Assembly (NCBI GenBank): GCA_951406725.2
Contig: OX597829.1
Location: 36,022,001-36,086,000 of the forward strand
DNA from: Octopus vulgaris
Lineage: Eukaryota
Length of the DNA: 64,000 nt
Reading direction: 5' to 3'
Part shown: piece after piece, positions 1 to 64,000 of the stretch
Layout: each line of letters begins with the position of its first letter
How positions within the stretch are numbered: the stretch's first letter is position 1
The notes under the pieces: model-generated
What the model was told of the DNA's origin: nothing
The model's input: only the letters and a program-made list of their open reading frames with translations
The model's database searches: none
Position numbers and translations under genes: made by a program

Positions 1-198
1 GATATATACATACATATACATACGTACACACACACACATACATATACATACGCACACACACACACACATACATATACATATACATATATATATATATATG
101 TATGTACGTATGTATGTATGTATATATATATATATATATGTATGTATACATATTTATATATATATATATATATGAATATATATATATATATATACATA

Positions 199-239
<41 letters not shown>

Positions 240-740
240 CTGTCGGTGGTGGAGAAAGTCTATTTCTGAGCTTTTGAATCATGTCGATAGAAAATTTTTG
301 GCTTTATAAATAATGAATATACACTTATTTAATAGAAGCATATGTATGTGTGTAGTCTTCAAATTTTCTGAGTACATATATCGAATGATTCCAATTATTT
401 AAGAAAGTTTTACCAATGAATATACATGCCATCTGATAGAGAGAGTATAAATTCATATATAATTAGGATTGCCGAATACAGGGCTAAAGATACAAATATG
501 TGATTATAATTTGAAGCATTAGAATACATGACTAGTTTACTACTTTCTAGGAATATGCAGTGTTTGATCATAATGGCCATATTTGTCTGGCAGTAGGTGT
601 GACGAACGCAAGTTGGAAGCAGGAACGAGGTGATTGCAGAGAAGAAAAGAATATATCACATATATGCACGAACGAGTGGTTTGAGGTGGCAGCAAAAGCG
701 GTAGAAGAAATAACTAGATAATCGAAACTCGAGTAATAAA

Positions 741-778
<38 letters not shown>

Positions 779-895
779 TTCGTACGCACATACTCACACA
801 CACAATAAATATGTGTATATATACAATAATAAGCAGACACAGACGTATACAGGCATGTGCATTAATATATATGTATATATATATGTATATATATA

Positions 896-968
<73 letters not shown>

Positions 969-1063
969 GTATTTATATATATATATGTATATATATATAC
1001 ATATATATATATAGACATATATATATATATACATATATACATATACATACATACATACATACA

Positions 1064-1130
<67 letters not shown>

Positions 1131-1154
1131 GCACGTATATAAATATGTATGTAT

Positions 1155-1718
<564 letters not shown>

Positions 1719-1731
1719 CATATATATATAC

Positions 1732-1785
<54 letters not shown>

Positions 1786-2112
1786 TCACATGCATACATA
1801 ACTATACATAAGAACAATATAAATATATTTATATGCGCATATGCATGTACGGATATCCATCCAACATTACATATGTATATGCATACATGAAAAAAATCTT
1901 CAGAATAATGACAATAATTACTGAACGGCCGAGTTTAACGCATGTAAATTAAGAAAAAAAAGGATATATAAACATGTATTGAGTTCTACTTCTATTTTTC
2001 CCGCCAAATAACTCTATCAATTTATATCTTGCTACCAATCGATGTACATAAATACATACACATGCACACACGTACATACATGCAGCACAGATGTTTTAAG
2101 ATTTAATATATC

Positions 2113-2520
2113 GGCGCAGGCGTAGCTCTGTGGTAAGTAGCTTGCTAACCAACCACATGGTTCCAATTTCAGTCCCACTGCGTGGCACCTTGGGCAAGTA
2201 TCTTCTACTATAGCCTGGGGCCGACCAAAGCCTTGTGAGTGGATTTGGTAGACGGAAACTGAAAGAAGCCCGTCGTATACACACACATATATATATATGT
2301 GTTTATATGTTGTGTGTGTGTGTGTGTGTGTATTCCAACATCGTTTGACACCGATGTTGGTGGGTTTACGTCCCTGTAACCCAGCGATTCGGCAAGAGAG
2401 AACTATAGAATAAGCACTAGGCTTACAAAGAATAAGTCGTGGGGTTGATTTGCTCGACTAAAGGCGGTGCTCCAGCATGGCTGCAGTCAAAATGACGGAA
2501 ACAAATAAAAGAATAAAAGA
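2113..2520 (+). mobile_element. tRNA-derived SINE family 1 (CORE-like), full length with internal microsatellite
   Basis: Head GGCGCAGG...TGTGGTAAG (A box), B-box remnant, CORE-like CACCTTGGGCAAGT, internal (TA)/(TG)n, tail GGTGCTCCAGCATGG...GAAACAAATAAAAGA. Many copies in the window. Confidence 0.85.
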
Positions 2521-2955
2521 ATATCAGCTTGAGGTTCGAGCCTCACTGCGTTGATTTTGCATTTCGAATTTTGAACAAATTTCTTAAACTTTGGGTAAGT
2601 ACAGTTCCTTTGAGTTAAATTGAGTAGACCGGAACTGCACAGAACCAATCGATCAATCGTGTCAGAAACTCCAGTGAGCAACTGTGTCACGTGTTTTGCC
2701 ATTCTGATTTCTCTTTCAGAACTAGAATTAGATTGACGCTACAAAATTTTGTGGAATACTCAGAATTTATGCTATAATTCGATGTGTAACAGGTCCAGTT
2801 TAAGAGATGTAGAATTAATTCTTTTTTCTCTTTTCATAGCCATACAGCTCAGTACAACGATGGCAATCTTACATACATATCTGTCCACATACACACGCAC
2901 ACACATATATATACATACATACATACATACATACATACACATATACACACACACA

Positions 2956-3035
<80 letters not shown>

Positions 3036-4636
3036 CCATATTTCCCGGAAAATAAGCTCTACCACGATTTTTCAGGATGTTTTTAATATAAACCCTACCC
3101 CGAAAATAAGACCTAGTTAAAAATGCATAATCTTGTTAACAAGACCATGTGACATTTGCAAAATAAACCAACTATCACAGCTTGGCTAAAGTCTGCGCTA
3201 AGCGCGCATGCACGGAGTTGACTCGCTTGGCTTGACACCCTTGTCCTTCAGGCAAGATAAATGCAAAAAGAAAGAGTTATTTCGTGGAGTACAAGAAAGA
3301 AATTGTGGAAGAGTCGCATAAGAATCTTACGGCATTCTGTAAGGGGGAGATATTGGATCTCCGAATGGTTCAAAAATGGCGAGCAGAGTACGATAATCTC
3401 AGCAGACAGGTGGATGAGGGAAGTGCTAAGAAGTGCAAGTGTGGATCAGGACGACAACCGTTATTTTCGGAAGATATCACTTCGGAATGGATTGCTGATA
3501 GAAGAACAAAGCATCACCTTGGTTGGATAACTTTCTTCGGCCATATGGACTCTCTCTAAGAAGATCGACAACACTGTTCAAGCTGGGGGATGCTGAAGTG
3601 ATTCAACGTGCACTTATATTCAAGTCCTTCGTTGATGGCATTGACTTTTCTAAATACAATCTCTCCAAAATAATTGCAATCGATGAGACTGTAGTATTTA
3701 TGGACCAAGGATCTAAATCGATAATTGAACAGACAGGTGCCTTGTCAATCTACGAAAGGGTAAGAGTTACGAAAGTGTAAGAGTTACTAGTATCTTAACA
3801 ATTCATCATGATGGAACAAAAGTCCCACCGCTTATTATCACAAAGGGCAAAAAAGAAAAAACAATGGGTTTCGAGCATTTATGTCCTTAAAGCGGAAAGG
3901 GCTAGTTGCACACAAGCTGTCATAATAAATTGGGTTGATTTAACTATACCACTTATTTTACGTTGGGATTCGGCCAGTACTCATCGTGCAAAAGATGTGC
4001 AAACCTTCTATCTGAAAGAAGAATTGATCACATAATGATTTCCGCAGGAATCACTTCATATCTTCAAGCGTTAGATCTTGTAATAAAGAAGCCCCTCAAG
4101 GATTATTTGCGGATGGAAGTGAATGAACATATCGAACATAGAATGGAGAGAAATCATAGTGGAAACTTTGTCAAAACTGACCTCCAAGAAGTCATGAATT
4201 GGGTGAAGAATGCATGGAATAAAATTACCGACAGTTGCGTTGCCAGTGTACTACGAGCAGGGTACTTGGACAAAAAGTGTTCATTTGAGGAAAGTTATAT
4301 TGCCAAACATCAGAGATGGAGGACCATGATCTACAAGAAATGGATTTGCAAGAAATTCGGTCTGAAGTTCGAGATTTGTTGATTTATGGCGATGTTCCAG
4401 AAGAGGACGAAATGTTTGTATTCAACTAAAAACAGCAAGCAAATAAATGAACTTTTGATAACAAAAGCATGAGTTTCCTTTATACATTTTTTCCTTTTAC
4501 CTGAGGACATAAGTCATTTTTGTCTTTCTTTGACTTTTTTCCTCAAAAATATAAAATATCCTCTGAAAATAAGCCCTAGTGCATTTTTAGATGCAAAATT
4601 ACTATAAGACCGGGTCTTATTTTCGGGGTAACATTT
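3036..4636 (+). mobile_element. Decayed pogo/Tigger-type (Tc1/mariner superfamily) DNA transposon
   Basis: Termini TA|CCATATTTCCCGGAAAATAAG and CTTATTTTCGGGGTAACATTT|TA form imperfect TIRs with TA flanks; subterminal GAAAATAAG repeats near 3102 and 4566; broken transposase inside. Confidence 0.85.
3261..4429 (+). pseudogene. Frameshifted DDE_1-type (pogo) transposase
   Basis: Fragments across frames: N-terminal HTH-like YKKEIVEE...MVQKWR, FLRPYGLSLRRSTT, and catalytic-motif remnants IAIDET, WDSASTH and TSYLQALDLVIKKPLKDYLR, plus WVKNAWNKI. Confidence 0.85.
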
Positions 4637-6084
4637 TACAACCGGTGTTCGCTTGTTTACCATAAATATCAGACTTAAAATATGTGTAAGTATTACGGTC
4701 TAAATTCTGTTCATCTAAACTCTTTAAAGTTAGTGCTCCAGCATGACCGCATTCCAGTGACTGAAGCAAGTAGAAGATTGATATAAATGTATGAATCTAC
4801 ATTTTTGTTTGTGTATGTATTATAATCTGTCAGTCAAATTTGACTCTGACCTGATAGCTACCAACAAAATATATAAACGAATAATAGAAAAAAAAGAAGA
4901 GGGAAAGTAGTCGAGGAAAAGATTGAAGATTACACACAAAGTTATTATGTTCGTCTATTGGGGATCACGGAAGACAATGACTTCAAACGTGCACCATCTC
5001 AACAGGAGATGAATCCATGCAGGGGCTGCTTCTGCTTATACTGTACATTCCGTGCATTTAAACCACGGAAGTGGTGGTATTTCATTCTCAAAGTTTGCCG
5101 TCCGTCACCCACCTACTTTCAGCCTGAAACTACGGAAGTAATAATATTTCATTGTTACAGATGTGCAGGATATACTAACAAGCAAAACAAAAGTATCATG
5201 TTCCATACAGTTTTACTCGCTTGAGACAGATGCCAGACTAGTGCAGGGTTCACATTTTAAAGCAATAAAGTATGGCTTGCACATCAGACACACGGTCACC
5301 TTTTCACACAATATGGCCAGCACCAAAAAATGTCAAGGCAACTAAGATGGTTTGAGGATGCAGTTGTCTAACGTTACTACCACAAGAAGTGTTCTGAATA
5401 ACATTTTCTATTTGTTCCAGATCACTTTTGCGCCATTTCGCCTAACTCAGAATTCGCTGCATTTTCATACAAACGTTGTTGTATTTACACGAATAAGGAA
5501 GTCATTATACGGCCGTATCTTTTCCCTCGGAGTGTCAGACATTGGAACTACCTTCTATCTCATTGTTTTTCCCACCTTTCATGACCTGAATTCTATGCCT
5601 AAAGTAAATTTATTCTGATGGTTTTAATTTCTCCTTCTTAATAGTCCCTTATACAAAGTGGTTTTTGCCTTGTTTGAGACTTAGAAAAAAAATTATTTTT
5701 TAACCTTACAGTACCACCAAATTTGATATGTGTTTGACACACAAAGCATCAGTTCAAATGTTTCCGTTGGATTATAGCATTTAACCAAGAATGATTGCAA
5801 TTGCCGCCCGTACCAGTAGCCCATGTTAGCCTGGAGATGTCAAATTCGAAGCCATAGAGATCAGGGTTATTTATTTCTTCCATACTTCATTTAATATGCT
5901 CATTATTGGAGTTCATTTACTTTTCGAGAACATTTTAATTTTAATTTTTTTATCTCGCAGTAAGAGTCATAATTTTCCACACCAAGTTAGCTTAATTGCC
6001 GATAACCCAATCATAAAAAGGGTTGTTTTCGATTGCATATTACTAACAACGCTCTTATGTGACATCTATCTCTCCGTCTATCTG

Positions 6085-6181
<97 letters not shown>

Positions 6182-6219
6182 ATATATATATATATATATC
6201 TATCTATCTATCTATCTAC

Positions 6220-6252
<33 letters not shown>

Positions 6253-6515
6253 CATCCATCCATCCATCCATCTATCCATCTACCTATCTATCTATCTATC
6301 TATCTATCTATATATCTATCTATCTATCTATCTATCTATTTATCTAGCTATCTATCTATTTATATATATGTCTGTCTGTCTGTCTGTCTTCCTATCCATT
6401 TGCTTGCTTATCTGCCAGTCTGTCTATCAAAAAATTTATCTCTCACTCTCACTCAATCTCCCTCTCTATCTCTGCTTTTGCCTGTTTGTCCGTCTGTCTT
6501 TCTTTCTCTCTCTCA

Positions 6516-6568
<53 letters not shown>

Positions 6569-7014
6569 TATGTATATATATATATACATATATACACACA
6601 TGTGTCCATGAATGTATGTATGTCCGTATGTACTATAGATTTTTGTAACTTTCATTAACAAAAATTAACGAAGCAGTTGTATGGAAAAGAAACATCTACT
6701 CGATATAATTGAAATAAAATATTTCCATTGAATACATATATATAGGAAATATATTTTGAAATTGCGTCTGTCTTTGAAATGCTCACATAAGTACTGATGA
6801 TGCACGTTCTAAACTGATGGGGTACATATTCTTATCGTGAGGTATTTTACTCACAAAACATACCAGTCCATATACATGCTGTTTGAAAAAAAATAAATAC
6901 CCATACATACATGTCTGTGTATGTAACCATCCATCCATCTATCTATCTGTCTATCAGTCTGTCTTCTATCGATCGATCGATCTATCTAGTTTTATATATA
7001 TATATATAAAACTA

Positions 7015-7117
<103 letters not shown>

Positions 7118-7570
7118 GCCCGCGTGTGCGTGTCCGTGCGTATGTGTTTGTATGTATTTGTGTGTGTTTGAGACCGTGTGTATACAAGGAGTCCATGAAA
7201 TACCTTTACAATTTGAAAAATACAGTAAGATTAAAAAATAACGAGCAGTGTTCTATTGGGAAGTACAAGCAAATACGCAAAGGTTTCTTAGTAAGATAAC
7301 ACCACTTCTATCTGGGCTGCTCTGGTGGCGCACAACCTGCTGACTTACTCTTTTTTCAATTTTCAAAATGTAAAGGTGATTTATAGGTATAAAACAGGAG
7401 GGTATATAAATATATATATATATATATATGTGTATATGTATGTATGTATGTGTGTATGTATGTATGTATGTATGTATGTATGTATGTATGTATGTATGTA
7501 TGTATGTATGTATGTATGTATGTATGTATGTATGTATGTATGTATGAATGTATGTATGTATGTATGTATG

Positions 7571-7604
<34 letters not shown>

Positions 7605-7710
7605 TTTATGAATGTACGTATGTATGTATATATGTATATATGTATGTATGCATGTATGTATGTATGTATGCATGTATGTATGTATGTATGAATGTATGTA
7701 TGTATGTATG

Positions 7711-7744
<34 letters not shown>

Positions 7745-7843
7745 TGTATGTATGAATGTGTGTGTGTGTGAAAGCTAGATATTTGCTGATTGACAGAGAT
7801 GGAACGGAAGGCTATTTGGCACGGGCGTGATCGTATGGTAAGG

Positions 7844-7900
<57 letters not shown>

Positions 7901-8051
7901 CGTTTATAAATTTTTTCTCCTGATAATGTTATCTTGCATGAAACTCTCATCCTTAGATTTAGTTTTCTAACTACCGATTAGAAGTATTAAAAACATTTAA
8001 ACATACATACTCTCCCCAACATGCACACACACACACACACGCACACGCACG

Positions 8052-8115
<64 letters not shown>

Positions 8116-8301
8116 GAATCGTTTAAAGACTAATCTGTGTATGGAATCCAGCGATATCTTAAAGTCAAAATTTCTATGACTGCAAACATATATACTTTAG
8201 CATCAATGAGAAATGATGAAACCATAAAATGTTCACAGACCAGATTTAAGTTCAACTCCAAGAAGATCATTTTTCGTTCATCAGTTTAATCATGAAATAT
8301 A

Positions 8302-8730
8302 TACTCTTTTACTCTTTACTCTTTTACTTGTTTCAGTCATTTGACTGCGGCCATGCTGGAGCACCGCCTTTAGTCGAGCAAATCGACCCCGGGACTTATT
8401 CTTTGTAAGCCCAGTACTTATTCTATCGGTCTCTTTTTGCCGAACCGCTAAGTGACGGGGACATAAACACACCAGCATCGGTTGTCAAGCAATGCTAGGG
8501 GGACAAACACAGACACACAAACACACACACACATATATATATATACATATACATATATATATATATACGACAGGCTTCTTTCAATTTCCGTCTACCAAAT
8601 CCACTCACAAGGCATTGGTCGGCCCGGGGCTATAATAGAAGACACTTGCCCAAGATGTCACGCAGTGGGACTGAACCCGGAACCATGTGGCTGGTTAGCA
8701 AGCTACTTACCACACAGCCACTCCTGCGCC
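8302..8730 (-). mobile_element. SINE family 1, well-preserved copy
   Basis: A box TGGCTGTGTGG, B box GGTTCAGTCCC, full tail ending in (AGTAAAAG)n. Confidence 0.9.
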
Positions 8731-8821
8731 TATGTGTATATGTTTACACAAAGAGTTGGAGCGAGAAGGTAAACAGAAAAAGATCAGACCAATGCATAAT
8801 CAAAATTTGAGAATAGAGAGG

Positions 8822-8982
8822 AGGTGAGCGTGGCTGTTCGTGGTAAGAGGTTTGATTCACAACTCAATGGATCCTGGTTCAGTCTCAAAGCATGGAATCT
8901 TAGGTAAATGTATTCTTCTACAGTCACGGGCTGAACAAAGCATTGTGAATGGATTTCGTAGGAGAAAATTGAAGAAGCATGT

Positions 8983-9030
<48 letters not shown>

Positions 9031-9056
9031 CATACATACATAGATATATACATACA

Positions 9057-9093
<37 letters not shown>

Positions 9094-9340
9094 ATTTATT
9101 TGAATCGGTGTTTTTGTGTCTGTGTTTGTTTCCCGCCACTGCTCGACAATCGGTGCTGGTTTCTTTACGTCCCCGTAACTAGCGGTTCGGCAAAAGAGAC
9201 AAAAGCATACGTACCATGCTTTTAAAAAAATAATTACTGAGGTATGTTTATTTGACTAAAAATTCTTCAAAGTTGTACTCCAGTATGGCACACTATGGCA
9301 CAGAATGGCAGTCTAATGACTGAAACAAATAAAAGATAGA
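8822..9340 (+). mobile_element. SINE family 1, older copy
   Basis: Degenerate head, internal (CA)n/(TG)n and tail. Confidence 0.7.
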
Positions 9341-9499
9341 AGATGAAAAAACAACTGGAAGCATAAAGAGAAAGTAAAAAGAGACCAGGAAACCCGAAAG
9401 TACTTGAAGTAAATATATAAATGAATTAATAAATAAAAGGGAGAATCCAGGTGAAATCTGCTGTGTATATATACATATATCTGTATAAACATGAATATG

Positions 9500-9746
9500 G
9501 AAATCTCCTACCAGCTTCCAACGTTTTAAGGGCTTTGCAGGGCATTGCAAGCGAGGAGTTAAACAAGAGCTGTCTGGCAACCTAGCACAACGAATGTGAA
9601 AGCATGTAAATACTCCAGCTGGTCGTCCGAACACAACATATGTTGATCGACACGGCACCGACACTGGATGCCTCCCTGAAGACCACAGCGAGATGGATGG
9701 CGTGTGCGGGCTAAAATATTCGATCAAGATTGACCAGATGATGATG
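9500..9746 (+). mobile_element. Decayed RTE-like LINE 3' fragment
   Basis: FAGHCKR, VWQPS, GRPNTTYVD..TDTG and RDGWR remnants; ends in (GAT)n. Confidence 0.55.
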
Positions 9747-10654
9747 GTGTTGGCTACGTGCTAACACAATTGTGTGTGTGTGTGCGGTTCAGGTGTACAA
9801 AAATGCAAAAACATAAAAAAAACAGAAGACGGAGGTAGGTGAGGAAACAACAAGCAAGTTAACATTTCGAGCCTACGCTCTTCGACAGGGAGAAACGAAG
9901 AAAGAAAACCGAGAGAGAGAAAAAGCGTGTTTGGATTAATGTGTGTGTGTGTGTGTGCGTGCGAATAAAATTAGCTAAGAGAAATAGAAGTGGGAAGTGA
10001 CGTATTTGAACAACACAGACAAATACAGAAATATCAAAAACCATCGACATAAATTCTTGATTTATTAAATTTATCCCTGCCTCCGGAGAATGTACCATAA
10101 TGGCAATTAAGACCACCAGCAATTGAGAAGGGGAGATAATCTCAAGAATCAATACCAGTAAAATTGGCTTGCCATTAAGGTAAAAGAGGTAGGAGAACCG
10201 TCATGGCACATGATTCTGACTTAATTGCCGACACGACAGGTTTCTAATGATGTTTCCAGTAGTCAGGAACTTAAAGTCATACAAAAAAAAAGCATAGCAA
10301 ACGTGTAGTTTAGGTAATTTGCATAATGTAACAAACAAAAATGAGCTAGAAATAATTTAGAGTGGCGAGTAGTATGCTTTTCAGCAACAAATATATTTGT
10401 TTATATGCCTAAAACTAGATAAAAAGCTCAAAAGAAAACTATAGACAATAGTCTGATGATGGCTAGTAAACCATGACATAAAATTCGCTGCAAACATTTT
10501 AAGATGGAAAAAGTTTATATCGTATATAATATATCGTATATATATATAATTATATATATATAAAGTTAATCCAAACAAGAAAGCACAAAAAAACACAACA
10601 ACGCGAGGACGTGGAACAAATATAGTATTATTGGACGCTCAGGAAAGAAGGAGG

Positions 10655-10689
10655 GTTTAACGTTTCGAGCGGAGCTCTTCGTCGGAAAC
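10655..10689 (-). ncRNA. Minimal hammerhead-like motif with CCGACGA core
   Basis: GTTT-CCGACGA-A-GAGC(tcc)GCTC-GAAAC-GTT-AAAC. Confidence 0.6.
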
Positions 10690-10934
10690 ATAGGAGAAGG
10701 AAAGATCCAGAGAAGGGAAGACATAGGAAAAAAATAGCCAACGGTACACAAACAAAAGACGAAGACAGGTGGTGTACAAAGCAAACAGATGTATTAGTAT
10801 AACGCTCAGGAATAGAAAAAGTCTTTTACGCTTCGAGCCTACGCTCTTCTACAGAAAGGGACACAGAAAAAACAAGGAGAGAAACAACGAAAGAAAAAAA
10901 TGTGTGTAGTGGCTAGTATGTATGTATATGTATG

Positions 10935-11000
<66 letters not shown>

Positions 11001-11024
11001 TAACAAAGATGTACATGTGTCAAT

Positions 11025-11097
11025 TCATTACGGCCGTTTCAAGCGAATCCTTTGACTGATTAATGAAAACTCTGCAGAAACCGTTCTCATCAGATGA
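11025..11097 (-). ncRNA. Type I hammerhead ribozyme motif (degenerate mirror on + at 11264-11345)
   Basis: TCAT-CTGATGA-...-GAAAC-GGCC-GTA-ATGA; stem II pairing is weak. Confidence 0.6.
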
Positions 11098-11703
11098 TCG
11101 CATAGACTTCAAGCATAAATTTCCTTAACATACTCACATCAACAATGCAACCCAGATATGAAAAAAGAAACATTGTAAATATTTTGAGTTCCATTATTGA
11201 ATATGTTAATATGTGAATATGTTAAGAAACTAGTAGTGCCATTTATGCTTGAAGTCAATGCGGTCATCTGAAGAGAACGTTTCTTTCAAATGATGTAATG
11301 TTTTTACTAATCAATTAAGGGAATCGCTTGAAACGGCCGTGATGAATTCACACCTGTACATCTTTGTTACTTATTAATATTTTGTTCACCTAACTTGGAA
11401 TCTGCGCTTCAGAAATACTATAGAAAATACCTTTATTAAAAGTACAGGTCTGAATTAACAAAAATGCATATCTCAATTAGCTGGGTTGCATTGTCTACAC
11501 ACACGGCAGAAATATCAGTTACAAACACCTTTGCAAGGAGTCTTGATATTCAATATTCAATAAATATTGTTAGGGTGTGCGAATTATACCGACCTAGCAA
11601 GATCTCTCAATTAAAATACGAAATAACAAATCCAAAGGAATCTTAATTATGTATATGTATATATATCTACCTATATATATCTACCTAACTGTCCGTCTGT
11701 CTG

Positions 11704-11753
<50 letters not shown>

Positions 11754-11761
11754 ATACCTAA

Positions 11762-11829
<68 letters not shown>

Positions 11830-12027
11830 TATATATATAATTGTATATAGTATATATATTTATGTATGTTTTTACATATATACATATATTTATACACACA
11901 TACATACATTTAAATATGTATTGTATGTAATATTGTGTGAGCGCGCGTGAATGTGACATAGTAAATGAACAAAGAGACAGTAAGGAACTAACAATCAGAT
12001 TGAAAAAATATATAAGTAGCAACATAG

Positions 12028-12071
<44 letters not shown>

Positions 12072-12169
12072 TATGTAAATATATGTATTTATAAGTATAT
12101 ATGTATATAAATATATATGTATATATATATAAATTACAAACATGTTCATGCATATACACCAACACACGT

Positions 12170-12207
<38 letters not shown>

Positions 12208-12436
12208 GTACAATATATATAGATGCAACTCCATCACTTTTTAGATTCAACAATAATGATACATTATAGTTGGGCAACCAATTACACCGTAGCGAAATCA
12301 CAACTACCTGTCCAAAATTAAGGTTTGAAGTAAGTAGGTAACTTGTATAAGTACATGTAAATATTACTGTGTGTACTTATGCACACATATATACACATAT
12401 AAATAGTGGTATACATATGTGCGTGTATTTAGTAAC

Positions 12437-12474
<38 letters not shown>

Positions 12475-12534
12475 TTATTCGCATATATATGTGTGTGTAT
12501 ATATATAAACATATATGTATTTATATATATATGC

Positions 12535-12566
<32 letters not shown>

Positions 12567-12764
12567 CTGATACTCTATACATATATTTATATATATATGT
12601 AGATTTATCTATATAGATAGACAGATACACACGCACGTATTACATACGTGCGCGCGTGTGTATGTGTTTGCATATAGAAACATATATCCATATGTTGATA
12701 TGTTTGTATGTGTATAAAAATATATATTTAAAGAAGCATAGGTCACTAATATACACACCACGGC

Positions 12765-12805
<41 letters not shown>

Positions 12806-12903
12806 TAAACATATATATGCATATTTCTATGTATATATATGTGTGTGTATATATATTTATAATAGATAGAAAGATAGATCGATATATATATATATATATA
12901 TAT

Positions 12904-12934
<31 letters not shown>

Positions 12935-14130
12935 TGTTTCTTTATTAGCCACACAGGGCTGCACACAGATAGAACAAATTACAAGGTAGAGCTTTTCTTT
13001 TGAAGGTTTAAAAAGTTAAAAAAATAAAAAATAAAAAAATAAAATAAAAAAGGGGGGTCGATCAAAAGGGATCGTAAAAGGAGAGAAAGAGGACAAAAAA
13101 AAGGGGGGGGGTTAAAAAAAAGGGGGAGAGGAAAAAAATTGATCAATAGGGATCGTTATCACAGAAATGTCAATATGAAGTGTAAAGGGGAGGACAGGTG
13201 AGGTTTACCCGTGGAAAGAAAAGCCTACGGAAAAGACCACGGTAACCTCGGTCAATGAAGTCACATGTTATATTTCTTTTTTTTTTTTTTTTTTTTGCAA
13301 ATAAGCAACTCTCTGTATTAATTTTTACGGTTCATAGAATCATAGTCAAGGTGGCTTCGTCATTCATACGTGCCATCCTTGCTACATTCACCCATCTTTT
13401 TTAAAAACATTCACTAGACAAAACTTGCCTCTCTACTCTCACTTTTTTCTTCAAGTGATACTTGAAGAAGTTGATGAGAGATTGACCAGAGAGGAAAGTG
13501 TTTGTCTCTAATCCTTTCAGACGCGTCCACCAGATACATTCTTTCGCCATAGCCACAAGTATGATAAAAATAGCTCTTCCTTCCCGTTTGAAGGAAGGAG
13601 GCGTGACGATATTAACGATAGACTCGGCTAATAAACCGACACGTCCCACACGTGACAGCAGTCGTTCGACATAAGCCCACAGGTGGGAAATTGCTGGACA
13701 CTGCACGATTGCGTGCAGAGCGGTTTCGTCGCTCTGCCCGCATCTCGGGCAGGTCGGCCCCGTGTTTCTCGAGCCATGCCTATAGAGCTTATCCCGAACG
13801 GGTAGCGCTTCTCGGTAGCACCGCCAGGCCAGGGATCTCTGGAAGTTGTCCATAGGTCCCGGGCCGAAAGTCGTTTGAAACAGGCGGGTCAGGTATTCCT
13901 CGTCGACGCCCAGGTTTGCCCCGAGCTCGTCGTCGTACCTCCCCTCCACTAATCCCCTATAGAATGCTTTGGTTGTGTTGAAGTCACTCAAGGTCGACCC
14001 GGGACGGCAGAGTTGCTTGAGAGCAACGCGACACTCGCGGTGCCATTCGCCCTTCTTCGGCCTCTTTTTGATCCACGACTGTAGTTCGGTCATGGAGACG
14101 AGTTGCGGGAATGCGTGCCTCACAAACGGC
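12935..14130 (-). mobile_element. 5'-truncated Tx1/L1-clade LINE (ORF2 C-terminus + 3'UTR) inside a (GATA)n tract
   Basis: ORF has a zf-RVT-like motif WRCYREALPVRDKL...CPRCGQSDETALHAIVQC...LW. A one-base homopolymer shift near 13401 would extend it to KKRWVNVA...IL* (stop 13332-13334). 3'UTR ends AATAAAGAAACA; (TATC)n on both sides. Confidence 0.85.
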
Positions 14131-14219
<89 letters not shown>

Positions 14220-14799
14220 CAGACAGATATATGAATGTCGCCCTTCGTGTATGTGTATGTGGATCAGCCCTGAGTGAGTTTTTAAAGTCTGCGCATTTCT
14301 GATATGGCGTAATTTATGAAGTAAATTGACTATCATTAAACTCCATAAATCTATGGCAAACCGAAAATGATTTGTGTCCACTCAGGGGTTAATGTTATCA
14401 ATGATTTTCTCCGACTAATCACACGCACGTACACAAGTAGGATCACATATAAAATTTTATGTATGTTTATGAGTAAACTGGAGATGTATGTGCGTATGAG
14501 TGTGTTTCCCGATGTTGCTTGACAATCGGTGTTTCTTTGTTCAAACCGTTATAATTCAATAGTTTGACAAAACGGGACGAATTCACGGAGTACCTACCAC
14601 TGTTTGATAACATTACTTCCAACACAGTAAGACGTAATTCAACATGGTCACAGTAGCACAGTCAAATAACTGAAATATGTATAAGAACAAAATGTGTGTG
14701 TGTGTGTCTGTATGTGTATCTGTGTGTGTATGTGTGTGAATGTGTGTGTGTGTTAATGTGTGTGATTGTGTGTGTGTGTGTTTGTGTGCCGATATATGT

Positions 14800-14995
14800 A
14801 GGCTCATGCGTGACTGTGTCGTCATATGTTTGCTTCAAACCGCATGGTTCTGAGTTTATTCCCACCGCGCGGCACCTTGGCCAGGCGCTTTCTTCCCTTA
14901 CCTCGGGCCGAACAAAACATTGTGAGTGGAGTTGGTAGACGGAAACTGCAAAAAGCCCGCCGTATATATAAATATATAAGTGTGCGTGTTTGTGC

Positions 14996-15081
<86 letters not shown>

Positions 15082-15185
15082 GCGTGCGTGCGTGTGTGTG
15101 TGCATGTGTGTGTATGTGTATGTGTCCGTGTGCTTGCGTCGTGGTGTCTGTTTGTCCCTATAAAAGCGATTCGGCATCAGAAACA
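14800..15185 (+). mobile_element. SINE family 1, partial copy
   Basis: GGCACCTTGG...TTGTGAGTGGA.TTGGTAGACGGAAACTG followed by (TG)n and the start of the tail. Confidence 0.7.
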
Positions 15186-15256
15186 AAATAGTGCCGCACA
15201 CACACTAACGCACTTATACATATATACACACACATATGCACACATACATAGAAATG

Positions 15257-15302
<46 letters not shown>

Positions 15303-15431
15303 GGGTGAGTGTAATAACTGAGCTATATATATTTATATACATACATTCAAATATATATATACGAATGTATGCATATATATATATATATATATGTGTGTGT
15401 GTATGTATATATATACATAGATGGTTAGATT

Positions 15432-15523
<92 letters not shown>

Positions 15524-15910
15524 TACATATACATACAGATTGCGGTGTGTGTATGACTGAGCTGTGTATATATAAATATATACAGTCACACACACACACA
15601 GATGCATACACAACGACATAAACACACATATATACATATATATATATATATATATTTAGCATGGGGAAAGATGTATTAAAGTGTAAAAAAATTGCAGAGA
15701 ATATTCAGCATTTGAAACATTTAGAGAACCATTAAAATAGCGTGAATTTACGCCTGTATAAAGTATAGAACCCTATCAGTAGTAATGTTTCATGTGTATA
15801 ACGTAGTAAAAACAAATTAGAACGTCCGTATATGAACTCATATAAACGGACGACTATATATATGTATATATATATATCTTTGTAAATTCATATATGCACA
15901 CACACATACT

Positions 15911-15950
<40 letters not shown>

Positions 15951-16000
15951 TATATGTGCATGTGAAAGTATATGTATATATATATATATATATACATATA

Positions 16001-16149
16001 GGCGCAGGATGACTGTGTGGTAAGTAGATTCACAGGGTTCTGGGTTCAGTCCAACTGCGAAGCTCCTTGGTTAAGTTTCTTCTACTGTAGCCTGGGGCCG
16101 ACCAAAGCCTTGTGAGTGGATTTGGTAGACGGAAACTGAAAGAAGCTCG

Positions 16150-16207
<58 letters not shown>

Positions 16208-16480
16208 ATGTGTGTGTGTGTGTGTGTGTGTGGATGCGTGTGTGTGCGTGCGTGGGTGTGTGTGTTTGCTTGTCTGTATTTGGTCCGTCCAACATCACCT
16301 GAAACCGATGCTGGTGTGTTTACGTCCCCGTAACGTAGCGGCTCGGATAAAGAGACCGATAGAATAAGTTCTAGCTTTACAAATAATAAGTCCTGGGGTC
16401 GATTTGCTTGACTAAAGACGGTGCTCCAGCATGGCCGCAGTCAAATGACTGAAACAAATAAAAGAGTAAATGAATAAAAG
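16001..16480 (+). mobile_element. SINE family 1
   Basis: Head, internal (TA)/(TG)n and complete tail. Confidence 0.85.
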
Positions 16481-16545
16481 AAAACACATACACACATATA
16501 TATACATATATGTATATTTGTGAAATACACACACTCACACACACA

Positions 16546-16599
<54 letters not shown>

Positions 16600-16665
16600 T
16601 ATACATACATACTAATATATTGAGATATATTCGATGTATATACATATTCAATATAAATACATACA

Positions 16666-16731
<66 letters not shown>

Positions 16732-16737
<6 letters not shown>

Positions 16738-16927
16738 CACAAGTGGACATCCATTATGCTAGATGTAGACCCCATATTGTCTGACAACTAAGAAAAGATT
16801 GTTTTCAAGAAAATTCAGCAAACGCCGTTCTGGGGTTTGCTGAATTTTCTTTAGAATAATCTTTTGTTAGTGGTCAGACCATATGGGGTCTACATCTAGC
16901 ATAATGGATTTCCACTTAGTGGTCATC
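16732..16927. repeat. Long imperfect palindrome (fold-back)
   Basis: GATGACCAC...GAAAATTCAGCAAAC / GTTTGCTGAATTTTC...GTGGTCATC with a short loop. Confidence 0.9.
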
Positions 16928-17074
16928 CTTCTTATATGTATGCAATATAATTTTTCTGAATCTTCAGATTTTTCAATATGCTAGGCTACTGGTTTTAAAT
17001 TGGTATTAATCAAATAAATATTCGATTTTACACCCTTATTATTTAAATATATATATATATATATATATATAAAC

Positions 17075-17345
17075 GTAAAACTTAGATAAAACTTAGATAT
17101 GTTTCGACCAAAGATTGGTCCTTGCCATGTCTAACTTAATAGCACCACCTGATAGGATTATTCGAATCCTGTTTAAGTCAAGTTTTGTTTATGGTCCATT
17201 CAAGTAGTGAGTTCTTGTTGGGTGAGTTGTATTCAATTATGGGTGGCTTATCTGGTATTCTTTGAAGGAATCTATCCAGACTCCGTTTAAAGTTGATGGG
17301 ATCCTTTTCCTCTTTGATCTCCCTCGGGACAATGTTAAATAGGGC
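17075..17345 (-). mobile_element. CR1/L2-like LINE 3' end
   Basis: [34 protein letters not shown]...NSLLEW* then a short 3'UTR with a terminal hairpin and (ATCTAAGTTTT)-type tandem tail. Confidence 0.75.
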
Positions 17346-17393
17346 ATATATATATATATGTTGAGATATATATTCAGATATATTCGATGTATG

Positions 17394-17486
<93 letters not shown>

Positions 17487-18513
17487 TTGATTAGTTACAA
17501 GATGGTCTACTTTATTCAACTGAATATTAACATTTATGTATACATATATATTTATAAAGGAGAGATAGATAGCTACAAAGAACCACCCTTCCATTTTTCC
17601 ATCCATCTATCCATCCATCCATCTATCCATGCATACATACATACCTATATACATACATAGCAATATGTAAATGAGAATGAGTGTCAATAGTTACGTACGA
17701 TATTGTACCTGATTCGTTATGGTAATGAATGCATGTTCTATTTTGTCGTGTGGTGCACAGTATGTTCAATCAAAAAGAAAATTACAAATCTAGATAATAT
17801 ACATCTATCTAGGCTTAGGAAAATTAGTCTTCGTGTTGATTTGTTCGTTTAAAATCCTTCAAGGTGGAGACCTAGCATGGCCACAGTCAAATGACTGAAA
17901 CAAGTAAAACATAACTCGTTAAAGATATATATATCTATCTATCTATGTATCTATGTATCTCCCCCCCTCTCTCTCTCTCTCTTTCTAACAAAAAAGTGGA
18001 ACAAGAACAAAACATCCGGACAGTTAGACGATATAAAAAAATGACGGGTCATTCGGAGCTTTCTACTCGCAGTCGAGTACAAGATCATTGCTGCAGTTTC
18101 GGCCGGATACACTCGAGTCTGCCCTAATCTGGCCGTCCCGAAGAAAATCTAAGCTAAGAGCACTAGACTCCTTGGAAGAAAGCACGCGCATGTATACGAA
18201 AACAAGGAGGAAAAAAAGAATTAGAAATGATACACAATTAAATACAAACAGCAGGAGATTAACAACAGGTGTCTTTCGACTAAGGACGAATTAAATTATA
18301 TATATATATATATATATATATAAACATAATATACAACAAGTACAGGACACGACTAACTAGTGAAAAATCGTAAATACATAATAAGAGACATGCACGGGCC
18401 AAAATACCAAAAGAATTTTAACCCCTCCTCAATTGTCGACTAACAATTACTTCCTATTTCAAGCAGTCATTTGACTGGGCCCATCACCATATATATATAT
18501 GAATATTAATGTA

Positions 18514-18545
<32 letters not shown>

Positions 18546-18712
18546 AACTTACTCTTAACAAATGTCGGGATGCGTGGAGTTCAGTTACTCAATAAATGAA
18601 AATTGCATTAAATACTAAAAAATGTACATGTAGGACAGACACAGAAGGACTTTAGTTCTTCATCAGTTATCGACCAAAATACTAATACTCAGTTTCATAT
18701 ACTAATACTCAG

Positions 18713-18774
<62 letters not shown>

Positions 18775-18855
18775 ATATATATATACATATACATATATAT
18801 ATATATGTGTATATATATATGTATATATATATATCTATATCTATATATGTATATG

Positions 18856-19520
<665 letters not shown>

Positions 19521-19860
19521 AAAGCAATAAAGATTCAAGTTAATTTAAATGAATTTACTTGAATATGGTACCTAACTTAGATGCACCAAAAAAAAAACTA
19601 TACTGATTTAACAATACAGTAATGTGGGGTGATTATAAGCGAGAATGAAGCAACAAGAATGGATAGGTTTTTAGTACAATCGTTTCATACAAGGACAGGT
19701 TTTATTAAAAGTTGCAAAAATTACAGCATATAAACGTGTCCCGTACTCATCAGCTAAAATACATGTGAGTTCTCTAGACATCCTACACCATTGGAAATTG
19801 TGCATCTATACAAAGGATTAATTCACCCTCTCTGTAATGCTAATAAGCAGGTCACATGTA

Positions 19861-19951
19861 TTTTAGCTGATGAGTACGGGACACGTTTATATGCTGTAAT
19901 TTTTGCAACTTTTAATAAAACCTGTCCTTGTATGAAACGATTGTACTAAAA
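19861..19951 (+). ncRNA. Type I hammerhead ribozyme motif (mirror copy on - at 19669-19759)
   Basis: Stem I TTTTAG/CTAAAA; CTGATGA at 19867-19873; stem II GTACGGGACA/TGTCCTTGTAT; GAAAC-GATT-GTA, predicting cleavage after 19945. Confidence 0.75.
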
Positions 19952-19955
19952 CTAT

Positions 19956-20020
<65 letters not shown>

Positions 20021-20076
20021 TATATACATATATATATACATATATATATACATATATATATGTTATATATACAAAA

Positions 20077-20120
<44 letters not shown>

Positions 20121-20712
20121 GAATGAGAGAGAGAAAATGGAATTCACACAATTCTCAATCATTACGATTGTTTCGATCCATAATGCATCGGTGCCAATTG
20201 TGGTGCATCATAGGTGAAGATGTGTCTGCTCAGGTGATTGTCAAAAATTATCTTATTTTTAATTCGCTGTTTACTTTATTTCTATAATAATCCATTTTTA
20301 TATTAGTAGCGTACTACGCGTCCACCTAGGAAGCTGAAATATTGCACAGGAATGAGCGAAACGGGAAATTTCTAAGAACCTAGTTTTCGACAAATCACCT
20401 GATGTAACACAACAGCAACTGTGATGTATCACAATTATTTGTACACCATCTCATGTGCGAGGTACCGATGTACGATTGGTCAAAACGCTTGTAGTGAATA
20501 AAGAGTCTCGTCAATTCCACTTTTTCCCTCACATTTTTATAAACTCTGCGGAGACAAAGTAATTCCTGAAGTAAATCCAGTGGGACATGCCTTCACATTA
20601 TTGATGACATTAGGTAGCCAAATTCTGTGATTGGGCTTTAAACGACATACTACTAGTTATATGCATAAATGTTAATTTAGTGCCTATGCATATACCCCCC
20701 ACACACACACAC

Positions 20713-20755
<43 letters not shown>

Positions 20756-21015
20756 GAGAGAGAGAGAGAGAGAGAGAATATATATGAATCTACACACACA
20801 CACACATATGAACATATACGTATAAATATCTGTATATTCATACATTTATAAATGAATATGTATATGTTATATGGATGTATTTTTATGAACGTATGTACGT
20901 ATATATGTATACATCTATCTTTATATCTATTTATCTATACCTATTTATCTACCCATCTATCTATCTATCTCCCTCACTCTCTCTCTCTTTTTCCCTTTAT
21001 ATGTATATACATATA

Positions 21016-21048
<33 letters not shown>

Positions 21049-21254
21049 GTTTATATATATATATTAGTGTATATATGTATAAACATATGAATAGAGAAAA
21101 TGATGTAAATAAACAAATAAAACTGCTCAGACTGGATATACAAAATATGCACAAACACACACACACATAACATATATACATATATATATACATACATATA
21201 TGTATATACATTACATATTTAAATATATTTTATATATGTATATAACTTATATAA

Positions 21255-21640
21255 CTCACATTGGTTTCAGTTATTATCGGCCCAAGCATTGACTAACCTA
21301 ATAGCATCCTGGAAAAGACTTTTAGCTAATTATTCTGGTTCACCATGGACCACCCAAGTAGAGAGCTGTCGGTAGTCCAGGTACCGTTTGAAAGTTGTGG
21401 GGTCTTTTTGCTACTTTTTGCTACTTTCTTTCGAGATAACATTGAAAATTGCAAGACCATTTTCAGTGAAGAAATTTATTCGCAATGTTCTTATGTGATG
21501 TAATCGCGACTTTTGTAGGGGATTCATTGCACGGGGGCCTACCCTTGGGGGAATTGTAAACATAATATCGATATCATTTGGTTAATGTTGGTGGAATATT
21601 ATCGGCATGGTGCAAATATTTCTCACGGCCCCTCCGCTGG

Positions 21641-21641
<1 letters not shown>
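21255..21641 (-). mobile_element. Older diverged CR1-like LINE 3' fragment
   Basis: Minus strand reads HIRTLRINFFTENGLAIFNVISKE...DPTTFKRYLD, similar to the 17178 peptide; its 3'UTR (caggatgctattaggttag...gaaac) resembles 17101-17155. Confidence 0.6.
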
Positions 21642-21736
<95 letters not shown>

Positions 21737-21989
21737 ATATACCTATATATATAAGTATATATATATGTATATACACACACACACACATATGTATATATAC
21801 ATATATAGCGCTTAAATGTATACAATAGTAATAATAATAATGATAAGAAGAAAATAACTTACGCATAGACAGGTAAATGCTTGTATATATATATTTGTGT
21901 GTGTATGTGTATACATATATGCATGAATATATTTAGACGTATATGGATGTGTGTGTGTGCTTGTGTGTATATATATGTGTGTTCGTGTG

Positions 21990-22178
21990 TTTTGTTAGTC
22001 CCCTCACCATCGCTTGACTGCCGATGCTGGTATGTTTACATCCCCATAACATAGCCCTGCGGTAAATGTGACCGATAGAATAAGCACTAGGCTTACAAAG
22101 AATAAGTATTCGTGTCGACTTGTTTGACCAACATGGCTGCAGTCAAAATGACTGAAACAAGTAAAAGAATAAAAGAAT
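21990..22178 (+). mobile_element. SINE family 1, tail only
   Basis: CCGATGCTGG...GACCGATAGAATAAGCACTAGGCTTACAAAG...TGACTGAAACAAGTAAAAG. Confidence 0.75.
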
Positions 22179-22339
22179 ATGTGTATGTGTGTGTATGTGT
22201 GTGTGTGTGCGTGTGCGCGTGTGAATTTTTAAAAAAATAATAATAGTTATAATAATGAAAAGAAGAATAATAACAATACTAATAATAAAACAAAATATTA
22301 TTATTATCGGTTCAAATTTTTGCAACAAGAGCAGCTTCG

Positions 22340-22440
22340 GGATGTTGGACAGGGTCTATTGCTTCGACTCCATCGTTAAATTGGTACTTATTTTATCGAT
22401 CCCGAAAGGAGGAAAGGCAAAGTCGACCTCGGCGGAATTA
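22340..22440 (-). mobile_element. SINE family 2 fragment
   Basis: TGGTACTTATTTTATCGATCCCGAAAGGAGGAAAGGCAAAGTCGACCTCGGCGGAATT. Confidence 0.7.
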
Positions 22441-22459
22441 TATACCACTAAACAGTTAA

Positions 22460-22460
<1 letters not shown>

Positions 22461-22490
<30 letters not shown>

Positions 22491-22540
22491 AAGAAGAAGA
22501 AGAAGAAGAAGAAGAAGAAGAAGAAGAAGAAGAAGAAGAA
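22461..22540. repeat. (AAG)n microsatellite
   Basis: Direct reading. Confidence 0.95.
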
Positions 22541-22671
22541 ATTCCATGCATACATATATGTATATATTTAGATGTACATGTATATGTGCGTGTTTGTGTG
22601 TATATATGTGTGTGTTCTATGCATATTTATATAAATATTTCTATATTTCTATATAGGCATATGTAAGATTA

Positions 22672-22723
<52 letters not shown>

Positions 22724-22854
22724 GCAAGATATTCAAATATGCTCATATATAAGGTATATATGTATACAAATGTATATATGAATATGTAAATAAAAATACA
22801 CGCACACACATATATATGTGTGCGTATATATGAATATATATGTGTGCATATATA

Positions 22855-22903
<49 letters not shown>

Positions 22904-22956
22904 GCACTGACAAACATTTATATATACACAGATATGAATGTACAAATGTATATATA

Positions 22957-23004
<48 letters not shown>

Positions 23005-23027
23005 GCATATACATATATATATATATG

Positions 23028-23074
<47 letters not shown>

Positions 23075-23084
23075 TGCATATCAA

Positions 23085-24590
<1,506 letters not shown>

Positions 24591-24893
24591 CACACATCCA
24601 CATGTATATACATTCGTATATCCATACATATACACATATAAATATAATCAAATGAATAATAACAGACGTTGGATAATCGTCAGCATATTGCAGCTGTTTC
24701 GTAACCATTTTTTAATAGAAGAATGAGAACATTACTACATTACAAAAAACTGTAATCATCGGGTTTTCACTGTGTATACATCCGGAATATCCCATTCGAT
24801 ACTTATCAAACTTAGGCTGGAATCTCACGTTTCTCCAACCCGACTTGCAGCATATCTTATCAATACCCGATTCTATCTGAATCCTTATTTTAA

Positions 24894-24949
<56 letters not shown>

Positions 24950-24952
24950 TAT

Positions 24953-24986
<34 letters not shown>

Positions 24987-25024
24987 CATACATACATACA
25001 TACATACATACATACATACATACA

Positions 25025-25055
<31 letters not shown>

Positions 25056-25105
25056 TGAAGGAGTGATAGAAAGATAGAGACATCGATATAGAGAGAAAGA
25101 GAGTG

Positions 25106-25160
<55 letters not shown>

Positions 25161-25302
25161 ATAGATAAGAGAGGAGAGACTGAGACAGAGAGAGATACAC
25201 GCATACATATATGTGTTATTTCAAATACCTATATACTTATATATAAATATATAAATATATAACCTATATATATACCTATATAATTATATACATATGTATA
25301 TG

Positions 25303-25439
<137 letters not shown>

Positions 25440-25534
25440 CACACACATACATACATAAATCTTGATAAAGACAACTTTATATAAGTGAATATGTATATAT
25501 GTATGTCAATATATATATAGTATGCATATATATG

Positions 25535-25575
<41 letters not shown>

Positions 25576-25858
25576 TCATATATGTTTGCATATCTACGCA
25601 TTAATATAGAGATAGATACATAGATATAGATATGTGAGCATACATGTGCATAAATATATGTATATACATGTAAAGACATAATTATGAATACATATATGAA
25701 TATTTTCATACATATATACTCTCATACACATACACATGCATATATATATACATACATACATACATATATATATTATAAACATTATATTAGAAGTATATAT
25801 ATTCATATTGATAGATACAGAGATACATATATATGTATATATATATACACACACACAC

Positions 25859-25921
<63 letters not shown>

Positions 25922-26879
25922 CATATAGATAGAGACATACATATATCCACCAAGACAAACATTTGTGGATATGTTATTCAGTACACATACACACTCTCTC
26001 TCACACACACACGCGCGTGCACACACACTCATACACACACACAGAGGCAGGCACGCACGTGCACACTAATTCACACGCACGTTGCATCTACATATATATG
26101 AATATATTTTTGTGTATATATGCATATTGTGTGTTTTTCTTTCTTTTTCTGTGTTCATATGTTTATGGTTGTATACATTCATGTATACGTTTTCAGATAT
26201 ATACATATATATGTATGTATACGCGCGCATACACACATACATACACATGTTTATCTTTCTGTCTATCTATTGATATGAATATTGGTGAATTTCAGTGTGT
26301 GTGTGTGTGTATAGTGTAAGAATTAACGGAATACTTCATAAATATATAAAAACATCAACAATATCTACAGTAACATCATAAGTCAACAGCAAGAATATCA
26401 ACAGTAAAAACAACAAAGAACAACGGCAGCAGCAGCAGCAGCAATAGCAGCAACAGTAAGAACGGCAGCAGCAGCAGTATTAGCAACGCTACAGTATTAA
26501 GAGCAGCCAGTACGACAACGACATTCACAATATCTACAACAACAGCAGCATTAATAGTAATGACAACAAATGTAGCAAAATTAATCACCACAACAACAGC
26601 AACAGTCATGAATATCAACATTGCGAGCAAGAACGACGACAAAAATATTGCGAAATGCTTAAATGAAGGAGAGAAGTGAGCCGAAAGCAAACCTGAAACA
26701 CACTCTCACTAGCAGTAAAACACGTTCACTTTCCAAACATATATAAAGATCACGACAGTTTCAAGTCGGTCTTGGTTGCTTGTCAGTCGAACCGTTTCCA
26801 GAGGGCCCCGCCTACTAGATTCACAGAGTGTGCGGGGATCTTGAAACAGATCCACGCATTGATAGCAGGCACCAGTTTG

Positions 26880-26890
26880 TAATTCGATTA
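26880..26890. promoter_or_regulatory. Palindromic P3 paired-homeodomain site TAATTCGATTA, ~1 kb upstream of the Phox2 ATG
   Basis: Exact TAAT-NNN-ATTA in a microsatellite-free block; near copy AAATTCGATTA at 28321-28331. Function is inferred only. Confidence 0.35.
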
Positions 26891-27937
26891 GATATTGCAT
26901 ACATAAGCGTCCCCAGTGTAAGTACACTACACACAGTTCGAAAATTTGATGAGCATATTTGGAATCATATGAAAATTTTCTATCAGTGGTGGGCGAATTT
27001 TTGGGAAAAGTAGCAATTTTTTTTTCTTTCTGTAAATCTTTTCGATCGTGGGCCTTCAAAAAAAAAAAAAATAAAACAAAATACAAAAAATTCAAAATTA
27101 TTAAAGGGAAAAAAACATATACTTAAATTCACACAACTATATATTTTTATCTAATATACACTCACGTACATACATACACACAAACACACACATACACGCA
27201 CACACAGACACTGATACAAATGTACACATACACAAATACATATTCGTACACACACAAGACCTTTCGGATTGAATCATACAGCACCTCTGGAGTGTCTTTT
27301 ACAAGGTATCATTAACAGAAGACAGAAGAAAGCAAAGGAAAAGTTTAAAAGAAACTTAAAAAATATACACTAATATAATACGCAAATACATACATACATC
27401 AACTGAAGCACATAATTTTTTTAGTGTTTAAAATCGTGCTTGATGTAATATATATATACATATATAGATATATATATATATTTTTTATATATATATATAT
27501 TCATATACAAATATGTATATGTAAATTTATATCAATATATATATGTATATATATTCATATATATCTATAATATAGATATATATATATATATACATATCTA
27601 GAACCATAAAAGATTTGTATAACCGTGAATACACATACAATATATAAATACATACATATACATATTCATATACATATACCTACCTACTCACATACATACG
27701 TACGTACATACATACATATATATATATATATGTATATATATATATGTATGTATGTATATATGTGTATACATAAGACATAGATAGAAAGAGACCGAGAGAG
27801 TGAGAGTGAGAGAGAGAGAGAGAGAAAGAGAGAGAGTTAGAGATACACATTTCCGATTTAATCACAAGTCATCCTCCCCTACAGGAATTTCACATCTTTG
27901 ACTTCACTGGTTTGGTACGCATTCTTCTTTAGCCAGC

Positions 27938-28187
27938 ATGGAATACCCATACTTAAACCAAACTACATTTGATGCAGCAAATTGTTCTCTGTCAGGGATG
28001 GACAGCAGTCTTCCAAATTGTAACATTCCTTGCTCCTACGGAGACACAAGTCCTTTTGGACAAATGTCCCAGGGTTACCGCTATAATGGGGTGAGATCCT
28101 TTCCCAGTAATCCGACTATCACCACAGGAAGTTGTAGTATGATGCCGCGGACTAGAGACCATCCACAACCACCGGTATTTCCTTCTG
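27938..28187 (+). CDS. Phox2: Phox2 (PHOX2A/B-like paired-class homeobox) first coding exon; partial CDS
   Basis: Translates as MEYPYLNQTTFDAANCSLSGMDSS...SYGDTSPFGQMSQGYRYNGVR...GSCSMMPRTRDH, resembling the PHOX2B N-terminus (MEYSYLN...MAGMDTSSL...YADFSSCSQ..FQYNPIR...GSCS...RDH). Good Kozak context gccagcATGg. Exon ends G|GTAAGT at 28187/28188 after 83 codons + 1 nt (phase 1, as for PHOX2B intron 1). No homeodomain exon seen in the window. Confidence 0.88.
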
Positions 28188-28767
28188 GTAAGTAATGCGA
28201 ATTTTCTGGTCTAAATTGGAAAACCGAATTGCCTCGAAAATAAGATTTGGGCGGACAAAACCATTTTAGCTTTCCCTAACGCAGTTAGTGGCGTCTATAG
28301 CACACAAATTACTCCCCCACAAATTCGATTACTGCATGTAGAAAGACTCATTTTACATAATTTTCACCCAAGCTGAAAATTTCTATTTATTTATAACCTA
28401 AATTGACGCAGTAACTGAAATTGAATCAGCTCTTCACTTATTTTACTGGTGTGTAAATGATTTTCGGCTGTTATCGAAGCTGGACAGAAAATACTGGCCT
28501 ATGTGAATGAGTTATGCGTATTTCTTACACGAAAAGCGGATTACGATTTCCAGCGAGGAAACAGACAATATTTCCTCTACTATCAAAGATAATACTTTAC
28601 AGAAAAAAACCAACTCTTGTAAGATTATATATTTTAAGATCTTTCCATCATTATTTCTTTTCTCATGACATATATACTAACTCATGAATACATACGTACA
28701 TATATGTATATGCGGGTACGTATACAAATATGTATGTGCATATATGTATCTATGTTTACACACACAG

Positions 28768-28849
<82 letters not shown>

Positions 28850-29590
28850 ATTTATATGTATATATGTATATATATATATACATAATATATATTTATATAT
28901 ATAGATGTGTGTGTATATACGTATATATACATGTATATGATATATATATATAATATATTTGTATGAGCACGTGTGTGTATGCGTGTGCACGTATGTGTAC
29001 GGAGTACGGATATGTTTTTTATTTGTATGTCTGTTTGTCATGTGAGTACATTATCATGCATGCTTATGTTTATATAAGGAATATTTTACAACGCACATAT
29101 AACTACACACCCAACCACAAACGCATAATATATATATATATATATATGTTATTAAATACTATATTATTATGTGTGTGTGCATACGTACATACGTACGTAT
29201 GTACGTATGCATGTATGTATGTATGTATGTATGTATGTATGTATGTATGTATGTATGTATGTATGTATGTATGTATGTATGTATGTATGTTTGTATGTTT
29301 GTGTACGTATGTATGTATGTATGTATGTATGTATGTATGTATGTATGTATGTATGTATGTATGTATGTATGTATGTATGTATGTATGTATGTATGTATGT
29401 ATGTATGTATGTATGTATGTATGTATTTGTCTATATAGCAGGAATGATGTTTGTCTGAAACTATCGAATTTTGTACCGGTTCAAATGTGCAACATGCGAT
29501 CAAATGCGATTAGAGTATGTTATTGGAACATGCGATCAAATCGTACCTGAGTTTCTCAAAGCATATAATGATGCATATACATAATTTAAC

Positions 29591-30050
29591 TGTAGAATAT
29601 GTGGAGTTCAGGAAGTACAAAAGAATGACCACATTGTCTTCAAGTGTACAGTTTAAGTACAAAAATATTGCATTAACAGACATGATTTTTAGATTTATTG
29701 TTGTAGTAGGAAATACTAACGGAAAAGATATAGTATAAGCAAGCACCAGAGAATGTCTCACAAAATGAAAAATTGAACATAATCTGGAGTGACACAAACA
29801 GGTGAGACAAATTAACTTAGTCGGCCGTATATTTTTTCAAAGATCACGCATAAGAGGAGGGCCTAGTAACCAAAGGATCGGTAACAACAGAATTTTAATG
29901 ATTCGCTCATAAAACTCTGTCAAAATTTAATGATCTGTAAATGCAGGTAACAGGTATATCATGGCTGGACACAGAAAACAGCCATTAAAAAGGGAATGTA
30001 GAATAATTAAACAGAAGATATTGAGACCCAAAACATAGAAAGTGGAAATA
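29591..30050 (+). mobile_element. Heavily decayed R4/Dong-like LINE fragment
   Basis: CRICGVQE...HIVFKCTV*VQKYCINRHD and EILTEKI*YKQAPENVSQNEKLNIIW parallel the 59112-59459 peptide. Confidence 0.7.
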
Positions 30051-30447
30051 AATATAACACATACTATATATTGCAACTAAATACAATATATGCTGAACAT
30101 ATTCAAGCTCATAAGTGTAACGAAAACAGTAAATATATAAAATACCAATGATAATTCTTGTACTGCTTCTAACGCTCTTTTATACCACAAGGCTTATACT
30201 ATAACGAAGACAAACTACACAAACGCACGCACGCACACACAACCACACATACACACAAACACACACACAAATACACACATATACAGACACATATAAATAT
30301 ACAAAACAGTTTTCTTTTAGTTTCAGCATACAAAATACATCCACAGGGCAGTGATAGACATGGTGCCACTATAGGAAACATTTGCCCAAATTACCGGGAC
30401 AACCTGGTTGAGAAACAAAACTCTAAGCACCCAGCCACATGTATATA

Positions 30448-30545
<98 letters not shown>

Positions 30546-30550
30546 CATAC

Positions 30551-30587
<37 letters not shown>

Positions 30588-30592
30588 CATAC

Positions 30593-30647
<55 letters not shown>

Positions 30648-30874
30648 TATGTGTGTGTTTGTATGTATGCATATTATGTATTATATATATATACATATAT
30701 GTATGTATATACACTTATATGTATATATATATATATACATATGTATATGTATACACACACACATATATATATAATAAACAAATGCACCCCATTTTGAATA
30801 CCATGCCAAATTCTGGTGCCTTTAACTTAAGTATCATATTCAACAGAATCTAATTTTTTACTGAACTTATCATA

Positions 30875-30919
<45 letters not shown>

Positions 30920-30974
30920 CATTATTTACATTATTTATATTTGATGGATATTTGTCCTCATCTTGTTTGGCGTT

Positions 30975-31020
30975 AACACAACGTTTCGGCTGATATACCC
31001 TCCAGCCTTCATCAGGTGTC
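30975..31020 (-). ncRNA. Minimal type I hammerhead ribozyme motif
   Basis: GACAC-CTGATGA-A-GGCTG(gagggtatat)CAGCC-GAAAC-GTT-GTGTT: stem I GACAC/GTGTT, 5-bp stem II, loopless palindromic stem III. Confidence 0.75.
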
Positions 31021-31110
31021 TTGGGGAAACTTCGAACCTGATGAAGGCTGGAGGGTATATGAGGACGAATATCCATCAAATATAAATAAAGTAAACAATG
31101 TATGTGTATG

Positions 31111-31178
<68 letters not shown>

Positions 31179-31182
31179 TATG

Positions 31183-31288
<106 letters not shown>

Positions 31289-31494
31289 CAGAGATGCAGC
31301 ACGGACTTTGTCAGTGAACAGGTCGCGGATTTTAGCGACGAAAATATTTTGACAAATTAAACTTAAATGTTGGAGTGAATCGAACGGCTTTTGTGTGTTT
31401 CTTAAATGGCTTATAAACACCCCCCACGCTGCAATTGTTTTCGTTTCAGCACACGATCTCAGATCAAATTACTTGCTATGCGAGTACATCTCCG
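31289..31494. mobile_element. Probable Tc1/mariner-type MITE
   Basis: Termini TA|CAGAGATG...CATCTCCG|TA (short imperfect TIR, TA flanks); non-coding; sits in (TA)n. Confidence 0.5.
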
Positions 31495-31534
<40 letters not shown>

Positions 31535-31756
31535 CACACAAAAACACACGCACGCACATATATAGGTAAGTACGGATGTATGCAAAAATACGTAATTATG
31601 CCAACATATAGGGTCAACATTGTATCTCTGGATGCTACGTGTAATCAATTAATTTATTGAAATAAACTTAATATTTGCTTAACCTAGAGGTGACCAATTT
31701 AGAAAACGGGAAATTCTTTCGCATGAAAGCTGCGGCAAAAATCATTATTATGCCTC

Positions 31757-31788
<32 letters not shown>

Positions 31789-32425
31789 TGTATGTATGTA
31801 TGTATGTATGTATGTATGTATGTATGTACGTATGTACGTATGTATGTATGTATGTATGTATGTATGTATGTATGTATGTATGTATGTATGTATGTATGTA
31901 TGAATGTATGTATCCATACATGTAAGTATATATGTATGTTATGTATATATATGGATGCATGTATGCATATGTAAATTCATGCACACACTAAGTAATCTTG
32001 CATTCATGCATGTGTAAATATATCGGTACATATCTTTATCTATCTCTCTATCTATCTATCAGTCTATCTCTTTCTCTATCTATCTATCTATCTATCTATT
32101 TATTTATCTATCTATCTATTTATCTATCTATCAACATTGATATTTGTGCCTATGCGCGCGCGCCTATATATATATGTATATATATTATATTAAATTAGAG
32201 ATAAAACCACTATTAGGCAAATCAAACAGTGAAAATCATAAGCCAATACATAGAAATTTAATTTAATATAATATATTTATATCATAAAATTGAATTTAAT
32301 CCTAAATCTAATGTTTCCCTGTAAGTTTGGATTTACTCCCCAATATTATTATATATATATATATATATGAAAATATATTTAGATATACATATATGTATAT
32401 ATATACATATATCCATCTATATATG

Positions 32426-32496
<71 letters not shown>

Positions 32497-32744
32497 GTAT
32501 ACACACCATGCATTCGTGAGAATCTTTATGTCTGTGTTGTATGTCTCCTTCAGTGTCGCTTCACAGCTGGTTTTGTCTTGTTCACGGTCTTGCAACTTAG
32601 TGATTACGCATAAAAAACACCTACAGAATATGTATCATATCATAAGAAAACTAGTTGAAGGCATGACCCAGTTTGACCGTCCCCTAAATACTAAAACAGT
32701 TAAAATGCAATATATATGTATATATATATATATATATACATGTA

Positions 32745-32825
<81 letters not shown>

Positions 32826-33063
32826 ATATACATACACGCAATTGGAGCGATTTTTATGTATGTATATATATATATATATTATCCGTATATATAAACAGGC
32901 GGTCGTTAAGAATCTTGGTATTATACATTTACCATTACATGTCTTTAATTTGCTAGTAGGAGTTACAACATTGTGCATGTGTGCACAAGTATGAGAAACA
33001 TTTATGATATTTCGATCTCTGTGATAAAAATGACTAATAGATTTGTACATATATATATATATG

Positions 33064-33096
<33 letters not shown>

Positions 33097-33246
33097 ATAT
33101 ATAAATCCGTCTAATAAAGGCCCGAAACATATGTACCGCTGAATTATTGGCATCATGTTTTTATTTTGATTAATTTACTCCACCACCTACACCACTAAAC
33201 GGTATATACAGGTGCTTACAATTATCAAGTACTCACCCTGAATTTT

Positions 33247-33325
<79 letters not shown>

Positions 33326-33917
33326 CCGTGTGTTTGTGTCCACCATCGCTTGACAAGCCGGTGTTGTTTTTACGTCCCCGTTACCCAGGGGTTCAGCAAA
33401 AGACACGGATAGAATTTTGATATTATATATTTGCCATTAGTTAAGTGACTGAAACAAAGAAAAGGATGAAAGAAAAAAGAATACATATATATGTACATAT
33501 ATACGCATACATATATGAATGCATACATGTTTGTATGTATATACAAACACATTCACAGACACATATGTGTGGTGGTGTGTGTGTATATATTTATATGTGC
33601 ATACCTATATGTAGGGGCGCACTTACTAGTTCGTGGTTTGAATTCCTAAACGGAGTAGTGCGTTAAGTTGTTGAGAAAAATACACTGCTCTGAGATCACT
33701 GCATCACCTGACGCATGGTACACAGTGCACTTGTTCGGGCGATTTCAATTTGATGAAGAGAGTGAGCCAATTAATGTACGGTAAGAAAATTTGATCACAA
33801 ATTAAAGCAAATAATTTGTGCAGGTCGCCCGGTAAAAAGCTGGACGTAAATACGTCGTGGCCGATGGGGAATCTATCATATGTGTGTTGTGTATTATATA
33901 TATATATATATATATAT

Positions 33918-34043
33918 ATAAACTTAGATAAATTTAGATATGTTTCGACCAAAGATTGGTCCAGACAATGTCTAACTTAATAGCACCACCTGATAGGATT
34001 ATTTGAATCCTGTTTAAGTCAAGTTTTGTTTATGGTCCATTCA
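33918..34043 (-). mobile_element. Shorter copy of the same CR1-like LINE 3' end
   Basis: Near-identical to 17088-17203 (EWTINKT*, 3'UTR and tail). Confidence 0.8.
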
Positions 34044-34072
34044 TAATATATATAATATATAATATATATAAT

Positions 34073-34103
<31 letters not shown>

Positions 34104-34203
34104 AACATATATATATACAGACACACACATATATATTTGCATATATATAAACATATATGTGTGTATATATATGATATATCTATATATATATATATAATAT
34201 ATA

Positions 34204-34238
<35 letters not shown>

Positions 34239-34246
34239 TCATACAT

Positions 34247-34374
<128 letters not shown>

Positions 34375-34505
34375 TCATATATATGTCTGTATATAAGTAT
34401 GTATGTAATAATGTATTAGGAATTTTTCACATAGTGATGAAAATAATGTTTGATTACCTGATGAGTTTCTAATAGGTGATACCATTCCTGTACATATATG
34501 TAGCG

Positions 34506-34713
<208 letters not shown>

Positions 34714-34888
34714 CATAGTTCAAACTTACTGGAAATAAAAGAGGAGAAGGAATAAGAAGCATGTGTATTAGTTTGAGGGTCTGGATGAATGGAAAAGTTT
34801 TGACGCTTCGAGTTCACGGTTTTCACCAGAAAGGATTGCGAGGGGGGAAAAAGCAGAAAGAGAAAGAATATGTTGGGATCAGTGGTTC

Positions 34889-34951
<63 letters not shown>

Positions 34952-35474
34952 AATTCATACATACATATATATATACAAACATACACACACCACACTCACA
35001 CACACACACACACACATGCATAAATCATACATTGTCAGAATGTACTAGAGGGGAATATAATTATCTAACCATTTGTTATTTTCAGATTACACCCGTTTCG
35101 CAGCCTTTATCATGCTATCATAATTCTATTGTTTCATAAATTATTTTGCATGTCTGCAGTTTTGTGCATGCTACTGATTGTACATGTAGAAATCAAAGTA
35201 GATAGAGATGGCTAGCTCATCAAATGGCCAGAGCGTCAGCAATGCTTGAAAATCAATCTATTAAACACTAAAATAATTATCGCACGTTGAAGTTTGCAAA
35301 GCAGCCGTATACCTGAGGATAATAATTGGTTAACTAAACATTCCCTTCACATACTTCATGACATTTTATGTTTTATGTACTCCACATGAAACAATTTTAT
35401 CGACTGGATTTGCTGGATTTCAACTACATAGAACGCTGTAATATATTTCTTCATATATATATTTAAAATAAATT

Positions 35475-35518
<44 letters not shown>

Positions 35519-35564
35519 ACAAATAAAAACATATATATATAAAATAAATTTATATATATATATA

Positions 35565-35903
35565 TATGCAGGGCATTTGTATTTAGCCAAGTTAGGATTG
35601 ACTAACTGGAGTTCAACTACATGCACTGAGGCAGCCAGCATTGTTAACCGATAGAATGAGCACTGTACCCGCTAGGATTATATTTCCCTCTTAACTATTT
35701 GTGGAAATTTACATTATATATACATATATATATAAATTTATTTTATATATATAATGTAAATTTCCACAAATAGTTAAGAGGGAAATATAATCCTAGCGGG
35801 TACAGTGCTCATTCTATCGGTTAACAATGCTGGCTGCCTCAGTGCATGTAGTTGAACTCCAGTTAGTTAATCCTAACTTGGCTAAATCCAAATGCCCTGC
35901 ATA
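35565..35903. repeat. Near-perfect inverted repeat with ~155-bp arms
   Basis: 35565-35721 is the reverse complement of 35746-35903 with about two mismatches. Confidence 0.95.
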
Positions 35904-36148
35904 CTGTCGGTAGAAAAGTAATAAATTAATAAATATCAGGAAAACAAAGATTTACATATCTAAGTTTTATATACAGGTAAATCACAACTTTCTCTGTCAG
36001 TACCTAAATGTATTTCTACTGTAAACCGGGGCGCATTGCAAGTTGAGCATCGTAATGCACAATCTGCAGTGTACACTTGAATAATGTGATTAACTGTATA
36101 TACAACCTGAATATGTAAATCTCTGTTCTCCTGATATACATACATATA

Positions 36149-36282
36149 TGTTCGGCAAAAGAGACCGATAGAATAAGTTCTGGGCTTACAAAGAATAAGT
36201 CCCGGGGTCGAGTTGCTCGACTAAAGGCGGTGCTCCAGCAGGGCCGCAGTCAAATGACTGAAACAAGTAAGAAAGTAAGAGA
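36149..36282 (+). mobile_element. SINE family 1, tail only
   Basis: GTTCGGCAAAAGAGACCGATAGAATAAG...GACTGAAACAAGTAAG. Confidence 0.8.
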
Positions 36283-36332
<50 letters not shown>

Positions 36333-36423
36333 ATATATACACATATATATAAATACATATATACATGTTTATGTATATATACATATATGTATATAAAATA
36401 AAGGTACATAGACAGATAGATAA

Positions 36424-36513
<90 letters not shown>

Positions 36514-36833
36514 GCGCGTGTATATGTATGTATGGATATATGTACGTATGTATGTATGTATGTACGTACTATACAAAAGAAAGGTTATCAAAATCCTAGA
36601 ATATATTGGGGCACTAGATACCCTAACTGCGGAATTTTCAATTACAAGATATAAGTACTAATCATAGACATATTATTTCTTATAAGCTGCATTAATGTGG
36701 ATTCAAATAAATAAATCACATACATACAGACAAATACACAATTATATACACATACAAACACACATGCAAAAGCAGGCCCACACAAATAGATATAAATATA
36801 TGCGAGTGTGTGAGTGTGGGCCTGTATATGTCT

Positions 36834-36896
<63 letters not shown>

Positions 36897-37093
36897 CATA
36901 TATAACTATTGCGACGTCCATCGCGATATGCGACTTCGAAAGTATTATATAGGAACTGCGTATACCATGAACTTTTCCAAATAAATGTTATTTATTTAAA
37001 AGTATTATGCGCACAGATAATCAACCATATGTGCACGCATGCACACTCTATCTATGTATATATATATATGTCTCTCTATATATAGGTGTGTGC

Positions 37094-37129
<36 letters not shown>

Positions 37130-37896
37130 ATATATATATGTATGTATGTAGATATACATACATATGTATATAAACATAAATATATGTATATATGTACCTA
37201 CCTATCTATAAATATATATATGAATGCAGAGAGAGAGAGGGAGAGAGAGGGGGAGAGAGAAATCAGATGATAGTGAAAAAGCACGTGTCAAACACTGAGT
37301 GACATATTACATGCCGGATTACAGATGTGTATGCATATGTGTGTGCGTGTGTGCGTACGTGTGTGTGCATGTATCAATGCGTGTGTGTCTGTATGTGTGT
37401 TTCAGTGTGTTTGTGTGTGTGCGTGTGTGTGTGTGTGTGTATGTGCATGTGTATGTGTGCTTTTGTGTGTGTATACATTACATACATGCATACATTAATA
37501 CATTCATATATGCATACATACGTACAGATAGGCTTTCGTCTGCAACTATGCTGGGACCCAATCTTGGAGTGTTTAGTTCAACCTTTTGGGTCTAGTGCAT
37601 ATTTGTTTTAAGTCTGGTTCATATTCTAACGGTATTGTAAACGCCAAGATTCGGTTGTGTAAGGAGAAGAACAACTAACTGTTGGTCAAGTAATATAAAG
37701 GGAAATCCACAGAAGTATACACGCATTCACACAGACATATATAATACATACACACATTCATTCATACATACATACATACATACATACAAACATACATACA
37801 TACATACATACATACATACATACGTACATACATACATACATACATACATACATACATACATACATACATACATACATACATACATACATACATACA

Positions 37897-37925
<29 letters not shown>

Positions 37926-37927
<2 letters not shown>

Positions 37928-38336
37928 TCTTGAATGGGACAGAGAAGCAAAGGTATGTACCATCATAGAGGTCAGCTGCCCTGCAGATATAAATATCTCT
38001 TTGAAAATCAAAGAAAAACAGGATATCTATGGTCATCTGTTTCGAAACATCCAGATTCTATATTGAGACTATGAATTCATATTCATACCAATAATTATTT
38101 GAGCACTAAGTTTTGTTAGTAAATGCTTAAAGGAGAATCTGGAAAAACTGGGATTTTCAAAAACAGGAATCGACCGGCAAATTCGTACGAGTACAAGCTG
38201 TGAGTGGAAGAGTAAAAATATGCAAGATTTTTTCAAATGTAAATTTGTCTGTGTTAACTACATCCCCAAAATGGAGCCTTGTATTTTTTTTGGAATCCGG
38301 CTCCCTCCTCAGTGGAAGATATATAATAATTAAAAC
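37926..38336 (+). mobile_element. RLE-type LINE 3' end next to (CATA)n
   Basis: Read by eye: WDREAKVCTIIEVSCPADINISLKIKEKQDIYGHLFRNIQILY*DYEFIFIPIII*ALSFV...; ends AATTAAAACATAC; long (CATA)n immediately 5'. Confidence 0.75.
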
Positions 38337-38645
38337 ATACAAGAGACATATGCACATACACCCCCACACACACATTCACACACACACACATTCACACACA
38401 CACACACATACATATGTATCTATATATGTATATATGTATATATGTATATATACACATATATATATTTATACAAATGTGTATATATATATCGATACATATA
38501 TATACATATGTATATATATTCTTATATATATCTGTATATACATATACATATATATATATATATAATTATATGCATACATATATATTCCCTACAGCAGGTA
38601 TTTGTGATTGGCAAAGGACTCAATTAATCTTCCTATATACATACA

Positions 38646-38719
<74 letters not shown>

Positions 38720-38899
38720 ATGGCGGTGCTCCAGCTCGGCAGCAGTCAAATGACTGAAACAAGTAAAAGAGTAAAATAATATATATATATATATATAAAT
38801 CACGGAACAGTACATTATATTTATTTATATATACATCCCGAAATAGTACATTATATATATGTATATACATGTGTATATATATATATATATATATATAAA

Positions 38900-38967
<68 letters not shown>

Positions 38968-39743
38968 TATATATTTATATATATATATAGTCAATTCAAA
39001 TAAGGGAATATATAATTTTGCTCTTTAACCATAGACAAATAGCGTATTGTTTTATAATAACGTATTTTTTTCAAATAATATTAAAGAATGAAAGAGATAT
39101 TTCTTATTTAGCCATAGTTTTTAAAATTGTATTTTTTTGAAATATTTTTTCCGGTATTTAAAAAAACTAATGGGCTAAGTTATTTAGATTAAAATACTTC
39201 ATAGTATACAAACATCTTATATGACCGTTATATTAGTTTAATTTTATTTTTATCTTTTTTTATGGTTTTACTCACGCTTGGAAACAGATATATTTATATT
39301 CAGTCTTTTCTTGGCTCTGTGAATACTCATATATAAAAAGCTACAACGAGGAAATCCTTGCCCAAAAACGATGAACTTTTATAATTTTGTTATGGGTAAC
39401 ACAGGAACAATTGCCTGTGATTTATATTTAATATTTATTGTTTATCATATTATGGTATACTATTATATGAATATAATATAATGTAGTATTATGCTAATAA
39501 GTTTTGAATTTTAATTTTGAATTGGCAATTGTTATATATAAATCCATTTCTCTTCATTTTCGTAAATTTGATATATATGTGTATATATTAAATTTGTAAT
39601 TTGTACGGTTTTTCCTGCAAAATTAGGTATTTAGCAGTGGAGCCAGTGAAAGATTGGATGTTTTCAAACCTATTTTTTTTATGTGTGTGTGTATATGTGG
39701 GTGGGTGTGTGTATATATATATATATATAAGCACCTACATATA

Positions 39744-39805
<62 letters not shown>

Positions 39806-40099
39806 CGTGTGTGTGTGTGTACATATATATATTATATTTGTTCCACGTCCTCGCGTTGTTGTGTTTTCTCTGTGTTTTCATGTTTGGATTAACTTTATAT
39901 ATATATGTATATCAAAACAGAAAGAAAATGTGTGACCCCAAAAGACTCAGAGATATAGAGAAATAGACAGATACACACTGGTAAATAAATAAATCAGTTA
40001 TATACACCGCATTCTTAGCATAACAGTGTTCGACCATATTTCTTGTTGCTATTTGCCATAAAATTTATTTACCGCACTACTATTCGTGCGAAGATGGTT

Positions 40100-40470
40100 A
40101 TGTTATAAGAAGCTGGTTCTCAATGATATTGTTCTGGGTACAGTCCCAATTGCGTAGCACTTTGGAACTGACCAAAGCCTTGTGAGCGGATGTGGTAGTC
40201 GAAAACTCAAAGAGGTGTGTGTGTGTGTGTGTGTGTACATGTACACGCACACACATACATATACACATTCTTGTATTCTTGCATTTATTTCAGTTTTTTG
40301 ATTGCGGCCATGCTGGAGCATCGCTTTTAGTCGACCGAATGGACCCCCCAGAATTTACTCTTTGTAAGCCTAGTACTTAATCTATCGGTCCCTTTTGCCG
40401 AACCGCTAAGTTACTGGTACGTAAACACACCAGCCTTGCTTATCAAGCGACGTCGGGCCTACAAACACAA
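40100..40470. mobile_element. SINE family 1 head (+) and tail (-) fragments around a microsatellite
   Basis: 40100-40215 matches the head on +; 40270-40470 matches the tail on -. Confidence 0.65.
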
Positions 40471-40979
40471 ATTTATATCAGAGTAAGTACATTAATGCGA
40501 AACAAGGTGGAAAAATAGTACTCGAATACAAGAGGTAGAGTAATATGCTTTATTAAAAAGGAGCCAAAAAAATCGCAAGAACTGTTACTCAAAGTTTAAC
40601 GTTCCCGTTCGTCGGACAGTTTTGTTAGAATTCTAACAAAACTTCCGACAAACGGGAACGTGAAACTCTGAGTAACAGTTTTTGTGGTATTTGTGCTGCT
40701 TTTCAATAATACATGTGTGTGTATGTGTGTATGTGTATGTGTGTGTATTCATGCGTGTCTCTTTGTGTTTGTCGTCCCACCATTGCTTGACAAACGATGG
40801 TTGTGTGTTTATGTCCTCCTACTTTAGCGGTTCGGCAAAGAGACCGATAGAGTAAGTCTTGAAGACGACTGTATAAGGCGTTGCTCCTGCATTGCCGTAA
40901 CAGATTATTGAAACAATTAAAAGAAAAGAATATATATATATATATATATATATATACATTTATATATACACATATATAC

Positions 40980-41066
<87 letters not shown>

Positions 41067-41122
41067 AATATATATACATATATATAGTTACATACACACA
41101 CACATATATACATACACACACA

Positions 41123-41183
<61 letters not shown>

Positions 41184-42072
41184 GCGAGGTAAACTTGAAC
41201 AAGTCGAGCCACATTAGGAGCCTGCGACAATTGAAGTTGGTCGGAAAGCGAGGTCAACTGTTATCTATATAGATATATTGTTTATTAATATTTGGCTGAA
41301 GCAACGGAATGATTTCAGAGCCGAAAGTTTCGTGTATTGGCACATATCAAATCAGCCAAAGCAAAAAATCTCTCGGACTTTGAGTCACTCAGGTTGCCTC
41401 TGCTCAATATTATTAATAAAAGTTATGCCTTTGCTCTTGCTTTGAGTTTTGTTTTCTTTGTTCCCATCACCCAACGTGAGTAAATATACACATACATATA
41501 TATACATGCATATACACACTCATAAATATATATATAGATCTATCTAACTATCAATCTGTCGAGATATATTTATAAATATGAATATTAATATATATATATA
41601 CAAATATCGAGGTAGATTTAATACAGATGAATAGATAAATAGACAGGGAAGTAAGGCGGGGGAAGTAACACAGAGAGCCACGTACACATACATACATATA
41701 TGTATATATTAAAATATATACACACACACAAATACACAGTCGGACGCACGCACAGTCATACACACACTCCACCAGAATGAATTCTCAGGTTTTGATGAAA
41801 GATGGAAGTAAAGTATTAGGATCTGTATACATGTGCATGAGTGTCTCCTAATATATGCGTTTATGTGTGCGTGTGTGCATATACAAGTGCGCGCACACAG
41901 ATATATATATATATGCTTATACATATATATGTTTATATATATAAATATATATGATTATATGTATAATATATATTTGCTTGTGTCTATTTATATATATGTA
42001 TATACATATATACACATATTTATTTATAGATGCGTATACATACACTTGTAATATACACACATACACACACAC

Positions 42073-42113
<41 letters not shown>

Positions 42114-42517
42114 TATATATATATATATGTATACATATAAAAATATATAAATGTGTATATAAATATGTATCGGTGCGCGCGCGTGCGTGTGTTTATATAC
42201 ATATATATATATTCGTTTATATATACACACATGCGAGTGAAGGCCTGTGCGATAGTATATTCAAGCTCGTGATCGTTTATTTCACGTTCCACCAGTTCCG
42301 TCAGCTGGTAAAAATAAGTCGTACGTGAAATTCAAAAGGCCACCTGCTTCTCATTCTCTGTCATGCTGAATTTTTGTTGAGGATTATGTTAAGCGTACTC
42401 GTGTCTGTGGAGTACTCAGCCACTTGCATGTAAAATTCAAAAGCTGGCTGTTTTCTTTGATCGGATCGATTGAAATCTCATCGTCATAACTGACAGAGTA
42501 CCAGTCTTACATATACC

Positions 42518-42558
<41 letters not shown>

Positions 42559-42559
42559 T

Positions 42560-42778
42560 CTTTTACTCAGTTATTCTTTAATGTGTTTCAGCCATTTGAC
42601 TGCGGCCATGCTGGAGGACCGCCTTAAAGGATTTATAGACGCAGAGATCGACCCCAGGACTTATTCTTTGTAATCCTAGTACTTATTCTATCGGTCTCTT
42701 TTGCCAGACTGCTAGCTCCCAAGGACATAAACACACCAGCATCAGCTGTCAAGTGATGACGGAGGAAAAATCACAAAG

Positions 42779-42821
<43 letters not shown>

Positions 42822-42962
42822 ACGGGCTTCTTTCAGTTTCCGTCTACCAAATCCACTCACAAAGCTTTGGTCAGCCCGAGGCTATAGTAGAAGACACTTG
42901 CTGTGGGACTGAATTCGGAAACATGTGGTTGAGAAGCAAGCATCTTATTACACAGTCACGCC
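42560..42962 (-). mobile_element. SINE family 1
   Basis: Reverse complement of head, (TA)n and tail. Confidence 0.85.
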
Positions 42963-43444
42963 TATACATATGTTGATTCATACTGGTAAAGTAGAACTGA
43001 AAATATGTGTATGTTTTTATTAATATCAAGCAGAAGGAAAGGTGTGACTGACGGTCCGAATTTTTAATACATTGGTACTTATCAAGGGATAAGTGCCAAC
43101 GCACTCTTTGCCACAGCTAAATATTAATATATACATATATATATATATATATATATGGATCAAAAGAAATTTGATTCAAATTCCATGCTACTTAAAGTTT
43201 CAAACTTCAGCGTCGGGCACTGGAAATTATATACATATAAGAAAAAGAGATCACACAAGGAAAACACAGGTTATGTTATGAACTCCATTAGCTTACGGCT
43301 ATTTCTGCCATAAGATGCAAATCCAACTGTCTAAGGGGCACATTTTCCCATATACATTAGCAATTACTTTCCCACCGGTAATGCTTTCTCTATATTCCAA
43401 AAATATAATTACTTTTTCCCAAGTAAATGGTACTTCATATTCAG

Positions 43445-43524
43445 AGCTCCGATGAAGCTATAAGATATTATCCAAACACTCAACTAACAGTGCACTGCAT
43501 CTACAGCAGAAACAGCTGTATGCT
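43445..43524 (+). ncRNA. Hammerhead-like motif with CCGATGA core
   Basis: AGCT-CCGATGA-A-GCTATAAGAT...ATCTACAGC-A-GAAAC-AGCT-GTA-TGCT; the opposite arm restores stem I and stem II pairing. Confidence 0.55.
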
Positions 43525-43708
43525 AATGAAGTGCATAACATAACCATTGTGTCATCTCTTTTTCTTATTACTACTCTATACTCATCTAATACTTTGTTTC
43601 GGAACATATGTCTATTGAGTTCTACACAGGTTATCATTCTCGCAATTCCTAAGCGATATATATGTATTTATATGTATGTATGCATATTATATATTATATA
43701 TATATATT

Positions 43709-43763
<55 letters not shown>

Positions 43764-44219
43764 TTGTGTGCATAAGCAATTATGCGGATAAAAATAATTA
43801 AACAGATCAAGTATATTATATATATATTAAATACATCAAATACATAATATGTATATATGTCTACATGCATAACGAGAGAAAGCAAAAGATGGAGACTTTC
43901 AGATGGTGATTTTTTTAAGTTTCCACATTTCGCTGCCTCTCGTTTTGCATGTATACATATATACATATTTTGCATTTGATGTATTTAAGATATTTAATAT
44001 ATTTTGATCTGTCTAATTGGTCCTCCGCATAATTGCTTCCCTAGCCGCTCAAGTTGATCCCTCTTATAGTGTTTCTTTACTAAGTGGAATGATTCACCTG
44101 TACAGACATCGGAGTTTAAGTATGAATCTTTTGAGCGCTACTAAGTGTTTTCTATACAAAGAATATGTGGATCTTAACAGCTTTTATCTTTCTCTCTCTC
44201 TCTCTCTATATATATATAT

Positions 44220-44288
<69 letters not shown>

Positions 44289-44960
44289 AAGAGAGATAGA
44301 TAGGCACACACACGTATATGTATGTACTTATGTGTGTTTGTGCGTGAGTCTTTGTGTTTGTCCTCCGCCAACGCGAAATGACCGGTGTTGGTATGTTTAC
44401 GTCCCCTTAACGTTTAAGCAAAAGACGCCGATAGAGTAAGTACCAAGCTTTAAAAATTTAGTACTGCCGTCGATTCATTCGGCTAAAATTTCTTCCAAGC
44501 AACTTAAGAAAAAGGAACTAGTCAGGACTAGGATTAAAAAAAATACTAATTAATTTAGCAATTACGCCTCTTTGAGAAATTCATCCTGAATGAACACATA
44601 TAGATCATTCATACCTTTTCTCCATATATGTGAGTTTGCGGCAAAAATGATCTTCTGCTGAATTTTTGTTTCTCTTTTTTTTTTTTTTTTTTTCTTGGGT
44701 TAACAACTTCACCTTCTGATTTTTTCGACTCACATATATATCCATAAGAAATCATTTATGAAATCCCTGAAAGAGAAAATCACTATCAATGTGATGACTA
44801 CCTTCATTTCCTTAATATATAAGGTTAGCTCACCACAATATATATATATAGAGTGAGGCAGCTATACACCTATACGTACATACATAATTACATATATGCA
44901 TACATATTCATATGTATGTATGTATATATATGTGTGTGTATAGCTTTATATATATATATG

Positions 44961-45000
<40 letters not shown>

Positions 45001-45002
<2 letters not shown>

Positions 45003-45353
45003 CGTAGGAGTGGCTGTGTGGTAAGTAGCTTGTTTACCAACCACATGGTCCTGGGTTCAGTCCCACTGCGTGGCACTTTGTGCAAATGTCTTCTACTATA
45101 CCCTCGGGTCGATCAAAGCCTTGTGAGTGGATTTGGTAGACGGAAACTGAAAGAAGCCCGTCGCATATCTGTATATATATATGTGTGTGTTTGTGTGTAT
45201 ATGTTTGTGTGTCTGTGTTTGGCCCCCAACATCGTGTGGACCGATAGAATAAGTACTATGCTTACAAAGAATAAGTCCTGGGATCGATTTGCTCGCCTAA
45301 AGGCGGTGCTCTAGCATGGCCACAGTCATTGAAACAAGTAAAAGAGTAAAAGA

Positions 45354-45355
<2 letters not shown>
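45001..45355 (+). mobile_element. SINE family 1
   Basis: Intact head with A and B boxes; tail with an internal deletion. Further tail fragments at 45425-45690. Confidence 0.9.
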
Positions 45356-45388
<33 letters not shown>

Positions 45389-45687
45389 AGCGCACGCGCA
45401 CACACACATAGATGGATATATCAAGGCGGGCCGCAGTCAAATGACTGAAACAAGTAAAATAATAAAAGAATATATATATATATATATATGTATATGCTTG
45501 TGCGTCTGTGTTTGTCCCCCACCATTGTTTGATAGCCGATGTTTGTGAGTTTACGTCCCAATAACTTAGTGGTTCGGCAAAAACCCGATAGAATAAGTAC
45601 TAGGCTTACAAAGAATAAGTCCTAGGGTCAATTTATTTGACTAAAGGCGTTGCTCCAGCATGGCCGCAGCCAAATTACTGTAACTGG

Positions 45688-45721
<34 letters not shown>

Positions 45722-45791
45722 TTATATATATCTGTTTGTTTTCTACACCACCTGTCTTCGTCTTTTGTTTTTTTTCGTGAATTCCCCCCCC

Positions 45792-45841
<50 letters not shown>

Positions 45842-46049
45842 GTATGTATGCATACATAGTCATATACACATTTAGATATGCGAGTTGTTTACAGACAAAG
45901 ATGTACACACACACACTCACACGCACACACACGCCTTTTATGTGAATCATATGACTACCCTTTCCATAATTGTCTAAATAATCTTGAATATTTTCAACCC
46001 TAATGATCAAAAATGTTAAAATATTTATGAAATAATAGTTCTTAAGCAC

Positions 46050-46311
46050 ATGCCTGGCTTTGTGGTAAGAATCTTACTTCCTTCGGCATTCGTCCGTCTT
46101 TACGTTCTGAGTTCAAATTCCGCCGAGGTCGCCTCTGCCTTTTTTATCCTTTTGGGGTCGATAAATTAAGCACCAGTTGCGTTCTGGGGTCTATGTAATC
46201 GACTGGATCCCTCCCCCAAGAGTCTTGGGCAAGTGTCTTCTACTATATCCTCGGGCAGACCAAAGCCCTGTGAGTGGATTTTTGGTTGACGAAAATTGAA
46301 AGAAGTACGTC

Positions 46312-46350
<39 letters not shown>

Positions 46351-46530
46351 GTCAGCCCTCCATTGCTGGACAACCGATGTTTACGTCCCGTAACCTAGCG
46401 GTTCGGCAGAAGAAACCGATAAAAATAGTACTAGGCTTACAAGAATAAGTTCTGGGGTCGATTTCTTCGACTGCAAGGCGGTGCTCTATCATGGCCGAAG
46501 TCAAATGGCTGAAACAGGTAAAAGAATAAA
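46050..46530 (+). mobile_element. Composite of a SINE family 2 fragment and a SINE family 1 body/tail
   Basis: 46085-46220 matches family 2 (GAGTTCAAATTCCGCCGAGGTCG...GGGGTCGATAAATTAAG); 46224-46530 matches family 1 from CTTGGGCAAGTGTC onward. Confidence 0.7.
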
Positions 46531-47039
46531 AGAAGAAAAACATCCAATTATATTCATGTATAGTATATTCTTCAAACACACACACACACATTATATTCTG
46601 TAGGTAGGGTAAAATCCAAGGTGTGTCCCCTTGAAGCACATTACTATTTCAGTAATACAGTCTAGTATTTGCTGTCGTTGTTGTATTGATGTGAGGTACA
46701 TTTTAGAGTTTAAAATTTTTTGCAGTGTTAAAACATAACAAAGCAACGAGTTGGAAAATGATTTAGTATTATTTATTAAAAACTAAGTATATTTCATTTT
46801 CTATTAGGAATCACGAAGTTGTAACTATTCAATAATCGAGTAAAAAACTCCGTAGTCGAAATTCTTCGGAAAAAGAATCATAAAATTATTTCATTTCTGA
46901 TAAAGGATTTCTAATAGGAAATTCTATATTCTTCCAGCATGTACAACTTTAGGATTCCTACTAGCAAATGAAACATATGTAACAGTGAATAAATAATACC
47001 ATTTTTTTTATTAGCTTCATGAGTTGTTTCGTATTTATA

Positions 47040-47109
<70 letters not shown>

Positions 47110-47111
<2 letters not shown>

Positions 47112-47258
47112 CATGCTTCCCAACAACATGGTTCCCGGCTCACTCCCAGTGTATTGCACTTTGGGTAGGTGTCTTTTACTATAGCCTCGCGCAACGAAGG
47201 CCTTGTGAGTGAATTTGGGAGTCAGAAACTCAATAAAGGCCACTGTATATATATATGT

Positions 47259-47302
<44 letters not shown>

Positions 47303-47535
47303 GTGTGCGTGTGTGTATGTGCGTGTGTCTTTGTGTCTGTGTTTATCGCCCCACCCACCATAGCTAGACAACTGATGTTGGGGTATTTACGTTCCTATAA
47401 CATAGCGGTTCGGCAAAAGTGATTAATAGAATAAGTATCAGTCTTACAAATAATAATCCCTGGGGACGATTTCTTCGACTAACAGGCGGTACCCCAGCAT
47501 GGCCGCAGTTAAATGATTGAACCAAGTAAAAAAAA
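47110..47535 (+). mobile_element. SINE family 1, diverged copy
   Basis: Head remnant, (TG)n and tail. Confidence 0.75.
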
Positions 47536-47564
47536 TAAAACACTAAACTATATATATATATATG

Positions 47565-47620
<56 letters not shown>

Positions 47621-47706
47621 TATATGTATGTATATATATTTATATATATACACACACACACAATTATATATATTATATATATATGTATATATATACATAT
47701 ATATAT

Positions 47707-47821
<115 letters not shown>

Positions 47822-48025
47822 TTTTTCCTACTAGTAGCCTAGCGTGTAGAAAAATTAGTCAATATACTATAGACTTACTATTCATAGAAATACAGTGTAC
47901 TTTTAAACGTTTTTATTTTTCATTCCCTTCGAAATTTATCCCTAATAGTGGCTTTAGATTTTGGCTATTCCTCCTAGCTTGTCAGATACCCTATGAGGGT
48001 TACCTCTTATGTGTTTAACTGTACA

Positions 48026-48082
<57 letters not shown>

Positions 48083-48100
48083 CATACATACATACATACT

Positions 48101-48143
<43 letters not shown>

Positions 48144-48511
48144 GTATATATATATATATATATATGCATATATGTGTGTATATATATACACATGTATATA
48201 TATTTATGTGTATATGTATATACACACATCTATATATATAGATATATATAAATATATATATATAATATACATACATACATACATACATACGTATATATAC
48301 ATACACACACATACAAGAGTACTCAACTCGATATTGGATTAAAAATTAATTTTGTAACTCGCCTCACAAATATATATAATAACACACACACACACACGTA
48401 TATATATATATATGTGTGTGTGTATGTGTATATATGTATATATATATGCATATATTTATATATTTTTAATTTTATTATATATATAATGCATATATATAAA
48501 TATATATATAT

Positions 48512-48551
<40 letters not shown>

Positions 48552-48564
48552 TTGTATATATATG

Positions 48565-48595
<31 letters not shown>

Positions 48596-48596
48596 T

Positions 48597-48669
<73 letters not shown>

Positions 48670-48752
48670 ATAAGATCGTCAATTTAAAAATTAAATAGGG
48701 ATTTTATAAAGTGGTCAGCATGGAAAAAATAACCTTCAAAGCTAATAATAAT

Positions 48753-48972
48753 TAAAATTATAAATTAGGGATACCACCATGCTGAAAATAGCAGCCATGA
48801 TCTGACTTTAAAACCACCTTAATTGTCCATATATTATTATCCAGTAATTTTTTACTCGTTTCACTTTCTTTTTGTTTTCTCTCCGTGTTGATATATGGAC
48901 AATTAAGGTGGTTTTAAAGTCAGATCTTGGCTGCTATTTTCAGCTTGGTGGTATCTCGTAGATACCCTAATT

Positions 48973-48982
<10 letters not shown>
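48753..48982. repeat. Inverted repeat with ~80-bp arms abutting (TA)n
   Basis: 48753-48834 versus 48891-48982. Confidence 0.9.
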
Positions 48983-49006
<24 letters not shown>

Positions 49007-49516
49007 CCTATACACACATATATGGTGGGGTGCGCATCATTTTCTTAAACGAATCACGCGCTCGCATGTACAGTACATACGTCTACGATAATAATTTTAT
49101 ATATATATACAAGATCGTAGTTTACTACTTTTCTACCCCTGGATCCAAGTGTCCAGGTGTGAGAAGTTAGTAAACTTCGAGTTGTCCCTAGAAGGTATAA
49201 AGAACAATTTGTGCGAACAACAGTACTTTATTGGTTTTCCCATATCGATAAGGTGGAAAAATTATTTTGTAGTTAACGGTTAGCAACTGGGGTTGCTATG
49301 TATGCGAATACACACACACACACACACATATAACACTCAATAACACTATAAAATGGTCAAAACGTTTTTCACAGGAACTTAGTTTGATTTGAAAACCCCA
49401 CTAGAATGGGAGAAAGCGTTAATATATGATCTAAGTTATATGATGTATAAAAACATGTAATATACAAATAAATATCTGTAAATATAAAACCATCCGAATT
49501 TCTGAGTACCTATTTC

Positions 49517-49585
<69 letters not shown>

Positions 49586-49801
49586 CTTCTTATATATACG
49601 GATTGATACAAGTATACATACATACATATACACATATCTACATATCCGTTGAGGAAGACTTTTTGCCATGCAACGACACACTTCTGGATTCTCTCTCGCT
49701 GTCGGTTACATTCAGCAGGTGCCTTCTTCTGTAGCATCGTACCGATCAAATCTTTATGAATAATTTCGTAAGCAGAAACTGTGTGGAAGTAATTTTCGCG
49801 C

Positions 49802-49901
<100 letters not shown>

Positions 49902-50784
49902 GTATGTATAAATGTGTGCATGTATGAATATATAAGTGTTTGTACGTATGTGTATATGTTTGTATGGATGGTAAGGCGTGTGCGTGTGTGTGCGTGTGTG
50001 TTTTACCCACTCCACTGCTTAAGAACGTCGTATTCGTTTTCAGTACCCCAAAACACTGGTTTAGCTATAGTGATTGATACAATATGCATCAGATTGAGAA
50101 ATATTTAATTCTAATATTGGTGTGTTCGACTGAAGTCTTTATACTGATGCTCCAATTTGACCGCAGTCCCATGACTAAAGCAAGTAGAATTCATAACAAT
50201 TAAATATAAGGATCTCTCTCTCTTTCCATCTATATATATATATAACGGGAAGCTTTATGAAAATAAACAAAAGACGAAGGCAGGTGGAATACAAACAAAC
50301 AATTGTATTAGTATGGCGCTCAGGAATATATACACACACATATATATATATATATATATACATGTGTAAATATATATATATATACATATATACGCACATA
50401 CGTAAATATCTACATAAATACATGCACACACACGCACACATAGTCTTTTATTTCTTTTTATAGTCATTTCGATGGTAACCAAGGTGGGGTACCTACCACG
50501 TTAAATGTTTTAGTTGATTAATTTGACCCTAGTAGATCTTTTTTTAAAATTATTTTTGAGCTTTTTGAAGTCGTGTACTCATATACTCGACTCTTTTGCC
50601 GAAAGCACTTGGTCACTGAACTATAGACAAACCATTACTGGTTGTCTGGTAATGGGTGACGACGGACTGCCACATTGTTTCCGCCAACCAAATTTACGCA
50701 TTCGGTATTATTAATCGGGCCGAAGATTAGTAGATGCCTGTCCGTTGTGTCGCGCATTGGGACAAAGCCCGAAAAAATGTTGTT

Positions 50785-50863
<79 letters not shown>

Positions 50864-51407
50864 ACGCGTGCGTGTGTGTCTCTTTTTATATGTGTCTGTA
50901 CATATATCTTTTTCTTTTAAGCATGTCGTATCCATTGCACCATTATTTTATATACTGAAAAAAATATATGCTTATCAGGTCTTTATGTCATTGTTTGATT
51001 TATTTTTTAGATAATGTGAAAATTATAAAATATAAGTGATAAAGACACACACACACATATACACATACGCTTACATACGCATTTACACACACACACACGC
51101 ACACACGCACACACAAACACACACACACACACTTACTCATACCCACACTTTCTTCCACTCACTCATTTATTCACAACGTAGAAAAAATAAATTCAGAAGT
51201 ATGCAAAAGTTTTTCGTAAATTTACAAACAGAAATAATAAGGATCTGCGCATACAAAATAAAAGTTCCTAATATAAATTGTTCTGTAATATTGTTACTGA
51301 TTTTGTTCTTAAGGATAATTTCTCTACTTCGAGTTCCATTTACGAAGCCTCTCAATAAATACATAGAAGCGTATGCATATAAATAAATATATAAATATAC
51401 ACATACG

Positions 51408-51479
<72 letters not shown>

Positions 51480-51792
51480 TACATGTTGTTCATGTGTGTA
51501 TGTGTGTGTACTTACGTAACGCGGAAAATATTCATGACTTGATATTTATGGCAGTTTCACTTTAAAATCTCTTCAAACTCTTAATCTGTTACGCTAACAC
51601 AGGAATTTACAGTCCCTGTTTCTCGGTATTCATAACATTTCCTTTATTTCTCAAAAATATCTCACTAATATACCTAAATACATACATGCATACATAGGTA
51701 CATACGTGCACATATTTGTATGTATTATTCCTGTGTCTGTATATTTTTATATATATATATATATATATATAAAACACATATATATGTATATA

Positions 51793-51835
<43 letters not shown>

Positions 51836-52034
51836 ATTATAACCAGATAGATATACACACGTATATGAGTATATAAGTGAGTATATATGCATGTACCTGT
51901 TTGTGCTCTTATATGTCGGTGTGTATGTGTGAGTATATACTATATATCAATGTCTAAGCACTTTCTGAATATTTCTCTATTAATATTTAATGTTTACCTC
52001 TTAACTACATTTTATGTGAAACAGTATATATGTG

Positions 52035-52074
<40 letters not shown>

Positions 52075-52213
52075 TAAATTAGAGACAAAACCACTATTAT
52101 GCAAATCAAACAATGAAAGACTTAAGCCAATACATAAATTAATTTATATTATTTAGATATGTAACAATTATTAAAAAATATAATTAATATCCACTTTTAC
52201 TTAATAAGGCCCT

Positions 52214-52417
52214 CACGCCGGGCGAAATGCGAAGCCGTATTTCGTCTGCCTTAACGTTCTGAGTTCAAATTCCGCCAAGGTCGACTTTGCCTTTCATCCT
52301 TTCGGGGTCGATAAACTAAGTACCAGTTACGCACTGGGGTCGATGGAATCGACTTAATCTCTTTGTCTGTCCTTGTTTGTCCCCTCTGTGTTTAGCCCCT
52401 TGTGGGTAGTAAAGAAA
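52214..52417 (+). mobile_element. SINE family 2
   Basis: Matches the reverse complement of 54601-54800. Confidence 0.85.
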
Positions 52418-53867
52418 TATATATATATATACATACATACACACACATACATACACACATACATACATACACACATACATACATACATACATACATACAT
52501 ACATACATACATACATACATACATACATACATACATACACAGACAGATAAATACATATGAGTGAGCATGAGCTTGTGTATTGTAATATTCATTCGTAAAA
52601 TACTGTATGCTGTTTTGTCTGGAAAGGATTTACCCATTATATGAAACCATAAACATGTCACTATTTTTGGCACACTTTAAATCTTTAGTGTTTTGTATGA
52701 ACATAATATAATTCTAGCTTCCTGTTTCTATCAAAAAGAAACATTTACCATCATTTTTTTTTTTTTCACAAAAACATATACAAAAGGATTTTCGATAAAT
52801 TTTCCAAAGCGTGGTTCAAACCGTGCGTATAGATACGATGTTCGCTTTGGAATAACTTTGGTTGATTTCCTATCTTAACATATTGCACCTTCTACTATAG
52901 ACTCAGTGTAACCTATTGCTTGTGAGTGAAATTGAGTAGGAAGAATCTATTTGCAAACCCAGTTCATAGAGGGTAAATTTCATCTGTAACCTAGTTAAAC
53001 ATCTTACCTTTGCATAATGCATAGAGTAGCAAATATTCGGACTGTGTACACTGGCCTTGATGTCTTGCTTCTTTAGAAATCTCTCAAATTTAAAGACTCT
53101 GCAAAACATTACAGACAGGTACTCGTCTTCCAACTTTTCAGTATATGATGCAATAGAAATAGTCTTCCGTTTTGGTAGAATTGTAAATTGGCAAAATGTC
53201 TTATTTCCTCAAACTTTTTGTCGTACGGGAAGAAACATGAATTTTTAAAATAAGTTAATAATTTAATCAACTATATCTTCTAGAATTCATGAATGGTGCC
53301 AATCAGCCAAGTGATTGAGGGATCAGAACTTGCCTCTGATACTGTGATGTTTCCGCAGTGAAGAAAATCAACACTTCGGGACAGAAACTACTTTGCTGTA
53401 AACTAAGGAAGCACTGTACAACTGACTAAGTTTGTAAAGCTAAATTCAATTCTTGAACAAGTTCCATTTTGGAAAAAAGGGGCTGATATAGTTTCCATCT
53501 GTGTAACTAATAAAACCAACGATAATCATTGCCAGCCTTATGGATTTTTTATGAATCACTAAATCTTTATTTTGATAGATATAACATTTCTGAATAAGAA
53601 GTAAACTTTCTTGATCGTAAAAAGCCCCAGAAACAAATCATTACACGCAAATCCTCCAGTAACAAATCATCATACGCAAACATAACAATCTATTTACAAA
53701 GCCTCCAGAAGAATGCTTGTTGTGCTAACAAGAGGAGCCAAATCTCATTCTCTTCACGGTTTGCACTTTTAGAAAAGACTTACCAGTTAGATGATCGCAG
53801 CACGATTGTCTTTAATCAAAATACTGCAAGATTAGAGTTAACAGGAGGCAAAACAAAGCAAAACAAA

Positions 53868-53878
53868 TGATAATGATG

Positions 53879-53930
<52 letters not shown>

Positions 53931-53955
53931 CAACAACAACAACAACAACAACGAC

Positions 53956-54031
<76 letters not shown>

Positions 54032-54069
54032 GTAATAATAATAATAGTAATAATAATAATAATAATAAT
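53868..54069. repeat. (TAA)n/(CAA)n compound microsatellite
   Basis: Direct reading. Confidence 0.95.
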
Positions 54070-54600
54070 GAGTTTGAACTCTGTTATTTCCCTCCATGCC
54101 TGAAGTCAGAGTCATTATTCCACCCATTGACCAATGAGAATCACTTCCTTTACACGATATTAAATAGTTTATACTACAGACCCTTTAATGTCTGTCATGC
54201 AGAAATATATCATTTCTACAGTTACACCTTCATAACCCAAACAACTTTGGTGTACACACTTGCAGCATTGTGCTGCTATTAGTAATACTCCAGCATGGCC
54301 TTAATTATAATAGTTAAAGTAGAGAACACTTTATAAGATTGCTCTCATACACGTGTTATGCGATATAGGACAAAGTATAATACATTTATACGCATAAATT
54401 ACTGGATATACAACATTTAACAAATTGTTCAGCTACATTGCAATACTAACGTAAAGGTATATATATATATATATATATAACTACAAAACAAGAAAAGTAA
54501 AATTAAACCTGATTTCCTACAGATAACATGTGTGCGTGAGTGTGTGTGTTTATGTATGCGTATATGTTTGTATGTATGCACGTATGTGTACATATATATA

Positions 54601-54826
54601 TTTCTTTATTACCCACAAGAGGCTAAGCATAGAGGGGACAAACAAGGACAAAGTATTAAGTCGATTATATCGACCCCAGTACTCAACTGGTACTTAATGT
54701 ATCAACCCCTGAAAGGGATGAAAGGCAAAGTCGACCTCGGCGGAATTTGAACTCAGAACGTAACTGCAGACGAAATACGGCTACGCATTTCGCCCGGCGT
54801 GCTAACGTTTCTGCCAGCTCGCCGCC
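54601..54826 (-). mobile_element. tRNA-derived SINE family 2 (Nin/Deu-domain-like), full length
   Basis: Head GGCGGCGAGCTGGCAGAAACGTTAGCACG, B box GAGTTCAAATTCC, central GCCTTTCATCCCTTTC.GGGGT.GATA...AGTACC resembling the Deu/Nin SINE domain. Confidence 0.8.
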
Positions 54827-54847
54827 TTCTTATATGTGTACATATAT

Positions 54848-55185
54848 CTTAGCTCTTAGATCTCCCAGTGCTGTTAGCACAACGGGCAACGAGACTTCTC
54901 TAAGAGACTTCTCTAATTGCTCGCGTTTCTTTTGGCTAACTCCCATCCATGATGTTGTCTACGAACGTTTTGCGCCACATCTTCTTTCGTCTTCTTCTTG
55001 GATTTTCTCCCCTCCCGCCCGGTGTCCATTTTATCATGGTGGTAGCATATCTATAATGCGGTAGCCAAAGCACATGGCCAGTAAACCGTATCCACTGCTT
55101 AGTCACCATGTCCTGCAAACTTCCCATGCCTACTATTCTCGTTACCTTTTTGCTCCTAACTCCTGGTAAGGGATATTCAGGACGG
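54848..55185 (-). mobile_element. RTE-clade LINE 3' fragment
   Basis: IRFTGHVLWLPHYRYATTMIKWTPGGR..PRRRRKKMWRKTF resembles the RTE C-terminus; tail ATCTAAGAGCTAAG. Confidence 0.7.
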
Positions 55186-55266
55186 ACTGTATGCAGCGTC
55201 GATGGAACACGTCCTACGCTTGAGGGATCTTCGCTGTCTTGTGTGTGCGCGCGTGTGTGTGTATGA

Positions 55267-55361
<95 letters not shown>

Positions 55362-58307
55362 TGTGTGTGATATTTCTTCAACAAAATTTCGTAAAGGTCT
55401 CGATGAATTAGAACAATTCATCGAGCCCTTTGCGAATTCCATTTCAGAGCAACGGTTGTTAGATTTTAACAATCATTTGTGTAAACAAACGTCTCGAACG
55501 ATTAATCAACTACAATTTGTTTGCCTGGTGATGATAAAATTGTCCTTACGTATAATTATTCTGTTCATTTTCCCAGAAACATGGATTCACAACAAAATAT
55601 CTATGCATTCATTTTAATATATACACGTACATTATACATGAGATATATTTTTGTAGTGTCGCTCTGAATTTAAACTATTCTATTTCATTGAGCTCGTTAT
55701 TGAAATTCGAAATTTCTGAATTATATATTAAATTCTGACGGCTGAGCAATTTTACTACTCATTTCATTAAACGTGTCGGTTGCTACAAAATTTCGGAGAC
55801 AGATAATTATTTACAAGTATATACATCTGCGGAATTCAAGGATTTCATGATAGTTAGATTCAATATAACGTTAAACGCGTTTCCCATAAAACTTCGCTCG
55901 CTCTTGTTTCGAACAGAATGCCATTAGTTTGCGTTAAAAGAAAAAAAAATTAAAAAGTGATGAATGCTTTCTATTTTCTGTTGTTGTGTAAGTTCTATCA
56001 TACACAAGTTTTTAATGCAGCTTGTAGCGACCATAACGACTAGTTTTTATTTTTCGTCAGTGTTTCAACACCTTAAGACATGATAATGTCTTGTTGAGAA
56101 TTGCATGAAAGCAAAAGTAAATTATAAAACTTTATATGTAGGACTCCTGACAGCTTTTTTGCCTCAAACATCTCTAAACTGCCTTAGTATTGCTATAGAT
56201 TTCTCATTCAATTTAACTTGAAATATAAACAATATCAACATAGGTAGTATAACCTCCCAAGTAAATATCAGTAGGAAAATATTGGAGAGATTAAAGAAAG
56301 TTGTTTAAACGTATACAAAATGCAGTGGAATATATATATATATATATATAGTTTTTCGCTGGAAATCTCGCATAAACTTAACCCAAAACTTTCGTAACTA
56401 TATTTCTTCTCTGATAAATATGGTTTTAAGTTCGTACATTCGTAGAATGTCAATAATTTGGGTTTAATTCCTTTAGTTTGTTTTACTATGTTTTTATTTT
56501 TATTATATTATTTCATTATTCTTATCTTTTACAATGGGTATGTTGCATAGTGTAAGGTATGGGTATATTATGATGAGGCAGCTCTAGTACATAATATTTA
56601 TTTAAAGAACCTCGATAGGTAAAACGCCAGCTGCAACATAGTTGGATTTGATTTCAGCATTTATAGAGTCTGAAACGATTATTGAAATATATCTGGTACT
56701 TATCACCTCGGTTACTTACTGTCATTTTATGCTGCAATAATCATCAATGTTAATTCGCTGAGAATTGCAGATGTTCAAACTTTCGATTCTTTTAAAAGCT
56801 TTACTATAACCATGTGCTGTGCGTGGATAAAGCTTAACGCTGTACAAAGCAGGAACATCGCATAAGCAACACGTGTTTCATTGTGTGCTGTGAGTCGAAT
56901 GAGTTAATAATCTACGAACTTTGTTGTCAATAACTAATATAGTTCAAAATAATTAGCACTAATACGGAAGCTAGTGAATGCGGCTTAATTGTATTTCTAA
57001 AACAGCAGTGAAGGCTATTCGAAAATGAGACTTCCCTTCCCTTGACCTTTTCAGGGTCTGCAAGACTAATGGAATGAAAGCAGGAACTTTCTCCTGACGG
57101 AAATGAGGTTCAGCTGTTATAAAGAGAGCGATGTAGGCAGAAAACACCCAATGTTTACTACTAAATTTTTTAACATTGAATATTTTTGAAAAAATGGTTA
57201 GTAACAGTAATATCTCAAACCATGATAAATTTATTAACATCAACTAATTAATGCATATTATAAATAAATGTTATCTTTATTACCTATATAAACAATTTCG
57301 AGAATAAAGTGTGATGATCCTTGGAATCAAAACTAGCTATGTCTCATTTTCCAGGTAAAATGCTTCAGAAAGACTTAATTTTTACAATCTGCTATTTGAC
57401 GTCATTTGTTCTTAGAAAAATATTTCAAATTTATATCTGAGAAGTGTAGAATGATGACGACAAATGTATCTCTTATGGAGAATGATCTTTAAAAAATCCA
57501 AGAGCAAAGCGAACCTTTCCTTTTGATGTTGGCTTTACAATCAATATTGGTTTTCCAATAACAACTCATAATCCCATGTTTATTAGATTTCACTAGAGAT
57601 TTGTCTGAAATATCTAAGTATGGATGTTTCAGATCCTTCTTCAAAGTCATTCTTCGCAAAACGACTATCCTTTGTTTTCATTATAGAATGGATCAGAGTA
57701 TTACTTTCGCGAGCATGTCTTTAAATAACATCTAAGCCACTTCCCTCTAGAATTTCAATGGAGCATGACCAGTCAACAGAAAAACAAAAAAGAAAAAAAT
57801 AAGGAATTGAACACTATCACTTATCAATTTGTTTTGCGCAAAATCGTGTCATCCAAGGGATGTAAAGTGTTAACATTCTAAGCTTTTAACAATAGAATGT
57901 CGAAATAATATTACAAGATAGGTTCACTTATGTGCTGGGTATTTTATTGTGAAGGTACTAAAGTAGTGTATGTTTTCTTACGCCTTGTTAGTTGCTGCAT
58001 AACTTGAAAGAAAAATATTCCATCCGTGAGATCTAATAGGAGTTCTGCTAAACAGTCATCTGCAGTTATGATGGGTTATTTTATAACTTCTAAGTATTGG
58101 TGTACGAGTCTAGTAAGTAACAGTTGAAATCACCCGTCATTAATATATGCATGAGGAAACAAAGCTGTCAAGTAAGAATGTAACATTCCCTATGCAAACA
58201 CTGAAGGATGCGAGAGATGTCTGTCGTTCTATATAGTATACTATCATCATCATCAACATCGTCATTATTATTATTATCATTATTATTATGACGGTGATGA
58301 TGATGAA

Positions 58308-58487
58308 GACGGCGAGCTGGCAGAATCTTCCGGCTCTTTACGTTCCGAGTTCAGATTCCGCCGAGTTCAACTTTGCCTTTTATATACTTTTGAGGTTGAT
58401 AAAATAAGTACCAGCTGGGCACTGGGACTGATGTAATCAATTAACCCTCCCCACAAAATTGCTGGTCTTATGTCTATATTAGAAAAG
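58308..58487 (+). mobile_element. SINE family 2 variant ending in an (ATT)n tail
   Basis: GGCGAGCTGGCAGAA...GAGTTCAGATTCCGCCGAG...GATAAAATAAGTACCAG, then TTAGAAAAG(ATT)n. Confidence 0.7.
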
Positions 58488-58586
<99 letters not shown>

Positions 58587-58885
58587 TCTTTATCACAGGT
58601 TTTGTGGAGCTTCTGGAGTCTTGCATGTGTAGCATGCTTACTACCTGCAGCCTATGGTACCATGCTATTCGTTCTTTTCAATTATCTAATACTTTCCTGA
58701 TTATTCTCACCGTGCCAAGGAGGCAAACCTTTTGTAACAGTTCTACTAGACATTTTATTCCAATTCTCTTTATATTCCTCCTGATGCCTTCTCATACTGC
58801 TCCCAAGGACCCAACAATAATTGGCACTATCTTCACCATCTTAATTTTCCATAGCCATGCTATTTCATATCTAGCTATCTTTTAG
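58587..58885 (-). mobile_element. Second R4/Dong-like 3' end joined to (TAA)n
   Basis: Minus strand reads YEIAWLWKIKMVKIVPIIVGSLGAV*...ELLQKVCLLGTVRIIRKVLDN*, then a short 3'UTR abutting the TAA array. Confidence 0.75.
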
Positions 58886-58984
58886 CCTTCCTTCTTTACT
58901 ATTTTTGGGTCAAAGGGACGTGCAACATCAACTATATAGCATATGTGGGGCATCTTGTCCATCACCACTAGGTACGGTCTGTTA

Positions 58985-59536
58985 TACTCTAGTACCTGAT
59001 GAGCCCACTATGATAGGAATTATTTCTCTTTTTAGACTCCACATTCGAGTTACCTCTATTTCCTGGTCTTTGTATTTTGAAAGTTTCTCCATTTCTTTTA
59101 GAGAAACATTGTCATCTGTTGGTATTGATACAAAAATTAGAATGCATTTTTTCTTCATGATCTCTGACAACTATATCTGGCCTATTGGCCTTAATTTCTC
59201 TATCTGTATGTATTGGCATGTCCCATAGTATTGTTGCTTTCTCATTTTCTGCGACCTTTTCTGGCGTGTGCTTATACCAACTTTTTTCTGTTGGTATTTC
59301 ATAGTGTTGGCATAGCTTGCAGTGTATGTGGGGCCCAAATCTGTCGTGTCTGTGAATATATTCCTTCTTAGCCAGAACTGGGCTGCCAGAGACAATATCA
59401 ATTATTGTTTCTTGTCCATCTCCACATATTCTACAGTTACTTGTTACGTGTCTTTTCATTATATTTTTGGTAATTCCTGGTGGGGAGGGTTTGTGTCCTC
59501 AGATTCTCAGCCATTGCTGGGATTTTGCTTTGTCTG

Positions 59537-59537
<1 letters not shown>
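58985..59537 (-). mobile_element. R4/Dong-like RLE-type non-LTR retrotransposon fragment
   Basis: CRICGDGQETI..IVSG....KKEYIHRHD zinc-knuckle relic, WYKHTPEKVAENEKATILWD, RPDIVV...VSIP...KEMEKLSKY (restriction-like endonuclease) and PIIVGSSG; one frameshift. Confidence 0.85.
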
Positions 59538-59601
<64 letters not shown>

Positions 59602-59669
59602 CATCATTATTATTATTAATATTATTATTATCATTATTATTATTATTATTATTATTATCATCATCATCA

Positions 59670-59721
<52 letters not shown>

Positions 59722-59744
59722 CATTATTATTATTAATATTATTA

Positions 59745-59812
<68 letters not shown>
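59538..59812. repeat. (TTA)n microsatellite (partner tract at 58488-58586)
   Basis: Direct reading. Confidence 0.95.
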
Positions 59813-61097
59813 GGTTTGATTGGTTGGTTGGTTGGTTGGCTGGCTGGTTGGTAGGTTAAATTTATAATGTACTGCACTGACATATATGCTGACAAACATG
59901 CCAATTACCTGGGTGAGGGAGTTGGTCATTAAAAGATAGTGATAAATTCTACATAGTTTTCTGACTATATGATGAGTGTTTTCATGAATATCTCAATTAG
60001 ACTGCAGAGAGAACCATATGCCACACTGTAAAAATCTACCGTACTAAGTATGTACAAATACTACCTTCAGCTTATAGTTTTAGCATTCATAAACATTGGT
60101 GGTAGAAAGTTTAGAAAGTACCCTTGCAAACACTAATGCAGTGGTCTAGCTTTTTATAATTTAATCCGCGATTTAAATGGGACTCTATATAAAAAAAAAA
60201 AAAAGGATTTCGTCCGATAGTAAAATGTAAACCAATATATACTTGAGCAAGAAAATCTGTCTATTAAACCAACCTCAGAACATACGCATTTACTATAACT
60301 AGTGAGGAAGAACGCTCGATTCGCTAGACATAATGACGTTATTTGGTTAGGCGTTCGAAGAGGAAATATGTGACATTTACAAAATATTCCCTTCAAAATA
60401 TATGACAATAATCCGAGTGAAGCTGAGAGCTAAATTATGGCTTTAAATATACATTTGATAAAATCATGAAATGTATAAATTCACACGTATATACATAAAT
60501 ACATAAATATATACGCACATAAAACACATGCATATATACATGCATGCATACGTAAATTAGTATGTATACATACATTCACATATACATATATATGTACATG
60601 CTGTGTATATATGTGTATATATATATATATAGGTATATATGTATGTATGTATGTATGTATGTCTATAAAGAAAGAAAAGCAAAGTGTATGTGAGAGAGAT
60701 AGAGAGAGAGAGAGAGAGGGAGAGAGAGAGTGAGTGAGTGAGAGTGAGTATCGATAGAAAGACTATATATAATGAGGTTAGTTACTATACAAAATTTAGT
60801 TAACTTCAGTTTGTGTTTTAGAAATAAAGTAAAAACATGTAGGAATTAAAATATATATTGAGTACCTGTATAAAGCAACATAAATGTCTGCAGTAAAAAG
60901 ACATGAAAATCAGTCTGTTTAACAAGTAAGTGTTTTCAGTAAGAATAATTCACATTGATTAATTCAAAATATATTTTTAGACAAAGACAGAAAATTCCAT
61001 ATTTTGGTTAGGCGAAAAGATAATTTAAACAATCGATATTATAACAACTTTTAATTTTAATATCTGTTTTCGCTCTTGTTCTCTTTCTTTCTTTCTT

Positions 61098-61149
<52 letters not shown>

Positions 61150-64000
61150 CCTATGTATGCATATATATATATGTATATATATATATATGTATATATATGT
61201 GTGTGTGTGTTTTTATATATGTGTATAAGTGTATACATATATATATATTTGTGTGTGTGTATATACACACACATACACACCCGCACAAATAAGATAATTA
61301 CATCTAGAAAATGTCATTCCATTCATTTTTGTAACCGTAGCCTTGGCCAGGAGGAATTGGTGTCATCAGACAGTATCTAACGATGATTTGGATGTTCGTT
61401 TCCAATGTTATCAGCTCGGCTCCTCTTTTAGTCCATAATCATGAAACGTATTTTTCGACTGCTTTCTTCATTGTGAGAGCGGTTATCTTTCCTTTCCTGC
61501 TATTCTTATGGCTTTAAATATTTTAAAACTTAACTGAACAAAGAACACTCTACAGTCAACTTCTGCGGAAAATAGCTGCACCTTATTTCCCTTCTCCTTG
61601 AAATTCTGCAAAATGTCTCAGTATTAGACATTTTACGATTTAAAGTCTTGAACGCATCCTTTTGCCACGAAGCTTTAAACTCGATCACAATTATTGTTCC
61701 CTTTTTCAACACGAGATCGCAGAAGTACTTTCGGTTTCAGGTTATGTAACTAATATGGAGGGGACTGCAGTATTTCTATTCTATATTAAGACCTGGCTGC
61801 GCCTCTTGATTGGTCAGTAGTTTTCCTTATTCCCTCCTGAACTTGATTCAAGTTATCTTCCACGAATTTGGCGTTTCGTTTGATGTTCTAGCTCCATAGT
61901 ATGAGCAGGCGTCATGAGCACTTCATTATGGCGCCACCTACATCTTCCTGGATTAAGTTTTATACCTTGAGGGATGTGTTGCAGGTGGCTCCTCTCCGCA
62001 ATAACTACTTAACTGAATCTTTCTCACGTCCCATTTGTCCACTACTCACATGGAGACGCCCGCGTTATCTACAGCCGGTATTACCAATCAGTTTCGGACA
62101 GAAACTTAGGTGATTATCTAGCAGCGCGTTTGTCATAGTACCGGTATGGAAAAAATGGCAACGGCACACTATTACTGAAAGTCAGGAATTGCCGTATCCG
62201 GATTTTATATGCCGTGATAAAGACGGAACGATCCGGTGGAAGACAATTAGAAAGAGGAACACTGAAGAATTATGTTATGTCTATTTCCTTAAAAACCTGA
62301 GGGGGCGATAACTGCCAACAAAATAATATTTGGGCACGGCTGGTAGTTGATCTGAGTGCAGAGGGTGGACATCAAACTTTTAAATCCAAGTGTCGGTATA
62401 TATGCCTATGTGTGTTTACATGTATATAGTTAGGTGTAGTCAATACTGTCTTGATAATGATTGTGGTGGTGAAATAACCTCTTGGTGATAGCGGTAACGT
62501 TTAAATTTATTGAGTGCATGAACGGAAAATCTCGCTCCTGCAGTTTAGGTAGGGGTTTATTAAAAAGAGTCCTTTAACATAGTTCATTTGTCGTTTATAT
62601 ATAGCCTGTCATTCCTCATACTACTGAAGTCAGGCTTGCATTTCTGTAGAATTTACTATTTGAAGTGATCCATGGTGCTTTCCTCCAACAACCATATATA
62701 CCTAACCAGGGCTGTGATATTGAAGGCGGATTTATGGCTGTTAAATCTGGTTTGGAAGGATCTTCTGTGACACCTGCGTATTCCGGGGTTCTTTAATATC
62801 AACCCTGTCACGTATACGAGGTCAATGTATTGCACTGGCTGATAAGGGGCATGTAGCTTTCCTTCTGCATGAGCAATATACTTATCAGCTTACCCGAGAC
62901 AATTTTTTTGTATTTACTGTAAATAAGCTAAAAGATATTAATTTCTTCGAAAACTAAAGAAGGGCACATGTTCTCCCCTATATTACATACATTTACAAAT
63001 ATATTTACATACATACACACATACATAGATACATGCATGCCTGCATGCATACATATATGCACACACACGCACACACACACATATATATCTATATATATTA
63101 TATGTATTTGTGTACGTATTTGTGTATGTATTTGCGCGTGTTAAACGTATAATATACACACGCACTCTTGTATCTCTTGTGCGAGTTTCTGTTTTTAAAA
63201 TTACAAAATGCTCTAAATCCCGTGTATATGTTATTCATAGAAACTTAAAAAAGTATATGTAGATGTTTACCGGCACCGTATGTGCAGACATAGTTGACTA
63301 AAACCCTACATATATGCTCGTGCGCACACACATACACAAGATGACAAAATGAGTTCACACACACACACTGTCTCTTTCTCTCTCTCATAACTACACTGGA
63401 TTATTTGGTATTCATTTTAAGAAACAGAATTTTCACCTAAATATAAAAAAATAGAAATATACATATTACTATTTTTCTATCGCCGGACAATTTCGAATGC
63501 TCTAGCTAATATCTAGGCTTCTTAAACTTTCATTAAGGAACATGCACCCATATTTTGTCTCTGTATAGATTAGCATCTTGGTGCTTATTTACAGTAAATC
63601 GCACCCACCACACACAAAAAAAAAAGAAAGAAGACTCAGTATAATTTGATAATAGTGCATAGAATGATAACGTAGGCTAATTAATTCACGGCGCACTAGA
63701 CTGTAAACAAAGTATTTACACTAAAAGTTTTATGTCTCACTGTGTAGAAAAAGTAGGATCAATCTGGTTAATTTCTAATCAACTTAGACCTCAGTCATAT
63801 CAAAGCGAAGCTGAACTTATATTGATTTTTTAAAAAAAAACATGAGTAATTTACATAGCTGAGTTTCAAAGTATAAGCTATTAATCTCTCTTTGGTATAT
63901 ACTTTCTGAGACGAAAGACTAAGGAGACTAGAATGTTCCCAAATTGATCCCACAGTTTTTAACACTGAAACTGATTTATCTATTAAAACTCATATACCTT

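Follow-up and report, generated by a model that had tools for sequence, protein, structure and literature searches.

The window (the whole 64,000-nt stretch of Octopus vulgaris DNA that was analysed) carries at 19516-19959 an insertion without an ORF, which lies between TA repeats and contains two inverted arms, each with a hammerhead motif. Its features, in window coordinates, are as follows.

19428..19515: (TA)n target, left side, read from the sequence.
19511-19515: ambiguous left edge, which fits the element and the TA repeat alike.
19516..19959: whole insertion, a head-to-head 5'-truncated copy of a Penelope-like element (PLE) assigned by its motifs to the Hydra clade, without an ORF; its pieces map to the family 3' end.
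19516..19785, minus strand: left arm, element 3' end with hammerhead and long ("tail") end, 267 nt corresponding to reference 3731-3995.
19519..19633, minus strand: tail of ~113 nt, in one arm only (an arm ends at reference 3882 or 3995).
19669..19759, minus strand: type I hammerhead by descriptor match, core 19753-19747, predicted cut after 19675.
19778..19785: inversion junction, set by alignment limits; left arm and spacer piece overlap by 4 nt exactly (~8 nt imperfectly).
19782..19851, plus strand: 3' UTR piece from ~270 nt upstream of the right arm, reference 3406-3478, then 3748.
19852..19959, plus strand: right arm, element 3' end with short end, reference 3748-3857.
19861..19951, plus strand: type I hammerhead by core motif and fold, predicted cut after 19945; stem I 19861-19866/19946-19951, core 19867-19873, stem II domain 19874-19933, GAAA 19934-19937, stem III 19937-19944.
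19960..20015: (TA)n target, right side.

Local alignment of the arms (19659-19768 and 19852-19959) showed 108 of 110 columns to be identical, with no substitution and a single 2-nt gap, located in the right arm just outside stem I. The arms are separated by 83 nt, and (TA)n starts at 19960, adjoining the right arm. All of this reproduces what the initial annotation had described as an inverted repeat at 19659..19959. The arms of that description are exact but its extent is not, as the insertion reaches further left, to ~19516, where it is again flanked by (TA)n, and the 83-nt "spacer" is element sequence too. All three pieces of the insertion map to the 3' end of one family with 98-100% identity. 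The left arm differs from the family reference by one substitution and a poly-T length difference, and the 70-nt spacer piece is 100% identical to family copies. At the inversion junction, the left arm aligns up to 19785 and the spacer piece from 19782 (from 19778 with one gap). An internal deletion of ~270 nt lies at 19851/19852. The right arm, besides its 2-nt deletion outside stem I, ends 25 nt before the usual short end, at reference 3857, an end point shared by 1 of 99 other arms. Apart from small gaps, a single substitution in 441 nt separates the three pieces from the family copy L057, and on its account we consider the insertion young.

Each arm contains CUGAUGA, GAAA-C and GUA; its stem I has 6 bp and its stem II domain 60 nt, and both motifs show the CUGANGA, GAAA and NUH core and the stems I-III of a type I hammerhead. 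A strict type I descriptor run on both strands of the window gave two matches, which are the two arm motifs; 100 dinucleotide shuffles gave a mean of 0.01 and a maximum of 1 match. The intact hammerhead that the initial annotation had seen on each strand, with its core, 6-bp stem I and long stem II, is thus borne out by both descriptor and core motifs. A scan of the window with Rfam gave no match at gathering score, and the 16 weak matches (E up to 10) included no hammerhead family, with miRNA-like matches falling on the hairpin or the TA repeat. The long-stem-II hammerhead of this family is missed by Rfam, and descriptors that expect short helices would miss it too. Stem III of both motifs is only 2-3 bp long, and loop III is self-complementary with two G-U pairs (predicted duplex energy -5.8 kcal/mol). 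No second hammerhead copy was found on the same strand at the locus, leaving one motif per strand. We also considered a non-LTR retrozyme and rejected it: the head-to-tail tandem of such elements is absent, and the two motifs stand head to head.

Three further observations in this genome concern palindromes and hammerheads outside the insertion. About 90 nt to its left, at 18916-19431, lies a second near-perfect palindrome with ~255-nt arms, made of a 69-nt repeat end and a TA/GATA microsatellite. The 69-nt piece gave 334 first-look candidates and followed TA repeats in all four copies inspected, and one locus (L096) holds a long end and a 32-nt shorter end of it in inverted orientation; a further Penelope-type family likely has this piece as its tail. 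At 30975-31060, between TA repeats, the minus strand carries a minimal type I hammerhead (core 31015) with a 5-bp stem I, a bulged A, a G-C-closed stem II and a 2-bp stem III, accompanied by a truncated inverted hammerhead copy at 31038. This is another head-to-head stub, of a different family. Finally, a hammerhead-like motif that is unrelated and has a stem II domain of 56 nt lies at 660-750 of the plus strand of L077, just upstream of a sister-family element (see below), suggesting that several families of the genome have hammerheads with a long stem II.

The genome-wide search that had been proposed for copy number and parent element was carried out with an arm as the query. It returned 1094 first-look candidates from the 2.8-Gb genome, and the 40 that were scored gave 43 matches of 95-100% identity. 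The earlier description of the repeat as young was correct. The fetched copies continue into a reverse transcriptase frame, and parent copies were found with frames of 903-984 codons open at 9 of 20 RT-anchored loci. In L057, two hammerheads 4664 nt apart define a unit of that length with a 953-aa ORF, a 3' UTR of 1508 nt up to the hammerhead, and an ATG 55 nt beyond the tail end; in full-length copies the tail is the start of the 5' UTR. The family ORF is single, with the RT followed by a C-terminal GIY-YIG EN and with DKT in place of DKG. In the L057 protein, RWK is at 37, DKT at 124, YRDD at 355, CxCX5C at 814, VIY at 833, YIG at 848, CxxC at 911 and CxH at 941, and the linker is 30% Asn. 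CCHH is absent from L057, since its only CxxC is at 911 and not between VIY and YIG. These motifs are those by which section 11 of PMC8557442 defines the Hydra clade, for which canonical hammerheads and (TA)n targets are also reported there. In the 16 loci shown, outer ends are likewise followed by TA repeats, internal tandem pLTRs aside. We therefore assign the parent to the Hydra clade of Penelope-like elements, by motifs rather than by a tree. A feature search with the ORF gave the eukaryotic clusters HTH_animal/DUF8422/RVT_1 at 0.94-0.98; Pfam found no family for the 762-aa RT-EN frame, and a search of solved structures with the ORF gave no match. A Naiad/Chlamys PLE was considered and rejected: such elements have an N-terminal EN and lack a canonical hammerhead, whereas here the EN is C-terminal and a hammerhead is present.

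Several side observations concern the same family. It occurs at very high word depth in runs X10 and X17 from a second organism (organism B). On the minus strand of L057, the 212 nt from cut site to ATG are predicted to fold into long hairpins (~-49 kcal/mol), alike in both families, and a stem-loop lies just inside the long end. At L021, two truncated copies of 2.7 kb that stop at the same position make up a near-perfect palindrome of 5.3 kb (870-6160). In the window, 53913-54035 gives a 70% match to the DNA of the family's Asn-rich linker, which is probably no more than an AAT/AAC microsatellite. By eye, the window's 68 open frames of at least 120 codons are for the most part microsatellite frames and repeat fragments. 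Frames at 3939-4382 and 13401-14381 resemble, again by eye, pieces of a DDE-type transposase and of a LINE C-terminal zinc finger, respectively.

An outward-facing inverted pair was present at 40 of 50 fetched loci, which are the top BLAST matches rather than a random sample, and the junctions differ between loci. The other ten show one orientation within the fetched stretch; for L002, a longer stretch (L041) reveals the second arm. These counts bear on whether the locus was created by a fold-back of the assembly or of reads, as a near-perfect palindrome beside TA repeats might suggest. Among the matches listed, moreover, no public contig bridges the two locus-specific junctions, although these contigs come from other individuals that may lack the insertion. 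Two contigs of run X6 (taken as RNA only by guess) continue with family sequence instead of the junctions of 19516-19959 and are given no weight here. A fold-back artefact is nevertheless very unlikely, because the inverted pair recurs at 40/50 loci with different junctions. At this locus, in addition, the outer ends of the arms differ and match the two fixed ends of the family, and the centre is a displaced piece of the element with a deletion. In contigs from other DNA runs, TA adjoins the short end at 19634, and the same arms also occur with other fold-back joints. The insertion is real. It is ordinary in kind and adds a new family member to an already known clade.

The ends of the arms follow a simple pattern. 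Of the two main end points among 99 arms, reference 3882 accounts for 41 and reference 3995 for 45, and the remainder end within 25 nt of these positions. One long and one short end were found in all 38 inverted loci in which both outer ends are clear, a count that leaves out L060 (which has a third arm) and L069 (which runs off the fetched stretch); an independent 50:50 choice of ends would yield 38/38 with a probability of 0.5^38. The unequal ends also weigh against a MITE, a non-autonomous DNA transposon whose terminal inverted repeats would carry the hammerhead by chance. A short inverted repeat in TA at high copy number is what such an element would look like, but the arms have no uniform length, ranging from ~130 nt to >4 kb and leading straight to the RT ORF, and tandem pseudo-LTRs occur. 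We give this explanation next to no credence.

Measured from the hammerhead cut site, the two ends of the element are 36 and 154 nt downstream. Eight of the 20 RT-anchored loci extend 103-1204 nt upstream past the cut site and none of the 20 stops there. Because the ends lie beyond the cut site, which is crossed at these eight loci and is a stop point at none, the templates appear to have been either uncut or religated. As described in parts of PMC11167929, templates of another PLE are not cut at the hammerhead in vitro, two RT start sites bound the tail and both target strands are extended; circles were proposed in the relevant part of PMC4209133. We tentatively propose that two RTs, one per nicked strand, may always start at different sites on one RNA and copy through the cut site of the conserved long-stem-II hammerhead, as would be expected for an uncut or circularised template. 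This reading draws on the 38/38 count and on the close arm stops of 12 of 23 inverted loci (see below). If it is true, the family reveals the way in which Penelope inversions arise. Both PMC8557442 and PMC3846280 report inverted copies that are 5'-truncated and have a tail on one side, and opposite-strand hammerhead pairs 100-700 bp apart are reported in PMC4209133; a partial search of the PLE literature found no strict rule of one long and one short end with counts.

The same element could also have become inverted by self-priming, with one cDNA folding back on itself, as favoured in the passages of PMC3846280 that deal with inversion, there on an antisense template. This would change the mechanism only and leave the identification unaffected. 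In its favour, 12 of 23 inverted loci have paired arms whose stop points are no more than 11 nt apart. The arms of the 19516-19959 copy, on the other hand, have 5' stop points 320 nt apart, and the further-reaching arm is long-ended in some loci and short-ended in others. A short-ended cDNA that folds back, moreover, would have to return to the RNA in order to acquire the tail. We regard self-priming as the less likely mechanism. With two separately primed cDNAs, the likely sequence of events at the locus would be the following: the element protein would nick both strands of the TA repeat, reverse transcription would be primed twice, with one fixed site 36 nt and the other 154 nt downstream of the cut, and both cDNAs would stop early and be joined via an overlap of a few nt. 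The right end may have lost its 25 nt, and the 270-nt stretch may have been deleted, during or after insertion.

To what extent the hammerheads might act as ribozymes was judged from conservation and predicted folding. Compared with a sister family (L077), the 91-nt hammerhead is 92% identical and the 3' UTR 70%, and none of 32 UTR windows matches the identity level of the hammerhead. The sister family has the motif at 18 of 20 loci (19 motifs), with an unchanged core and a loop III that is a perfect palindrome in 19/19. Since the ORF, the tail and the 5' UTR are likewise conserved (85-95%), the hammerhead is not the only constrained part, though by sequence comparison it looks to be under selection in the family. 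Across 32 pairs in 11 aligned motifs, 94.6% of cells are paired, with one-sided changes in six pairs and two-sided changes in none; stem II has z = -2.0. According to parts of PMC4209133, a dimer-type PLE hammerhead did not cleave as a monomer and cleaved at a low level when dimeric, and according to PMC11167929, in the part concerned, the Anolis hammerhead cut only with protein. The hammerhead in the parent likely works weakly, either by dimerising at its palindromic stem III or with the help of protein.

The situation at the locus itself is different in its predicted fold. Both hammerheads face outward, so the antisense arm is transcribed first on either strand, and the initial annotation was right that read-through RNA of both strands would hold its own antisense copy. 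It had further proposed that cleavage would compete with hairpin formation and that the locus is the best candidate for an active ribozyme. A functional switch of this kind, in which a transcript of either strand cleaves in kinetic competition with the hairpin, would draw on the intact cores, on the motif being kept between families and on the isolated arm, in which stems I and II are predicted to cost only 1.0 kcal/mol. In the whole repeat, however, the predicted pairing probability of the ribozyme stems is 0.000 in both directions, and forming stems I and II in the whole insertion would cost 127.7 and 133.9 kcal/mol, a penalty of 128-134 kcal/mol against 5.6-6.5 kcal/mol in the parent. These values are equilibrium predictions that under-call the ribozyme, and because they place the probability of stem I near 0 in the parent as well, only the size of the contrast is used. 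A transcript that starts within the spacer would be free of the antisense arm, at a predicted cost of 7.0 kcal/mol for spacer plus right arm. The short stem III is nevertheless of the dimer type, there is no second same-strand copy at the locus, and a single minimal PLE hammerhead remained uncleaved in vitro in the experiments cited from PMC4209133. Intact cores are expected from youth alone, as 91 of 94 fetched family copies have them, and because these copies carry the same intact motif the locus is not special. We therefore consider such a switch highly improbable, and neither the proposed competition nor the ranking as best candidate is supported: the predicted trapping, together with the short palindromic stem III, makes the locus a poor candidate for an active ribozyme.

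Together, these results suggest that at this locus the 3' end of a young Hydra-clade PLE has been inserted head to head, and without a gene, in a TA microsatellite, and that the two hammerheads are standard for the family and predicted to be trapped, uncut, in a 108-bp hairpin (probability about 0.88). As such the locus is plain transposon debris, and any RNA to which it gives rise is likely double-stranded rather than cleaved. The family as a whole is young, with several open full-length ORFs and many near-identical insertions, and it offers good counts on how Penelope inverted repeats and tails form and on template cutting by the hammerhead.

The family can be compared with several known systems, each as described in the relevant parts of the papers cited. 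It resembles the Hydra clade (Craig et al. 2021, PMC8557442) in its single ORF with RT then GIY-YIG, in the motifs RWK, DKT, CxCX5C, CxxC and CxH and the lack of CCHH, as well as in the canonical hammerhead near the 3' end, the (TA)n targets, the partial tandems and the inverted 5'-truncated copies with a one-sided tail. In contrast to that clade, the unit here is 4664 nt rather than generally <3 kb, the tail is ~113 nt rather than 30-40, the stem II domain is 60 nt compared with loops of 4-10 nt in the eight Hydra-type rows compared, and there are a 1.5-kb 3' UTR and a linker with 30% Asn. The hammerheads share their topology, short stem III, palindromic loop and large helix II with the minimal and dimeric type I hammerheads of metazoan PLEs (Cervera and de la Pena 2014, PMC4209133), where opposite-strand pairs at 100-700 bp had already been reported. 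The predicted stem II here is much longer and closes with G-U, whereas G10.1-C11.1 is usual there. Non-LTR retrozymes (bioRxiv 10.64898/2026.07.22.740005) are similarly non-coding and PLE-derived with a type I hammerhead, but they are head-to-tail tandem units, while the locus is a single head-to-head stub with unique junctions. Penelope of Adineta vaga (PMC3846280) and PAc of Anolis (PMC11167929) have head-to-head inverted pLTRs, an optional one-sided tail, Asn-rich inserts, two RT start sites bounding the tail and templates uncut at the hammerhead, all as in the family here. These elements belong to the Penelope/Poseidon clade and have a pLTR that runs into the ORF. In the octopus family, by contrast, both ends precede the ATG, with ~113 nt between the two sites.
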